DNA of 64,000 bases, taken from the NCBI GenBank assembly GCA_024277855.1, contig JAJRUJ010000011.1:4817-68816 (forward strand), written 5' to 3'. Source of the DNA: Candidatus Zixiibacteriota bacterium. GTDB taxonomy: Bacteria; Zixibacteria; MSB-5A5; WJJR01; JAJRUJ01. Positions within the stretch are counted from its first letter, which is position 1; each line of letters begins with the position of its first letter. The position numbers and the translations under genes were made by a program. This document shows, one piece after another, positions 1 to 64,000 of this stretch. The notes below the pieces were generated by a model that was not told the origin of the DNA, did not search any database, and saw nothing but the letters and a program-made list of their open reading frames with translations.

Positions 1-430
1 TCCGGGCAGGGTCGGATCGTTTAAGCATATCGGCGAGTTGACGGGCATAGACCTGTTGCTCACCCACTCGCCAGCCGAATGTACAGGAATTGCCGAGGCA
101 GACAATCCGGTAAACGCCCGGAGTTTTCTCCCGGCTAAAATCCGGCCCACGCAGGCCATGATTATTGATGTGGTATTCGCCTTCGACAAAGAAATCCGAT
201 TTGATGATCTGATTTGGGCGAAATCGCCAAAAGAGGTCGTGGTCTTTCAGAAAATATTCCGGGTAATCCCATTCGGGATTGAGCACAAAAGTTGTATCGT
301 CGGCGCGGCCGGAGAACCCGACAAGCAGCAGGACGATTTCCAAAATAACGAAGAACAGGAGAATGGCGATAAACGCATAGATGATCTTCCTGCCGGCCGT
401 CATTCTCACTTTGTCCGTAACCCTTGCCAT
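1..430 (-). CDS. SGNH/GDSL-hydrolase-like membrane-anchored protein, runs off the window (3' partial)
   Basis: Not in the ORF track. Manual translation from ATG at 430: MARVTDKVRMTAGRKIIYAFIAILLFFVILEIVLLLVG...INNHGLRGPDFSREKTPGVYRIVCLGNSCTFGW. It has an N-terminal TM helix, the N-x-x-G-x-R motif and a block-I-like RIVCLGNS-x-TFG. Confidence 0.75.
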   Translation of the reverse strand, partial: MARVTDKVRMTAGRKIIYAFIAILLFFVILEIVLLLVGFSGRADDTTFVLNPEWDYPEYFLKDHDLFWRFRPNQIIKSDFFVEGEYHINNHGLRGPDFSREKTPGVYRIVCLGNSCTFGWRVGEQQVYARQLADMLKRSDPAR

Positions 431-657
431 CCGTGGTCGCCGTCCATTTTTTTCGTACCAATTTACACCATGCTCACCCGGAGCGCATCCCTTCGCTAAG
501 ATTGGCTTTTGGCTGGTCGAGGCCAAGCCTTTTTCCAGGTGATTGATAAATCAACCCGGCTATTCTGCCGGCAACCAAAGGGCGGGAATTTCCTTGGAAA
601 AACCGACTAACCCCTTAAATTGCTGATGGGTTCTGATACACGAAGCAGGGTATTGCC

Positions 658-860
658 ATGCCGCCATTTTCGAAGCGAACATCCGCTTTGGTTTGCCTGC
701 TTTTTGCAGCAATTCCCACCTATGCCCTTGCCGACACCCATTGGGCCAATCCGGCTGGGTCCAATACACCGCCTTATACCAGCTATGCGACCGGGGCGCA
801 CTACCTGCAAGATGCTGTAGCGGCTCTTTCTCCCGGAGATACAATTCGCATCGTCGAGGA
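658..860 (+). pseudogene. 5' remnant of a secreted (probably beta-helix/DUF1565-like) protein
   Basis: Signal peptide followed by ADTHWANPAGSNTPPYTSYATGAHYLQDAVAALSPGDTIRI, a typical N-cap of right-handed beta-helix proteins. After about nt 860 the frame runs through palindromic repeats and loses protein-like character (ORF stop at 1107). Confidence 0.55.
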
Positions 861-972
861 AATTAGTTTTACAGAAGTAGGAATCCGAAACCCGGGGTGG
901 TCTGCTATGGGGGGCTTTCCCGTGTTTCATTCTATATGCAGAGCAAATACCCGGGGGCAAGGCTTCGAGATG

Positions 973-1156
973 GTAAACCCACCCGACGTTCGTCCCGCTA
1001 AGGCGGGATTCACTCTGGATGGGCTACGAAATCTTGTTTTGGGGCGGATTAGCAGAATGATACGGTGCCCCACCCGCCGCGGCGGGCTGTGGGATAGTAG
1101 AAAATAACAAAATGGATTCCCGCTCCAGTGCGCCTCCGGCGCACGGCGGGAATGAC
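973..1156. repeat. Cluster of REP-like GC-rich palindromes
   Basis: TCCCGC-TAAG-GCGGGA (993-1008) lies inside GTAAACCCA...TGGGCTAC. CCCGCCGCGGCGGG is at 1073-1086. TGGATTCCCGC...GCGGGAATGAC (1113-1156) has a nested GTGCGCC-TCC-GGCGCAC hairpin. Confidence 0.65.
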
Positions 1157-1218
1157 GTACTGTCATTGACTACTTTAATCGGTTGCCGCTCGCGTCGGGA
1201 ATGATGACAGGAAGCGCC

Positions 1219-1404
1219 CTAAAACAGGGTATAAATAAATGGTGCGATGGCGGATGTCTCAGCCAAAACAATAAAAACAGCCAGGATAAACAGGATAAAC
1301 AGGATCGGCCCCAACCACCATTTCTTGCGATGACGCAGAAAATACCAGAGCTCAGCAAACAACGATAATTTGCCCGAAATACTCACACCGATTTCCCTTT
1401 TCAA
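1219..1404 (-). CDS. DUF5989-family small membrane protein (start uncertain)
   Basis: LWYFLRHRKKWWLGPILFILFILAVFIVLAETSAIAPFIYTLF matches the KKWWL-P...SA-APFIYTLF signature. The family is usually found near SGNH and carbamoyltransferase genes. Confidence 0.8.
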   Translation of the reverse strand: MKREIGVSISGKLSLFAELWYFLRHRKKWWLGPILFILFILAVFIVLAETSAIAPFIYTLF

Positions 1405-1496
1405 TCAGTATAGAAAATCCCCAGCCCCAGGGTAATAATTCCCTCCCGCCGGCGATGTCGTCGGATATTTCGCCGCAGTTTGGCCGCTTTCTCCCC

Positions 1497-1521
1497 AAAA
1501 AAATACCCGCTTAACGCGGGG
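1497..1521 (-). terminator. Probable intrinsic terminator after the TPR-sigma54 activator
   Basis: CCCGC/GCGGG stem followed on the minus strand by a T-run. Confidence 0.45.
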
Positions 1522-1543
1522 AATATATCTATTAGAATTATAG

Positions 1544-4486
1544 CTATCTTTTAACCCGCTCGAGTTTGTACTGACGCATTTTCAGCCGCAGAGTTGATTC
1601 AGGTATCCCCAGACGGAGGGCGGCGTGTTTTTTGACCCACTTGTTTTCGGCCAACGCACGCAGGAGATGTTTTTTCTCGATAGCCGCGAGGTGATCGTAA
1701 AGGGAGAACCGATCACCGTCGATTTTGACTTCGTCATTCTCAACGGGCTGGTCGGCTGTGAACCTGCGTGAGAGAAGGTCTGCACCAATCTCCCCCGAGG
1801 CCTTGCCCAGCAACACGAGTTTTTTGATTTCATTCTCCAGTTCACGAACGTTGCCGGGCCAGTCATATTCCACAAGGTGGCGGAAAGTTACCGGGGCCAG
1901 TTTGGGCGGCGGTTCGTTATCATCATTGTCTCGATTGATGAAATGATCGACGAGAAGGGGGATGTCTTCGCGGCGGTCACGCAATGGCGGAATTGTAAAG
2001 GCCAGCGCCGAGAGTCGATAATACAGGTCTTGTCGGAATAACTTACGTTCGGTGTCGGCCCGCAGATCGCGGTTGGTTGCTGAAATCACCCGGACATCGA
2101 GCTTGCGCGGTTTATTTTCACCCAGCCGGACAATTTCTTTTTCTTCGAGAAAACGGAGGAGTTTCGCCTGCAGGGTGAGGGGCATATCACCGATTTCATC
2201 AAGGAAAAACGTGCCGCCGTCGGCTTCCTCAAACAAGCCCTTCTTGTCGTGATCGGCGCCGGTGAAAGCGCCTTTCTTATAGCCGAACAGCTCGCTTTCC
2301 AGCAGGGATTCCGGCAATGCGGCGCAGTTGACCGAGACAAAGCGTTCTTCACGCCGATTGGAATTATAATGAATGGCCTTGGCCAGGAGGTCTTTGCCGG
2401 TGCCGGTTTCGCCTTGAATCAGGATTGTGACGTTCGAATCCATGACCAGGCGGACACGCGAAAGCATTTGGATCATTTTTTCGCTGGCCGTGATGACACT
2501 GGGGAATCCGACTTTCTCGTTTAACTGGTTTTTTAGCCGGATGTTATCCTCGAGCAGTCCGGAGCGCTGCCGTTCGGCAAATTTAAGTGCCAGTATTTCG
2601 GCAAAGGCCACGGCGAAATCGACGTCCGAGGCGTCGAATGACGGCGGACGCGAACCATTGATGCGGCGATCCATATAGAGAATCGCAATTCCCTCGTGGC
2701 CAAGGTTAACCGGGATCGTCAGGACAGACAGCGTAATCGGATCGCCGTTGCGGTTGATAAATTCATGGATGTTCGGTTGATCGGCGAGATGGGATATTAC
2801 GCGGGGACGGTCGAGAGGAAAGACATCGAACGGTCCCCCGCCGGCCAGCCGCAATAGGCGACGTCGACGACCATCGGACAGGTTATGGGCAAAAAGGCAG
2901 TCTGCTTCGTCGGTTTCCGGGTGGGGGAGGATCAACGCCGCACCGTCCGCCCGCAAACGGCTGACCAGCAACCGGACAGTATCCTCAAAATTGCCGCCGC
3001 GAATGCCCCGTACTTCTCCCTCTGAGAGCACCGTATTGAAGATCCGATATTCATTTTGCTCGCCGAGTGCATGATCGGTCAGCAGGCCTTCCCAAAGTTG
3101 CCGCAATTTGGTCAATCGAGTGTCAATCAACCACTTCAGTTGTCCACCTGCTTCGGTTCGTTCGGTCAACTCGCCGATAATGCGGCCGGCGATATTCAAA
3201 TTATTCTCGGCAAGTTCGAGCGCGGCGCTAAGGACCAGAGGAAGATCACCGAGATATTCGGCGTCGAGGGTCGCAAATAGCGTCTCACATTCGGTCAAGG
3301 CCGACCGAGCTTGCAGCCGGTCGGCTGATTCAGAAGAACCGATTAAGAATTCACACTGGTAATATGTGGTCCAGGCCAGCTCGAAGGTATCGCCGACGCG
3401 CCGCAGGATGGCCAGTGCCTCGTCGAAATGCCTGCGGGCTTTGTCGACATTACGCCGTGCGGCGTAGAACCGAGCCAGCACCCGATGAGCGGCGCCGATT
3501 TCAGTTTTTTCGCCTAATTCCAAAGCGATGTCCAGAGCTTCGCGTGCTGTTTTTTCGGCGGCGGTGATCTCGCCCTGCTCAAAATAGGCCTCGGCCAGTC
3601 CCCGTAGCGACTGCGATACGAGATCGCCCTTTTCGGCTACCTCTCGCCCGATGGTTAATGCCTGTTCGAACTCGGCAACGGCAAGGTCGAAATCGCCAAG
3701 CAGGAGGGCCATCATCCCGCGATATTCGTGAAGAATCGAGTTTTCGCGCGTATATCCATTTTTTTCGATCAATGTTTCAGCATCGTCCAGGGATGCCACG
3801 GCCGTGGAGAATTTGCCTCGGCGAAGATTCAGCAGGCCGAGCGAGAGCCGGTTACGGGCAACGGACAGTTCGTTGCCGCGCCGAGACTGCGTGCGAATCG
3901 CAATTTTGATGCTCTCCGCCGCCTCAGCCCAGTTTGCCCGCAGCAGATGGATGCGTCCGAGGTTGCCAACCAATTTAGCGCGGAAATCGACATCGCCTTT
4001 GCTCTCGCAGTGGGAAATTGCCTCGGTGAGATGATCGATCGCCAGATCGAATTCTCCACGGATAAACTCGATGCGGGCCAGTTCGTTGTAGGAGCGGATG
4101 ATCCCATCGACGGCACCGATGCGGAAAAATGACGCAAGCGCATTGCGTATCTGGATGCGCGCATTTTTTAAATCGCCTTTGCCGGCATAGGCCTTGCCCA
4201 ATACCGTTAAGACTTCCGCCAATTGCTGGTGGTCGGTGGAATCGTTGAAATAAGTGAACGCCTCTTTTGCCGCATCGAGGGCATCGGTATAGCGGGCGAG
4301 GCCAAAACAGGCGGTTGCCCGATGAAAGGCGAGTTCAGCAGACCGGGCGGGCGCACCAACACTCTCGGCAGTCAGGGAGTCAATCTCCCGTAAGGCGGCC
4401 CGATAGGCGCATTCCGCCATGAGATTCCTAACCGTAACAAGTGCGGAATCAGCTTGCGCCGAATTGTGACGAGAGGTGGATTTCAT
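1544..4486 (-). CDS. sigma54-dependent enhancer-binding protein with N-terminal TPR array, GAF-like domain, AAA+ and Fis-type HTH (no receiver domain)
   Basis: About 440 aa of helical TPR-like repeats. Walker A GETGTGKD, ESELFGYKKGAFTGA, Walker B FLDEIGD, RQDLYYRL, WPGNVRELEN and a C-terminal HTH (AALRLGIPESTLRLKM). Confidence 0.93.
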   Translation of the reverse strand: MKSTSRHNSAQADSALVTVRNLMAECAYRAALREIDSLTAESVGAPARSAELAFHRATACFGLARYTDALDAAKEAFTYFNDSTDHQQLAEVLTVLGKAYAGKGDLKNARIQIRNALASFFRIGAVDGIIRSYNELARIEFIRGEFDLAIDHLTEAISHCESKGDVDFRAKLVGNLGRIHLLRANWAEAAESIKIAIRTQSRRGNELSVARNRLSLGLLNLRRGKFSTAVASLDDAETLIEKNGYTRENSILHEYRGMMALLLGDFDLAVAEFEQALTIGREVAEKGDLVSQSLRGLAEAYFEQGEITAAEKTAREALDIALELGEKTEIGAAHRVLARFYAARRNVDKARRHFDEALAILRRVGDTFELAWTTYYQCEFLIGSSESADRLQARSALTECETLFATLDAEYLGDLPLVLSAALELAENNLNIAGRIIGELTERTEAGGQLKWLIDTRLTKLRQLWEGLLTDHALGEQNEYRIFNTVLSEGEVRGIRGGNFEDTVRLLVSRLRADGAALILPHPETDEADCLFAHNLSDGRRRRLLRLAGGGPFDVFPLDRPRVISHLADQPNIHEFINRNGDPITLSVLTIPVNLGHEGIAILYMDRRINGSRPPSFDASDVDFAVAFAEILALKFAERQRSGLLEDNIRLKNQLNEKVGFPSVITASEKMIQMLSRVRLVMDSNVTILIQGETGTGKDLLAKAIHYNSNRREERFVSVNCAALPESLLESELFGYKKGAFTGADHDKKGLFEEADGGTFFLDEIGDMPLTLQAKLLRFLEEKEIVRLGENKPRKLDVRVISATNRDLRADTERKLFRQDLYYRLSALAFTIPPLRDRREDIPLLVDHFINRDNDDNEPPPKLAPVTFRHLVEYDWPGNVRELENEIKKLVLLGKASGEIGADLLSRRFTADQPVENDEVKIDGDRFSLYDHLAAIEKKHLLRALAENKWVKKHAALRLGIPESTLRLKMRQYKLERVKR

Positions 4487-4540
4487 AATCTCGTTTGGAT
4501 TACATTTTGGGTTTCCCGGCCTGCGCTAAATCCATTTTGC

Positions 4541-4825
4541 TTATTTGAGCACCTCGAGTAATTTCCAGATGATCAGGAATTTTTCAAATGCTTTCCTGGG
4601 CTCGCTAAACGGTGAGCCGTCGTCGTTCCGGGTCAGGTCTACAACAATCGTTGTGTCGCCCGGTTGATCTCCCGGCGCGGTTTCGTCATCGCCTTGCCCA
4701 TCGTCCCAGGGGTGACCATCTGAAGTCGTGCCGACTGGCAGAGGGTTCTCTGCAGCGCTCATAAGAGGTATAAGCAAAATCACCACACACAGGCCGATGG
4801 CAGTGAGAAATTTCAATTTCTCCAT
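4541..4825 (-). CDS. Small exported protein or peptide precursor (94 aa)
   Basis: Strong RBS (AGGGAGGTGG) before the ATG. Sec-type signal peptide MEKLKFLTAIGLCVVILLIPLMSAA, acidic low-complexity core containing SDGHPWDDG, amphipathic C-terminal helix. Ends 54 nt before the activator start. Confidence 0.75.
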   Translation of the reverse strand: MEKLKFLTAIGLCVVILLIPLMSAAENPLPVGTTSDGHPWDDGQGDDETAPGDQPGDTTIVVDLTRNDDGSPFSEPRKAFEKFLIIWKLLEVLK

Positions 4826-4951
4826 CGGACCACCTCCCTAAAAAAAAGTTGCCCCACCCGCCCCGGGCGGGGTTTGGATTACTTAATTACTTTATCCCGT
4901 TGTCAAAAAACGAATTTTAACTCATGATGTCAAGCGATTCGAGGGGATAAA

Positions 4952-4978
4952 TGCAAAAAATGCGTCGCAGAATCTGCG
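4952..4978. promoter_or_regulatory. Candidate tandem upstream activator sites (YGCA-N5-TGCG twice)
   Basis: TGCA-AAAAA-TGCG-T-CGCA-GAATC-TGCG: two adjacent inverted repeats about 290 bp upstream of the sigma54 promoter. Confidence 0.4.
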
Positions 4979-5264
4979 CATATTGTCGTATCTGATTATT
5001 ACCGTTGCGGTTAGTAGTCTAAAGACTGTGGACGGCAATTCCCAAATACCATCTTAAGATTGACCGGGATCGTATCGGCGATGGTAAGTAAACCTTTGGT
5101 CGCAGGCCTCTCTGATATGGGGTATCTCCCATAATTCAATGCCTTATCGTTGCTGAATTACGCCCCGGCAAATCCGTGCACAACTGCTGTCATATTAGCT
5201 AAGACCAATTAAAATAATGGGTTGCAACTTTAACACCCCGGCAAGAGCACCCTAATGGCTGTCC

Positions 5265-5280
5265 CGGCATGGTAGTTGCC
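5265..5280 (+). promoter_or_regulatory. sigma54 (-24/-12) promoter
   Basis: CGGCATGGTAGTTGCC against consensus TGGCACG-N4-TTGCW, with exact GG-N10-GC spacing, about 58 nt before the ATG at 5338. Confidence 0.7.
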
Positions 5281-5337
5281 AAATCCAGGGTGTAGCAATG
5301 GGGTTTTTGGCTTTGCGCTTTAACGGTGGGGTAGCAA

Positions 5338-7347
5338 ATGGCACTTTTTCGATTTCAATCATCTTCTCATCCGACTATTTCGGGAATTGTCCGCTATGGC
5401 ATTCCCGGCCGGATCGGGGTCAGCTGTCTGGTCATTGTCTTATTGGCGGGATGTTCGTTGGAATCGCCGAAGGGGCCTACCTGGACAGTCGACCTGACTA
5501 TCCCGATTGCAGACAGGCACTACGACCTTCCATACATAATAGAACATGCCAATCAGCCGGAGTTGATCTGGGATTCAGTCTCCGGAGCACGGTTCGAAAT
5601 TCAGCGGACTCTCGACACTATATATATTGGTGAAAACATCACCTTCTCCGACCTCCAGCAGACAATCGGCGACTCCCTGGGGTCGGTGAAAATCCTCCCC
5701 GATCAGGCGTTGGAGAGCAGCATTGCATTAGAGGATATCTACGGCGGCCCGGTCGGCGCCATCCCGGCATTTGATACGCAAACCCAGCGAGATTTCGACC
5801 AATTGACCGACATTCAGCAGGCCGAGATCGCCGAGGGGCAACTGGCTATCGAAGTTGCCAACAATCTGGGTTTGGCACTCGATAGTGTCGAGGTTGCCAT
5901 CATTGATATTGAATCGGCCGCTGAAATCGGCCGAGCTATTTTTGCCGGGGGGATTCCGGCCGGTCAGCAGGGCCAGGCCGCCGTTGATTTGGCCGGCCAA
6001 ACTATTCACGATCGGTTGCGCTGTGATGTCATGCTCAGTTCGCCAGGCGGATATCTGGAATCGACTGCCGGCCGGAGTGTCGATATCGCCGTCTCTTTTG
6101 CCGATTCGCTTCAGGTTACCAGCACGGTGGCCCGGCTTGGCGCGATTGAAAGACTTGTCGCCGATACAGTCACGCTTTCCAATGAATTCGCGGCCACCTC
6201 CGCGAAATTCCAACGGGGCTTTCTCAACTTGCAGGTGATCAATGGGGTCGAGTTGGGGTTCGACTATCAACTGCGGTTTCCCGATCTTCGGGATGAGGGT
6301 GGACCGGTGAATTTAACCGGTTACCTCGACGCGGAGTCTTTCGATTATCTGTCGGTCGACCTTCAGGGCATCGAATACGACAATAATTTCTCGGTCGGCA
6401 CTCCGTTGCGGGTCGAGGCCATTTTGCAGACTTCCGGTTCCGCCGGCTTGGTTTCGATTTCGGCCGCAGACCGTTTTACAGTGCAGGTCGATATCGACTC
6501 ACCGGTCATTGAATCGATTACCGGTGTCCTGCCGCCGACTGTCCAGGCAGTAACTAATTTACAAACCGAAGTGAACCTCCCGGACGGATTTGAGAACGTC
6601 GGTTTGGCCGGCGGTGAGATGCAACTGACCATCGTCAGTTCATTGCCTTTCCCCGGCGAGTTTTCTTTGGATTTAGCCGGTGACCAGTTACAAGCGTTGT
6701 CGGTCAGTGGCGAGATTATCCCGGCCACGGAAGTTCCGGTTTCCAGTTATATCAACGTTGCCGACGCCACGTCACTATTGTCTCCAGTGCCGCGAATGAT
6801 TACCGCATCGGGGACGATTATTTACGGCGACGGTGTGACCTCGGGTACCGTGTATTCCACAGATTATCTGGTGCCGTCGTTTACATTGGTCGCCCCGCTT
6901 TCGGTCTACCTCGATGAAGTTGATTACCATGGAGAGACCGAAGGCATTGAACTGCCCGGCGAATCGGACGATCTGGCCGGGCGATTCGGTGCCGCGTCTA
7001 TCCAAGTGGAATTTGAAAATCGTCTGCCTTTTGGTGTGACGATTGAATTGCGGCTGGCGTCGAGCCGGGCAATGTTGCCGGACAATGCAGAATTGGTTCT
7101 GGGGCCGACCGTGATCTCTCCGGCGGCAGTGGATGACGACGGACGGACAACGGCGGCGGCTCATTCGAGCGACGTGTTTACCATCGCCGCGGAGATGGCT
7201 CATCTTTTCGAAGGCGACTCACTGTTCGTCACCGAACAAATCGGGTTCTTCTCGGCCAACGGCTCGGTGGTCACATTGCGCGACTCAGACTACATCGATT
7301 GGCGCGCGCTGTTGACGGTGGAAACCAAACTCGGAGACCGGAACTGA
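5338..7347 (+). CDS. Large beta-rich lipoprotein of unknown function
   Basis: Lipobox LLAG-C followed by SLESPKGPTWTVDLTIPI. Acidic and beta-strand rich, 669 aa. Exact start uncertain. Confidence 0.8.
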   Translation: MALFRFQSSSHPTISGIVRYGIPGRIGVSCLVIVLLAGCSLESPKGPTWTVDLTIPIADRHYDLPYIIEHANQPELIWDSVSGARFEIQRTLDTIYIGENITFSDLQQTIGDSLGSVKILPDQALESSIALEDIYGGPVGAIPAFDTQTQRDFDQLTDIQQAEIAEGQLAIEVANNLGLALDSVEVAIIDIESAAEIGRAIFAGGIPAGQQGQAAVDLAGQTIHDRLRCDVMLSSPGGYLESTAGRSVDIAVSFADSLQVTSTVARLGAIERLVADTVTLSNEFAATSAKFQRGFLNLQVINGVELGFDYQLRFPDLRDEGGPVNLTGYLDAESFDYLSVDLQGIEYDNNFSVGTPLRVEAILQTSGSAGLVSISAADRFTVQVDIDSPVIESITGVLPPTVQAVTNLQTEVNLPDGFENVGLAGGEMQLTIVSSLPFPGEFSLDLAGDQLQALSVSGEIIPATEVPVSSYINVADATSLLSPVPRMITASGTIIYGDGVTSGTVYSTDYLVPSFTLVAPLSVYLDEVDYHGETEGIELPGESDDLAGRFGAASIQVEFENRLPFGVTIELRLASSRAMLPDNAELVLGPTVISPAAVDDDGRTTAAAHSSDVFTIAAEMAHLFEGDSLFVTEQIGFFSANGSVVTLRDSDYIDWRALLTVETKLGDRN

Positions 7348-7368
7348 TCGGGTGAGAGGGAGCGGAAT

Positions 7369-8634
7369 ATGTTAAATACCAAATATCATCTTCGGATACC
7401 CCTCGCGTCGATTTTCGGATCGATCTTCCTGTTGATCGGGGCACTTCCCGCAGGGGCGGCGCCGGTCACCCCCCGGGCGGTCGGCATGGCCAACAATGCT
7501 TTTTCCCTCGCGACGGGGATGGAAGCGCTCACGGAAAATCCGGCCGCGCTGGCATTGCCTAAGTCGAATTCCTGGGAATTACGCATCCTGGATGCCACCT
7601 CGGGATTTGGTTCAAATGCCCTGGGATTCAGTGACTACCGCCTGTACAACGGCGCTGAGTTAAGCGAACAGGATAAAGCAGATATTCTGGCGAAGATCCC
7701 GGGCGAGGGTTGGGAACTTGGCGGTTATGCCGAAGCCTCGGCCGCTGCCTTGCGGGTCGGATCGTTCGGCGCCCGGGTTTCCGGCTTTGGCGCTGCGCGG
7801 GGCAATATCGATCGTGAGATGCTGGAAATCCTCTTCTGGGGGAATGAACTGGATCGCACGTATACTTCGGAGTTGAACTCCGGCGAGGTTCTTGCCGCCG
7901 TCCAGTTCGCAATTTCCTACGGAACCTATCTGACTAATTGGCGCGGTCATCAGGTTTCCGGCGGACTGACCTTCCGTTACCTCCGGGGATTGTATTATGC
8001 CGAACTGGAACAGGCCGAGGGTTCATTGGTGGCCGGCTATGCGGGAGTAACCGGATCGGGTTACGCTACGGCAACCACGGCTGAAGGTGGTTCGGGACTG
8101 GCGATTGACTGGGGCACTACTGTCGAACTCGGACCGCGATATACTCTCTCGATGACTCTGGAAAACGTCCCGGGGTTTATTCGTTGGTCGAACAAGGCGC
8201 AAACAAAAGACTATTCTCTTATCTTCGACGGGATAACCGCCGACAATTTTGAAGATTCTCTCTGGGTGGAAGAAGAAAGCTCGACTTCAATTCCATCATT
8301 TACCCGCACTATCCCGGCTAATTTTCGCCTGGGGCTGGGTAAGACCGGCACGGCCTGGAAAACTGCCGCCACATTTTCGGTCGGTTTTGAAAACCGACTG
8401 GCAAGTTCGACCAGGCCGGAAGCGGGAATCGGCGTTGAATATTCAGCAATCTCATTTTTGCCGCTGCGGGCAGGATTCACTGTAGGCGGCCTCTATGGAT
8501 ATACCGTTGGGTTTGGCGGAGCGCTTCACCTCGGGGTTTGGCATCTTGAAGCCGCCACATTAGCCAACGGCGGATTCTGGCCAACCAGGGCACGCGGTCT
8601 TACCGCGTCATTCGCTTGCGGTTTTCATTTCTAA
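7369..8634 (+). CDS. Outer-membrane beta-barrel protein (DUF5723/FadL/PorV-like)
   Basis: Signal peptide, PRAVGM...ENPAALA N-terminal plug motif, alternating strands, LPLRAG motif, C-terminal GFHF. Confidence 0.75.
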   Translation: MLNTKYHLRIPLASIFGSIFLLIGALPAGAAPVTPRAVGMANNAFSLATGMEALTENPAALALPKSNSWELRILDATSGFGSNALGFSDYRLYNGAELSEQDKADILAKIPGEGWELGGYAEASAAALRVGSFGARVSGFGAARGNIDREMLEILFWGNELDRTYTSELNSGEVLAAVQFAISYGTYLTNWRGHQVSGGLTFRYLRGLYYAELEQAEGSLVAGYAGVTGSGYATATTAEGGSGLAIDWGTTVELGPRYTLSMTLENVPGFIRWSNKAQTKDYSLIFDGITADNFEDSLWVEEESSTSIPSFTRTIPANFRLGLGKTGTAWKTAATFSVGFENRLASSTRPEAGIGVEYSAISFLPLRAGFTVGGLYGYTVGFGGALHLGVWHLEAATLANGGFWPTRARGLTASFACGFHF

Positions 8635-8656
8635 TCTGCGGGAAGAAAGGTTTATC

Positions 8657-10369
8657 ATGCGCACGTTGGGGAAATACACAATCTTGCTTCTGGGTCTGCT
8701 ACTGTGGATGTCGACGACAGCCCAGGCGATGCCGCCGTGTCTTCAGTTACAGCAATCGGAAGAACCATTGGCCCGGCAGACGCTGCAGACTATCCAGTCG
8801 TTACGGGCCAGAGGGGCGGCCACCGGGTTGGATCAACCCGACCCCCTGCTTGCCGGGACTGCGGTAACCGGCTCGCGCAAGCTGCTGGTCATCCTGGTTA
8901 AGTTCAGTGACCATCCGTCGTCTGTGGCGGGCACGTATTTCGACAGTCTGATGTTCAGCCAGACGGGACAATCGGTATGGGATTATTATGATGAGGCGTC
9001 TTACGGCACCTTGTCGATTGACCCAGGGGACTTGCCGTCGGTGATCGGCTGGCAGACCGCACCACAGACATATGCTTACTATACCAATGGCCAGGGTGGC
9101 ACCGGCCCTTATCCGCAGAATTCGCAAAAACTCTGCGAAGACCTGATCGCCCAGATCGACGCTACGGTTGACTTTAGCAATTACGACGGAAACAATGACG
9201 GCATCGTTGACGGCATCGTCATTATTCATTCGGGCTCCGGCGCCGAACGGACCGGTAATTTGAATGACATCTGGTCGCATAAATGGAGTATCTGGCCCTC
9301 CCAGGTTCGGGACGGGAAGACGATCAGTTCATATACGATTCAGCCGGAGTACTGGGACTCGCCGGGGGACATGACCATTGGCGTCTACTGTCATGAATTA
9401 GGCCATTTGATCCTGGGATTGCCCGATCTTTATGATTACGACGACGGGGTCGGTGCGTCACGCGGACTCGGCTTGTGGTCGTTGATGGCCTCCGGTTCGT
9501 GGGGCGGGCCGTCGTTCGACGGCGATTATCCTTCACTCCTGGATGCCTGGTCACGGGTCGCCGCCGGCTGGGTTACCCCGACAGTGATATCCGCCGCCGG
9601 GAATGATGTCAGCATTCCCGCAGTGCAGAGTTCACCGACGATTTTTAAACTTTGGACTGACGGCGGGCCAATCGGCGATGAATACTATCTGGTGGAAAAC
9701 CGTCAGCGGGTCGGCTATGACACGTATCTTCCCGGCGACGGCTTGCTGATTTATCATGTCGATGATGCGGTAAGCACCGGAAATGACAAAGAGTGGTATC
9801 CGGGCCACACTTCGACAGGGCATTACCTCGTGGCGGCCGAGCAGGCCGACGGCAACTGGGACCTGGAAAAAAACGTCGCCTTTAACTATGGGGACTCCGG
9901 CGATCCGTACCCGGGATCGAGTAACAGCCGGCTGTTTACCGCCGCGTCCACGCCGTCATCGGATGACTATGCCGGTGACCCGACTTATGTTGTCGTGTCC
10001 GACATTTCCAACTCGGCGGCCACCATGACCGCGGATTTTAATGTGACTTTGGGGTCGGGGGTCTTTGAGGAATACGATGCCGCCGCGCCCACGGCGTTTT
10101 CTCTGGGGCAAAACTATCCGAATCCATTTAACCCTGCGACACGATTTGAGTATGCCCTGCCGCAAGACGGCCGGGTCATAGTCGAGGTACGCAATATCCT
10201 TGGGCAGTCGGTTCGCACACTCTACACCGGGTATCGCGCCGCCGGGGTCTATACCGCTTTCTGGGAAGGGACTGATGACGACGGCCGACCGGTTGCGGCG
10301 GGCGTCTATTTCTATCGCGTCAGCGCAGATTCCGGCTCAAAAACAGGCAAAATGATATTGTTGAAATAA
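8657..10369 (+). CDS. Secreted M6-family (immune inhibitor A-like) zinc metalloprotease with T9SS-type/FlgD-Ig C-terminal domain
   Basis: Signal peptide, LVILVKFSD, IWSHKW, HELGH-x3-GLPDLYD, WSLMASGSW, EYYLVENRQ. C-terminal LGQNYPNPFNPAT...GVYFYR...KMILLK. Confidence 0.92.
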   Translation: MRTLGKYTILLLGLLLWMSTTAQAMPPCLQLQQSEEPLARQTLQTIQSLRARGAATGLDQPDPLLAGTAVTGSRKLLVILVKFSDHPSSVAGTYFDSLMFSQTGQSVWDYYDEASYGTLSIDPGDLPSVIGWQTAPQTYAYYTNGQGGTGPYPQNSQKLCEDLIAQIDATVDFSNYDGNNDGIVDGIVIIHSGSGAERTGNLNDIWSHKWSIWPSQVRDGKTISSYTIQPEYWDSPGDMTIGVYCHELGHLILGLPDLYDYDDGVGASRGLGLWSLMASGSWGGPSFDGDYPSLLDAWSRVAAGWVTPTVISAAGNDVSIPAVQSSPTIFKLWTDGGPIGDEYYLVENRQRVGYDTYLPGDGLLIYHVDDAVSTGNDKEWYPGHTSTGHYLVAAEQADGNWDLEKNVAFNYGDSGDPYPGSSNSRLFTAASTPSSDDYAGDPTYVVVSDISNSAATMTADFNVTLGSGVFEEYDAAAPTAFSLGQNYPNPFNPATRFEYALPQDGRVIVEVRNILGQSVRTLYTGYRAAGVYTAFWEGTDDDGRPVAAGVYFYRVSADSGSKTGKMILLK

Positions 10370-10406
10370 CAAGAGAGAGGAACCGTCCGGAAAAAGGAGG
10401 AGCAAC

Positions 10407-11165
10407 ATGCGGACGAAACTGTTGTTGTCTTTGGTAGTGTTGGTGGCGGCTGTCGGTTTGATCGGCTGCGGTTCGGAGTCGGTGACCAATGTCTCGCCTA
10501 CCAACAACGCTGGCCTGAAACTGGTCGTCAATTCCAGCAGTAACCTTACCGTGCTGGATGAGTCGGCCCGGCTCGCACCCTGGAATGAGGGGCAACCCGA
10601 CTCGCTGACTATCACCAGCGGGACGTTCCTGGTTCGGTCAATTCGTTTTCTGAATGTGAATGACTACACCGTTGACACCGATATTTCGGCGTCCGACGAA
10701 GCACGCGACCAAAGCGATCAGTTGGTCCCATTCCAGGGACCGTATGTTTTGCAGACCAATGGGAGCGTCGAGGATCTCGGCGACCAGACTGTCAATGTCG
10801 GCGATTATAATGCATTGTCGCTGATTCTGCACCAGGGCAAGTCGACCGATGATTTGGGCACAAACACCAACATGGTCGGCAATAGTGTGGTAGTGACAGG
10901 GTACGTTTGGTACGGCAACAACGCCGAGCAATTCAGTTTTACGCTCGACCTGAAGACCGAAATCCTGGTCCGGGGTGATTTCGCGGTTCCGTCGACCGGG
11001 AATCCCGAATTTGTGCTTGAATTCGACGTGAATAAATGGTTCCGCTACGGTGATACCTGGCTGAACCCGAACGACCCGGAAAACTTGCCGCAGATTTACG
11101 GCAATATCCAGAAGTACATTCAGGGCGGCCGTGACTACAACGGGAACGGCAGCATCGGAGACTGA
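10407..11165 (+). CDS. Lipoprotein, DUF4382-like beta-sandwich
   Basis: RBS AGGAGGAG, lipobox LIG-C, GDYNAL...VLEFDVNKWF...LNPND pattern. Confidence 0.7.
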   Translation: MRTKLLLSLVVLVAAVGLIGCGSESVTNVSPTNNAGLKLVVNSSSNLTVLDESARLAPWNEGQPDSLTITSGTFLVRSIRFLNVNDYTVDTDISASDEARDQSDQLVPFQGPYVLQTNGSVEDLGDQTVNVGDYNALSLILHQGKSTDDLGTNTNMVGNSVVVTGYVWYGNNAEQFSFTLDLKTEILVRGDFAVPSTGNPEFVLEFDVNKWFRYGDTWLNPNDPENLPQIYGNIQKYIQGGRDYNGNGSIGD

Positions 11166-11198
11166 CCGAAGCTCCGACAGTATCAGCCGCCTGAAATC

Positions 11199-11257
11199 AA
11201 GGGCCCCCGCCATTGCGCAAGCCCCCGTGCCGGACATCGGACGGGGGCCCTTTTTTT
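11199..11257 (+). terminator. Intrinsic terminator ending the four-gene operon
   Basis: GCCCCCGT...ACGGGGGC stem followed by CC and T7. An upstream AAGGGCCCCCG can pair alternatively with the same 3' arm. Confidence 0.75.
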
Positions 11258-11415
11258 GGGCGGATTACGTCAATCCAGGGGCGTACCGGACAGAGGATAT
11301 CGTTGGCCGGCCGGCCGATTTTCTGTGCCCGTGATGCGTCCATACCCTTGGCTGGACGGGAGTATCAAGTTGCGGTGGCCTGGAGGGGGATGGATTTCTC
11401 TGAGATGTCGTCGGT

Positions 11416-12138
11416 TCAAAACCCCCGTGGGGTAAATACGAGAGCCAACCTGCGTGAACTTGCGGCCAGCCCGCGAATCGTCGCGTCAATCCGGGCCGGG
11501 TTACCGGTGGCGATCGCCGGGCCGAGGGCGTCAACCGCACGGACAACCATATTCCGTTCATAATCAAACGCATTTTGCACGACCCGGTAATCGCCGCCGA
11601 TTTTAGTGTTGAGGAGCCGTTCGGTCGCGTGCCGCAGTGCGGCCAAATCGGCAGGAGACGGCGGCCTGCCATGCGGTGATTTATCGTTATCAATCAATGG
11701 TTCCACCACGGCGGCAAATTCGGTAACTGCGGGTGGGGGACCGGCAAGGGTAATCGATAGATAGGCGAAAGCGGTATCGACCATATGCAGCCGTCGCCGA
11801 ACCAAATCGTGTTTCTCGGTGGTCATGATATCCAGGAAGCGACCCGATGAATTGATGAAATACTCTCGCGCTTTCTTATAGATACGCTCCCGGCCGGGAT
11901 AGTCTACGGTCGGTTTTGCCCGTCCGACACTGGCGCTTGCGGCCTTGAATCGTTCTTTCCGTGAGGAAATGTAATCATAGTCCCCGTGGGGCAGGGCCAA
12001 ATGCAGCATGTTGTTCATAATCGCCCGGAATTCTTCAAACTCAGCCGGCCGGGGAGGACGATGTTCGGCGCGCAGGCCTCCCGCGAGAAAAATGCCGGAA
12101 ATAATGCCCAGGCAAACGATGAGCAGTCGCTTATTCAT
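11416..12138 (-). CDS. Exported all-helical hypothetical protein with an internal duplication
   Basis: Signal peptide MNKRLLIVCLGIISGIFLAGGLRA and two similar helical halves (PRPAEFEEFRAIM / PPPAVTEFAAVV). Confidence 0.65.
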   Translation of the reverse strand: MNKRLLIVCLGIISGIFLAGGLRAEHRPPRPAEFEEFRAIMNNMLHLALPHGDYDYISSRKERFKAASASVGRAKPTVDYPGRERIYKKAREYFINSSGRFLDIMTTEKHDLVRRRLHMVDTAFAYLSITLAGPPPAVTEFAAVVEPLIDNDKSPHGRPPSPADLAALRHATERLLNTKIGGDYRVVQNAFDYERNMVVRAVDALGPAIATGNPARIDATIRGLAASSRRLALVFTPRGF

Positions 12139-12335
12139 AGTGCCGACCCCAATGGTGAAACGATCAAGGCACACCCTGTCCCGAAAGGTATCCGGGCGCG
12201 GGCCTCTATCATTGTATGTCGGACTATGAAGAGTCAGAATTTACCCGATGCAGGGACGCGGACGATTCTCCGGGCAATCGGCTATTAAATACAAATAATC
12301 AAGATAGATAGAATCGGAGTATTTGGTCGACCGGT

Positions 12336-13376
12336 TTACTGACCGATCCGCAGGAAGTTGCGCAGAGCCAGGCCGGCGATACTGGGATTGGCGTTCATCC
12401 GCCGTCGACAGTAGGCCGCCCAGTTTTTGCCATAGGGGACATAGAGTTTGACTCTGATCCCCCGGGAAACGAGATCGTCCTGAAAGCGATTAAGCGGAAC
12501 ACCCAACAACATCTGTACCTCGTAATCGTCGGTCGTCTTGCCCATTTTCTCCGCCAGGGCCAGCGCGCGATTGACGATATTGCGGTCGTGGGTGGCGATT
12601 GCCACATACGAACCCGCCGCCCACATTTTCTCAAACAAAAGGAGCAGTTTTTCTTTCATCGTGGGCTTGTCGGTGAAGGCGATATTGGCCGGTTCGCGAT
12701 AAATCCCAATAACGCCGCGCACATTTGGCCGCAGATGGGCGAGTTTATCATAGTCGTCAGGCGTGCGGAAGAGCATCGACTGCAGGACGATACCGGTCCG
12801 AGGAAAATCGCCGATAAACTTCTTATAGATGGCAAGGGTGGCGTCAATCGTCGTATGATCTTCCATGTCATAGCGAACGAATTGGTCATACTTGGCCGCT
12901 CGTTCGAGGATTTGTCGGGTCAGTTGTTCGCACAGGTTGCGATCGAATATTTGTCCGAGCGCCGAGAGTTTGATGGACACGGTGATGTGGTCCGACCGGC
13001 CGATGTCATCAATGAGTTGAAGATATTCCTCCAGAGGTTCCTGAGTTTCCTCGACATGGTAAACCGATTCACCCAGCACGTCGATTGTCGAGTGAATGCC
13101 GCGTTCATCGTAAAGTCGTTTGGCGACGGCCAACGCATCTTTGCGTTTTGGACCGGCGATATACGGCGCGGTGAAAAAACGCAGGGTGAAAGTGGGGATT
13201 GCCTGAATCGCCCGCCAGCGGATCCGGCTTAACCATGAAAATTCGGGAGGAGGAGGCGCCTCACCCCACCCGTCGGAGGGGGCAGGGCCGGCCGTTTCGA
13301 CGATGGGTTTACGTGGCTCGGTTTTCATTGAGTCTGTGATGTTTGGCTGTTTGTCGGTTTCCACCCGGCCGCTCAT
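12336..13376 (-). CDS. Monofunctional proline dehydrogenase family protein
   Basis: PYIAG, DVLGE, SIKLSALG, DMED, GIVLQS, IATHD, EVQMLLGV, YVPYG and Y-x-x-RR motifs. Start uncertain. Confidence 0.85.
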   Translation of the reverse strand: MSGRVETDKQPNITDSMKTEPRKPIVETAGPAPSDGWGEAPPPPEFSWLSRIRWRAIQAIPTFTLRFFTAPYIAGPKRKDALAVAKRLYDERGIHSTIDVLGESVYHVEETQEPLEEYLQLIDDIGRSDHITVSIKLSALGQIFDRNLCEQLTRQILERAAKYDQFVRYDMEDHTTIDATLAIYKKFIGDFPRTGIVLQSMLFRTPDDYDKLAHLRPNVRGVIGIYREPANIAFTDKPTMKEKLLLLFEKMWAAGSYVAIATHDRNIVNRALALAEKMGKTTDDYEVQMLLGVPLNRFQDDLVSRGIRVKLYVPYGKNWAAYCRRRMNANPSIAGLALRNFLRIGQ

Positions 13377-13537
13377 TAAGCGCCACCCTTGTTCACCGTT
13401 GAATCCTGGGGCCAATATACAACGAAGGCGCAACAGAAAAGAAGATCGGACTGATTCAAATTGTCAGAATTCGAACCCGGGCGAAAAAAGACAAAAAGCC
13501 GGGATAACCCCGCCCGACTTTTGGCTGTCGTGGTCTC

Positions 13538-13738
13538 TCAATCTATGAGGGAGACGGTGAGCGTATTTTTGTTTTTGGACAATTCGATTTTGCCCTCTCT
13601 CGCCAGCCAGCCCACGGCCATCGTCGTGGTCGTGTCGTTGCCGCCGATTTCCTTTTTCAACCGGCTCATACTCATTTTACCGCCCACTCGCAATGCCTGG
13701 TGGACCTTTCCGGCAGTCATTCCAACTGTAGTCAACAT
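13538..13738 (-). CDS. DUF2582-family winged-helix protein
   Basis: VG-x-TAGKV...MAVGWLAREGKI signature. RBS GGAGG before the ATG at 13738. Confidence 0.85.
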   Translation of the reverse strand: MLTTVGMTAGKVHQALRVGGKMSMSRLKKEIGGNDTTTTMAVGWLAREGKIELSKNKNTLTVSLID

Positions 13739-13850
13739 TTTTCCCTCCAAATTTATTACACCCTGCCTTCAGCGCAATGTTCCCCGCCGTTCACTTTTGG
13801 TGTGTTCTCAAGCGGTCTTGTCATGGCGTTGCCGCCATTCCCTTAAATCC

Positions 13851-14858
13851 TCAATTCGACATCCCGATGACCGTTTCTTTCACCAGGGCGAGTTTCTCCA
13901 GCGGGACATTCACCGGTACCGCACAGCCGGGGCCGACGGCAAAGGGTAAATCGCGATGAGACTCGACAAGACGGCGGGTTTTGTCGGCGAGCGCGTCGTT
14001 CGGCAAATCCAGCAGGTCTTTATAGCGGTCAAGACCGCCCATGACTGGTTTCAGCAGGGTTGACCAACCTTCACGCAGTGCCGGATTGGTCGGGTCACTT
14101 GCATCCCAATTGACCACGTCAACAGGGTAGTCGGCAAAATGCGCCAGAAAGTTGTTTGAGGCACAAACATGCAGGAGGGTAAACGTCGCGTCTCCCGCCG
14201 TGGCGTTCAAGACCCGCAGATCATACGGTTTGCCGAATGTTTCATATTGTTCCGGGGTCAGCCGGTCGTGCGAGGCCCACTCGGTAGTGGCAAAAAATAG
14301 CCCGTCTACTCCGGCATTTAAAAACTCAACAGCAAGATCGGCAAAAGTGGCCGTCAGGTTTTCCAAAGCTGCGGCAACCTCTTTTGGGGATTCGGCAATG
14401 AGCTTGACCAGCGTTTCATCGTCGGGGACAAGATCCCCAAGCACCGACAGAGGTGAGAACATGGTCATCACTATCGGCAACGGACGCGGCAGCGCCTTTC
14501 TGATTGCCTGGGCAGCGCTTAACTGTGCGGCGAACTCGGGATGTGAAACAGGCAGCCGGCCGATCTTGTCCAGATCGGCGGCCTGGTGTACCGGCCAGGA
14601 TTCCTTGACCGGTTTGGTCAGTGCGTCGTCAGAGGTCCGCACTTTGACCCCCCACGGTTCTATGTGATAGCTCGCCTTGGAGTTAATCTTCACTAAGTCC
14701 CAATTAAAGCGTTTCTGAAATCCAATCATCGCCTCGGCAAACGTGTCCGGAGAATTCTCCTGATCGAAAAAATGCCGCCAGAAAGACATCGGCGGGCGAT
14801 CGGGGTTTGTACCGGAAAATAGTGTTTGCCAGCGGTCATAGGCATCCATTGCCGTCAT
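13851..14858 (-). CDS. Uroporphyrinogen decarboxylase-like (URO-D/MtaA superfamily) protein
   Basis: DRPPMSFWRHF, TMFSPLS, AGVDGLFFAT, LLHVC, GPGCAVP. Lacks the HemE MRQAGR motif. Confidence 0.8.
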   Translation of the reverse strand: MTAMDAYDRWQTLFSGTNPDRPPMSFWRHFFDQENSPDTFAEAMIGFQKRFNWDLVKINSKASYHIEPWGVKVRTSDDALTKPVKESWPVHQAADLDKIGRLPVSHPEFAAQLSAAQAIRKALPRPLPIVMTMFSPLSVLGDLVPDDETLVKLIAESPKEVAAALENLTATFADLAVEFLNAGVDGLFFATTEWASHDRLTPEQYETFGKPYDLRVLNATAGDATFTLLHVCASNNFLAHFADYPVDVVNWDASDPTNPALREGWSTLLKPVMGGLDRYKDLLDLPNDALADKTRRLVESHRDLPFAVGPGCAVPVNVPLEKLALVKETVIGMSN

Positions 14859-15530
14859 TAATATACCATCCTAAATATGCGATCCTGCTTGTGATTGCCT
14901 TCAATACTCACTACAGCTCCTTTGAGTGTTACGGTTAATACGAAGCTCTTACCGGCCCGGTTTGTCAACCCCAATTCAGGGCAGACCGGTTCAGTGTTCA
15001 TTGCTCAGTTACAAACCGGAGATTGAGTCGGCGCATAAAGCAAGGGTTTACATTGCAATGAGCTGCATTGAAGTTGCCTCAGAATGCAGGACTGAATTCA
15101 GTTTTTAATCCTTGATTTGTTGGAAGGATAGGGAATACCAGCAAGAAAACGGGGAAATGGGATGCCTGGCGGGAGATTCGTCCAATTATTTGACATTGCC
15201 CGGGACGGTGTGCCGGTGGAATAGCCCGGGAGAAGATCAGAAACTGGGTGCCTATCCAAAAAACCATCGTCGCGGATTATTTTAAGTCCTAAGAAGTTAT
15301 CGCTACAGCGCCCGAGAATTCCGGCCATTATCTCGCGTTGTTGCTTTGAGTCGATGGTCAACTGGAGTAAGACGACGGTGATTACCTCGGTCTCACGTCG
15401 CTGACTGTCGAAAAAGTGAACAAGTATTCTGGTCTTACAGATAAAATGTCAATTAGTCGGCCGACATATTATCATGTTATTCATTGTTGGACAATGACTT
15501 GCTGTGATTCGTAAAGACTTTTATTTAAGT

Positions 15531-15546
15531 TGGTATGCTCTTTGCT
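15531..15546 (+). promoter_or_regulatory. sigma54 (-24/-12) promoter of the PEP-CTERM genes
   Basis: TGGTATGCTCTTTGCT with GG-N10-GC spacing, about 40 nt before the ATG at 15586. A TGT-N11-ACA palindrome lies at 15406-15422. Confidence 0.75.
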
Positions 15547-15585
15547 TTATTTTTGGCCAGAGGAAAGCACACTTGGAGGTTACAA

Positions 15586-16383
15586 ATGAAGCGCATTGCA
15601 TCCACAATTTTTGCCCTGGTTCTACTTTTTGCAGCAACGTCCGCCTACGGTTACACCTTCAATTATTACCCCGGATTCGGGACGTCGGTGTTTGATGGAA
15701 ACAACAACACCAGCCCGATTAATTATCCTGGTGTCGGGTATCTGCCTTCTCCGGGGAACCTTGGTGAAGGCGGTGAGGCGTTTGACGAGGAAGGTATGTT
15801 CCTCGCCAATGCCGACGGAAAGCTGTATGGAGCGCTGTCTAACTCATTCGGCGATAAGGCTTGGTCTGCGGGGTACAACGATTATTACGCCACCGGACAT
15901 TTGTTCTTTGGGTTTAACGGCGCCTACGATCAGTTTGCGCTCGACCTGGAATCCGGCAAACTCTACCAGGTTGCGGCTTGGGATTATATCACCAATAAGC
16001 CGGGTACATACTATCCCAACACTTCTGTTCGAGACCAGGTTGGTGCATATCGCATGAGCCAGGGTGTTGAGATTGGTACGCTCAGTGACTTCATGATGAC
16101 CAAACTGGATAATTATGAGGGCATTGTTGAAGGTGATCCGCCGCTCGCCGGTTCGAATGCGCGCGACGTGTATGTTTATGAGTGGAGTATTGATCTGGCG
16201 ATGCTCTCACCCTATGTCGATGGTGATTTGCAATCGGCGACATTTCACCACACGCTCGAATGCGGTAATGACCTGATTGAAAAAGACATTGCAATGGTTC
16301 CCGAGCCCGGTACAATGGCGCTGTTGGGAATCGGCCTGATCGGGGCCGGAGTTGTGCGCCGCCGTCGCCGCAACGTGAAGTGA
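15586..16383 (+). CDS. PEP-CTERM sorting-domain surface protein
   Basis: RBS GGAGG then MKRIAST signal peptide, TLECGND motif, and C-terminal VPEPGTMALLGIGLIGAGVVRRRRR. Confidence 0.92.
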   Translation: MKRIASTIFALVLLFAATSAYGYTFNYYPGFGTSVFDGNNNTSPINYPGVGYLPSPGNLGEGGEAFDEEGMFLANADGKLYGALSNSFGDKAWSAGYNDYYATGHLFFGFNGAYDQFALDLESGKLYQVAAWDYITNKPGTYYPNTSVRDQVGAYRMSQGVEIGTLSDFMMTKLDNYEGIVEGDPPLAGSNARDVYVYEWSIDLAMLSPYVDGDLQSATFHHTLECGNDLIEKDIAMVPEPGTMALLGIGLIGAGVVRRRRRNVK

Positions 16384-16429
16384 TCCAGAAGTCAAAAGGA
16401 TACAATATATAACCTTTTCCGGAGCGGGC

Positions 16430-17035
16430 ATGAAGAAGGTGTTTTTAACTGCGGTACTGGTCAGTTTCTTACTATTGACCGCTGGAGCTTCAGCGTCTCC
16501 TATTAATATCGTCGAGAGCTTCAAGTCGGACTTCTTTTTCCTGGGAGATTTCCATACCTACCAGTATTCTTCGCATGTTGATTTTTATCGTAATGTCGAG
16601 GATAGCTGGTGGGGTGGGGTTTTCATCGGCACACGTGATAGGTTCCCCTCGGAATTACGCTGGGGCCACACATTACCTCTCGGGCTGACCGTTCCTCCCG
16701 ATCAAATCGATCGTGCGAAATTGTGGATCGATGGATGGAAAATCGACGAGAACGATAATGAGGTCGCAATCGAAGGTACCTTCGATTGGGATCCACTAAA
16801 TAAACGGTTCCTTGACAATACGACCTACAATCTGACAAATGTAGATCTTGCCGGTTTCTGGAACAACAGTCCGTTGGATGTCTGTGTGACGGCCGGTGAA
16901 CCTAAGTTGCGGTTGGATAAGGCGATCCTGATGATGGATTATACTCCCAGTCCGGTACCGGAGCCCGCGACAATGGTATTATTGGGAGTTGGCCTCCTTG
17001 GCGCCGGTGTTGTCCGTCGGCGTACGAAAAAGTAA
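16430..17035 (+). CDS. PEP-CTERM sorting-domain surface protein
   Basis: Signal peptide ending ASA, C-terminal PVPEPATMVLLGVGLLGAGVVRRRTKK. Confidence 0.92.
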   Translation: MKKVFLTAVLVSFLLLTAGASASPINIVESFKSDFFFLGDFHTYQYSSHVDFYRNVEDSWWGGVFIGTRDRFPSELRWGHTLPLGLTVPPDQIDRAKLWIDGWKIDENDNEVAIEGTFDWDPLNKRFLDNTTYNLTNVDLAGFWNNSPLDVCVTAGEPKLRLDKAILMMDYTPSPVPEPATMVLLGVGLLGAGVVRRRTKK

Positions 17036-17058
17036 AAAAGCACTGCCAGAGATAGACG

Positions 17059-17092
17059 AAACGCCGGGTGATTCGCTCCCCGGCGTTTTTTT
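17059..17092 (+). terminator. Intrinsic terminator
   Basis: AAACGCCGGG...CCCGGCGTTTTTTT. Confidence 0.8.
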
Positions 17093-17297
17093 GTGGCGGA
17101 TTTTTGGTGCTGTAAGGGGATTACCTCACAAGACCTCTTTCCCATTCTCGGAGGATTTCCCTTACCGCCGTGCTATGTTGGCTGTGAGGATCTACTTTGT
17201 CCCAAATGGGTTACCGCGAGTGGGCAGGCCAGAATCGGTTGCGTGTCAAATCTGATTGGATTCCCGGCTGTTTGCGACTCCGAATACTCAGAGTTGG

Positions 17298-17326
17298 TTG
17301 ACTTCTCGGATTTAGTGGAGTATCTT
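17298..17326 (+). promoter_or_regulatory. Candidate sigma70 promoter of the acyl-CoA operon
   Basis: TTGACT-N17-TATCTT, 60 nt upstream of the HMGS ATG. Confidence 0.55.
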
Positions 17327-17386
17327 GTAAAGTTTTGGTAGAGAGAGGATAATACAACGTTATGGGGATAGGAAAGTGAGGACTTA

Positions 17387-18433
17387 ATGGAAGGAATCGT
17401 CGGATATGGCGCGCATATCCCCCGGCACCGGATCAAGGTGGAGGAGATTGCCAAGGTCTGGGGCGCCGACGCGCCAAGTTATAAACGCGGACTGCAACTG
17501 CGGGAGAAATCGGTTCCGCCGCCGGATGTGGACACTATAACGTTGTCGGTGGAGGCGGCCAAGCGCGCCCTGAAACGCGCCGGTGTCGACGGCGCGCAAC
17601 TCGGCGCGGTGTACATTGGTTCGGAATCGCATCCTTACGCAGTTAAGCCATCGGGAACAGTCGTGGCCGAAGCGCTGGGAGCAGTGCCCGATTGCCATTG
17701 CGCCGATTATGAATTTGCCTGTAAGGCCGGTTCGGAAGCGATGTTTGTCGCCATGGGTCTGGTTAAAGCCGGATACATCGATTATGGCCTGGCGATCGGC
17801 GGCGATACCTCGCAGGGAGCGCCCTCCGACGCGTTGGAGTATTCGGCCTCGGCCGGTGCTGCCGCGTTTATTATGGGTCGGGAAAACCTTGTTGCTGAGA
17901 TCGAGTATTCGAATTCGTATATGACCGATACACCGGATTTCTGGCGGCGAGAGCATGAGTTTTATCCGCAACATGCCGGACGATATACCGGAGAACCGGC
18001 GTATTTCAAGCATGTTACCGGCGCGGCCAAAGCGTTGCTGAAAAAAGCCGGGGCTGAACCAGGCGATTTCCAATACTGTGTCTTCCATCAGCCCAACGGG
18101 AAGTTCCCGATGCGGGCGGCCAAGATGCTTGGCTTCACCAAAGAACAAAACCTGACCGGTTGGCTGGCGCCGACACTCGGTAATACCTATTCGGGCGCAT
18201 CGCCGATAGGCCTGACGGCCATTCTCGATGTCGCCAAACCCGGTGATCGGATTTTCATGGTGTCGTACGGCTCCGGTTCCGGCTCGGATGGGTTCATTTG
18301 GAAATGCGCGGACCGATTGGCCGAAGTCCAGAATCTGGTCGCAACCACGCGGACGTTGTTGGATGAGCGATTGACCTATGTCGATTATGGGACGTATGCC
18401 AAATACCGCCGAAAAATTCTGAAGAATTATTAA
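17387..18433 (+). CDS. Hydroxymethylglutaryl-CoA synthase, archaeal type
   Basis: GSESHPYAVKP (catalytic Glu), EFACKAG (catalytic Cys), TDTPDFWRR, FHQPNGKFP, GNTYSG, SYGSGSGSD. Confidence 0.92.
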   Translation: MEGIVGYGAHIPRHRIKVEEIAKVWGADAPSYKRGLQLREKSVPPPDVDTITLSVEAAKRALKRAGVDGAQLGAVYIGSESHPYAVKPSGTVVAEALGAVPDCHCADYEFACKAGSEAMFVAMGLVKAGYIDYGLAIGGDTSQGAPSDALEYSASAGAAAFIMGRENLVAEIEYSNSYMTDTPDFWRREHEFYPQHAGRYTGEPAYFKHVTGAAKALLKKAGAEPGDFQYCVFHQPNGKFPMRAAKMLGFTKEQNLTGWLAPTLGNTYSGASPIGLTAILDVAKPGDRIFMVSYGSGSGSDGFIWKCADRLAEVQNLVATTRTLLDERLTYVDYGTYAKYRRKILKNY

Positions 18434-18445
18434 GGAGAACCATAG

Positions 18446-19603
18446 ATGCGAGATGTTGCCGTCATCGGTGTCGGCATGCCGAAGTGGGGTGAGTTGTGGG
18501 ACAAGTCCCTGCGCGACGTTTTCGTCGAAGCCGCCCTGCTGGCTCTGGCCGACACCAAAGTAGACAAGCTGGACAACATGCTTATCGGTTGTATGTCCGG
18601 CGGCCTGTTTGTGGGGCAGGAGCATATCGGCGCAATCATGGCTGATTATCTGGGCCAGCGCCACCTGGCGGCGGGACGAGTCGAATCGGCCTGTGCCTCC
18701 GGTGGATTGGCTTTTCGCTGTGCGATTGCCGAAGTGGCTTCCGGGATGTCTGATGTCGTCCTGGCCGGTGGTGTCGAGAAGATGACCGACGTTTCCGGCG
18801 ATGGGGCGACCTACGCCCTGGCCGCTGCGGCCGATCAGGAATATGAAGTATTCAACGGCGCGACTTTCCCCGGGTTATATGCCTTGATGGCCCGCGCCCA
18901 TATGGAGAAGTACGGAACGACGCGCGACCAACTGGCGCATGTCGCGGTGAAAAACCATCATAACGGCACGAAAAACCCGAATGCGCAATACCCATTCGAG
19001 GTCACGCTCGATCAGGTCAAAAATTCGGTGATGATCGCCGACCCGTTGCGGATTCTCGATTGTTCGCCAATTACCGACGGAGCGGCGGCGGTTATTGTCT
19101 GCCCGATGGAAATGGCCAAAGACCTGACTGAAAAACCCCTGGTCAAAGTGACCGGTTTGGGACAGGCGACCGACGCCATCGCTTTGCACTCACGCCAGGA
19201 TATCACGACGATCGAGGCGACAACCGTAGCGGCAAAAGAAGCGTTTGCGATGGCCGGCAAGGGTCCGAAAGACATCGACTTTGCCGAAGTGCATGATTGC
19301 TTCACAATTGCCGAGATTGTCGTGACTGAATCACTCGGTTTTTTTGAGCCCGGCAAAGGCGGTCCGGCGGTCGAAGCGGGGGAGACGGCAAGAGGCGGGC
19401 GGATCCCGATCAATCTGTCCGGCGGCCTGAAGTCGAAAGGGCATCCGGTCGGCGCGACAGGTATTGCGCAGATCTATGAAATTGTCAAACAACTCAGGGG
19501 AGATGCCGGCGAACGGCAGATCGAAAACGCCAAGGTCGGGCTGGCCCAGAACATGGGCGGTTCGGGAGCGAGCACCCTGGTCCATATCCTGGAGGTGGCG
19601 TAA
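18446..19603 (+). CDS. Acetyl-CoA acetyltransferase, archaeal/SCP2-type thiolase
   Basis: [49 protein letters not shown]. Confidence 0.92.
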
Positions 19604-19995
19604 TGTTTCCTGCTCGATACGCGCGAGAGATGCCGCATCGGTACCGGTTGGAAGCACACAAGTGCAAACAGTGTGGGAAGGTTTTTGTCCCCCGCCGGGA
19701 GATCTGCGACAAATGCGGAGCAACCGAGTTTGAAGTAATCAGACTTTCCGACAGGGTCAAGTTAGTTACCTATACGATCATCCACACACCGGCCAGTCAG
19801 TTTAAAGACCAGTCGCCTTATGCACTGGGGATTTGCGAATTCCCGGAGGGAGTTCGGCTGACGGCACAGGTTGTCGATATAGATTTTGCAGACTTAAAAA
19901 CCGGCATGGATCTGCAAGTCGAATTCCGGCGAATTCAAACCGACGGCCACGAAGGTATCCTTTCGTACGGCTATAAGTTCGTCCCGGTGATTTGA
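19603..19995 (+). CDS. DUF35 Zn-ribbon/OB-fold scaffold protein
   Basis: CKQC...CDKC ribbon, OB-fold strands and C-terminal YGYKF. One-nt stop/start overlap with the thiolase. Confidence 0.92.
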   Translation: MFPARYAREMPHRYRLEAHKCKQCGKVFVPRREICDKCGATEFEVIRLSDRVKLVTYTIIHTPASQFKDQSPYALGICEFPEGVRLTAQVVDIDFADLKTGMDLQVEFRRIQTDGHEGILSYGYKFVPVI

Positions 19996-19998
19996 CCC

Positions 19999-21606
19999 AT
20001 GTACCGGATTGAGTCGAAAATCGATGTCAACTCGGCGGAGTATAAGGCAAACGTCGAGAACAATACGCAGTTGGTTGCCCGGTTACGCGAACACCTGGAC
20101 GCGGTCTATCCGGGCGGTCCGGCACATATGATCGAGCGGCACAAGGAACGGGGGAAACTCCCGGTTCGTGAGCGGCTCAAATTGCTGCTGGATCGTAATA
20201 CGCCGTTTCTGGAACTCTCGCCGCTGGCCGCCTTCGATATGTATGACAACGAGGCGCCCTCGGCGGGGATGGTTTCCGGTGTAGGCGTAGTGCATGGGCG
20301 TGAGGTAATGGTTGTCGCCAACCTGGCCACAGTCAAGGGGGGTACCTACTTCCCGATGACGATCAAGAAACACGTTCGTGCCCAGGAGATCGCCGAGAAA
20401 AACCACCTGCCGTGTATTTACCTTGTCGATTCGGGCGGAATATTTCTACCCGAGCAGGCCGGTACTTTTGCCGACCGGGATCATTTTGGCCATATCTTCT
20501 ACAACCAGGCCGTTCTCTCGGCCAAGAAGATTGCCCAGATTGCCGTGGTCCTTGGCAGTTGTACGGCGGGCGGCGCTTATGTCCCGGCGATGGCCGATGA
20601 GGCGATTATCGTGCGCAAGCAGGGGACGATTTTTGTCGGCGGGCCACCCTTGGTCAAAGCGGCAACCGGCGAGGAAGTGAGTGCTGAAGACCTTGGCGGC
20701 GCCGATGTACATTGTCGAATTTCCGGAACGGCCGATCATTACGCGCAAAATGATAAACACGCGTTGGCCATCTGCCGGAATATTGTGGAAAATCTCGGGC
20801 ACCATGTAAAAGCGGATATTGGTCGCAGCGAACCCGAGCCACCATACTACGATCCCGAAGAATTATACGGGGTTGTGCCGTCCGATACCAAACAACCATA
20901 TGACATTCGTGAAGTAATTGCGCGCATTGTCGACGGGAGCCGCTTCCAGGAATTCAAGGCCTTGTACGGGACGACGATCGTCTGTGGATTTGCGCGTATT
21001 CATGGTTTTCCCGTGGGGATCCTGGGTAATAATGGGGTGTTGTTCTCCGAGAGTTCGCAGAAAGCCGCTCATTTCATCGAGATGTGTTCTTTGCGGAAAA
21101 TCCCGCTGGTGTTTTTGCAAAATATCACCGGATTTATTATCGGTCAGCAATACGAACATGGCGGCATCGCCCGTAACGGGGCCAAGATGGTCCATGCCGT
21201 CGCCAATGCCCAAGTGCCCAAGTTTACCGTGATTGTCGGCAGTTCAAATGGCGCAGGCAATTATGCCATGTGCGGGCGAGGATATCTGCCTAATTACCTG
21301 TTTACCTGGCCGAATGGATCGACCGTGGTGATGGGCGGTGAGCAGGCCGCCGGTGTTTTGTGGACGGTCAAGAAACGCCAGTTGAAGAAACACGGTGTCG
21401 AGATAACGCCGGAGATGGAAGCGGAGTTCAAGAAGCCGATACTTGAGCAGTATGAGCGTGAGTCATCGCCATATTATTCGACGGCGCGGGTTTGGGATGA
21501 CGGCATAATCGATCCGGTGAAGACTCGCGATATCCTCGGATTAGCTATCTCGTCGTCTTTGAATGCGCCAATCGAGGAAATGAAGTTCGGTATCTTCCGC
21601 ATGTAG
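19999..21606 (+). CDS. liuB: 3-methylcrotonyl-CoA carboxylase carboxyltransferase (beta) subunit
   Basis: [63 protein letters not shown]-terminus. Confidence 0.9.
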
Positions 21607-21699
21607 CGTCTTTAGCGCGGCGGCAACATCCTGAGCGGACCGTCGGCCTTGATGAGTTAAAGCAGTGATCGGTTTGTCAGTTTGTTGATGGGATAGACG

Positions 21700-22485
21700 A
21701 TGGCTGGATATACGACAATTAAGCATGAACGTCGGGGCGACGTTGAATATGTGATCTTTTGTCGACCCGAGGTGCACAACGCGTTTAATTCGTCGATGAT
21801 TTACGAGTTGATCGACCTGTTCGGAAAGTTGATCGACGATGAAACGCTCCGGGTTGTTGTCCTGACCGGTGAGGGGAAATCGTATTGTGCGGGCGCCGAC
21901 TTAAACTGGATGCGCTCGGTTGTCGATTTTACTTACGAGCAGAACCTAAAAGAATCGCTGGCGCTGGCCGATATGCTCTGGGCGATTTATTCGTTCCCGA
22001 AGCCGACCATCGGCCGGATCAACGGCGCGGCGATCGGCGGCGGGACAGGACTTGTCGCAGTTACCGATATCGCCATCGCCGCCGAACGTGCGGTTTTTTC
22101 ATTTTCTGAGGTCAAGATCGGTGTCGTTCCGGCTTGTATCTCTCCATATGTGCTCAACCGGGTCGGGCAGGGAAAAGCCCGGGAATTTTTTCTCTCCGGG
22201 GAACGGTTGACCTCCGCCCGCGCTCTGGAGGCCGGATTGGTTAACCAGGTCGTGCCCGACGATCAACTTGACGACGCCGTGGACAAAATGGTCAAACAGC
22301 TTCTCTCCTCCGGGCCATCGGCGTTAGGTGTCTGCAAAGAGTTGCTGCGAACCGTGCCCGGACAGTCGGTCGATGAATTCAAAAAATACACCGCCGAGGT
22401 GATTGCACGCCTCCGTCTCTCGGCTGAGGCGCAGGAAGGGATGGACGCTTTCCTGAACAAGCGAAAACCCAACTGGATCAAATAG
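21700..22485 (+). CDS. liuC: Enoyl-CoA hydratase, probably methylglutaconyl-CoA hydratase
   Basis: RPEVHNAF, CAGADLNWM, AIGGGTGL, FSEVKIGVVPACISPYV. Lies between the MCC subunits. Confidence 0.85.
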   Translation: MAGYTTIKHERRGDVEYVIFCRPEVHNAFNSSMIYELIDLFGKLIDDETLRVVVLTGEGKSYCAGADLNWMRSVVDFTYEQNLKESLALADMLWAIYSFPKPTIGRINGAAIGGGTGLVAVTDIAIAAERAVFSFSEVKIGVVPACISPYVLNRVGQGKAREFFLSGERLTSARALEAGLVNQVVPDDQLDDAVDKMVKQLLSSGPSALGVCKELLRTVPGQSVDEFKKYTAEVIARLRLSAEAQEGMDAFLNKRKPNWIK

Positions 22486-22507
22486 ACGAGATCGACGTTA
22501 TCTCGGG

Positions 22508-24028
22508 ATGACGGGAAGTATGTCTTTGGCTAAAGCAATCAAGAAAATATTGGTGGCAAATCGGGGCGAAATCGCGTTGCGGGTGATGCGCGCCGCCCGG
22601 GAAATGGGTCTTGGCTCAGTTGCGGTCTATTCGGAAGCGGATCGATTCGCGCGGCACGTGATCGAGGCGGAGGAGTCGGTACTAATTGGCCCGCCTTCAC
22701 CGTTGGAGAGCTATCTCTCCATCGAAAAAATAATCGATGCCGCGAAACAGACGGGCTGTGACGCGATCCATCCCGGATATGGATTTTTGGCGGAGAATGC
22801 CGAATTCTCCCGTGTTTGTACCGAGGCCGGGCTGATCTTTATCGGCCCGGGCCCGGAGGCCATCTCCCTGCTGGGCAACAAACTGATCTCGCGCGAAACG
22901 ATGGAGGCCGCCGACGTGCCGGTAATCACCGGCAAGAAGATCGCTTCAGGGAAACTTGATGATTTTCGCTCGGCGGCGGAAGAGATCGGCTATCCGGTAT
23001 TGATTAAAGCCGCCTCCGGCGGCGGCGGCAAGGGCATGCGGGTGGTCACCGATCCGGCTGAGTTGAAAGACGCCGTCGAGGGGGCGTCCCGTGAGGCGAA
23101 GTCTGCGTTTGGTGATGAAACTGTGTATTTGGAAAAATACCTGACCCGCCCCCGGCATATAGAGTTTCAGATTATGGCGGACGAGGCGGGTAATGCCGTC
23201 CATTTGTTTGAGCGTGAATGTTCGATCCAGCGGCGCCATCAAAAAATTATCGAAGAGACGCCGTCCCCGGCGTTGACTCCGGAAATACGTGAACAAATGG
23301 GTGTGGCGGCGGTGGCGGCGGCTAAGGCGGCGAAATATGTTTCGGCCGGTACGGTGGAATTTCTGCTCGACGAGGATGGAAGTTTTTATTTCCTCGAAGT
23401 CAATACGCGGATCCAGGTCGAACATCCAATTACCGAAATGACGACCGGGATTGATCTGGTCAAAGAACAAATCAGAATCGCGTCCGGTGACCCGTTGTCC
23501 TTTGCGCAGGAGGACATCCGCCCCTTCGGCCATGCCACCGAGTGTCGGATCTACGCCGAAGATCCGGCAAACGGGTTTTTGCCGTCATCCGGGAAAATTG
23601 TCTATCTCGACGAACCGTCCGCGGCCAATCTACGCATCGATTCCGGGGTATATTCCGGTTGCGAGGTGCCGGTATTTTACGACCCGATTCTTTCCAAAGT
23701 GATCACCTGGGGCAAAGACCGGCGGGAATCGACGCGGCGAATGCTGCTGGCGCTGGCCGATTATAAAGCGCTCGGGATCAAGACTAATGTGCGCTACTTG
23801 CAGGCGATTTTGCAACATCCCGAATACGCGGCCGGTAACATATATACCGGGTTCCTTGACGAGCATTTTCCGGGCTGGACGGACGAGCGACCAACTGCCG
23901 AATTTGACGTTGCCAAAGTCGGTGCGGTCCTCGCCTCATTGCACCAGGAAACGGCGACAAGTTCCGGAGACGAAAGTCGAAGGGGGCCGGCGTCGATCTG
24001 GAACCAGTTGGCCAGTTGGGAGATGTAA
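22508..24028 (+). CDS. Biotin carboxylase subunit of acyl-CoA (methylcrotonyl-CoA) carboxylase
   Basis: LVANRGEIA, HPGYGFLAEN, GGGGKGMR, ERECSIQRRHQK, FLEVNTRIQVEHP. Confidence 0.93.
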   Translation: MTGSMSLAKAIKKILVANRGEIALRVMRAAREMGLGSVAVYSEADRFARHVIEAEESVLIGPPSPLESYLSIEKIIDAAKQTGCDAIHPGYGFLAENAEFSRVCTEAGLIFIGPGPEAISLLGNKLISRETMEAADVPVITGKKIASGKLDDFRSAAEEIGYPVLIKAASGGGGKGMRVVTDPAELKDAVEGASREAKSAFGDETVYLEKYLTRPRHIEFQIMADEAGNAVHLFERECSIQRRHQKIIEETPSPALTPEIREQMGVAAVAAAKAAKYVSAGTVEFLLDEDGSFYFLEVNTRIQVEHPITEMTTGIDLVKEQIRIASGDPLSFAQEDIRPFGHATECRIYAEDPANGFLPSSGKIVYLDEPSAANLRIDSGVYSGCEVPVFYDPILSKVITWGKDRRESTRRMLLALADYKALGIKTNVRYLQAILQHPEYAAGNIYTGFLDEHFPGWTDERPTAEFDVAKVGAVLASLHQETATSSGDESRRGPASIWNQLASWEM

Positions 24029-24538
24029 ATGGATTTTGAGTTTGTCCATAATGATGAACGGTTAACTGTTCGGGCCGAAGTGGGGAAAAACTCAATCCGA
24101 GTCGTTGACGGTGATTCTGAAATTTCATACGACTTTTTTTCTGCCGATGGTTCACTATTTACTATCTCGGCTAATGGAAAGGCCACGCGGGTGGTGGCGG
24201 TCAAAGATGGTGAGACGATTTATGTGTCCACTCCGGGGGGAGACTTTCAGTTCCGATTGCCTCCATCTGTAGACGGTGACACTTTCTCGGAAGCCGGTGG
24301 CGGTAGTGGGGACAAATCGAAATTGGTGGCGCCGATGCCGGGCAAAGTGGTGAAAGTCCTGGTCGAAGAAGGACAGGCGGTCACCGAAAAAGAAAAACTG
24401 GTCATTGTTGAAGCCATGAAAATGGAAAACCCGCTTGTCGCCCCATATCCTGCTCAAGTGGTGAAAATAAACTGCGAAGAAGGCCAGTTGGTCGATACAG
24501 AAATCATCCTGGTCGAATTAAAAGAACTGGAGAATTGA
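24029..24538 (+). CDS. Biotin carboxyl carrier subunit
   Basis: APMPGKV...EAMKME biotinylation motif. Confidence 0.92.
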   Translation: MDFEFVHNDERLTVRAEVGKNSIRVVDGDSEISYDFFSADGSLFTISANGKATRVVAVKDGETIYVSTPGGDFQFRLPPSVDGDTFSEAGGGSGDKSKLVAPMPGKVVKVLVEEGQAVTEKEKLVIVEAMKMENPLVAPYPAQVVKINCEEGQLVDTEIILVELKELEN

Positions 24539-24580
24539 TGCGTCGGCAGACGCTCGACAGAATGTATAAGGGGATTTATC

Positions 24581-25774
24581 ATGACTAACAATCCGAACGA
24601 TCCGGTTATCGTTTCGGCCTGCCGAACACCGCTCGGCGGCTTTCTCGGCGGTCTGTTGCCGTTGCGCGCCCATGAACTCGGCGCGATTGTTATCGCTGAA
24701 GCAATTAAACGCGCGGGAATTGATAAAAACGATATCGATGAAGTAATCATGGGCCAGGTGGTCCAAGCCGGTGAAGGGCAGGCCCCCGGGCGGATGGCCG
24801 CAATCAAAGCCGGTGTCCCGGGCAAGGCGGGCGTACTGACAATTAACAAGGTCTGCGGATCGGGACTGAAAGCCGTGATGCTGGCCGCGCAGGCAATCAA
24901 ATTGCAGGATGCGCAGGTGATTATCGCCGGTGGGCAGGAGTCGATGTCGAATACGCCCTATGTGTTGCACAAGGCGAAGGCCGGGTTCAAGTTTGGCCAT
25001 CAACAACTGCTGGACTCGATGATCCTGGATGGTTTGTGGGATTCATTCAACGATTTCCATATGGGGTTGGCGGCTGAATACACCGCAGACAAATCGAAGC
25101 TCACCCGCGAGATGCAGGATGAATACGCCGCCAATTCGCAACGGAAGGCATCCGAAGCAATCGCCGCCGGGAAGTTTAAAGACGAAATCGTGCCGGTGAC
25201 CATCCCTCAGCGCAAGGGCGAGCCGAAGATTATCGACACCGATGAAGGGCCGCGTCCCGGAACCACCGTGGAAAAACTTGCCAAGCTGCGTCCTGCATTT
25301 AAAAAAGGTGGGACGGTCACCGCCGGGAATTCTCCGGGACTTAACGACGGCGCCTCGGCGCTGGTGGTCACCAGCCGGCAATATGCCGAATCACATAACC
25401 TCAAACCGCTGGCGAAAGTCACCGGATATGTCACCGCCGGCACCGAACCGATTGACTTGTTTTATGCACCGATCTATGCGGTGCGGAAACTGTGTGATAA
25501 ATTGAGCGTCGAACTCGATCATTTTGATTTAATCGAGGCCAACGAGGCATTTTCTGCGCAGTGTCTGGCTGACGGCAATGAACTCGGTTGGGATTGGGAT
25601 AAAGTCAATGTCAACGGCGGGGCAGTGGCACTTGGTCATCCGATTGGCGCGTCGGGAGCCAGAGTCCTCACTACTTTACTATATGCGCTAAAGGACCGAG
25701 GCAAAAAACGCGGCCTGGCTACTCTCTGTCTTGGTGGTGGTAACGCGGTGGCGTTGGCCGTGGAAATGGAATAA
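24581..25774 (+). CDS. Acetyl-CoA C-acetyltransferase (classical bacterial thiolase)
   Basis: NKVCGSGL, GGQESMS, NEAF, GHPIGASG, CLGGG. Confidence 0.95.
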   Translation: MTNNPNDPVIVSACRTPLGGFLGGLLPLRAHELGAIVIAEAIKRAGIDKNDIDEVIMGQVVQAGEGQAPGRMAAIKAGVPGKAGVLTINKVCGSGLKAVMLAAQAIKLQDAQVIIAGGQESMSNTPYVLHKAKAGFKFGHQQLLDSMILDGLWDSFNDFHMGLAAEYTADKSKLTREMQDEYAANSQRKASEAIAAGKFKDEIVPVTIPQRKGEPKIIDTDEGPRPGTTVEKLAKLRPAFKKGGTVTAGNSPGLNDGASALVVTSRQYAESHNLKPLAKVTGYVTAGTEPIDLFYAPIYAVRKLCDKLSVELDHFDLIEANEAFSAQCLADGNELGWDWDKVNVNGGAVALGHPIGASGARVLTTLLYALKDRGKKRGLATLCLGGGNAVALAVEME

Positions 25775-25918
25775 TCGGCGGCAATATCGTCGCCTGAGAT
25801 ATACGCCTGAGGCCGGAGAGTCAATCCGGCCGGTATGTTCTGGATTTTTAGTGGGCCGCAAGTTGCCCGGTCCAAATGATTTTTCCGAGGCCCTCATGTT
25901 TTGGGAAAGGCAAAGTTG

Positions 25919-26770
25919 ATGGAGATTAAAAACGTTGGCGTCATCGGCGCGGGCACGATGGGTAATGGTATTGCCCACGCCTTTGCTCTCAGCGGTTATG
26001 ACGTTACACTGGTTGACACGACCAAAGATGTGCTTGATCGGGCCACGGCTACGATTAGTAGGAATTTAGATCGGCAGATAAAGAAACAAAAAATAGACAA
26101 AGACAAAAAAGCCGATGTGCTGGCGCGCATCCATTGTTCAACCGATTTGGCGGCAGTGAAGAATTGCGAGTTGGTTGTTGAGGCGGTGTTTGAATCGTTG
26201 GAGGCCAAGCTGGCGCTATTCCCCCGGCTGGATAACCTCTGTCCGCCGGAGACCATCCTCGCTTCAAACACCTCGTCCCTGCCGATCACCCAGCTTGCGG
26301 CGGTCACGGAGCGACCGGAGAAAGTCATCGGGATGCATTTTATGAACCCGGTCCCGATGATGAAATTGGTCGAGATTATTCGCGGTCATGCTACGTCAGA
26401 TGATACTTACCGGATCATTCACGATCTTTGTGTTCCGCTGGGAAAAACCGGTGTAGAGGTTAATGACTATCCGGGGTTTGTCGGCAACCGGTTACTCATG
26501 CCGATGATTAATGAAGCGATTTTTACGGTGTATGAGGGAGCGGCCACCCCGGAAGCCGTGGATACGGTAATGCGGTTAGGGATGGGGCACCCGATGGGGC
26601 CGTTGACACTGGCCGACTTTATCGGGCTGGATGTTTGTTTGGCGATTATGGAAGTCCTGTATGACGGGTTTGCCGATTCCAAGTACCGGCCGTGTCCGCT
26701 GTTGCGGAAGATGGTTTATGCCGGGCACCTGGGTCGGAAAACCGGCCGGGGATTTTATACATATGAGTAG
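25919..26770 (+). CDS. hbd: 3-hydroxybutyryl-CoA dehydrogenase
   Basis: GAGTMGNG, ASNTSS, GMHFMNP, HPMGPL-x-LAD-x-IGLD. Confidence 0.93.
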   Translation: MEIKNVGVIGAGTMGNGIAHAFALSGYDVTLVDTTKDVLDRATATISRNLDRQIKKQKIDKDKKADVLARIHCSTDLAAVKNCELVVEAVFESLEAKLALFPRLDNLCPPETILASNTSSLPITQLAAVTERPEKVIGMHFMNPVPMMKLVEIIRGHATSDDTYRIIHDLCVPLGKTGVEVNDYPGFVGNRLLMPMINEAIFTVYEGAATPEAVDTVMRLGMGHPMGPLTLADFIGLDVCLAIMEVLYDGFADSKYRPCPLLRKMVYAGHLGRKTGRGFYTYE

Positions 26771-26799
26771 CGGTTGCGAGATAAAGCGGGGAGGTCGCA

Positions 26800-27945
26800 G
26801 TGGATTTTGAGTTAAATGAAGATCAGGAAATGATGCGAGATGCAGCACGGGAGTTTGCGGAAAAACGTATTTTCCCGAATGCCGCCAAATACGACGAGGA
26901 CGCGCGCCTTCCCGACGAACTTTTCGCCGAACTCGCCGAACTGGGTTATACCGGGATAGTTGCCCCCGAAAAATACGGGGGGATGGAACTCGACCTGATT
27001 TCTTATGCTTGTATAATCGAGGAATTTGCGAAGGCCTCGGCGGGATTGGCCATTGCAATATCAGTCCACAATTCTCTCGTCATCGGTGCAATAAATGCTT
27101 TTGGTTCCTAGGAGTTAAAGAAGGAATACCTGCCGCGTCTGGCCGGGGGGGATATTGGGTCGTATTGTCTGACTGAGCCGGGAGCGGGTTCGGATGCCGG
27201 TGCGATTCGCACCGCCGCGGTGGCTGACGGTGATGAGTATGTCATCAATGGCGAGAAGATATTTATCACCTCGGCCGATTATGCAAAAGTCTTCCTGGTG
27301 TTTTGTCTGACTGAACCGGAGTTGAAAAGTCACGGTATCTCGCTGTTTTTAATTGAGCGCGATACGCCGGGATTGGAAATCGGCGCTCCGGAGAAAAAAC
27401 TGGGAATTAAATGTTCCGATACCCGCGCGGTTTCGTTTACCGACGTCCGGGTACCGGCAAAGAACATGATTGGTGAGAAAAACCAGGGGTTCAAAATCGC
27501 CCTAGCGCGATTGGATCATGGTCGCCTGGGTGTTTCGGCCCAGTCGATTGGGATCGCCGAGGCGGCTTTGACGGAGGCGGTAAAATACTCCAAAGAGCGG
27601 AAGCAATTCAATCGGCCGATCAGTGAGTTCCAGGCGATTGCTTTCAAACTTGCCGATATGAGAACCCGTCTCGATGCCGCCCGCTGGCTGACCTACCGCG
27701 CGTTCTCGTTGGCCGCGACCGGCAAAGATTTTGCCCGCGAAGCCGCCGAAGCCAAATTATTCGCCTCGGAAACCGCAAATTGGGTCGCCAACGAAGCGCT
27801 GCAGATTCATGGCGGCTACGGCTATATGAAAGAATATGCCGTTGAACGATATTTCCGTGATGCCCGCGTGACCGAAATTTACGAGGGGTCCTCGGAAGTC
27901 CAGCGAATCGTCATCTCACGTGCGGTATTGAGGGAGGGCGAATAG
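26800..27945 (+). pseudogene. Acyl-CoA dehydrogenase (381 codons) interrupted by one in-frame TAG at 27109-27111 (nonsense allele, sequencing error or recoding)
   Basis: ORFs 26800-27111 and 27220-27945 share a frame. Reading through gives NAFGS*ELKKEYLPRLAGGDIGSYCLTEPGAGSDA. The C-terminal IHGGYGY and EIYEGSSEVQR motifs are intact. Confidence 0.85.
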
Positions 27946-27947
27946 AC

Positions 27948-29114
27948 ATGTGGTGGGATCGCCAATACGAATCGTTTCGCGCGGAAATCCGCGAATTTGC
28001 CGAGTCGGAAATTGCGCCGATCGCCGATAAGATGGTCGGCAACTCCGCATTTGATAAATCCCTGTTGCCGCTGTTGCATAAACGCGGCTTGCTTTCGATG
28101 ATCCTGCCAAAGAAATATGGCGGCGTTGAGTGGGATACCCTGCAGTACGCGATTGCGGTGGAAGAGGTCTCACGGGTTTGCGGTTCGACCGGCATAACGT
28201 TGGCGGCATGTAATTCGCTCGGGATCTATCCGCTATACGCTTTCGGCACCGAGGAGCAAAAGGAAAAGTATCTGCGGCCGGTCGGAGAGCGCGGGGCGTT
28301 GATTGCTTTCGGGTTGACCGAACCGGGGGCCGGCTCCGACGCCGGGGGAACCAAGACCACGGCAGTGCTCAAAGGCGACAAATGGATCCTTAATGGCTCA
28401 AAGTGTTTTATCACCAATCCGTCAATCGGTGATTTTGTCGTGGCTACTGCCCGTACCGATAATAACGGCGACTCGCACGATATCTCGTCTTTCATTGTCG
28501 AGAAATCGTTCCCCGGGTTCTCGGTGGGGAAAAAAGAAAACAAACTCGGCTTACGCGGCTCGGACACCGCAATGTTACATTTTGAGGATGCGGAAATTCC
28601 GAAAGAAAATTTGCTGGGGGAAATCGGTGAGGGGTTCAAACAGTTTATGATGACGCTTGATGGCGGCCGGATTTCTATCGGCGCCATGGGCCTTGGTCTC
28701 GGCCAGGGAGCGTTTGACATCTGTGCGGAGTATGCCGACACTCATCCGGTGGGCGGCAAACCGCTGGCCTATTCACAATCGATCGCGTTCAAACTTGCCG
28801 ATATGGCGTTACGGCTCGAGGCGGCTCGCCACCTGGTGTATACTGCCGCCGTGCTAAAAGACAGGAACCAACCATTTGGCAAACAGTCGGCCATGGCCAA
28901 GCTCGACGCGTCGGAAGTCGGCCGGTTTTGCGCCCATGAGGCGATCGGCATCATGGGCTTTGATGCCGTCGATGAGGACAGCAAAATTGCCCGTATCTGG
29001 CGAGATGTCAAACTTTGCGAAATCGGGGAGGGGACCTCCGAGATTCAACGACTGGTTATTTCGCGAACGATGGCCAAAGAGCGACAAAAACGTCGTACGG
29101 CGGCGGGTTTGTGA
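27948..29114 (+). CDS. Acyl-CoA dehydrogenase
   Basis: FGLTEPGAGSDA, NGSKCFIT, KLGLRGSDT, LDGGRI, EIGEGTSEIQR. Confidence 0.95.
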   Translation: MWWDRQYESFRAEIREFAESEIAPIADKMVGNSAFDKSLLPLLHKRGLLSMILPKKYGGVEWDTLQYAIAVEEVSRVCGSTGITLAACNSLGIYPLYAFGTEEQKEKYLRPVGERGALIAFGLTEPGAGSDAGGTKTTAVLKGDKWILNGSKCFITNPSIGDFVVATARTDNNGDSHDISSFIVEKSFPGFSVGKKENKLGLRGSDTAMLHFEDAEIPKENLLGEIGEGFKQFMMTLDGGRISIGAMGLGLGQGAFDICAEYADTHPVGGKPLAYSQSIAFKLADMALRLEAARHLVYTAAVLKDRNQPFGKQSAMAKLDASEVGRFCAHEAIGIMGFDAVDEDSKIARIWRDVKLCEIGEGTSEIQRLVISRTMAKERQKRRTAAGL

Positions 29115-29142
29115 AGCTTTCGCTGAGTTCCAATGACTTACC

Positions 29143-29165
29143 GGCCGCCTCAGGCGGCCTTTTTT
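29143..29165 (+). terminator. Intrinsic terminator
   Basis: GGCCGCC-TCA-GGCGGCC-TTTTTT. Confidence 0.8.
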
Positions 29166-29319
29166 GTGTATTCTCTTGTTGTCTGAGTGTGCTTTGCGAG
29201 GGTTTTGTCATTTCCGGATTGGATTTTTCGGTCTCGGCAACGTATTTTTCGGGTAATTGATTATTGGTGTTTTGTTCGAGTCGATATCGATGCTTTGTTG
29301 TTGCTAAAAGGAGTTCACG

Positions 29320-30264
29320 ATGGCATTTCAGGAATGCGACAAAATATGGATGAGTGGAAAGCTGGTTGACTGGAAAGACGCCAAGGTCCATGTGCTCAGT
29401 CACGCACTGCACTACGGGTCGGCGATATTTGAGGGTCAGCGTTGTTACAATACAAAACATGGCCCGGCCTGTTTCCGTTTGTCGGACCATACCGACCGGT
29501 TGTTTAACTCGGCGAAGATTTATCGGATGAAGATTCCTTTTACCAAAGACGAGATCAATCAGGCGATTCTCGATTTGATCAGGGTGAACAATCTGGATTC
29601 GTGTTATATCCGGCCGTTGGTCTATCGCGGCTACAATCAACTGGGGGTCAACCCCGCCGGGTGTCCGATCGAGGTGGCGATTGCGGTCTGGTCCTGGGGC
29701 GCCTACCTCGGGCCGGAAGCCCTCGAGCAAGGCGTCGATGTTTGTGTGTCGTCCTGGAACCGGGCCGCGCCGAATACGTTCCCGGCCCTGGCGAAAGCCG
29801 GCGCGAACTACATGAGCAGTCAGTTGATCAAGATGGAAGCTATCGCCAACGGTTTTGTCGAGGGGATTGGTCTGGACACGAGAGGACATGTCTCGGAGGG
29901 TTCCGGCGAGAATATTTTCATCGTCCGCAATGGCGTGCTGGTAACGCCGTCTTTCGGCTCTTCGGTTCTTTCCGGTTTGACGCGCGACTCGGTGATTAAC
30001 TTTGCCCACGAAATGGGAATCGAAGTGCTTGAGGAGGACATCCCGCGTGAAGCGCTCTATATCGCCGACGAAGTCTTCTTCACCGGTTCGGCGGCCGAAG
30101 TTACGCCGATCCGCTCAATCGACCGCATTCCGATCGGCTCGGGCAGCCGGGGACCGATTACCAAAAAACTGCAGGATCATTTCTTTAAGTACCTGGCCGG
30201 TGAAATCGAAGACAAATATGGCTGGATGACCTATGTGAAGAAAAAACAACCGGTGACGGCATAG
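29320..30264 (+). CDS. ilvE: Branched-chain amino acid aminotransferase
   Basis: HALHYG-x-x-x-FEG, YIRP, AKAGANY (PLP Lys), EGSGENIF, ADEVFFTGSAAE. Confidence 0.95.
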   Translation: MAFQECDKIWMSGKLVDWKDAKVHVLSHALHYGSAIFEGQRCYNTKHGPACFRLSDHTDRLFNSAKIYRMKIPFTKDEINQAILDLIRVNNLDSCYIRPLVYRGYNQLGVNPAGCPIEVAIAVWSWGAYLGPEALEQGVDVCVSSWNRAAPNTFPALAKAGANYMSSQLIKMEAIANGFVEGIGLDTRGHVSEGSGENIFIVRNGVLVTPSFGSSVLSGLTRDSVINFAHEMGIEVLEEDIPREALYIADEVFFTGSAAEVTPIRSIDRIPIGSGSRGPITKKLQDHFFKYLAGEIEDKYGWMTYVKKKQPVTA

Positions 30265-30289
30265 GATGACCTTGCCAAGAGGTTGAGAA

Positions 30290-30730
30290 GTGATGAAGAT
30301 CTATATCGGGGCGGACCATAAGGGCTTTTTGCTTAAAGAACATCTCGTTCAGATTCTGCGGGACGATGGTCATGAAGTGACCGACGTGGGGACCGACTCG
30401 GAGGAATCGACCGATTATCCCGATTTCGGGTTGGCGGTCGCGCGCGCGGTTGGCGAGGGGAGAGCCGACCGAGGGATTACAATTTGTTGGACCGGGAACG
30501 GGATGGCGATCACCGCCAATAAGGTTCACGACGTGCGTGCCGGGTTATGTTTGACTGCCGAGATGGCGCTGCTCACCCGGGCGCATAACGACGCGAATGT
30601 CTTGTCGCTGGCCTCGAAGTATATTCCGTTCGAGGAAGCCGAGAAGATAGTGCATGTTTTTTTGTCGACTGCTTTTGAGGGCGGGCGGCATGAACGTCGG
30701 GTGGCCAAAATCATGGACGCAGAGGGATAG
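30290..30730 (+). CDS. rpiB: Ribose-5-phosphate isomerase B
   Basis: GADHKG, DYPD, CWTGNGM-x-I-x-ANK, HNDANVL, FEGGRH-x-RRV. Confidence 0.95.
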   Translation: MMKIYIGADHKGFLLKEHLVQILRDDGHEVTDVGTDSEESTDYPDFGLAVARAVGEGRADRGITICWTGNGMAITANKVHDVRAGLCLTAEMALLTRAHNDANVLSLASKYIPFEEAEKIVHVFLSTAFEGGRHERRVAKIMDAEG

Positions 30731-30792
30731 TTTCTAATTCTGATTTGGAAATGGGGAGAGCCGAATGGCTCCTTTCCATGACCAGGGATGGT

Positions 30793-30822
30793 AACCGGCG
30801 GGCTTTTGGCTCGCCGGTTTTT
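30793..30822 (+). terminator. Intrinsic terminator
   Basis: AACCGGCGGGC-TTTTG-GCTCGCCGGTT followed by T-run. Confidence 0.75.
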
Positions 30823-30854
30823 ATTGTGGGTGAATAGCCGATCAGATTTGTAGC

Positions 30855-31106
30855 GTGGGCACTGTATACATTGTGTAACGCGCTTGTAAACCCTGACCGC
30901 AGGGCTTTTGATAAAGCCCCTTGGTCAGGGCCACGCCTGCCTCTCCCGGCCAGAATCGGATATATTGGGTCATCAGATCGAGCTTAGAGTTTTGACGTGA
31001 CGGAGATATGAGACGCGGGTGGGCATTGCATACATTGCGCAACGCGCTCGTAAACCCTGACCGCAGGGCTTTTGACAAAGCCCCTTGGTCAGGGCCACGC
31101 CTGCCT
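30855..31106. repeat. 88-bp direct repeat, two copies (30855-30942 and 31019-31106), each with a nested hairpin
   Basis: 82 of 88 nt identical by manual alignment. CCCTGACC...GGGCTTT-TGAY-AAAGCCC...GGTCAGGG stem-loop in both copies. Confidence 0.9.
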
Positions 31107-31200
31107 GTATTTTGGGATTTGGTAGAGACCTGAAAAGAGACCGGTTCACACTTGACTGGCAGCCATCATCCGATGGGGAAAGCCACGATTTAGAAAAACG

Positions 31201-31266
31201 CACCCGCCGGGTGCGGCACCAATGCAAAGGTGGGCCTGCCCAGGTCACCTGTCAGGTGCGGCACCA
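31201..31266. repeat. Two short REP-like copies CACCYGYCRGGTGCGGCACCA
   Basis: CACCCGCCGGGTGCGGCACCA (31201-31221) and CACCTGTCAGGTGCGGCACCA (31246-31266), with compensatory C-G to T-A change in the stem. Confidence 0.7.
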
Positions 31267-31273
31267 GTAGAAA

Positions 31274-31459
31274 TTACGGGCGGCCGGTGGCCAGGCCACC
31301 AAAGAAAAAGGCAAATCCCAATACTTTATCGCAGTGCGGGCAAGAGTACATCACTTCCTTTTTGATTAGTCCGTCGACTTCTTTCTGAATTTCATCTCTG
31401 CTGTCTTTCGTTGTCGAGTCGAGGGTGATCGTCTCATTGCAATAGGGACATTTGGCCAT
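31274..31459 (-). CDS. Small CPxC...CPxC zinc-ribbon protein
   Basis: MAKCPYC...YSCPHCDKVLG, RBS AGGAG. Confidence 0.75.
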   Translation of the reverse strand: MAKCPYCNETITLDSTTKDSRDEIQKEVDGLIKKEVMYSCPHCDKVLGFAFFFGGLATGRP

Positions 31460-31546
31460 GATTACTCCTGGAATTGGTTTTCCGTGACAGTTGACGTAAA
31501 ACCGTCACACTACTTACTGAAACGCATACAAATCGTCGTCCACGAC

Positions 31547-31963
31547 CTATAGCGTTTCTTCCGGCAGGTCCCTGGCGGTATCGCGGATGTAGGTCACGAT
31601 CTCTTCGGTTGTCGCGCCGGGAGTGAAAATCCGGCCCACGCCGATTTCTTCAAGCTTGGCCGCATCCTGGTCGGGGACAATGCCGCCGCCAAAGAGATGG
31701 ATGTTTTCCGCGCCCTTTTCTTTCAGCAGTTTCGCCACGGCGGGGAAGAGGGTCATGTGCGCGCCGGAAAGGATCGACATGCCGATAAATTGCGCATCTT
31801 CCTGGATGGCGGCGCTGACAATCTTATCGGGGGTTTGGCGCAGGCCGGTGTAGATGACTTCCATGCCGGCATCGCGCAATGCCGCGGCGATGACTTTGAT
31901 TCCCCGATCGTGCCCGTCAAGTCCGGGCTTAGCCAGTAGTACTCGGATTTTGTCCATAGGCAT
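31547..31963 (-). CDS. Cobalamin-binding small subunit of acyl-CoA mutase (IcmB/MCM C-terminal-like)
   Basis: [21 protein letters not shown]. Start 31963 or 31957. Confidence 0.93.
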
Positions 31964-32012
31964 TTGCAAAACCGGTGACGTGGGGTTATCCCACAAATTT
32001 GTTATGCCAAAT

Positions 32013-32033
32013 GGTGGGCAATGCCCACCCTAC
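32013..32033 (-). repeat. GTAG-type REP palindrome
   Basis: Minus strand reads GTAG-GGTGGGCATTGCCCACC, between the two mutase genes. Confidence 0.75.
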
Positions 32034-32038
32034 ATTCG

Positions 32039-33751
32039 TCAAAACATCGGGGGTTCCTGGTATTCCCCGAATACCTCGCGCATGACGTCGACCATCTCGC
32101 CGAGTGTCACATAGGCCTTCGAACACTCGACTAAGTACGGCATCAGGTTTTTCGATTCATCTTTGCAGGCGGCCTTAAGTTCGGCCAGCGTGCTGTCGAC
32201 TTTTGCGTTGTCGCGGGCCTGCCGCAATTGCCTGAGCGCTTCGCACTGTTCGGTTTCGACACTATCGTCGATCTCCAGAAGCGGAATGTCAACCTTGTCG
32301 TCCATGACATATTTGTTCACGCCGACGACAATACGTTCCCCTTTTTCGACCTGTTTTTGATAGGCATAAGCCGACTTGGCAATTTCGCGCTGGAAATATC
32401 CTTTGTCGATACCGGCTAACACGCCGCCGAGTTGTTCGATTTCATTAAAAATTTTCTCGGTTTCTTCTTCCATTTGATCGGTCAGCGATTCGACAAAATA
32501 CGACCCCGCCAGCGGGTCAATCGTATTGGTCACGCCCGATTCGAGAGCGACCAGTTGTTGGGTGCGTAAGGCAATCAATGCCGCTTTCTCCGAGGGAAGG
32601 GCCAGGGTTTCATCCATCGAGTTGGTATGCAGCGACTGCGTGCCGCCCAGCGCGGCGGCCATCGCCTGCCAGCCGACGCGGACGATGTTGTTCTCGGGCT
32701 GTTGGGCCGTCAACGAGACGCCCGCTGTCTGAGTATGAAACCGCATCAACCAGGAACGCGGGTTTTTGGCTTTATATTTTTCTTTCAAGCGTCGCGCCCA
32801 GATCCGACGGGCTGCGCGATACTTGGCGATTTCTTCGAAGAAATCCAGGTGTGAGTTGAAGAACAGCGATAATCGGGGGGCGAATTGATCGACATCCAGC
32901 CCGCGAGCCATCGCCGCTTCGATATACGCGAAACCGTTGGCCAGCGTGTAGGCCAGCTCCTGCACCGCGGTTGCCCCCGCCTCGCGGATATGATAACCAG
33001 AGATCGAAATCGTGTTCCACCGGGGCATGTGGTAGGTGCCGTATTCGATGGTGTCGACAATCAGCCGCATGTGAGGCAAGGGAGGGAAGACCCATTCTTT
33101 TTGCGCGATGAATTCCTTGAGAATATCATTTTGCAGTGTGCCGGTAAGTTGCTCGGACGGGACGCCTTTTTTCTCCCCGACGGCGATATACATCGCCAGA
33201 ATGATCGCGGCGGGGGCGTTGATCGTCATCGAGGTCGAAATCTTGCCGAGATCGATACCGTCGAAGACAATTTCCATATCCTTAAGCGAGTCGACAGCCA
33301 CGCCGCATTTGCCGACTTCCCCCTTGGCGAAGGCATGGTCGGAATCATAGCCCATCAAGGTCGGGAGATCGAAGGCGACCGAAAGGCCCATTTGTCCCTG
33401 GCTGAGTAAGAAATGGTATCGTTTGTTGGTCTGCCGGGCATTGCCCATGCCGGAGAAAAGCCGTTGGGTCCAGAGCCGCTTGCGGTACATGTCGGTATGC
33501 ACGCCGCGAGTGTAGGGGTACTGTCCGGGAAACCCGACTTCTTCGACAAAATCCTTACCCGCGACGTCATCAGGGGTATAAAGGTCTTTGATCGGGAGGC
33601 CGGAGACGGTGATAAATTTCCGGCCGTCGAGTTCGTCGGCCCCATTACGTTGTTCTTCAAATTTGGCCCTGGCTTCTTCGTATTTTTTGCGGTCCGATTT
33701 GGAGAGCACCTGTTCGATACCCTTCTTTGCGGAATCCATTAAATCGGCCAT
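32039..33751 (-). CDS. B12-dependent acyl-CoA mutase large subunit with isobutyryl-CoA-mutase-type specificity residues
   Basis: [44 protein letters not shown] has Phe at the MCM Tyr89 position and [13 protein letters not shown] has Gln at the MCM Arg207 position. Confidence 0.9.
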
Positions 33752-33862
33752 GGTCTCACCTTCAATTCATCGGTCTCTTGTCCGCCGGTCAAATTACCGG
33801 CACACTTACTTCCCATAATTAATTGTACGAAGATTAGGGCCGCTGACACAAGTGTTGTGTGG

Positions 33863-34813
33863 TCAGGAAGTGAGGGCGGTCGAGAGTTCCGCCACCAATC
33901 GTTCCGCTGCCGAATAGGGATTAGTGCTTCCTGCCAGGATGTCGGCGACCACTTTTTCGAATGTCTCCGAATCGCGCAGAACCGACCGGAGACGGCGGTC
34001 GACCTTGCCCCGGACGATGGTCAGTAAGTCATTGGCGATCCGTTCTTTCTGACGATCTTCCGGCGACGTGTCACTCTGACAAAATTCGCGATGGTTCTTG
34101 ATTGCCTGCCAGAGATCGTCGATCCCGATATTGTTAATCGCCTGTGTTTGAATGATCGGGTACTCCCAATTATTCGTCCGCTGACGCAGGCCGAGGACAG
34201 ACTGTAATTCGAGGACCAGCCGTTCGGCCCCGTCCCGGTCGGCTTTATTCAGGCAATAAATGTCGGCGATTTCCATCAGGCCGGCTTTCATCGCCTGGAC
34301 CGCGTCACCCGATTCCGGGACAAAGACGACAACCACTGAATCGCAGGCGCGGGCAATGTCCAATTCCACCTGCCCGACGCCAACTGTCTCGATCAGGACA
34401 AGATCGAAACCAAATGCATCCATTACCATCGTGGTGTCGCGCGTGGCCTCGGCCAGACCGCCGGTTGATCCACGTGTTGCCATACTGCGAATAAAGATAT
34501 TCGGGTCCAGGGAAAGGTCCTGCATGCGGATGCGGTCGCCCAGGAGCGCGCCGCCGGTAAAGGGACTGGTGGGGTCGACGGCGATAATGCCAACCTTTTT
34601 CCCCGAGGCAGAGAGTAATTCTCCCAGCCGAAAGACCAAGCTTGATTTGCCGGCGCCGGGAGGGCCGGTCAGCCCGATGCGTTGCGCCCGGCCGGCGTGG
34701 GCATAAAGCCGGGCCAAAATGTCCTGATAACCGGTGCGGCGATTTTCGACCCGGCTGATAATCCGGGCCAGAGCAACTTGATCGCCGTTCTCAAATCGCT
34801 CCAGTAGCCCCAT
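33863..34813 (-). CDS. meaB: MeaB/ArgK mutase-associated GTPase
   Basis: GPPGAGKS, AVDPTSPFTGGALLGDRIRM, ETVGVGQ, NKAD. Confidence 0.95.
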   Translation of the reverse strand: MGLLERFENGDQVALARIISRVENRRTGYQDILARLYAHAGRAQRIGLTGPPGAGKSSLVFRLGELLSASGKKVGIIAVDPTSPFTGGALLGDRIRMQDLSLDPNIFIRSMATRGSTGGLAEATRDTTMVMDAFGFDLVLIETVGVGQVELDIARACDSVVVVFVPESGDAVQAMKAGLMEIADIYCLNKADRDGAERLVLELQSVLGLRQRTNNWEYPIIQTQAINNIGIDDLWQAIKNHREFCQSDTSPEDRQKERIANDLLTIVRGKVDRRLRSVLRDSETFEKVVADILAGSTNPYSAAERLVAELSTALTS

Positions 34814-34860
34814 AGGTCCAATTGTTCCGACAGATAATAGTTATAAAGGACAAGACCGTC

Positions 34861-36567
34861 TCATCCATTAAGCTGAATATCCTTGATCCGCAATTGAAGT
34901 TGGCGGGAATCATTCCACCAGACCCGTTCGGCGACGTAAGCCATGTCAATCGACCCTCGATGGTTCGCCATTTGACGGGCCATATCGCCCATGTTGAAGC
35001 CGATACAATCATACACGTTTCGGCCGCGGCCGGCCCGGAATTTCAAGTGGTTGTGACCGACGACATAGGGTGAGCCGATCATCTCCACATTTCCGGTCAT
35101 GAACACCGGACGCGTGTTCTGCGGGCCGAACGGCGCGAATTGTTCGAGTCGATCAATGAACTCTTCTGTCAGGTGCTCAATTTCGAGATAGCAGTCGATT
35201 GTCAGCGTCGGGATCAAATCTTCGGGCGTGAGCATCTCCTCGGCAACCCGCTTGAATCGACGGCGGAATTCCGGAATCTGATCCTGTGCGATGGATAGCC
35301 CGGCCGCGTACTTGTGCCCGCCAAAGCGCAGAAGAAGGTCTTCACACTCACGCATCGCGTTGTATAAGTGAAATGACGGGATCGAACGGGCCGAGCCCTT
35401 GCCTTCACCGTCTTCGATGGCAATCAGCACCGTCGGGACGTGATACCGTTCGACAATCCGCGACGCGACAATTCCGATGACACCCTGGTGCCACCCCTCG
35501 GAAGCAAGAACAATACCCCGGTCTTTTTCGAGGTCACACTCTTTTTTGACCAGTTCCAGGGCCTGCTTCAGCGTTGTTTCATCGAGTTTTTTACGCAACT
35601 TGTTTTCACGGTCGAGTTTGCGGGCGATCTGTGCCGCGGCAACATCGTCTTTAGTCGTCAATAACCGAATCGCCAATTCCGGATCGCCGAGACGGCCGAC
35701 CGCGTTAATCCGTGGCGCAAGGATGAATACGACCTGGCCCGAGGTGATTTCCTTACCCATCAACCCGGAGACAAAGGCGAGTGATTTAAGCCCGGGTTTA
35801 TTTGTGCGCGCAATCTGGCGGATACCATGTTTAGTCAGGATACGGTTTTCCCCGACCAGGGGTGCAATATCCGCGGTGGTGCCGAGGGCCACGAGGTCAA
35901 GATGTTCTTCGAGTTCGGAATCGTTTTGCCCCAGCATCCGGTATAATGCCTGCGCCAGTTTGAAGGCGACACCAACACCGGCCAGTTCTTGACCGGGTTG
36001 ATTTTCCCCGACCTTTGGGTTGACAATCGACACCGCTTTGGGCAGGGAATTGCCGGGTTCGTGATGGTCGGTAATGATAACATCGATCCCGTTGTCTCTG
36101 GCGTATTCGACCTCCTCGATGGCCGTGACTCCACAGTCGACGGTAATAATCAGGCCCGCCTTGCGGTCGATCGCATTCTGCATCCCTTTTTCGGAAAGCC
36201 CATACCCCTCAACCAAGCGGTTGGGCAGATAATACGAGACGTCCGCACCAAGTCGATTCAAAACGAGGAACATCAAGGAAGCCGAAGTGATGCCGTCGAC
36301 ATCGTAATCGCCGTAGACCATGATATGTTCCCGGTCTCGCAGAGCGAGGACAATTAGGTCGACCGCCTCGTTAACTCCATCGAGAGTGAACGGGTCGAAC
36401 AGGTCGGACATATCCGGATTGACGAATTTGTCGATTTTATCGTGCTCGGTCAGGTCGCGGTTGATCAGGATACGAACGATCTCGGCGGGCAATTGGGCTT
36501 GGTCCATCAGCGTCCGGACCACATCGGGATCCGGAGCTTCGGCGAACACCCATTTGAGCTTGTGCAC
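34861..36567 (-). CDS. recJ: Single-stranded-DNA exonuclease RecJ
   Basis: YGDYDVDG, ITVDCG, TDHH, PRINAVGRL, GSARS, FGGH. Start moved to GTG 36567 because the longer ORF overlaps rnpB. Confidence 0.95.
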   Translation of the reverse strand: MHKLKWVFAEAPDPDVVRTLMDQAQLPAEIVRILINRDLTEHDKIDKFVNPDMSDLFDPFTLDGVNEAVDLIVLALRDREHIMVYGDYDVDGITSASLMFLVLNRLGADVSYYLPNRLVEGYGLSEKGMQNAIDRKAGLIITVDCGVTAIEEVEYARDNGIDVIITDHHEPGNSLPKAVSIVNPKVGENQPGQELAGVGVAFKLAQALYRMLGQNDSELEEHLDLVALGTTADIAPLVGENRILTKHGIRQIARTNKPGLKSLAFVSGLMGKEITSGQVVFILAPRINAVGRLGDPELAIRLLTTKDDVAAAQIARKLDRENKLRKKLDETTLKQALELVKKECDLEKDRGIVLASEGWHQGVIGIVASRIVERYHVPTVLIAIEDGEGKGSARSIPSFHLYNAMRECEDLLLRFGGHKYAAGLSIAQDQIPEFRRRFKRVAEEMLTPEDLIPTLTIDCYLEIEHLTEEFIDRLEQFAPFGPQNTRPVFMTGNVEMIGSPYVVGHNHLKFRAGRGRNVYDCIGFNMGDMARQMANHRGSIDMAYVAERVWWNDSRQLQLRIKDIQLNG

Positions 36568-36601
36568 CTCGAATCTCCCGGGGGCACGACAAAAAAACCA
36601 T

Positions 36602-36964
36602 ACCGGCGGTCGATAAGCCGGGTTCTGTAATCCGCGAAGCGGACTGATGACCATTTATCTGGCATTGCCGTCGCCGGCAACGTCATGCAGCCTACCCGGG
36701 AGTAAAACGGGGCAAGCGACCCCTGTCTCCCTGCTTGGCCTTGCTCCGGGTGGGGTTTACACGGCCCGGTCGGTTACCCGTCCGGCCGGTGGTCTCTTAC
36801 ACCACCTTTTCACCCTTACCACCCGCTGACGCGTGTGGCGGTTATTTTCTGCTGCACTTTCCGTCGGATTGCTCCGCCCTCGTGTTACGAGGCACCCCGC
36901 TTTGTGGAGCCCGGACTTTCCTCACATCGAATATATTCCGATGCGCGGTCATCTGACCACCGGT
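36602..36964 (-). ncRNA. rnpB: RNase P RNA (bacterial type A)
   Basis: Minus strand has GAGGAAAGTCCGGGCTCC, AGTGCAGCAGAAA, GGGTGAAAAGGTG, GGAGCAAGGCCAA and ACAGAACCCGGCTTA. Ends pair as P1 (ACCGGTGGTC/GACCGCCGGT). Confidence 0.95.
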
Positions 36965-37299
36965 GTGGTTTTTTCTCTTGCCTCCATTAAAGATACAACA
37001 TCTATAACAAAACGAACAATTACGCTGTCAGGAGAGAGCATCGTCAAGTGACACCCACTCAAATTTATTATAACATAGATCAAGTTGCCGACCAAGACCA
37101 TTTCTTATTTCTTTTGTCAAGCGACTCCCGGTCGTGGCGCGCCCGTAAGCGACAGAGCGATAGAAGCATCGGGGGAATGCGAAGGGCCGGCCGGTGGGGA
37201 GATTGTCGGTTTTTACGGTATCGGCAGAAGCCGAATCATGGCCGCCAGATGGTGGTCGTCGTGTTCAGCGACAAAGTACATCAGATCGACCGGCGCTTA

Positions 37300-38769
37300 T
37301 TACATGACGCGGTAATTGGGAGCTTCCTTAGTCACGGCGACATCGTGTGGATGTGATTCACGCATACCGGCCGCGCTGATCCGGACGAAACTGGCGTTTT
37401 TGTGTAATTGCGTGATTGTCTTCGCTCCGGATATCCCCATCCCGGCGCTTAACCCGCCGATAATCTGATGGACAACATCACTCAAACTGCCCTTGTAGGG
37501 AACACGCCCTTCAATACCCTCGGGCACCAGCTTGGAGATATCGTTGTCATCCTGGTAATATCTGTCGGAGGACCCGGCTTTCATCGCCGAGACCGATCCC
37601 ATCCCGCGATACACTTTGAATGAGCGGCCCTCGTAGAGGACGGTTTCACCGGGTGATTCGGTGACGCCGGCAAACAATGAGCCGACCATGACCGCCGTCG
37701 CCCCGGCGGCCAGCGCCTTGGCGATATCGCCGGAGAACCGCAAGCCACCGTCGGCGATAACGCTCACGCCTTTTTTGGACGCCTCCTCGGCACAATCGAG
37801 GATTGCGGTAATTTGGGGGACGCCGGCACCGGTGATTACCCGGGTGGTGCAAATCGAGCCGGGGCCAAGGCCGACTTTGACAATGTCGGCGCCGGCGGCG
37901 ATTAAATCGTGAGTACCGTCAGCCGTGGCGACATTCCCGGCCATCAATGCAGTATCCGGAAAAGTGTTTTTTATCATTTCAATCGTTGCCATCACACTTT
38001 CGGTATGTCCGTGTGAGGCGTCGATACACAGACAGTCAACTCCGGCATCAACGAGCATCCGGGCGCGCTGCAGGTGATCTTTGCCGATGCCGATTGCCCC
38101 GCCGACACGCAACCGACCACGATCGTCTTTGCAGGCCAGGGGATACATCCGCTTTTTCATAATATCTTTGACCGTAATCATCCCGCGCAGATTGCCCTGG
38201 TCATCGACAATGAGCAATTTTTCAATTCGGTTTTTATGCAGGATGTCTTCGGCCTGTTCCAGCGTCGTGCCTTCCGGGACGGTAATCAACCGGTCTTTGG
38301 TCATAACCTCGCCGATGGTGATGCTCAGATCCCGTTGGAAACGGATGTCGCGATTGGTCAGAATGCCAACCAGTTTCTTCCCTTCGGTGATTGGAATGCC
38401 CGAGAAAGAGTAGCGCTTCATGACCTCGAGGGCGTCGGAAAGCTGTCGATCGGGCGACATAGTCACCGGATCGACGATCATCCCGGATTCCGACCGTTTG
38501 ACCTTATCGATTTCGGCGGCCTGTTTTTCGGCGGAGAGATTGCGATGGACAATGCCGATCCCACCCTGCCGGGCAAGCGCAATGGCCAATTTTGCCTCGG
38601 TCACAGTATCCATTGCCGCCGAGACGATGGGGATGTTCAGGGCCAGATCGTCGGTCAAATTTACCCGAACATCAACTTCTTTGGGTAAGACGCCGGAGCG
38701 ACGGGGTTGCAGCAGAACGTCATCAAAAGTCAGCGCCAGCTTTCCGATCTTTGGTTGATCCTCGATCAA
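37300..38769 (-). CDS. guaB: IMP dehydrogenase with CBS pair
   Basis: [26 protein letters not shown] (catalytic Cys), ADGG, YRGMGS, VPEGIEG. Confidence 0.97.
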
Positions 38770-39473
38770 TCATCACCTTCCCAGTAAAGAATTCTTCCGC
38801 ACGAATCGCAGGTAATCAGTCGTTCGCCCCGCCGAATTTCCTGGACGAGTTGCGGGGGAAGAGCCTTGAAACACCCTGAACAAGCCCGCTTCCGAACCGC
38901 CACAACCACCGAGCCCTTACCGCGTTTGATTCGTTCATAGGTGGAAACGACCAATGAGTCAAGCCGCACCAGGATATTTTTCCGTTCATTCTCTTTGATT
39001 TTGATCTTGGTGCCGACGGAGTCCATCTCCGACTGGATCGCCTTGAGTTGTTCGTCGTTGATCTTGGCGATTTCCTCAGATCGAGACTGGACATCCTCAA
39101 TTTTGGCGTCGAGGTCTTCCAACTCGGCCATCACCGTCAGCAATTCATCTTCCATCTGTTGGATTTCTTGTTTCTTGTGGTCAATCTCGGTGCTGATCGC
39201 GTCGTATTCACGGTTGGTTTTAATCGTGGTCATCTGTGTTTTAAGTTTTTCCAGGGCCAAAGACGCCTGTGCGATCGAGCCTTCCAATTCGCTTTTGGCG
39301 AGGATGTCTTCATCCCGTTTCTGCTTGGTCTGCAGGAATTCTTCCTCAGCGTTACCGATCTCGGAGTTGAGGTTTTCGATCATATCGGGGAGATAGCCCT
39401 TTGACCTCTCCAGTTCTCCCAATTGGTAATCGATACCCTGCAATTGCAGGAGCAGTTCAGCGGTATTACTCAT
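38766..39473 (-). CDS. Coiled-coil protein with C4 zinc ribbon (DUF164/CT398-like)
   Basis: Long acidic coiled coil, TNREYDA, C-terminal CSGC...CDSCGRILY. Confidence 0.9.
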
Positions 39474-39662
39474 CGTGTGACAACTCCCTCAAGGTTCCAC
39501 TCCGTCCCGCCAATGGGGCGGCAAATACTCCAAAAAAAAAGGCGCACGATTCGCGCGCACTGTTTCCTCTGACACCGGGCCGTAAACCATGACCTGTTCG
39601 CGACCCGGGCAACACCGAAAGATATGTGATTCAGAAAACTTTAAATAGGCCAAAACAAATTA

Positions 39663-39739
39663 TGGTGGGCAATACAGGATTTGAACCTGTGGCCTTTCGG
39701 ATGTGAACCGAACGCTCTAACCAACTGAGCTAATCGCCC
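39663..39739 (-). tRNA. tRNA-Val (anticodon CAC), CCA encoded
   Basis: GGGCGATTAGCTCAGTTGGTTAGAGCG-TTCGG-TT-CAC-AT-CCGAA-AGGCCACAGGTTCAAATCCTGTATTGCCCACCA. Confidence 0.95.
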
Positions 39740-39808
39740 ACGCCTCCTCGTCTTTTCCGCTTCGCGCGTTTTTCTTTAAGTCGTCCATCTCCTGTGTCGG
39801 TCCTGATG

Positions 39809-39882
39809 TGGGCCCACCAGGACTCGAACCTGGGACCAACTGATTATGAGTCAGTTGCTCTAACCAACTGAGCTATGGGCCC
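39809..39882 (-). tRNA. tRNA with CAT anticodon, probably tRNA-Ile2 (lysidine). CCA not encoded
   Basis: GGGCCCATAGCTCAGTTGGTTAGAGCA-ACTGA-CT-CAT-AA-TCAGT-TGGTCCCAGGTTCGAGTCCTGGTGGGCCCA. Paired 1-72 position, so not initiator. Location downstream of dnaG is typical of Ile2. Confidence 0.9.
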
Positions 39883-39955
39883 CCGAATCTGTCGGTCACA
39901 GCATTGGGGGCTGAAAATCCCCGACCATCGCGAGAATTTCACCTCCAATGTAAAC

Positions 39956-41713
39956 TTAAAGGTTACCCCCAGATTGTCCTTTTGTCAAGTATTTTTCCGA
40001 CAACTCCCTGGTCAGCCGATTTGCCTCATCCTGGTTACCCTTATTTTCCGCCTCCCTAATTCTACGCTTCAAATCGGCAATTATTTCACGCTGTCGCTCC
40101 GTGGTCATATTTTTGACATACTTGTCAAGATTCTCACCTGTTACCTCGGGCCCAAACTCGAAAAAGGCAATTTGTCTCCACAGTGATTTTTGCTCGGGTG
40201 TTTCGCCTAAATCGCCCGGATTGATTTCCTTCGGTGGGGGGGCGAGCGCAAGCAACTCGGCATAAAGCCCGGCAAGGCGTTTATCACGGAAATCCTCGGC
40301 CCGGACATCGATTTTCACCCTGGTAATCTGTGAGGGATCGTCCAGAAGCAGCCGGAGAAACTCAGCTTCGAGACGGTTTTGCGGTCGCTGCGCCGCTCCG
40401 GATGAGGGCGGAGATGTCCGGCGACCGGTATCCCCGGCAGGAGCCATCTGGGCCAGGAGATCATTTTCGCCGATGCCGGTTGCTTCGGCTATCTGGCGAA
40501 CTAATAACGTCCGGCGAATCCGGTCGGAAACGGCACTTGCCGTCTCCAGCAGTTCCTTGATGACCGATTCGCGATCCAGTAGTCCACCTGAGCGCAGGGT
40601 GTCACGAGACTGATCGACCCGGAACTGAACATATCCTTTGGCACCCCGGATGGCATCCTTGACACAGTCCACACCATTTCCCCGGATCGCGGTGTCCGGA
40701 TCGGAACCGGCCGGGAGGGTGGCGATTTTGACTTCTAATCCTTCACGAAACAACGTCTCGACTCCGCGCAACGCGGCTTTCTGCCCGGCGGGATCGGCAT
40801 CAAACAGCAACATGACATTTTTGGAGAATCTGGCGAGAAGGCGGGCCTGCTCGGCGGTAAAAGCCGTTCCGGAGGAGGCCACGACATTGGTAATCCCGGC
40901 CTGACAAAGGGCGATCCAGTCAGTGTATCCTTCGGTTACCACCGTATAATCGGCGCGGCGGATGGCCTCGCGCGCCTTGTCCAAGCCATAGAGAATATGC
41001 GATTTACGGTAAAGCGGGGTCTCCGGTGAGTTGATATATTTTGCCCGTTCATCTTTGCCCAGCGCGCGCGCGCCGAAGCCGACTACGCGGCCGGACAGGT
41101 TGGAAATTGCAAACGTGAGGCGATTGCGAAACCGGTCGTAGGCCGAGTCAGACCCTTCGCGTTCGACGACCAACCCGGCGTCGGCTAACTCTTTTTCACT
41201 AATATCGCGCCGACGGCAATACTTGATCAACCCATCCCAGCGGTCGGGAGCATAGCCGATTCCCCACTGTTTCAATTTTGACTTATCAACTCCCCGGCCG
41301 GTAATGTATTTCAGCGCGTATTCGCCCTCCGGTTGGGCAATCATCTCGGCAAAGAAATGAGCCGCCGCGGCATTAGCCGCTAACAGCCGCGAGTAGCGAT
41401 CGGCCTCGTCCGGGGCGCGACGGCGGGGAAGAGGAATACCCGCCTTCTGGGCCAGGTATTTCAGCGTTTCAGGGAAAGACCAACCTTCGTGTTCCATCAG
41501 GAAGGTGAAAACGTCGCCGCCCTTGCCACAGCCGAAGCAATGAAAAAACTGGCGGTCGGGATGAACGGTAAATGAGGGGGTTTTTTCGGTATGGAAAGGA
41601 CAAAGCCCGGTGATGTTTTTACCGCGTTTTTTTAGCGTTACATACTGTCCGATTATCGCCACAATATCGGAGGCCTCTCGGACACGCTCTTTAAATCCGT
41701 CATTGTCGTACAT
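39956..41713 (-). CDS. dnaG: DNA primase
   Basis: CPFH-x-EKTPSF...CFGC zinc finger, DRFRNR, KYINSPET, EGYTD, FDADPAG. Confidence 0.97.
   Translation of the reverse strand: MYDNDGFKERVREASDIVAIIGQYVTLKKRGKNITGLCPFHTEKTPSFTVHPDRQFFHCFGCGKGGDVFTFLMEHEGWSFPETLKYLAQKAGIPLPRRRAPDEADRYSRLLAANAAAAHFFAEMIAQPEGEYALKYITGRGVDKSKLKQWGIGYAPDRWDGLIKYCRRRDISEKELADAGLVVEREGSDSAYDRFRNRLTFAISNLSGRVVGFGARALGKDERAKYINSPETPLYRKSHILYGLDKAREAIRRADYTVVTEGYTDWIALCQAGITNVVASSGTAFTAEQARLLARFSKNVMLLFDADPAGQKAALRGVETLFREGLEVKIATLPAGSDPDTAIRGNGVDCVKDAIRGAKGYVQFRVDQSRDTLRSGGLLDRESVIKELLETASAVSDRIRRTLLVRQIAEATGIGENDLLAQMAPAGDTGRRTSPPSSGAAQRPQNRLEAEFLRLLLDDPSQITRVKIDVRAEDFRDKRLAGLYAELLALAPPPKEINPGDLGETPEQKSLWRQIAFFEFGPEVTGENLDKYVKNMTTERQREIIADLKRRIREAENKGNQDEANRLTRELSEKYLTKGQSGGNL
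39960..39988 (-). promoter_or_regulatory. sigma70-type promoter for the tRNA pair embedded in the last codons of dnaG
   Basis: TTGACA-N17-TAACCT on the minus strand, about 78 nt upstream of the tRNA(CAT). Confidence 0.6.
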
Positions 41714-41769
41714 CGAAATAGAATTCCGAACCTGCCCTCCGGTACAATGTATACGACACCGGTCCGCCG

Positions 41770-42645
41770 TTAACCATCATATTTATCCAGGCGAAGGCCA
41801 AATCGTTCAATTCGGGCGATCAGGCCGTCCAGGGAGTAACCGATGACTATCGCCCGCCCGACGATATTGCTACGAGATATCGCTCCCCATAAACGGGAAT
41901 CTTCGGCCATGTCGCGGTTGTCCCCCAGTAAAAAGTACTCACCGGCGGCCACCGTTATGGGGCCGAGATTGTCGCGCACCGACTCACCCGCGGAAATGAT
42001 GCGGGTCGGATCGGCAAAAACTGCCGTCGACGGAGTGCCAGCGCGCCGATGATTAATATATACGATTTTGTTTTGTAATAGGAGGGTATCTCCGGGCAAC
42101 GCCGCCACCCGTAAGATCAGGTCTTCATCCCTGGTATCCCGGGGCTTGGTGCAAACGACGAGATCTCCTCGGTGGGGCGGGTGATCGGCATATGCGCGGA
42201 GATCGACCAAGACAAAATCTCCCGGCAGAATGGTGTTTTCCATCGCACCCGCTTTCGACGCGACAATACCAATACTCATGATCGATTTTGCCGTTTGGTT
42301 GACGAAAAACAGAGCGGCCAGCCAGATAACCAACACCGCGACATATGCTTTGCCGGTATTGGATGATCGCGGGTAATACTGGTTCCGTCGCGCCAACGCA
42401 AAAAATACCGGGATGGCAGAGTAGACCAGACCAACCAAGAGCAGGGTGGCCAACGCATACAATCGAACCCAAAAATCCGTCGCCAGACTGCCCCCAATCC
42501 ATACGGCCAACCCGGTAAATCCGGCGGTCGACCAAACGGGGTTTCCAGTGTAGAGGAAGGCGACAGGGGGAGCGATCGAGGCCCACAACCCGGCAATCCA
42601 CCATTTTCGAGGTCGATTGGAAGATTGGCCGACGGTGTTTTCCAT
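41770..42645 (-). CDS. Signal peptidase I (S26) homologue with multi-TM N-terminus, both catalytic residues substituted
   Basis: AGAMENTILPGD (box B), RGDLVV (box C), LILRVAALPGD (box D), YFLLGDNRDMAEDSRLWG (box E). Confidence 0.85.
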   Translation of the reverse strand: MENTVGQSSNRPRKWWIAGLWASIAPPVAFLYTGNPVWSTAGFTGLAVWIGGSLATDFWVRLYALATLLLVGLVYSAIPVFFALARRNQYYPRSSNTGKAYVAVLVIWLAALFFVNQTAKSIMSIGIVASKAGAMENTILPGDFVLVDLRAYADHPPHRGDLVVCTKPRDTRDEDLILRVAALPGDTLLLQNKIVYINHRRAGTPSTAVFADPTRIISAGESVRDNLGPITVAAGEYFLLGDNRDMAEDSRLWGAISRSNIVGRAIVIGYSLDGLIARIERFGLRLDKYDG

Positions 42646-42646
42646 G

Positions 42647-45043
42647 TCAATCCTTGACCAGGCGGGCAATGGTTACACCCAGACCGCCCTCGTTCCATTC
42701 ACCGAGATGGAATGAATTTACTCGCTTGTCGGATTTAAGCATCTCGGTGATTACCCGTCGCAGGATTCCCTCACCTTTCCCGTGAATAATCCGGACTTCC
42801 TCCCACCCGGTCAAACGGGCCTCGTCCAGATAGCGGTCCAACGCCTCGAGGGCTTCCTCACCGGTGAGTCCTCGCAGAGAGATTTCGGGTTTGATGTCGG
42901 TGGTAACATTGAGGTTAATCGGCGATGGGTGTACTTCCGGATTCGCCGGTTCTTCGGCGGCGATCCTGCGGCAGTGGGCCAGATCGACAGTATAATACAT
43001 ATTGCCCAGACGCAATTTTACTTTTCCCCGGTCGGCAAAGATATCCACAACTTCGCCCTCTTTGCCAAAGATGGCGACCCAGACCCGGTCACCCGGTTCG
43101 ATTTCACCTTCAATTTGTCGTGGCGGCGGCGGAGGATCATCGCGCAAGGCTTCCTTTTTTTGCCGGGTTTCCGCCGCACGCTTCTTAAGTCTATGATGTG
43201 TCTCCCGGACAAGTTTCTTCTCTGCCTGAGATTCACGGATTTCCCGCACCAACCGTTCCATCTCACGCTTGGTCTCGGCGATAATTTTTTCCGATTCGGC
43301 CAGCGCTTTGGCCGCAAACTCTTTTTCGAGTTCACGCATTTTTTTCGTTTTTGATTGGAGCAAATCTTCCAAATCGGCGGTGATCTTTTGGCGGCGTTTG
43401 AGTTCCGCCTCCTGTTGCCGTGTGTTGCGTAAAGTACTTTCCAACTCCGCAAGCAGACCGGTCAGGTTGACTTCCTGCGTACCCATTAGTTCGGTAGCCC
43501 GTTCGGTAATTTCTTCCGGCATGCCCAATCGCCGGGCGATGTCGATCGCGTATGATGATCCGGGAACCCCGAGGTTAAGCCGATAGGTCGGGTTCAAAGT
43601 TTCGGCGTCAAATTCCACTGCCGCATTTTCGATGCGGGGATCGTTTTGCGAAAGCGTTTTCAAGGCAGTGTAATGAGTGGTACACATCACCCGCACATTC
43701 CGCTGCACCAGGGACATGATGATCGCTTCGCCCAGCGCCGCGCCTTCCTTCGGATCGGTCCCGGCACCGAGTTCATCGAGCAACACCAACGAATTTTCAT
43801 CTGCCTGTTCGACCGCGTGTCGGATTTGTCGAACATGAGAAGAAAAAGTCGACAGGGAAGACTCGATTGACTGTTCGTCACCGATATCGGCAAATAGCGA
43901 AGTGAATACCCCGATGGCGGTTCCCTCACCGACGGGGACCGGCAAGCCGGCCTGGACCATCGAGATGAGCAACCCGGTTGTTTTTAACGAAACGGTTTTG
44001 CCGCCGGTGTTTGGTCCGGTAACCACCAGGGCGATAAATGATTCACCCAATTTTAATGTGATCGGTACCACCGACTCGGCGGGGTCCTGTCCATCCTCGA
44101 CCGCCTTGAGCACCAGGAGTGGATGACGACCGTCGACCAGCGAGATCATTGGCCGGTCGACAAGATCGGGCATCCGCGAATCGGTTTTCTTCGCCCAGTT
44201 TGCCCGGGCGTGAAGGGAGTCGAGCACGCCGAGGACCCGGACATTTTCGGTTAATTCCACCGATTCGCTGCGCACCATCCGGGTGATCGAGCGGAGGATT
44301 TTTTCGACCTCCCGGCGTTCTTCGATCATGACCTGGCGCAATCGGTTGTTCAGTTCAATGACTTTGAACGGCTCGACGAACAACGTCTGCCCGGTGGATG
44401 AGCGGTCCTGAATGACGCCCTCACGGGGGCTGACATCGCCGGTACGCACCGGGATGACAAAACGGTCGTTGCGCAGAGTAATGATATCTTCCTGCCAGGC
44501 GGGGTCGGGGTCTTTTCCGGCAAGGATTTTTTTCAGGCGTTCGATAATTGTCGTCCGCACATTGCGCATCTCGCCGCGCAGTTTTTTTAATTCGGAAGAG
44601 GCGTTGTCCCGCACTTCGCCGTCATCGTCGATCGCCGTCCGAATCCGCTTGACGATTGCGAACCCGGAGACAAGGTGGGAGAGGTGTTCCTCGGTCAAGG
44701 GGTATTTGTCCGCCGAGACCTTGGAGAATTTCATCAAGTCCTGACACACTTCCAGAAAATCCGCGATCGCCAGCAGTTCTTTTGGGTCGAGGAAGATTTC
44801 CTCAACAGAGGTACGTAGAATCGAAGGTCGAATGTCCGCGACGCGAGAGAGGGGGAAATCGCCTTCGTGGGCGAGAATGGCGATCATCTCTCGTAACTGG
44901 TCCGCCGCCTCGGTGACACGGCGGTATTCCGTATCCGGTCGCCGGGCAGCCAGCATTTCTGCGCCGACTGCGGTCAGACAAAATCCGGAAATAGATTCGA
45001 TGATTTTACCGAATTCCAGTATTTCCAACGTGTGTCGATCCAT
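42647..45043 (-). CDS. mutS2: MutS2 with C-terminal Smr domain
   Basis: TGPNTGGKT, DIGDEQSI-x-x-SLSTFSSH, DELGAGTDP, IIHGKGEGILR. Confidence 0.95.
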   Translation of the reverse strand: MDRHTLEILEFGKIIESISGFCLTAVGAEMLAARRPDTEYRRVTEAADQLREMIAILAHEGDFPLSRVADIRPSILRTSVEEIFLDPKELLAIADFLEVCQDLMKFSKVSADKYPLTEEHLSHLVSGFAIVKRIRTAIDDDGEVRDNASSELKKLRGEMRNVRTTIIERLKKILAGKDPDPAWQEDIITLRNDRFVIPVRTGDVSPREGVIQDRSSTGQTLFVEPFKVIELNNRLRQVMIEERREVEKILRSITRMVRSESVELTENVRVLGVLDSLHARANWAKKTDSRMPDLVDRPMISLVDGRHPLLVLKAVEDGQDPAESVVPITLKLGESFIALVVTGPNTGGKTVSLKTTGLLISMVQAGLPVPVGEGTAIGVFTSLFADIGDEQSIESSLSTFSSHVRQIRHAVEQADENSLVLLDELGAGTDPKEGAALGEAIIMSLVQRNVRVMCTTHYTALKTLSQNDPRIENAAVEFDAETLNPTYRLNLGVPGSSYAIDIARRLGMPEEITERATELMGTQEVNLTGLLAELESTLRNTRQQEAELKRRQKITADLEDLLQSKTKKMRELEKEFAAKALAESEKIIAETKREMERLVREIRESQAEKKLVRETHHRLKKRAAETRQKKEALRDDPPPPPRQIEGEIEPGDRVWVAIFGKEGEVVDIFADRGKVKLRLGNMYYTVDLAHCRRIAAEEPANPEVHPSPINLNVTTDIKPEISLRGLTGEEALEALDRYLDEARLTGWEEVRIIHGKGEGILRRVITEMLKSDKRVNSFHLGEWNEGGLGVTIARLVKD

Positions 45044-45102
45044 CGCTAACCTCGCGCCAAAACATACGAAAAATCTTGACGGCATTCCACCGCTGCGGAG
45101 GC

Positions 45103-45129
45103 AAAAAAAAACGCCCGCAGGCGGGCGTT
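45103..45129 (-). terminator. Intrinsic terminator after cvpA
   Basis: CGCCCGC-CT-GCGGGCG stem followed by a T-run on the minus strand. Confidence 0.7.
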
Positions 45130-45152
45130 CTAAATTTTCACACTCGACTGCC

Positions 45153-45806
45153 TCATTGCTGATCGGAGAATAAATACCGCTCTACTCGGTCCAGAAAGTC
45201 GTTGATCCGCGCGCGTTCCAGGTTGTTCAACGGCCGACGTTTGATATGCTTTCCCGGTTCCGGTTCGACCGAGGACGGGACTCCGGTCAATGAATCCTCC
45301 AGTTTGAGCACAAATGACCGCTCCGAAGGATGAAGTTTGCCGGTCGCCTCATACATAAAGGGCACCGAGGAAGCCATCCGCATCGTCAGCGTCGAATCTT
45401 CCAATTTCTGTTCGAGCGCATAAGGGAGAGGGACATACAACAGCATGAACATCGCAAAGCCCGCCAGGATCCAGCCGTGCATGACTCCGGCGATTGCCCC
45501 GCCGACTTTGTCGGCGCGTCCCAATTTCTGGATTTCGGCCACCCGATAAAATATTTTCGCCGCAAACTTGAACCCGGCATACAATAACCCACCGGAAAGA
45601 AGAAATGCCACAAACGAGGCCCAAAGCGGCGATGCCTTAAGCCAGTATTCGGCCTGGACGGTGAGATAGTCGTTGTAGTGAACCGCCAGCACGATGGCGC
45701 CGGCCAGGGCGATCACGCCGGTGACTTCGCGCACAAACCCTACTTTGCTGCCATAAATCGCCCCGGAAACCAAGACGGACAACAGAACCAGATCGATGAT
45801 ATTCAT
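45153..45806 (-). CDS. cvpA: CvpA (colicin V production) family membrane protein
   Basis: MNIIDLV...G-x-x-x-GFVRE, four TM segments, DKVGGAIAG. Confidence 0.88.
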   Translation of the reverse strand: MNIIDLVLLSVLVSGAIYGSKVGFVREVTGVIALAGAIVLAVHYNDYLTVQAEYWLKASPLWASFVAFLLSGGLLYAGFKFAAKIFYRVAEIQKLGRADKVGGAIAGVMHGWILAGFAMFMLLYVPLPYALEQKLEDSTLTMRMASSVPFMYEATGKLHPSERSFVLKLEDSLTGVPSSVEPEPGKHIKRRPLNNLERARINDFLDRVERYLFSDQQ

Positions 45807-45972
45807 GGTCCCTCTCCGGTTTACCCTGCGTTACCGATGAGGGCCGAGAAAACGGCCAGTAATCTGTATTTTCGACCGTGCCGCCTGAACTGTCCGGTGG
45901 CCCCTGCCCCTTACCGATCGAATCAAATGCCCGAATCCTCGCACTCACGCCTTTACTGAGAACGAGGATGTC

Positions 45973-46425
45973 CTACTTTTTCAAACGTACATTTACTATC
46001 GCGGCAATTCGCTTGCCGTCAGCTCGTCCACCGGCCTTAGCGACCGTGGCTTTCATTACCTTGCCAAAATCCTGTGGGGTGGAGGCAGCCAACTCATCAA
46101 TAACCTCAGTGACGAGGTTATCAAGCTCATCGTCGGACAACTCCGCCGGGAGGAATTCTTTGATAATCAGCAATTCCGCCGCTTCGGTCTCGGCCCGGTC
46201 GGAGCGTCCCCCCTTTTTAAACGCATCGATTGAATCTTTGCGTTTCTTGGCCGCTGATTGCAACACGGCCAGACAATCGTCGTCGGTTAAGTCTTTCCCG
46301 AGTTCGATCTCTTTATATTTCAAGTCGGATTTCAAGCCGCGAAGAACACTCGTACGTAGTTCTTCCCTTGCTTTCATCGCCGAGGTTAACTCGGTGACGA
46401 TCCGATTCCATAACGCCGCACTCAT
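45973..46425 (-). CDS. GatB/YqeY domain protein
   Basis: [11 protein letters not shown]-x-x-F-x-x-GGR, FLPAELS, GKVMK, GRADGK. Directly after rpsU. Confidence 0.93.
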
Positions 46426-46619
46426 CTTCTATTCCGCTGTTGTTTCTTGCGGTTGCGGCGGATTGCCTGATTCATTTTGCGCTTACGACGATCAGATGGC
46501 TTCTCAAAATGCTGATGCTTTTTGATGTCGGACATAATGCCGGACTTTTCGCAAGCCTTGTTAAACCGTCTCAACGCTCTTTCAAATGTTTCTTCGTCAC
46601 GAACACGAACTCCTGCCAT
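46422..46619 (-). CDS. rpsU: 30S ribosomal protein S21
   Basis: [10 protein letters not shown]...HFEKPS-x-RRKRK. Confidence 0.95.
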
Positions 46620-46837
46620 TTAGTGGGCCAAACCCCCTCTCATCGCGGCCTCCAACCTTTGTTTCGGGGAAAAACCGCATCTGCAAAATTGTCCGGGTTT
46701 GGAGTCCGGGACCTGCCCGGATACACTACACCCCATACCTCTAAGAGTATAAAAAGTAAGACTTTGGCAGATTGTCAATCAAAATCGGTCATTCAGGAGA
46801 GATTGCTTTCCAGTCGGCGGTTATCTATATAGCAATC

Positions 46838-47509
46838 ATGGAAGCCGAATCAAACATCCGGGGCGTTATTTTCGATATGGATGGGGTGTTGATCGACTCA
46901 GAAATCCTGCATTATAAATCCACAATAATGTATCTAAACGATGAATTGGGATTGTCTTACGATGAAGAAGAAAACCGGGAATTCCTTGGTCGTTCCGATT
47001 TTTACATGTTTGAAATCCTTAAAGCACGCTACAATCTTGAATTATCCATCCAGCAAATGATCGAGCGGCGCCGTGACATTTATCTGAATTTATTGGCTGG
47101 GAATGTCCAACTCATTGACGGTGTGGCAGATTTTGTCCGCTTTCTCGAGGATTCCGGCTACAAACTCGGATTGGCCTCATCCTCACTGGAGAAAATCATC
47201 AACATGGTTGTCCTGGAGGGCGGGATTGGGGCCTGTTTCAAACATATCCAATCAGGTGAAAACCTGGCCAACAGCAAGCCCGACCCGGAGATTTTCCTGG
47301 TGACTGCCGAGAAGTTGGGCGTGCGACCGGATGGATGCGCCGTGATCGAGGATACGACAGTCGGTATTCAGGCGGCCAAGGCCGCCGGGATGTACGCCAT
47401 CGGTTTCGCTGTTCCGGGGGCGCCGGAACAGGATTTTGGTGAGGCGGATGTGGTTGTCGACTCATTTGAGACGTTGAAGCATCGGCGCATACTGCCGGTA
47501 ATCGAGTAG
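46838..47509 (+). CDS. HAD-superfamily phosphatase (subfamily IA variant 3, beta-PGM-like)
   Basis: FDMDGVLIDSE, LASSS, KPDPEIF, IEDT-x-x-GIQAAKAAGM. Confidence 0.92.
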   Translation: MEAESNIRGVIFDMDGVLIDSEILHYKSTIMYLNDELGLSYDEEENREFLGRSDFYMFEILKARYNLELSIQQMIERRRDIYLNLLAGNVQLIDGVADFVRFLEDSGYKLGLASSSLEKIINMVVLEGGIGACFKHIQSGENLANSKPDPEIFLVTAEKLGVRPDGCAVIEDTTVGIQAAKAAGMYAIGFAVPGAPEQDFGEADVVVDSFETLKHRRILPVIE

Positions 47510-47513
47510 TTTG

Positions 47514-48293
47514 TCAGCCCTCAATTGCGCCGACTATCCGTGCGGTAAAGACAATTGCCGCTGTCTCGGTACGTAATCGTCGGGGGCCGAGGTTGACCGA
47601 ATATGCGCCATTTGTCCGCAGTTGAAAAATCTCCGTCGCACTCAAGCCACCCTCCGGGCCGACAATCAGGAGAATCTTACGGGCTGGTGAGACTAACTCG
47701 GTTGCCTGATCGAACGTAATTGACCCACGAGTTGGATCGGCAACAAGTATTCGGTGGTAATTATCAAATGTCCCGGCCAGGTCGACCAAAGAACGGATGG
47801 GGCCGACTTCCGGCCAGACCGAGCGTAAAGACTGCTTCATTGCCGCCAGCGTAACCCGGTGATAGCGATTTATTTTGCGTTTAGCAGCGGCAGGGTCATC
47901 GGTTTTGACTGCCGATTTTTCGGAGATGAAGGGGATAATTCGGCTGACACCCAGTTCGGTTGCTTTTTCGCAGGTGAGGTCAAATTTCCCTGCTTTGGAT
48001 AAACCAGCGGCAAGGGTTACCCTAACCGGTGGTTCGCCCCAATGTTTGACCGTCTTGAATACCCGGCAGACGAACTTGCGCGGGGAAGCCGAAATGACCT
48101 CGCACATATGGGCCAAGCCCTGTCCATCCACGACGGTAATCGGCATGCCCTCGGCAAGCCGGCAGACAGTTGCGGCATGTTTGGCTTCGGCCGGATCGAG
48201 CACAATTGTCCCATCCGCCCCGAGTGGCGGCGGAGCATAAAACGTCGTAATCTCGCCTCGCCGACGAGCGGGTTTATTTCCGGAATCTGCCAT
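47514..48293 (-). CDS. rsmE: 16S rRNA m3U1498 methyltransferase
   Basis: H-x-x-x-V-x-RL, EKATELGV, VGPEGG, LGPRRLRTETA. Confidence 0.93.
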   Translation of the reverse strand: MADSGNKPARRRGEITTFYAPPPLGADGTIVLDPAEAKHAATVCRLAEGMPITVVDGQGLAHMCEVISASPRKFVCRVFKTVKHWGEPPVRVTLAAGLSKAGKFDLTCEKATELGVSRIIPFISEKSAVKTDDPAAAKRKINRYHRVTLAAMKQSLRSVWPEVGPIRSLVDLAGTFDNYHRILVADPTRGSITFDQATELVSPARKILLIVGPEGGLSATEIFQLRTNGAYSVNLGPRRLRTETAAIVFTARIVGAIEG

Positions 48294-48310
48294 CTGCCCA
48301 ACCAAAACGA

Positions 48311-49741
48311 TCACGTTTCAAAATACAATTGCATCTCATAGGGGTGCGGCCGGTTGCGCACCGCCAGGTACTCGTGCTCATATTTATATTTTGCGTACGC
48401 TTTGACCATGTTTTCCGGGAAAACGTCGTTTTCGGTGAGATAATGATGGTCATCCTTGAGCGCCAGCAAAGCCCGACCAAGACTGTCCGGGAGTCTCCTG
48501 ATTTTTTCACGCTGTTCGCGGTTCCAGTGAAACACATCTTCGTCGATCGGCCCAAGACCCATTGAAGTCGGGTCAAGCTCCTGTTTCATTCCGTCCAGCC
48601 CTGCCAGCAGTTGTGCGGCAATGGCCAGGTAGATATTACAGGTTGCATCCGGGGGACGGAATTCCATCCGTTTGTCTTTGGGCGCGGTAGCATATTTGGG
48701 AATGCGGATGGCGGCGGAACGATTGGCCAGCGAGAAGAAACAATTTACCGGCGCTTCGTATCCGGGAATAAGCCGCTTATAGGAGTTCGTCGACGGGTTG
48801 GTCCAGGCCAGCAGGCCATCGGCATGATGAAGGATACCGGCGATATATGACTGTCCCTGTTTAGAAAGGCCGGCATATCCCTTTTTGTCGTAGAACAACG
48901 GCTTTTTACCCTTGAATAAATGCTGATGAAAGTGCATGCCCGAGCCGGCCTCTTCAAAAAGCGGTTTGGGCATGAACGTCGCCACCTGGTCGTTGCGGCT
49001 GGCAACCATTTTGACGATATACTTGGCCCACATCGTGCGGTCGGCGACGACCAGCGGTTCGTCGAGTTTCATCTCGATTTCCAATTGGCCGGGTCCGCCG
49101 ACTTCATGATGGTGGTAATGGACCGGAATACCGATCTCTTCCATCCGCTGGACCATCAATGAGCGCAGATTGTACAATTTGTCGCGGGGGGGGATTTCGT
49201 GGTAGCCGCCTTTTTGCGGGATCCAATAACCAAGATTTTGGTCTGAAGCTTCACCGGTATTCCAGAATGCCTCGACGGCGTCGATTTCGTAAAAAGACCG
49301 GTTGACCGAGGTGCCGTAGCGAACGTCGGAAAAAACATAAAACTCGAATTCCGGACCCCAGAGCGAGCGGTCGGCGAGTTTTGATTTTTTCATATACTCA
49401 TCGGCTTTTTTGAGGATACGCCGTGGATCCCGCTCATACGGTTCACGCGTATCGGCTTCGGCCAGGTCACAGATAAATGACATGGTCGGTCGATCCCAAA
49501 ACGGGTCGATAACACCGGTTGACAAGTCCGGGATACAGACCATATCACCGGCTTCAAGCGTCTTAAAGCCGGGGATCGATGAACCATCGAAACCGATGCC
49601 TTCGGTCATGATCTTCGGTGAAAGTGTAGAAGCCGGGATCGTGATATGCTGCCAGCCGCCGAAGAGGTTGCAAAATTTCAGATCGATTTGCACGATCTTG
49701 TTTTTCTTAATGAACGATTGCCATTCGCTCAGTGATTTCAT
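48311..49741 (-). CDS. glnA: Glutamine synthetase type I
   Basis: FDGSSI, GPEFEFY, HHHEVG, TFMPKP, GSGMHFHQ, NSYKRL-x-PGYEAP, NRSAAIRIP, EFRPPD. Confidence 0.96.
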   Translation of the reverse strand: MKSLSEWQSFIKKNKIVQIDLKFCNLFGGWQHITIPASTLSPKIMTEGIGFDGSSIPGFKTLEAGDMVCIPDLSTGVIDPFWDRPTMSFICDLAEADTREPYERDPRRILKKADEYMKKSKLADRSLWGPEFEFYVFSDVRYGTSVNRSFYEIDAVEAFWNTGEASDQNLGYWIPQKGGYHEIPPRDKLYNLRSLMVQRMEEIGIPVHYHHHEVGGPGQLEIEMKLDEPLVVADRTMWAKYIVKMVASRNDQVATFMPKPLFEEAGSGMHFHQHLFKGKKPLFYDKKGYAGLSKQGQSYIAGILHHADGLLAWTNPSTNSYKRLIPGYEAPVNCFFSLANRSAAIRIPKYATAPKDKRMEFRPPDATCNIYLAIAAQLLAGLDGMKQELDPTSMGLGPIDEDVFHWNREQREKIRRLPDSLGRALLALKDDHHYLTENDVFPENMVKAYAKYKYEHEYLAVRNRPHPYEMQLYFET

Positions 49742-50022
49742 CTGCCGGGCCTCCGAAAATTGCTGATCGCTATCGTCATGAGAATATAGGCGATTTGGTC
49801 CAACTCTGCCCCTGAATTTTGCGCTGATGCTGGCAAAACAAGAGACTTCCGGCGCGACTCAGTAATGGCCCTCCGATACCGGCAATGATCCCGCTGATGC
49901 TGGATAATTGAAAATCTGCCCCGGCCTTCTTTACACCAACCTGTCTGTATGCTATATTGTTGGTGGCAATCATGGATTTCCTGGCTCGCTGAGATGATCG
50001 CGGACGACAACGGGGTCATGTT

Positions 50023-51687
50023 ATGAGGCATACTGCCTCTTTACACACTCATTTGTTGTATCTGATTTTTTCTGTTGTCGCAACGGTGGTATGCCTGGTC
50101 ACCTCTGCCTCAGCGCAACAAATCTGGATCCGCGCTTATGAAACGCAGGAGGATCTTTGGGAATCCTATCAGGAAGGCGAAATTACCCTCGAACAATATC
50201 GCGACCTTCTGGCCCTGTTTCGCGCGGGCGCAGATTCGGTATTCCAGCCACTTGATGACATTGAGCAACTGCCGGGGTTTTCTCCACTCGACTCGATGCC
50301 GCGCCTGGCTCCACCGACCTTGCTCTTTCAGGCCAAGTCAAATACAAGAAGGCGAGTTGCCGGGTCAACTGAAATTCGTTGGGGATATACGCTCCCGGTG
50401 CGGGAGGAAACCGAGGAAGAAGGATACCTCATTAGTCGCTGGCGGTCGGAGAATGTGCGTCTCGTGCTCGATGGGCGGGCTGAGAATGGTCAATTGGCCG
50501 GTTTTCGCACCCGGGGTCTGGTGATCGGACGGGCGGATTCCGGCGTTCGTCTGACTTTGGGTAATTTCGAACCTCGCTACGGCCTGGGGCTGATCGTCGG
50601 TCGACGAGACCGGATTTTGGGTCGCACGGAAACAACACGTTTAACCGGATCATTCTGGCAGCCGACTTATTCGCGGTTTAATGGCGTGCAGTTCCAATCA
50701 CGTACGGTGGCCGGGCAAGTGGAGTCTTTTGTCTCTCGGTTGGAATCGGAAGACTTTCGTGAAGATTGCTATGCCGCCCATTTATCGGTTCAGCTCAATT
50801 CGGCAACGGCTTTCGGCCTTGCCTCGGTGATGACAGATCTGTCCCATCGCCAGGCAGGGCAAAGAGCAAGGCGAGTGGGAGTCGGTCCGTCACTATCGTA
50901 CAACGGAGCAGGGATCGAATCCTCGGCTGAAATCGGGATGCTGGACGGCGGCGATTATGCCGCAGCGTTGAAAATAATCCGCCGAAGTGCGAAGACTCGT
51001 GTGGCAATGACCCTGTGGTCATATGATCCTGAATATACACTCCCATCCTCCGGCGGGCCGGGACATCCCGGGCGCAATCGGATTCAGCTTTTTGCCGATG
51101 AGTTGGATTACTATTCCCGTACGGCGGGCGAGCAGGGGTGTTTGCTGAATGTGCGCGCACCCTGCGGCCTGATCGGTCGAGTCGAGAGCGACCTCCAAAT
51201 TTACAAAGACCGTCTCACCGGGACAAAGAATCTTGCCGGTAAGTTGGCCTGCAAATTTGCACCCGGCGGGGGGAACCGGATAACGGCCTATCTTCGCGGC
51301 CGTGATCGCAAAGGCGCCGGTCTTGACCAACAGCAGATGTATTATGGCCTAATCGGCCGTCGGCCGATTTTTGGCCGCAGCAAAGCCGGAATCCGGGTTG
51401 AGTATGGACGTACTAATTCTGCCGATGACCGGTTACGTGAATCACTGCGTTTAGAGTTGCGCGCCGGGATACCGCTTAACCGCCGGTTGCAGATCACCCC
51501 GCGTTGGCGGTACGTCGATCCCGATTTGTCGGCGGCAGGCGACGGGTATTATTATCTCTATATCACCGAGTCAGTCAATCCCGGCCAGTCGATCACTCTC
51601 CAATTTATTGCCACGGTTAAAGGGTATGAAAAAAGTGAAAATGAAACCTACGCGGATATTCGTTTGCGGATGCGGTGGCGACTATAG
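50023..51687 (+). CDS. Exported protein, probably an outer-membrane beta-barrel with a degenerate N-terminal helix-hairpin-helix (ComEA-like) segment
   Basis: Signal peptide ending ASA, LDDIEQLPGFS HhH-like segment, LTLGNFEPRYGLGL motif, amphipathic strands, C-terminal IRLRMRWRL. Confidence 0.6.
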   Translation: MRHTASLHTHLLYLIFSVVATVVCLVTSASAQQIWIRAYETQEDLWESYQEGEITLEQYRDLLALFRAGADSVFQPLDDIEQLPGFSPLDSMPRLAPPTLLFQAKSNTRRRVAGSTEIRWGYTLPVREETEEEGYLISRWRSENVRLVLDGRAENGQLAGFRTRGLVIGRADSGVRLTLGNFEPRYGLGLIVGRRDRILGRTETTRLTGSFWQPTYSRFNGVQFQSRTVAGQVESFVSRLESEDFREDCYAAHLSVQLNSATAFGLASVMTDLSHRQAGQRARRVGVGPSLSYNGAGIESSAEIGMLDGGDYAAALKIIRRSAKTRVAMTLWSYDPEYTLPSSGGPGHPGRNRIQLFADELDYYSRTAGEQGCLLNVRAPCGLIGRVESDLQIYKDRLTGTKNLAGKLACKFAPGGGNRITAYLRGRDRKGAGLDQQQMYYGLIGRRPIFGRSKAGIRVEYGRTNSADDRLRESLRLELRAGIPLNRRLQITPRWRYVDPDLSAAGDGYYYLYITESVNPGQSITLQFIATVKGYEKSENETYADIRLRMRWRL

Positions 51688-51702
51688 GTCGGGGTGGGTG
51701 GT

Positions 51703-53400
51703 ATGATGAGTAAATTTCAGCGAAGACACAGAGCGGCGATTGTCCTGATGGCTGCTATATTTCCTTTCCTGCTTATGGCCGTTGCACAGGCGGCATCGCC
51801 GGTGGTGATCAATGAAGTTCTGGCGAATGAACCGGGTTCAGCGGTGGTGCTGGAATGGGTGGAATTGCATAATCGAACAGACTCCTCCATTACCCTGGCA
51901 AACTTTGTTTTCGTCGATGGGAATGATACGACTGCTCTTGCGGAGATGACCCTTTCCCCGGGGGGATACGGTATTCTGGCCCGGCGGTTGACCGCCGGCC
52001 CCGGCGAGAACTCGTTTGAGTCAACATGGGGTGATGGTTCGGGCATCTGGGGTGACGATGCTACTGAGCAGTATCCCGCGCTGGCGGCGACGATGAGTCT
52101 GCGTAACACGGCGGATACGGTGGCGTTGTACCACGGGCATGAATCATCGCGGCTATTCTGGTCAAACAGTGCGGACGACGGTATCTCACTCGAACGGATT
52201 CTACCGGAAAGCCCGGATGAATCGGAGTCATTTGTTTATTCCGCCGACCCCGATGGCTCGACACCGGGACGAATCAATTCAGCCACCCCGAGACCCAACG
52301 ACCTTGCTTTCGATACGACCGGTATCACAATTACGCCATATCCACCCCGCGAATATGAACCGTTGACCTTCTCGTTTACGGTCGTCAATATTGGGTTGGA
52401 TATTTCCACCGCCAATTATGTGCGGATCGCCGACGATTTCAATTTCGACTGCCTGTTGACTGAGAATGAAATTCTGGATTCTCTCGGAATTCCCGCGCTG
52501 CAACCCGGACAAGCGTACCCGGTTTCGTCTGAGGGGTCATTTGCCGGTGGGTTTCACCAGGTGGTTGTCGAAATCGGTCAGGATGACGATACGACGGACA
52601 ACCACTTTGTCCGGCAGTTTAAGGTCGCCTACGGTCAACCGGAGATAGTGATTAATGAGTATCTCCCGGACCCTCTTCCCGGCAAGTCGGAAGAATGGAT
52701 TGAGCTTTACAATCGGAGTGAAACTCCGGTTGACCTGGCCGGTTGGCAAATAGGCGATTCTGTTGCGCAGAGTTTTATCACAGAGGATGTACTGGTCTTG
52801 CCGCCGGGAGAGTTTTTGGTGGTTTGCGAACAACTCGATGCATTCACGCTGGTCTATCCGGAGACCGCACCTGCCCGGGTAGTCGAAGTCAATGGCTGGC
52901 GGACGTTAAACAATACCGGTGATCGGATCGTCCTGGTGGACGATTTTGGTTATGTCGTCGATTCGTTGCGCTACGCCGAAATGTATGGGGGCGAACGTTC
53001 GATTGAGCGAATTGATCCGGACGGCCCGTCGGGTAATCCGGCAAATTGGTGGGGATCGGTCGATCCTGCCGGGGCCACTCCGGGGGCGGAAAATTCCACC
53101 GCCGTGGACTATACCGACGATTTACAGGTCTCGATTTCACCTAACCCGTTTGTCCGGGGTTCCATGGTTGAAATTCATTATGGTGTGCCGTTGTTAACGA
53201 TGATGAGCGCGGCGATATATGATCTCAACGGGCGAATGGTGAAATCACTATTGGAGGATGAACCGGTGGTCTCGGGCATGCTCGTCTGGGAGGGAGCCGA
53301 TGGTCATGGCCTGGCGTTGCCTCCGGGAATCTATGTGGCCTTTTTTGAAACTGAGGCGGGTGCACGGCGGAAAATACCCATTGCCGTGCGCCCGGAGTAG
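51703..53400 (+). CDS. Secreted protein with two lamin-tail domains, a CARDB-like domain and a FlgD-Ig/T9SS-like C-terminus
   Basis: VVINEV...EWVELHN...SLER...TPGRINS and IVINEY...EWIELYN...SIER...TPGAENS. C-terminal ISPNPF...IYDLNGR...PGIY. Confidence 0.85.
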   Translation: MMSKFQRRHRAAIVLMAAIFPFLLMAVAQAASPVVINEVLANEPGSAVVLEWVELHNRTDSSITLANFVFVDGNDTTALAEMTLSPGGYGILARRLTAGPGENSFESTWGDGSGIWGDDATEQYPALAATMSLRNTADTVALYHGHESSRLFWSNSADDGISLERILPESPDESESFVYSADPDGSTPGRINSATPRPNDLAFDTTGITITPYPPREYEPLTFSFTVVNIGLDISTANYVRIADDFNFDCLLTENEILDSLGIPALQPGQAYPVSSEGSFAGGFHQVVVEIGQDDDTTDNHFVRQFKVAYGQPEIVINEYLPDPLPGKSEEWIELYNRSETPVDLAGWQIGDSVAQSFITEDVLVLPPGEFLVVCEQLDAFTLVYPETAPARVVEVNGWRTLNNTGDRIVLVDDFGYVVDSLRYAEMYGGERSIERIDPDGPSGNPANWWGSVDPAGATPGAENSTAVDYTDDLQVSISPNPFVRGSMVEIHYGVPLLTMMSAAIYDLNGRMVKSLLEDEPVVSGMLVWEGADGHGLALPPGIYVAFFETEAGARRKIPIAVRPE

Positions 53401-53403
53401 AAA

Positions 53404-54261
53404 ATGAGTCGCATGATCGACAGTATTTACAGTTGTCCGGTTTCACTGTTTGCGGTTCTTATCACTCTGCTCTTGACGCCGCAATCTTTACCGGCGCAAT
53501 CGGGAGCGTTTGGCGGGGTTTTCGACGCAGGAGCGCTTGTCGCGGTCGGCAATAGTGACGCCGCCCGTCCGGGCCAGGCGGTCGCAATTTTAAATAATCC
53601 TGCCCAGGTGGTCATCGGCGGGAAATGGTCGGCGGCGGCTGGATACCACCGACTATATGAACTCGAATATCTGCAACGTTCCTGGGGAGCCGCCAAATTT
53701 CGCGGAGACCGCTGGGGTGTAGGATTATCCGTGTCACGATTCGGCAAGGAGGAGTTTTATACCGAGACAGAAACCGCAATGGCGATCGGGGTGCGACCAT
53801 GCGACAGATTCGCCTTCGGCGTCGAGGTCAAAAATTTAAGGTTGGCTTATACTCCTGATGCGCCGAATTATGTGGACTGGTCGGCCGGGATTGGTGTGGT
53901 TGGCCGGCCACTCTCGGCGGTGACGGTAACGGGCACGGTTGGTGGTATTGGCCTCGGGAATTTCCTGCCCGGATACGATCTCCCCCGGGAGTACCGACTT
54001 TCGGCGGCGGCCGATTTGGCCGGCGACATCCGTTTGTGTGGTTCCTGGACACAACAGGAGGATGATCGAGATATCCTCGCCCTTGGGCAGCGAATCGGCC
54101 TGTCGGATAGTTTTGCCTTCACCTCGGCGGTTTATTTTGAGCCGGCCCGCTATGCCCTCGGCGGGGAGTTTATTTTAAGCGGGCAGACAATTTATTATAC
54201 CTATCTCTCACATTCAGAGTTGGGCGGGTCGCATTACCTGGAATTTGAGGTGAACAGATGA
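53404..54261 (+). CDS. PorV/PorQ-like small outer-membrane beta-barrel
   Basis: Signal peptide, A-x-G-x-S...NPAQ plug motif, alternating strands, C-terminal HSELGGSHYLEF. Confidence 0.7.
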   Translation: MSRMIDSIYSCPVSLFAVLITLLLTPQSLPAQSGAFGGVFDAGALVAVGNSDAARPGQAVAILNNPAQVVIGGKWSAAAGYHRLYELEYLQRSWGAAKFRGDRWGVGLSVSRFGKEEFYTETETAMAIGVRPCDRFAFGVEVKNLRLAYTPDAPNYVDWSAGIGVVGRPLSAVTVTGTVGGIGLGNFLPGYDLPREYRLSAAADLAGDIRLCGSWTQQEDDRDILALGQRIGLSDSFAFTSAVYFEPARYALGGEFILSGQTIYYTYLSHSELGGSHYLEFEVNR

Positions 54262-54273
54262 GCGGTATCCAGT

Positions 54274-56424
54274 TCAAAAGCGTGTGCGATGTCGGTCTTT
54301 GTTGTCTTTTTGCTGACGATGATCGGAGACATCAAAGCGGTGCAGCGGGCAATAATTAAGGGTATCCGCCGGATCGAGAAAGACCTCGGGGTAAGTATCG
54401 ATACAAAAATCAGTGGCAATATATCCTGTTTCGCGACAGACCTCTTTTTCATACACACCATCCGGTATTTCGAATGCCAGTTCCGGGAGTGAGTCGTGGG
54501 CGGCGATCATAAACTTAGTCCAGATCGGTAACGCGGTTGCCGCCCCGGTGCCGGTATGATACCCGCCGATCGGCGTTTTCAAATCATATCCGACCCAGAC
54601 CCCCGCCGTGATTTGCGGGGTGAATCCCATGAACCAGTTGTCCATGTAGGAGTCGGTTGTCCCGGTTTTGCCGCCGGCCGGACGAGTAAATCCCCGCCAG
54701 CGCATGCCCTTACCTGTGCCCTCACGGGCAACGCTTTCCAGGACACTCGTAACGATATAGGCGGTTTTGGCCGACAGGGCTTCCTGTTTCTGAGCCACCG
54801 CGTTAATTTCCAGCGGATTGCCATAGCGATCGAGGATCTTCTTGATAAGCCGGGGAGTTGTGTGAATGCCGCCATTGGGAAAACAGGCATAGGCCTCGAC
54901 CATCTCGGAAAGATAAACTTCCGACGCACCGATCGCCAGCGTCGGCACGGGCAGCAGGTCACTTCGGATTCCCATCTGGTGAGCATAGAAAATCGCCCGT
55001 TTTGGATCAATTTGTTGCAGGAGTTTTATCGAGATTAAATTGCGTGAATCGGCGATCCCCGCCCGCAAGGTCATCTTGCCTTTGAATTTCAAATCGAAAT
55101 TGTGGGGCCGCCATTCCGGTGTGCCGGGAATGGACAGCACTATCGGCGAATCGTACAGCGTATCCGAGGGCATGAATCCCGCTTCAATTGCCGCGGTGAC
55201 CACAAATGGTTTGAACGATGAGCCGGGCTGACGGTGTGCCTGGGTGGCGCGATTCCACTGACTTTCGGCGAAACTCCGACCGCCGACGATCACCAGAACA
55301 TCGCCGGTCTTATTGTCCAGCGCATACAACGCGGCCTGAAGTTTTTTGTGGACAAAAGTGGTATCGCCCGTTTCCGGGTCGATTTTGGTTAAATAGTATT
55401 CCGGGTTTTTCTCGGGGGTATGCTTTGCCTCGGCACTGGCCCGCAGTGAATCGATACTTTGCCGGATGAAACGCTCCGCGGCTTCCTGCAATCCAAAATC
55501 CATCGTGGTGTAAATTTCCAGGCCGTCGGAATAGAGACCGCTGACGCCGTAATTTTTCTCGATATATCGCCGGATTTCCTCCGAAAAATACTCGCCGACG
55601 CCATACTCTACGGTTGCCGGTTTTATCCGCAATGGCAGGACACGCAAACTGTCAAATTGTTCTTGAGTAATCTTGCCGAAGTCGCGCATTGAGGCCAACA
55701 CGACATTTCGCCGGCGATAGGCCCGGGTGGGATTTCGCAACGGCGCATAGCGATTTGGGGCCTTGAATGTGGCGGCAAGAACCGCGCAATCGAGAATATC
55801 CAACTCATTGATATCTTTGGAAAAATATGTCTGGGCGGCAGATTTGACACCATACGCGCCGCTGCCGAAATTATAGAGATTGAGATACATCTCCAGGATT
55901 TCATTTTTTGAGTAGGTGCGTTCGATCTTGATTGCCGTCAGCAGTTCTTTGATTTTGCGGGTGAGCGTCCGTTCCGGGGTCAAAAACAGCATGCGGGCCA
56001 ATTGCTGAGTGACGGTGGACCCGCCCTGGGTGATCCCGCCCCGACGGATATTAACCACAATCGCCCGGGCAAGTCCGGTCCAATCGAAACCCCAATGATC
56101 GTAAAACTTGCGGTCCTCAGTGGCCAACAGAGCATCAATGAGCGGTTGCGGCAGCTCGTCGTAGCGGGCCAACATCCGTCGCTCCCGATAGAATTGCTTG
56201 AACAATCGCCCGTTCCGATCATAGACTTTTGCTGGAAGAATCGGCGTGATATTATAAATCTGTTCGATCGAGGGGAGATCTTCCTGGTAGGTCTTGATCG
56301 TGCGTACGGCGACAAATGCCAACATGATTGCCACGAGGACCGCGCCCGCCAGCCAGAAGCGAGGATGGAAGAGAAATCGTCCTTTCGCGGGTGTCCGTCC
56401 CTTTTTCCCCCTGATTATTCCCAT
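54274..56424 (-). CDS. mrcA: Class A penicillin-binding protein (PBP1A family)
   Basis: EDRKFYDHWG, GGSTVTQQL, RKIKE in the GT51 domain. GSSFKP, SRN and KTGTT transpeptidase motifs. Confidence 0.93.
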   Translation of the reverse strand: MGIIRGKKGRTPAKGRFLFHPRFWLAGAVLVAIMLAFVAVRTIKTYQEDLPSIEQIYNITPILPAKVYDRNGRLFKQFYRERRMLARYDELPQPLIDALLATEDRKFYDHWGFDWTGLARAIVVNIRRGGITQGGSTVTQQLARMLFLTPERTLTRKIKELLTAIKIERTYSKNEILEMYLNLYNFGSGAYGVKSAAQTYFSKDINELDILDCAVLAATFKAPNRYAPLRNPTRAYRRRNVVLASMRDFGKITQEQFDSLRVLPLRIKPATVEYGVGEYFSEEIRRYIEKNYGVSGLYSDGLEIYTTMDFGLQEAAERFIRQSIDSLRASAEAKHTPEKNPEYYLTKIDPETGDTTFVHKKLQAALYALDNKTGDVLVIVGGRSFAESQWNRATQAHRQPGSSFKPFVVTAAIEAGFMPSDTLYDSPIVLSIPGTPEWRPHNFDLKFKGKMTLRAGIADSRNLISIKLLQQIDPKRAIFYAHQMGIRSDLLPVPTLAIGASEVYLSEMVEAYACFPNGGIHTTPRLIKKILDRYGNPLEINAVAQKQEALSAKTAYIVTSVLESVAREGTGKGMRWRGFTRPAGGKTGTTDSYMDNWFMGFTPQITAGVWVGYDLKTPIGGYHTGTGAATALPIWTKFMIAAHDSLPELAFEIPDGVYEKEVCRETGYIATDFCIDTYPEVFLDPADTLNYCPLHRFDVSDHRQQKDNKDRHRTRF

Positions 56425-56576
56425 ATGGCTGTCCTGTCGGTCTGTCTCGATCCCATCCTTCTCAATAAGCAGGAGTCGGGGAGACCAGTGGTCAAGCAAA
56501 AAGCACTTGCCATTCGATTTTTCGGTCGATAATTATAACATACTGGCGCCGGTAGGTTCCGGCGCCGGTTTTGATT

Positions 56577-57791
56577 ATGCAAAATGTCGCCGAACAAATA
56601 CGGATCATTTCCTCGGGCACAGTGGAAATCCTGCCTGAGGGGGGGTTGGAACAACGGCTGACCGCAGCGGTCAAGACCGGCCGACCCCTGCGGGTGAAAC
56701 AGGGGTTTGATCCGACCGCGCCGGATATCCACCTCGGCCATACCGTCGGGTTGCGCAAGCTCAAACAGTTCCAGGACCTCGGCCACACAATTGTGTTGAT
56801 CGTCGGGGATTATACCGGCATGGTCGGCGATCCTTCCGGTCGCTCGGCCACCCGGCCCCGACTGACCGAGGAGCAGGTCGAAGAGAATGCGCAGACTTAT
56901 CTGAGGCAGTGTTTTAAGGTTCTGGACGAGTCGAAGACTGAGGTACATAAAAACGGTGAGTGGTTTAGCAAGATGCCGTTCGCCGAGATCATGTTCCTTG
57001 CCTCGCAGATCACCGTTTCGCGGATGCTCGAACGGGATGATTTTGACAAGCGGTTCAAGGCCGAGGCGCCGATCTCGATCCACGAGATGTTTTATCCGCT
57101 GATGCAGGCCTATGATTCGGTGGCGATAAAAGCGGATATCGAAATCGGCGGAACCGACCAGAAATTCAACTTGTTGGCCGGTCGGCAGATTCAGGAGGCC
57201 TATAAACAGCCGCCACAAATCGTGCTGACCCTGCCGATCCTGGTGGGCACCGATGGGGTCCAGCGGATGAGTAAGTCGCTGGGGAATTATATCGGCGTAG
57301 ACGATCCGCCCAACCAGATTTTCGGCAAAACCATGTCGATTCCCGACGATGCCATCGTCCAGTATTTCCAATTGGCGACTGATCTTGACCCGGCCGAAGT
57401 CGAGAAAATCCAGCGGGAACTCGAAGCGGGGTCGGTTAACCCGATGGAACGTAAAAAAGACCTGGCCGAAACGCTGGTGCGGATGTATTACGACGAAGCA
57501 ACCGGAAGCCGGGAACGCGATAATTTTACGCAGACATTTTCACAGAAGAAACGGCCGGAAAAAGTCGACGAAGTCATCCGGGAGAAGCCGGGGCAGAGAG
57601 TCAGTGTCCTCACTTTGGCGATGGACAGTGGATTCCCGAAATCCAAAGGCGAAGCACGCAGGATGATCGCCCAGGGCGGGTTTTATGTCGATGATGACCG
57701 TCAGAGTGACCCCTTCGCCGAGTTATCGACAGCCAGTCCTTTATTTGTAAAATATGGTAAGAAAAAATTCGTTATTGTTGTATATAAGTAA
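56577..57791 (+). CDS. tyrS: Tyrosyl-tRNA synthetase
   Basis: GFDPTAPDIHLGH, GDPSGR, YPLMQAYD, GGTDQ, RMSKS, C-terminal S4 domain. Confidence 0.97.
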   Translation: MQNVAEQIRIISSGTVEILPEGGLEQRLTAAVKTGRPLRVKQGFDPTAPDIHLGHTVGLRKLKQFQDLGHTIVLIVGDYTGMVGDPSGRSATRPRLTEEQVEENAQTYLRQCFKVLDESKTEVHKNGEWFSKMPFAEIMFLASQITVSRMLERDDFDKRFKAEAPISIHEMFYPLMQAYDSVAIKADIEIGGTDQKFNLLAGRQIQEAYKQPPQIVLTLPILVGTDGVQRMSKSLGNYIGVDDPPNQIFGKTMSIPDDAIVQYFQLATDLDPAEVEKIQRELEAGSVNPMERKKDLAETLVRMYYDEATGSRERDNFTQTFSQKKRPEKVDEVIREKPGQRVSVLTLAMDSGFPKSKGEARRMIAQGGFYVDDDRQSDPFAELSTASPLFVKYGKKKFVIVVYK

Positions 57792-57840
57792 ACCCCCGAC
57801 ATTACTTTCCGGGTCGGGTTGGATGATCAACAGGTGAGCG

Positions 57841-58939
57841 ATGGATATTTCGGCAACGATAAAAACCAACTCCGAGAGACTACAATCTCTTCGGGGGTTT
57901 CTTTGACCTGGAAGGCCGCCGGGCCGTCATTGCCAAGTTGGAAAAAGCCACCTCCGCCGACAATTTCTGGACCGACCAACGCAAGGCCCAAAAAGTCCTC
58001 AAAGAGATTGCCCTTCATAAATCGTGGATTTCCGGCTGGGAATATCTCCAGGCCCGACTTGATGATGTGACAGTTCTGCAGGAACTGGGTGAAGAGGAGA
58101 ACGATGCCTCATCGCTGGCGGAAGCTGAATCATTACTCGAGGGTCTTGCTGCCGATATCGAATTGTTCTCTTTGAGGACATTCCTTTCCGGTCCGGACGA
58201 TCCCAATGACTGCATTATGACGATCCATTCCGGCGCGGGGGGGACCGAGTCGTGCGATTGGGCCCAAATGTTGATGCGCATGTACACCCGTTGGATCGAG
58301 CGGCGAGGGTTTTCTTACGAAACTCTCGATATACAGGCGGGGGAAGAGGTGGGGATCAAGTCGGTCACGCTGGAGATCAAGGGTGAGTATGCCTTCGGCT
58401 ATCTCCGCGCCGAACTGGGTGTCCACCGACTGGTGCGTATCTCGCCGTTTGATGCGAACAAGCGCCGGCATACGTCGTTTGCCTCGGTATTTGTCATTCC
58501 GGAAGTCGACAACGATATTGAGATCAATATCCGCGATGAGGACCTGCGGGTCGACACCTATCGCGCGTCGGGGGCCGGCGGTCAGCATGTGAATAAAACA
58601 TCCTCGGCCGTTCGGCTGACCCATCTCCCGAGCGGGATAGTCGTACAGTGTCAGTCCGAGCGTTCACAACACAAGAACCGCGAGTCGGCGATGAAAGTCC
58701 TGCGGGCACGACTTTATCAACTGGAAAAAGAAAAAGAAGACGAGAAGAAGAAGGACCTCGAAAAATCGAAGAAGAAAATCGAATGGGGTTCACAGATCCG
58801 CTCGTATGTCTTCCAGCCCTACCAGATGGTCAAAGATGTGCGGACAAATTATGAAACGTCGAATATTCAGGCCGTAATGGACGGCGACCTCGATGGGTTC
58901 ATCAATGCGTTTCTCAGTTCGAACAAGAACGAAACATGA
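57841..58939 (+). CDS. prfB: Peptide chain release factor 2 with programmed +1 frameshift at CTT-TGA-C (57901-57907)
   Basis: ATG 57841 gives MDISATIKTNSERLQSLRGFL then TGA. Internal SD-like GGGGG lies 3 nt before the CTT. The +1 frame carries the SPF and GGQ motifs. Confidence 0.95.
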
Positions 58940-58969
58940 TCTCGCCGGATAGAATATAATCGATCCCCC

Positions 58970-59338
58970 ATGCGTGATTTGCCGGCAAAAAAGATGCAAT
59001 TTGCCTCGGATAATCTCGTTGAACAAATTATCCGGGGAGAGAAAACCGCCAGTGTGGCGCGGCTCGACGAAATCGCTGTCGACGAAGATGAGTACAATCA
59101 TGCGCTGGTTGTCGGTGAATATTACACTGTCTACAATAGCGCGTTGAAACCACGATGCACAATCCGCATCACCGGGATGGAGCTTTGCCGGTGGGGCGAT
59201 ATCCCCGAACAGCTTTGGCGGGGAGAAACCAATGACAACGCCGACGGGTTCAGGGATGACCATTGGGATTGGTTCGATTGTCCGGCCGATAATTTCGAGT
59301 TTGTGGCTTATTACTTCAGGTTGATTGATCGCTTGTAA
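58970..59338 (+). CDS. ASCH domain protein
   Basis: LVEQIIRGEKTAS and VGEYY...PRC-x-IRIT pattern. Confidence 0.8.
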   Translation: MRDLPAKKMQFASDNLVEQIIRGEKTASVARLDEIAVDEDEYNHALVVGEYYTVYNSALKPRCTIRITGMELCRWGDIPEQLWRGETNDNADGFRDDHWDWFDCPADNFEFVAYYFRLIDRL

Positions 59339-59345
59339 TTGATCC

Positions 59346-60395
59346 TCAAGTTGTTTTTGTGGCCAGTTGGCCGCAGGCGGCGGCGATATCCTCGCCAAAT
59401 GATTTCCTGATTGTCACCGCCGGGGCGCGGGGATAGAGGTAGTCGCGGAAAGCGAGGACTTTCTCCTCGTCAGGTTTCTCGAACGGCGAGCCGTCATGCG
59501 GATGGAAACGGATCAGGTTGATTTTGCAGGGAATACCGTGGATGAATGAAACAAGTTTCCGGGCATGAGCAATCGAATCATTAATGTCTTTCATCAGGAT
59601 GATCTCAAAAGTCACCCGGCGTCCGCGCTTGGCAGTAAAAGCCAGGGCGGCGTCCCGAATCTCGGCGAGTGAGTATTTCCGATCGATGGGCATCAATTCT
59701 CGACGGATTTCCTCATCGGCGGTAATCAGCGAGATTGCCAGATTCACTTTCAGCCCGGATTCGGCAAGTTGCCTGATCCTCGGCGCCAGTCCGACAGTTG
59801 AGATAGTCATCTTCCGTTGGGAAATCATCGGGCCGACCGAGGAACAAATGATCCGAACCGCCGTGACAATATTCTCAAAATTCAGCAATGCTTCGCCCAT
59901 GCCCATAAAGACGATATTGGTGATCCCGTCGCCGGGATCAATGAGGTCGTTGGCGGCCAACACCTGGCCGACAATTTCGGAAACTGACAGGTTGCGGGTA
60001 TAGCCCATCGTGCCGGTGGCGCAAAACTTGCAGCCGAGGGCACAGCCGATCTGGGAGGAGATACACAGTGTCCGGCGGGGAATGTCAAAGAGAATGACAC
60101 TCTCGAAAGCCCCATCCTCGACACGAAACAGCATCTTTTTAGTCCCATCGGCAGAATTGACAACCTGCTCGGGTGCGATGCGGTCGACGATGAAATTGGC
60201 CGACAGCCGATCCCGCAATCCGGTGGGGAGATTGCTCATCACCTGAAAATCGGTCTCGCGCTGGAGGTAGATCCAGCGGGACAACTGCCGTCCCCGGAAA
60301 CGGGGCTGGCCGTTGCGTTCGAGAACGTCGGACAGCTCATCCTCGTTGAGCCCGAACAGGTTAGGTTTTTCGTCGTTGACTATCATCGTGATCAT
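59346..60395 (-). CDS. rlmN: 23S rRNA/tRNA m2A methyltransferase (radical SAM)
   Basis: CISSQIGCALGCKFC, NIVFMGMGE, TISTVG, DIAAACGQL. Confidence 0.96.
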   Translation of the reverse strand: MITMIVNDEKPNLFGLNEDELSDVLERNGQPRFRGRQLSRWIYLQRETDFQVMSNLPTGLRDRLSANFIVDRIAPEQVVNSADGTKKMLFRVEDGAFESVILFDIPRRTLCISSQIGCALGCKFCATGTMGYTRNLSVSEIVGQVLAANDLIDPGDGITNIVFMGMGEALLNFENIVTAVRIICSSVGPMISQRKMTISTVGLAPRIRQLAESGLKVNLAISLITADEEIRRELMPIDRKYSLAEIRDAALAFTAKRGRRVTFEIILMKDINDSIAHARKLVSFIHGIPCKINLIRFHPHDGSPFEKPDEEKVLAFRDYLYPRAPAVTIRKSFGEDIAAACGQLATKTT

Positions 60396-60483
60396 TCCCC
60401 GTGATCAATTACTTAGGATGGTACGCAGAATCCTTTCAAACTAAAAGGGATGATCAAGAGGATTGACAGGATTGGGAAACGAC

Positions 60484-60515
60484 AAAAAAACCGCCTCGGT
60501 ATTCCCGAGGCGGTT
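60484..60515 (-). terminator. Intrinsic terminator downstream of pepA
   Basis: CCGCCTCGG-N5-CCGAGGCGG followed by T7 on the minus strand. Confidence 0.8.
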
Positions 60516-60658
60516 ACGGGTCAGGGTCTGTCGGTTACCAGCCCTTCCTGGGAGGATGTCTTGCATCTTCTCTTACGCCGGGCCGGCAGGTAAAGTTTCA
60601 CGGCTAATGAAAATTCCCGCAAAATTCGGTCACTAAATGTATCACGCTCCCTGCCCGA

Positions 60659-62155
60659 CTACTTCCAGTCGGTCAGCAACTGGATTAACAGCCGCACGCC
60701 ATAGCCGGTGCAGCCTTTCGGGATATACGGTTTTCCTTTGGTCTCCCAATCCATTGCGGCGATATCCAGATGTGCCCATTTGTTCTCGCCGACATATTTG
60801 CGCAAGAACCACGCGGCGGTGATTGTGCCGCCCAGCCGCCCGCCGGAATTTTTCATGTCGGCAACATCGGATTTGATCTGCTCGGCATACTCCTCAAACA
60901 TCGGCAGTTCCCAGACCCGTTCAGCCGTGGCCTCCGCCGCATGCTTGAATTTCTTTACCAACCCGGGATCGTTACTCAACAGGGCGGCAGTTTGGTCGCC
61001 CAGAGCGATTTCGGCGGCACCGGTCAGTGTCGCGACATCGATCAGCGCCTTGGGCTGGTACCGGTCGGCGTAAGTCAGTCCGTCGGCCAGGATCAGCCGG
61101 CCTTCGGCGTCAGTGGAGATGATCTCCACAGTCTGGCCGGACATAGTGGTGACGATGTCCCCCGGCCGGTAGGCGGCGCCGGAGGGCATGTTCTCCACCG
61201 TGGGGACGATGGTGACCAGATTGATCGGAAGTTTCAATCGCGCGACACCGATTGTGGCGGCGATCACGGTAGCCGACCCCATCATATCACCGATCATCTC
61301 GGTCATGCGCGCATTGGGTTTGATCGAGATGCCACCGGTGTCGAACGTTACTCCTTTACCGACCAGGCAGACATCAATGCCTTTTTTCCGTCGGTTGCCC
61401 CGGTACTCCATGATGATAAACCGAGGCGGGCGGGAGGAACCTTTGCCCACGCTCCAGACCCCGCCCATTTTGAGCTTTTTGATCTGGTCCGGGTTTAGAA
61501 CGGTGGTTTTAACGCCGCACGTTTTGGCCAATTTGACTGTCTCTTTTGCCAGGGTCTCCGGGTAGAGATCATTACCGGGAGTCATGACCAGCCACCGCGA
61601 AGTGTTAACGACTTCGGCGACAGTCCGGCCGCGCTCGACACCTTTTTCCACGCGGCGCGACTTCGAACGATCGGAAACGGCAATGGTCAATCCCTTGACG
61701 TGGAAACGAATCTCATCTTCGTTTGTCAGAAAATCGGCATATTGAAAATCGCCGAGAATCGCACCCTCGGCCGCGGCCTGGGCAAATGTCCCGGCGTCGA
61801 CTCTTCCCGCAGTTACCGGTGATACGGTGAGACCGCCGATCTTTTTCTTTGCCGCAATCTGGACGGCGGTACCCAGTGTGCGGCGCACAGTATCCATCGT
61901 GTATTTCCGTCGCTCACCGAGGCCGACCAGCAGAACACGGGGATATGGTGATTCGCCGGGGACATAAACCAACTGAGTTTGACCGACCTTGCCGGTAAAA
62001 TCACCGGACGCAAAAACCGTTTCTGTGGCATCGATCAATGTTTTCGGCAAATTGCGATACGTTGAGGACAGTCGTCGGGGATTTTCAAAGACCGGGATCA
62101 ACAAGGCCGAGTCGGTTAATTTTTCTACAGCTTTTGTGACTACGGATATCTTCAT
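60659..62155 (-). CDS. pepA: Leucyl aminopeptidase (M17)
   Basis: VGKGVTFDTGGISIK, DMMG, ENMPSG, STDAEGRL, ATLTGA, HLDIA. Confidence 0.95.
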   Translation of the reverse strand: MKISVVTKAVEKLTDSALLIPVFENPRRLSSTYRNLPKTLIDATETVFASGDFTGKVGQTQLVYVPGESPYPRVLLVGLGERRKYTMDTVRRTLGTAVQIAAKKKIGGLTVSPVTAGRVDAGTFAQAAAEGAILGDFQYADFLTNEDEIRFHVKGLTIAVSDRSKSRRVEKGVERGRTVAEVVNTSRWLVMTPGNDLYPETLAKETVKLAKTCGVKTTVLNPDQIKKLKMGGVWSVGKGSSRPPRFIIMEYRGNRRKKGIDVCLVGKGVTFDTGGISIKPNARMTEMIGDMMGSATVIAATIGVARLKLPINLVTIVPTVENMPSGAAYRPGDIVTTMSGQTVEIISTDAEGRLILADGLTYADRYQPKALIDVATLTGAAEIALGDQTAALLSNDPGLVKKFKHAAEATAERVWELPMFEEYAEQIKSDVADMKNSGGRLGGTITAAWFLRKYVGENKWAHLDIAAMDWETKGKPYIPKGCTGYGVRLLIQLLTDWK

Positions 62156-62368
62156 GTGTCTTACTCCCTTCTCGGGAACGATGCACCATGTTTCGACGAT
62201 CTGGTTGCCGTCGATGTATCCGGTTGGACGGCAATGGTCGGAAGATGACCGGTTTTACACTAAGTTGCAACGAAAAACCTTTAGCGGGGTGTTTGATCGG
62301 GATGGAGGTAGTCGATTTCGGGGATAAGGGTGGACATTATATTTTGTCTGACTGAAGCGAGTTTTGTC

Positions 62369-62587
62369 TCAGGTGGTTGAATCTACATTCGTCGATTCGA
62401 TCTCTGCTTTGCCGACAGCGTCGGAGTCCGCCGAGACACGGCGACGCTGATGGTCGAAAATCAGCGATGCACCCCAGGCAATCAGCCCGGCGATAAGCAG
62501 TTTAGAGCCGAGTCCACCATAATAGATGTCCCATCGATCCAGTAGAATCATCCCACCAAGCAATATCAGAAAAAATCCCCAGAACAT
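62369..62587 (-). CDS. Small two-TM protein (LiaI/LiaF-like, DUF5668-like)
   Basis: RBS GGGGAGG, MFWGFFLILLGGMILL...LLIAGLIAWG. Confidence 0.7.
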   Translation of the reverse strand: MFWGFFLILLGGMILLDRWDIYYGGLGSKLLIAGLIAWGASLIFDHQRRRVSADSDAVGKAEIESTNVDSTT

Positions 62588-62807
62588 TTGTCCTCCCCGT
62601 TGGTTACTTTATTTATTGTACGACCTGAATCTAAATTTGTTGCAATGGGGAGAGATAGGCGTCCGGCCAACAACCAGATTTTTCGTTTTCTTCAATCGGG
62701 TCACTTATGGATGGCGATAGGCCGAAAGTCCGGCCAATCGTCAACCTGGTTCAAGAGTAATTAATGATTACGTGTGTCCCTGAATCGGTGGCTGGGGCCA
62801 GACCAGA

Positions 62808-64000
62808 TCAGCTATTGTTTTTAACCAGTAGTTCACATAATTGAACATACTGCCGGCCCAGGATTGACCACTCGAGGTTTTCCAGGGCGTACCGGCGGCC
62901 TCGTGCGCCGATTTCCTCCCGATCTTCCTTCTTCATTGCCGCGAACTCGCGTAATGCCTGGTCCAGTTGATGAGGGTTATAAGGCTCGACTGAGATACCA
63001 GCTCGTGCTTCCTTGACGGGATCATTAGCCGCCCGGACAGCATGGACTATCGGTTTTCCGGCCATAAAATAGTCGCCAATCTTATTCGGGCTGATCCCAT
63101 ATTGGTAGACTTCGGCAGGATGCCAGCCAATGAAACAAATATCTGATTGGCGCAAAGCCGCGCGTACCCGGCTTTTTTTCATCCGAGGAAGGAAGGTGAC
63201 GAAATCTATGTTTTCGTCTTGCGTTCGTTGTTGCAGGGCTGACTTCTGCACTCCATTCCCGATGAGGATGAAGTGATACGGCCGTTGATTCCCACCGAGT
63301 CGTTGAAGGTCCAGAATCTGGTCTAAGGCGTTCGGCAGGCCGTGGGCGCCGGCATAAACAACAATTAGTTTTCCGGCCGCTTTACTCCGATCAAAGACTA
63401 CCTGATGTTCGGGCGGCAAAGGATCAGGTGTAGTATCCCATTCCGGCCGTGACACTCCATTCGGGATATGATGGAATTTCCGCGGGTCGAGGCCTTTCCG
63501 ACTCATATAATCGAGAGTGTTGGGAAGCAGGGAGACCACGGCCTGAGCGGTGCGAAAGGCACCTTTCTCGATGTGGGACATCCAAATGATCATGGGGTGC
63601 AGCGTGCTCATCCGCAGGGTCTCGACCAGGGACTCCGGCCACAAATCCCGGACTTCATAGATGAGTACCGCCTTAAAGCGTCGCGCCAATTTGGATGCTC
63701 GGGGGTAAGCGAAAGGGTGGGGGCATGACGAGATCATCACATCGGGTTTCGGGAGCCGCCCTGCAGAGACCGCCCGCGCCAAACGTGAAATCCCGTGTGC
63801 ATAATCGACCATATTGCGAAAACGGGTTAGTCCTTTTCCCTGATAGTTCCGAGCGGGCACGCAATAGTAATTGACCCCTTCGTGTTCGCTGAGCTGGTTG
63901 ATATTTGTGTTCTCGACCGGATGATCGGTAAGGTGATGATAGGATGCCCGAATCGTGATCGCGTCATGACCGTGATCGACAAATGAACGACACAAATAAT
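62808..64000 (-). CDS. Glycosyltransferase family 4 (WbuB-like), 5' partial
   Basis: YEVRDLWPESL, IPNGV, YAGAHG-x-x-NALD, YGISPNK-x-x-DY-x-x-AGKP. Frame open to the window edge. Confidence 0.9.
   Translation of the reverse strand, partial: YLCRSFVDHGHDAITIRASYHHLTDHPVENTNINQLSEHEGVNYYCVPARNYQGKGLTRFRNMVDYAHGISRLARAVSAGRLPKPDVMISSCPHPFAYPRASKLARRFKAVLIYEVRDLWPESLVETLRMSTLHPMIIWMSHIEKGAFRTAQAVVSLLPNTLDYMSRKGLDPRKFHHIPNGVSRPEWDTTPDPLPPEHQVVFDRSKAAGKLIVVYAGAHGLPNALDQILDLQRLGGNQRPYHFILIGNGVQKSALQQRTQDENIDFVTFLPRMKKSRVRAALRQSDICFIGWHPAEVYQYGISPNKIGDYFMAGKPIVHAVRAANDPVKEARAGISVEPYNPHQLDQALREFAAMKKEDREEIGARGRRYALENLEWSILGRQYVQLCELLVKNNS

Follow-up and report, generated by a model that had tools for sequence, protein, structure and literature searches.

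We report a conserved and specific gene pair in a group of uncultured Zixibacteria, in which a small ORF of predicted export (sm), bearing a near-invariant His-Pro-Trp (HPW) motif, adjoins a gene for a TPR-first sigma-54 activator (act). This HPW protein and its activator look like an undescribed two-gene signalling module that controls a surface protease operon. The window, by which we mean the whole stretch of 64,000 nt that was analysed, derives from a Zixibacteria MAG, and Zixibacteria belong to the FCB group, as the earlier note on this DNA had surmised of its host. Computational comparison recovers a strict pairing, a conserved motif with paralogue-specific variants, an operator, a sigma-54-type promoter and the domain architecture of the activator (Table 1). 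Tentatively, and with somewhat less than even confidence, we read the pair as a sensory module in which the HPW box of exported sm would be read by the TPR of act, and act would drive a sigma-54 operon. We propose that this module holds the place of the histidine kinase/response regulator pair found at the genome's other sigma-54 activators.

Table 1. Features of the sm-act locus and the divergent operon, in window coordinates.
Feature	Coordinates	Strand	Description or basis
sm	4541..4825	minus	94-aa ORF: predicted signal peptide aa 1-25, HPW box DGHPWDD aa 36-42, acidic linker, amphipathic C-terminal helix
RBS of sm, GGGAGGTGG	4838..4830	minus	4 nt 5′ of sm ATG
act	1544..4486	minus	980-aa sigma-54 activator: TPR ~5-475, GAF ~489-640, AAA+ 665-918 with GAFTGA, HTH_8 933-973
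TPR sensor part of act	3062..4474	minus	N-terminal; polar ladder N134, N175, N212, E254/Y255, Q292/R295; class-specific R178
Terminator-like hairpin 3′ of act	1506..1520	minus	Sequence
GC-rich hairpin + T-run, terminator-like	4852..4872	minus	Just 5′ of sm RBS
TTGACA (-35-like) box of sm-act transcription unit	4928..4933	minus	Sequence conservation
Tandem palindromic operator (candidate act site)	4952..4978	no strand	TGCA-N5-TGCG (4952-4964) + CGCA-N5-TGCG (4966-4978)
Second palindrome, TATGGGG-N4-CCCCATA type (TGGG-N6-CCCA)	5116..5133	no strand	~140 nt upstream of sigma-54 promoter
Sigma-54-type promoter CGGCAT-N5-TTGCC, CGGCATGGTAGTTGCC	5265..5280	plus	Predicted to drive divergent operon
g669, first operon gene	5338..7347	plus	669-aa lipoprotein, lipobox LLAGC, no known family; synteny
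DUF5723 protein	7369..8634	plus	421 aa; Pfam PF18990, 1.5e-10
M6 (immune inhibitor A-like) metalloprotease	8657..10369	plus	HELGH; type IX secretion C-terminal sorting domain
DUF4382-like lipoprotein	10407..11165	plus	252 aa; Pfam PF14321 2.6e-4, below cut-off; syntenic in relatives

The two genes are arranged as the earlier note described them: an ORF with a strong RBS, a predicted Sec-type signal peptide, the motif SDGHPWDDG and an amphipathic tail lies 54 nt upstream of a co-oriented activator, both on the minus strand. The RBS GGGAGGTGG is kept in the two closest relatives, being identical in locus L046 and nearly identical in L047. By inspection, the signal peptide consists of an n-region (MEKLK), a 17-residue hydrophobic core and the residues SAA, with cleavage predicted before the following E; the N-terminal core scores 2.54 on the Kyte-Doolittle scale over 19 residues, and inspection combined with a hydrophobicity scan found the n-h-c pattern and AxA-like sites in all homologues. 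Asp, Glu, Gly, Pro and Thr abound in the body of the protein, where the motif lies, and the tail AFEKFLIIWKLLEVLK reaches a best 19-residue hydrophobicity of 0.35, short of the ~1.6 that is usual for a membrane helix. Searches of Pfam and NCBIfam returned no match for sm. Because H38, P39, W40 and D42 are invariant among aligned homologues of 22-48% overall identity, and because the motif codons vary synonymously (all four for Pro, both for His and for Asp), the ORF is more than a chance reading frame; HPWDD is present in 70/71 database homologues. Relatives measure 90-130 aa and share a second conserved segment at the C-terminus. The HPW box lies near the mature N-terminus, starting 11-20 residues beyond the point of predicted cleavage (2 residues in the f5 class), and not at the C-terminus, which departs from the initial propeptide picture.

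The activator combines an unusually placed sensor with a standard output. Pfam matched its N-terminal part to TPR_12 (1.2e-28) and TPR_MalT (3.6e-21) at ~aa 50-460, the following segment to GAF (aa 500-634, 23.8 bits against a cut-off of 22.4), the central part to Sigma54_activat (PF00158, 1.6e-70, aa 665-828) and AAA_lid_14, with GAFTGA legible in the translation, and the C-terminus to HTH_8 (1.5e-10). Pfam found no receiver domain in act, and none of the genome's 30 HATPase_c matches falls on the 76-kb contig that holds the window, which agrees with the original reading of an activator with neither receiver nor nearby kinase. In an AlphaFold2 model, the TPR part forms an N-terminal superhelix of 11-12 repeats with pLDDT >90, and the GAF domain reaches ~85. 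Among the TPR folds listed by a Foldseek search of the PDB, complexes of LGN/Pins proteins with extended peptides came nearest (3sf4_B, 6hc2_C, 4wnd_A; E 4e-9 to 2e-8, TM by target 0.50-0.55, identity 18-20%); the TPR matches listed also include APC and TSK, and no title among the PDB matches listed (ranks up to 50) names an RRNPP receptor. On alternate TPR helices, the polar ladder is retained across 63 paralogues, with N175, R295 and E329 present in 63/63 and Y255 and Q292 in 62/63; these universally conserved residues could alternatively touch the AAA+ domain within the same protein. Of the TPR-plus-GAF input first suggested, the TPR survives comparison, being shared by all pairs, and the GAF proves dispensable. 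Paralogues of act measure 732-762 aa, and those of the act2 and act3 classes have a TPR-AAA+-HTH architecture that lacks GAF, so the TPR is the shared input domain.

The association of the two genes is evident from their neighbourhoods. A small signal-peptide ORF with HPW[DQ]D stands directly upstream of the activator in 15/15 loci. We fetched 27 orthologous loci, two of which had too little upstream DNA to test, and all 25 testable loci with an N-terminal sensor carry an adjoining small ORF at gaps of -1 to 51 nt (HPW in 24, DPWDE in L075). The earlier note had staked its reading on three points, and two of them, this adjacency and conservation of the motif, held, H-P-W-D being invariant with varying codons. 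For paralogous TPR-first activators, a separate small ORF of predicted export touches or overlaps the activator start in 17/17 testable loci, and a further paralogous set has one in 18/18 loci where the activator frame was found (35/35 combined), with class-specific motif variants (HPWQD, HEWNE, HPWND, DPWNE, HPAGD, HPNDD and HPIRD). Within the genome of the window, such an ORF adjoins 2/2 N-terminal-TPR activators versus 0/12 other sigma-54 activator frames, several of which adjoin a histidine kinase; a third activator has a Pkinase-AAA_16-TPR-GAF-Sigma54-HTH architecture in which the TPR is not N-terminal, and has no sm. In each of three unlike settings (beside the M6 operon, in a fab/etfB context and with an ArgZ/arginase operon) sm accompanies act, so it is tied to act and not to the protease.

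This pattern bears on a reading that we regard as improbable, in which sm would be an exported effector co-expressed with act and not its input (it might bind metal in the periplasm, serve as a chaperone or protease inhibitor, or belong to the envelope), and the signal for the TPR and GAF would be some other protein or a metabolite. Cleavage at the predicted AxA site of f5-class proteins would expose X-D-H-P-W as the mature N-terminus and make His its third residue, a sequence that we take to resemble the amino-terminal Cu/Ni-binding motif. The act1 class, moreover, carries a GAF, a classic small-molecule sensor. An effector would, however, leave unexplained why each of the 2 to 5 TPR activator paralogues in a genome keeps a divergent small ORF, often translationally coupled, in unrelated neighbourhoods, and why the 12 non-TPR activators have none; the correspondence between motif and TPR class would be a coincidence.

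Small ORF and activator are joined in places by 4-nt stop/start overlaps, and an exported ORF immediately 5′ of a regulated gene, often overlapping it, also recalls regulatory leaders. sm could then be a monitor of secretion or translation whose own synthesis or export governs how the adjacent or overlapping act is translated, as SecM does for secA or MifM for yidC2, with the Pro- and Trp-rich HPW box as a nascent-chain arrest element, although we give this reading very little credence. The hairpin 5′ of the RBS in the window would suit it, but is not conserved in L046 or L047. An arrest motif of the SecM/MifM/VemP type must stand at enough distance from the export signal for a pulling force to be felt, whereas the short spacing between signal peptide and box, shortest in f5, would leave the signal peptide still in the ribosome tunnel at arrest. 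Furthermore, the motif differs among paralogues in step with TPR class, which is not required of an arrest element directed at the ribosome, and the restriction to TPR-first activators would go unexplained.

Turning to the output, we found that CGCA-N5-TGCG precedes the sm start codon by 143-256 nt in 26/26 act1-type loci, and also at L090 (27/27 loci of the act1 class), versus 0/6 act2-type loci; from these sequences we infer that act would bind the tandem palindrome of the window. Of the 73 such palindromes in the window's own genome, the one at the present locus alone precedes a GGCA[CT]-N5-TTGC element by 60-400 nt. Downstream of the palindrome, CTTGACAA is kept in all aligned loci, with no clear -10 element, and the second palindrome occurs in exact form in 5/10 f1/f2 loci. 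The promoter that the earlier note had placed at 5265 is a sigma-54-type element, CGGCATGGTAGTTGCC, with GG and GC at -24/-12 spacing, 58 nt 5′ of the ATG of the divergent 669-aa gene. Having three mismatches to TGGCAC-N5-TTGCW, it convinces only because it is kept in relatives, standing at equal distance from sm in 9/9 loci and again in 10/10, where it reads GGCAY-N5-TTGC. The genome encodes rpoN (C24:6972-7448). The divergent operon includes the M6 protease (Pfam PF05547; NCBIfam TIGR03296, 4.4e-67, and TIGR04183). In f5 genomes, where this operon is located elsewhere, the sigma-54 promoter is retained upstream of the g669 homologue in 5/5 and CGCA-N5-TGCG occurs within 900 nt of the operon in 0/5, so the link from act to the g669 operon is supported only where the two are adjacent.

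Joined into a mechanism, these elements would operate as follows. sm would be made from a transcript shared with act and exported by Sec. Its HPW box would be the cognate ligand of the concave groove in the TPR superhelix of act, reaching it either as a processed fragment re-imported from the periplasm or as the sm precursor before export. Occupancy of the groove would alter the sensor's control of the AAA+ domain, and act, seated on its operator, would remodel sigma-54 RNA polymerase at the divergent promoter. Firing of that promoter would turn on the operon for the cell-surface, T9SS-secreted M6 protease, and the sm-act promoter is probably subject to feedback from the operator too. Export and processing of sm, binding of the box by the TPR and the sign of the regulation are the parts of this scheme that we infer.

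One line of evidence touches the proposed contact itself. The suggestion that the motif co-varies with the TPR has some basis, in that Asp after the Trp of the HPW box pairs with Arg at TPR position 178 in 34/34 pairs, and Gln at that place pairs with Thr or Gln in 5/5; one sister pair combines DPWDD with R (L118) and DPWQD with Q (L122). The Asp-Arg178 pattern reflects about two evolutionary events, and a tree-aware test (3-4 independent pairs, 1-2 concordant, 0 opposite) gave p of at least 0.5. This co-variation is suggestive and not significant; if real, it would point to the box touching the TPR. Several considerations disfavour the ligand model: sm has a signal peptide and act is necessarily cytoplasmic, with no peptide import route evident at the locus; sm is longer than known propeptides, and its conserved C-terminal segment goes unexplained; and the motif is invariant over three families, whereas pheromones diverge fast. 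The genome has one SBP_bac_5 (OppA-type) gene, which lies on another contig.

A membrane-tethered partner fits the C-terminal helix and tail of sm paralogues as well as a diffusible peptide does. In some paralogues, a hydrophobicity scan found a C-terminal segment that resembles a membrane helix (2.22 in sm2 of L045, 2.33 in sm3b of the window's own genome) and is followed by a basic tail; in several, this tail comprises 35-43 residues with a net charge of +6 to +7, and tails are basic (+4 to +7) in every class but f1. sm might be a membrane or periplasmic co-sensor of the anti-activator type that remains at the inner membrane once its signal peptide is removed, the HPW box serving as a periplasmic sensing or cleavage site, with the hydrophobic C-terminal segment and basic tail extending, or being set free, into the cytoplasm to hold or release the TPR of act. 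We consider this unlikely; by analogy, it would do for a sigma-54 activator what an anti-sigma factor does for an ECF sigma factor. Such a co-sensor would require no peptide importer in a diderm host, the 4-nt overlaps suggest equimolar synthesis, and the small ORF of L101 runs on in frame into its activator, which, if real, would be a membrane-anchored fusion. This last case is, however, a single MAG and possibly an assembly error. The sm of the window has no such tail and its C-terminal segment is merely amphipathic, while the corresponding segments of other sm1 proteins score 0.8-1.2, below ~1.6. In addition, conservation is strongest in the N-proximal HPW box and not in the tail, and the Asp-Arg178 co-variation, if real, points to contact between box and TPR.

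Returning to the ligand reading, the closest known logic is that of RRNPP systems, as the earlier note proposed. In PMC10075063, the RRNPP signature includes a Sec-exported small propeptide gene (10-100 aa) directly beside the gene for a cytoplasmic TPR receptor of ~250-500 aa with its effector N-terminal and its TPR C-terminal, and the N-terminal-TPR arrangement is discarded. As in Rap-Phr, NprR-NprX, PlcR-PapR, PrgX and AimR-AimP, a small propeptide-like gene here adjoins a TPR receptor-like gene, sm falls within the stated length range (its relatives are partly over it), genomes hold several orthogonal pairs with motif variants, and the output includes a secreted protease operon. Unlike RRNPP receptors, act-type proteins measure 730-980 aa, carry the TPR N-terminally and the effector C-terminally, and act through a sigma-54 AAA+ ATPase and a Fis-type HTH instead of an XRE-type HTH or a phosphatase; the sm motif sits near the mature N-terminus, and the host is a diderm, whereas RRNPP systems belong to Firmicutes. 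Homology of act to RRNPP receptors did not emerge, Pfam returning generic TPR families and Foldseek none among the matches listed. The proposed parallel stands for the adjacent small ORF and the TPR, and fails for architecture, receptor homology and fold, which is of LGN/Pins type; a resemblance in logic is possible, and common descent is without support.

A broader and more doubtful extension is that Zixibacteria harbour an expanded class of 2-5 orthogonal pairs per genome, in which a Sec-exported mini-protein would stand in for the histidine kinase as extracytoplasmic input and an HPW peptide would return to an LGN-like TPR groove under a specificity code of Asp-Arg178 or Gln-Thr/Gln, so that RRNPP logic would have evolved independently in a diderm and been wired to sigma-54, with a surface protease operon as its target here. 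Should the pairing prove to be a signalling link, it represents a new type of input for sigma-54 control, takes signalling by peptides or mini-proteins to cytoplasmic TPR receptors beyond Firmicutes and into a diderm, and provides sensor pairs that are naturally orthogonal and whose specificity can be read from a motif. The pair also offers a first handle on the regulation of secreted proteases and arginine catabolism in an uncultured, protein-degrading phylum. Even if sm is not the ligand, the strict rule that N-terminal-TPR activators have a small ORF and others do not needs explaining.

The known inputs of sigma-54 activators come through receiver domains, sensors of small molecules or partner proteins such as PspA, NifL and FleN. 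act resembles bacterial enhancer-binding proteins (NtrC/NifA/DmpR/FleQ) in its Sigma54_activat domain with GAFTGA, AAA lid and C-terminal HTH_8, in its candidate upstream operator and -24/-12 promoter, and in the presence of rpoN; its nearest solved activator structures among the Foldseek matches listed are ZraR (1ojl), NtrX, DmpR, FleQ and NtrC1. It differs in that its input is a TPR superhelix, with or without GAF, in place of a receiver, V4R, PAS or CARF domain, and in being paired not with a kinase but with a small protein of its own, predicted to be exported. We found no description in the literature of a TPR-input sigma-54 activator with a dedicated exported mini-protein. In ZraP-ZraSR, CpxP-CpxAR and PspA-PspF, the activity of a sigma-54 regulator (ZraR, PspF) or an envelope regulator is tuned by a small accessory protein whose gene lies next to it; ZraP and CpxP, periplasmic proteins of envelope-stress systems, act on a transmembrane kinase, and PspA is cytoplasmic. 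The sm-act locus, unlike the ZraP and CpxP systems, has no kinase, and sm, matching no Pfam or NCBIfam family, shows no similarity to ZraP, CpxP or PspA. The LGN/Pins TPRs that best match act among solved folds are eukaryotic polarity proteins, whose entry titles name complexes with partner peptides (Inscuteable, NuMA, Frmpd4); the likeness is one of fold, and groove binding in act would follow by analogy. Finally, act lacks the STAND NTPase module of STAND/MalT sensors, although its own sensor resembles theirs in matching TPR_MalT.

The earlier note had read this locus as a small exported ORF with a ribosome-binding site, 54 nt from an activator that combines TPR and GAF-like input with no receiver domain and no kinase nearby, and our analysis recovered the ORF, the binding site, the gap and the activator so described. 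By inspection, the small protein (sm) begins with a positively charged MEKLK and a 17-residue hydrophobic core (Kyte-Doolittle 2.54), has a cleavage-type site (SAA/E), holds DGHPWDD within a Gly-, Pro- and Thr-rich acidic body, and ends in the amphipathic stretch AFEKFLIIWKLLEVLK. No Pfam or NCBIfam family matched sm, and its best scores against a protein atlas (0.86-0.88, below 0.9) all fell on unnamed hypothetical proteins and serve as a lead only. Two alternative readings of the sm termini were rejected: it is not a lipoprotein, as the Cys of signal peptides in genome family f1 lies outside any lipobox and is missing in the other families, and it bears no sortase- or exosortase-type sorting signal (hydrophobic segment plus basic tail), as the tails measure 20-43 residues and are missing from the window's sm. 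The activator (act) is a bona fide sigma-54 activator: Pfam places TPR repeats at its N terminus, then a GAF domain that scores just above the cut-off, the GAFTGA-bearing sigma-54 interaction domain, an AAA lid and, at the C terminus, a Fis-type HTH, with no receiver domain. None of the genome's 30 histidine-kinase ATPase matches falls on the whole 76-kb contig, and rpoN is present in the genome, a MAG of 3.07 Mb in 129 contigs. A search for sequencing runs, RNA included, turned up none. A terminator-like hairpin lies 3′ of act; a small hydrophobic ORF downstream of act is kept with the next gene in two f1 relatives only.

Features of the window (bare coordinates) and of related loci (G000, the window's own genome)
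Feature	Position	Strand	Description
sm	4541..4825	minus	94-aa ORF behind GGGAGGTGG ribosome-binding site
act	1544..4486	minus	980 aa; start 54 nt downstream of sm
Hydrophobic ORF	1219-1404	minus	61 aa
Hairpin	4852-4872	minus	9-bp GC-rich hairpin and T-run
Palindrome CGCA-N5-TGCG	4966-4978		imperfect adjacent copy 4952-4964
Second palindrome	5116-5133		TATGGGG-TATC-TCCCATA
5265 promoter	5265-5280	plus	sigma-54-type element
RNase P RNA and two tRNA genes	36598-36964 and 39666-39882	minus	RNase P RNA class A, 311 bits
L092, second own-genome module	G000:C24:17000-29000, 3829..6723	minus	two tandem small ORFs and 762-aa TPR-AAA+-HTH activator
L133	G000:C56:50000-55900, 859-5802	plus	1648-aa Pkinase (Ser/Thr kinase)-AAA_16 (STAND-like)-TPR-GAF-Sigma54-HTH_8 protein
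L101 (G007:C20)	1465-3087	minus	small signal-peptide ORF, motif EGHPHGD, in frame without stop into TPR activator

We then asked how regularly the two genes occur together. When 61 related genomes were searched with sm, 14 of the 19 loci with a match also held the activator N-terminus next door, the other five being weak sm matches or a contig end, and a small signal-peptide ORF with HPW[DQ]D stood directly upstream in 15/15 loci holding the activator. Independently, an alignment of the N-terminal sensor was scanned against 185,579 species genomes and returned 31 loci, 27 of them with the activator N-terminus: an HPW ORF lay upstream in 24 (gaps of -1 to 51 nt), one carried the variant AEDPWDENK on an ORF overlapping the activator start (L075), and two with less than 220 nt of upstream DNA were left out of the judgement. 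The small secreted neighbour that the earlier note expected beside homologous activators was therefore present in 25/25 loci with enough upstream DNA. Its expectation of a conserved HPW motif held equally: H38, P39, W40 and D42 are invariant in 14 aligned sm proteins despite 22-48% identity, and HPWDD recurs in 70 of 71 database homologues, with HPWQD in one. All 71 are unnamed or 'hypothetical', and come from Zixibacteria wherever an organism is named. Within the motif, codons vary at synonymous positions and all four Pro codons are used, indicating that selection acts on the sm protein. Of the readings of sm considered, a leader ORF or arrest peptide ranks last, and is to us a highly improbable one. 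Across the phylum, a profile of this class (sm1) matched 37/285 genomes concentrated in three families (f1, 2/2; f2, 13/15; f5, 19/21), and 0/108 genomes of one family. Records of related MAGs bear the title Candidatus Zixiibacteriota or, in many cases (L047, L049-L051 and others), 'uncultured Ignavibacteria'; as the nearest relatives of the latter are titled Zixibacteria, the labelling looks inconsistent.

Comparison of neighbourhoods revealed that sm goes with act, not with the adjoining genes. In f1 and f2, the pair diverges from an operon encoding a 669-aa lipoprotein (g669), a DUF5723 protein, an M6 protease and a DUF4382 protein, of which the full set is found in 8/14 loci, only M6 and DUF4382 in 2/14, and no gene in 4/14. 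In f5, the pair sits behind fab, rnc and etfB-like genes and ahead of an LplA-like gene and a TonB-dependent receptor, and the g669 operon lies apart, beside a WYL-type regulator. Because sm remains beside act where the protease operon is elsewhere, we rejected a dedicated M6 protease substrate or inhibitor as the main reading of sm.

The pairing extends to paralogues. TPR-first activators number 1-5 per genome in 30/41 related genomes, and all 17 testable loci of that search have a small ORF with a signal peptide that adjoins or overlaps the activator start; in a further set of 20 loci, two of which gave no activator frame by pattern, the arrangement recurred in 18/18 with a frame found. Motifs are class-specific (HPWND, DPWNE, YPWGN, HPWDF, HPAGD, HPNDD, HPNER, HPIRD, HPVGD, AHANGG), and at four paralogous loci the small ORF carries a different, C-terminal motif. 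Some genomes hold a second pair, sm2-act2, in which sm2 (AHPWQDD, DHPWQD[DE] or EHPWGDE) overlaps act2 by 4 nt or ends 2 nt before it, and act2 is a 732-752-aa TPR-AAA+-HTH protein without GAF. At L083, L085, L086 and L045 this pair is divergent from genes for an ArgZ-like arginine dihydrolase, an LRR lipoprotein and an arginase-family protein, neighbours that suggest control of arginine catabolism; the pattern used found no sigma-54-type element in the intervening region. The second module of the window's own genome (L092, class sm3/act3) has near-duplicate small ORFs of 119 and 124 aa with signal peptides and the motifs ETEAHEWNE and ETEGHGWEP, and upstream of it is a gene for a 594-aa lipoprotein bearing a T9SS sorting domain. 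At L101, small ORF and activator form one frame, which is a fusion of natural origin or else an artefact of assembly; in its relatives L111 and L104 the ORFs are separate and overlapping.

The own genome also provided a control with the same script: of 14 activator frames, both with N-terminal TPR had the small ORF and 0/12 of the others did, including the L133 protein, whose TPR is internal and which has no small exported ORF upstream. As a histidine kinase adjoins several of these 12, the small exported ORF holds the place of the sensor-kinase gene at classical activators. That sm is simply an exported protein co-expressed with act, without regulatory role, is unlikely, since it does not account for the strict, TPR-specific pairing. 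The regularity of the pairing is strong, covers dozens of paralogous pairs and lends itself to direct experiments.

An AlphaFold2 model of act, built on 27 sequences, places a TPR superhelix at aa 5-475 (pLDDT mostly >90) and an alpha/beta GAF domain at aa 489-640 (pLDDT ~85), with a long connecting helix and a poorly modelled AAA+ domain. Foldseek matched the C-terminal part to sigma-54 activators. The TPR matched LGN/Pins bound to partner peptides (TM by target, 0.50-0.55) as well as an APC subunit and TSK, and none of the matches listed was an RRNPP receptor. In a set of 63 distinct paralogues, N175, R295 and E329 never vary, Y255 and Q292 occur in 62 and R122 in 61, and R178, W186, S208 and N212 are class-specific. 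N134, N175, N212, E254/Y255 and Q292/R295 fall on alternate model helices (126-143, 166-182, 206-223, 246-263 and 288-304), and in TPR folds such alternate helices line the inner groove.

We next considered whether the HPW box meets this groove. Complex prediction with TPR-GAF (aa 1-640) and mature sm (aa 26-94) returned 0.01 (mark, 0.32), which speaks neither for nor against binding. Among 52 motif-assignable pairs, the residue after Trp and TPR position 178 gave the top normalised mutual information on a groove helix: Arg accompanies Asp in 34/34 pairs, Thr or Gln accompanies Gln in 5/5, and sister loci change together (L118, DPWDD with R; L122, DPWQD with Q). The co-variation that the earlier note proposed to check appeared as matching residue classes; a tree built without the position-178 column left 3-4 independent contrasts, 1-2 in the same direction and 0 opposite (p at least 0.5). 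Asp/Arg178 may accordingly be read as a hint, a testable contact hypothesis and not evidence of significance. Because the box is the most conserved part of sm and differs by paralogue class, and because the TPR is of the peptide-binding type and the Asp/Arg178 hint points the same way, we favour, tentatively and at somewhat less than an even chance, the box as the TPR ligand, which would act before export or come back once processed. That sm is instead a membrane-tethered partner working via its C-terminal part seems rather doubtful: some sm paralogues carry long basic tails and a segment of membrane-helix character (2.2-2.3), both absent from the window's sm. In f5 (L055-L071), predicted AxA cleavage would leave the mature N-terminus X-D-H-P-W-D-D with His at position 3, which we take to resemble an amino-terminal Cu/Ni-binding motif.

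In PMC10075063, the RRNPP signature has five points: small, Sec-secreted, receptor size and domain order, TPR, and adjacent. The RRNPP-like logic proposed in the earlier note survives for sm-act as to small size, TPR, adjacency and, by prediction, probable Sec secretion, and fails as to receptor size and domain order; the output of act is also not of RRNPP type, nor are its nearest solved TPR folds RRNPP receptors. For these reasons sm-act is at most functionally akin to RRNPP systems and falls outside that group. In the open-access papers and preprints, as far as their accessible text extends, we met no account of sigma-54 activators that combine a TPR input with a small exported partner, and no report of sigma-54 in Zixibacteria.

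Finally, the upstream DNA suggests how the pair may be wired. In 26/26 act1-type loci, CGCA-N5-TGCG precedes the sm ATG by 143-256 nt and is followed by a conserved CTTGACAA box. The palindrome also occurs at the distant act1-like locus L090; it was found at 0/6 act2-type loci. The own genome has 73 copies versus ~47 expected from length alone, and the window locus is the sole one lying 60-400 nt upstream of a sigma-54-type promoter. Facing the divergent operon at constant distance is GGCAY-N5-TTGC (9/9, then 10/10 loci), retained upstream of the g669 homologue in 5/5 f5 genomes, in which the palindrome is absent within 900 nt (0/5). A sigma-54 consensus scan allowing at most 2 mismatches gave 8 matches versus 26 expected, all of them outside the locus; with 3 mismatches, the 5265 element draws its credibility solely from conservation. 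We infer that act would bind the palindrome, switch on the 5265 promoter where palindrome and promoter are adjacent, and regulate its own transcription unit. The f2 and f5 palindromes were rejected as sigma-54 promoters facing sm: GG is present in a minority only, the sites are palindromic, and a TTGACA box follows. In family f2 only (L048-L056), a sigma-54-like TGGYRC-N5-TTGCT element faces sm 16-19 nt upstream of the palindrome; it would be either an additional promoter giving positive feedback or a second, degenerate copy of the operator.

Other elements were noted in the same region. Between the TTGACA box and the sm ribosome-binding site, a hairpin resembling an intrinsic terminator or attenuator shows no conservation in the two closest relatives. 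The second palindrome, ~140 nt upstream of the sigma-54 promoter, recurs as TGGG-N6-CCCA in 5/10 related loci and could be a second regulator's site. In an Rfam search of the whole window, no family was found in positions 1-12000, leaving the intergenic region without a known RNA family; the window's RNase P RNA and two tRNA genes lie further along.
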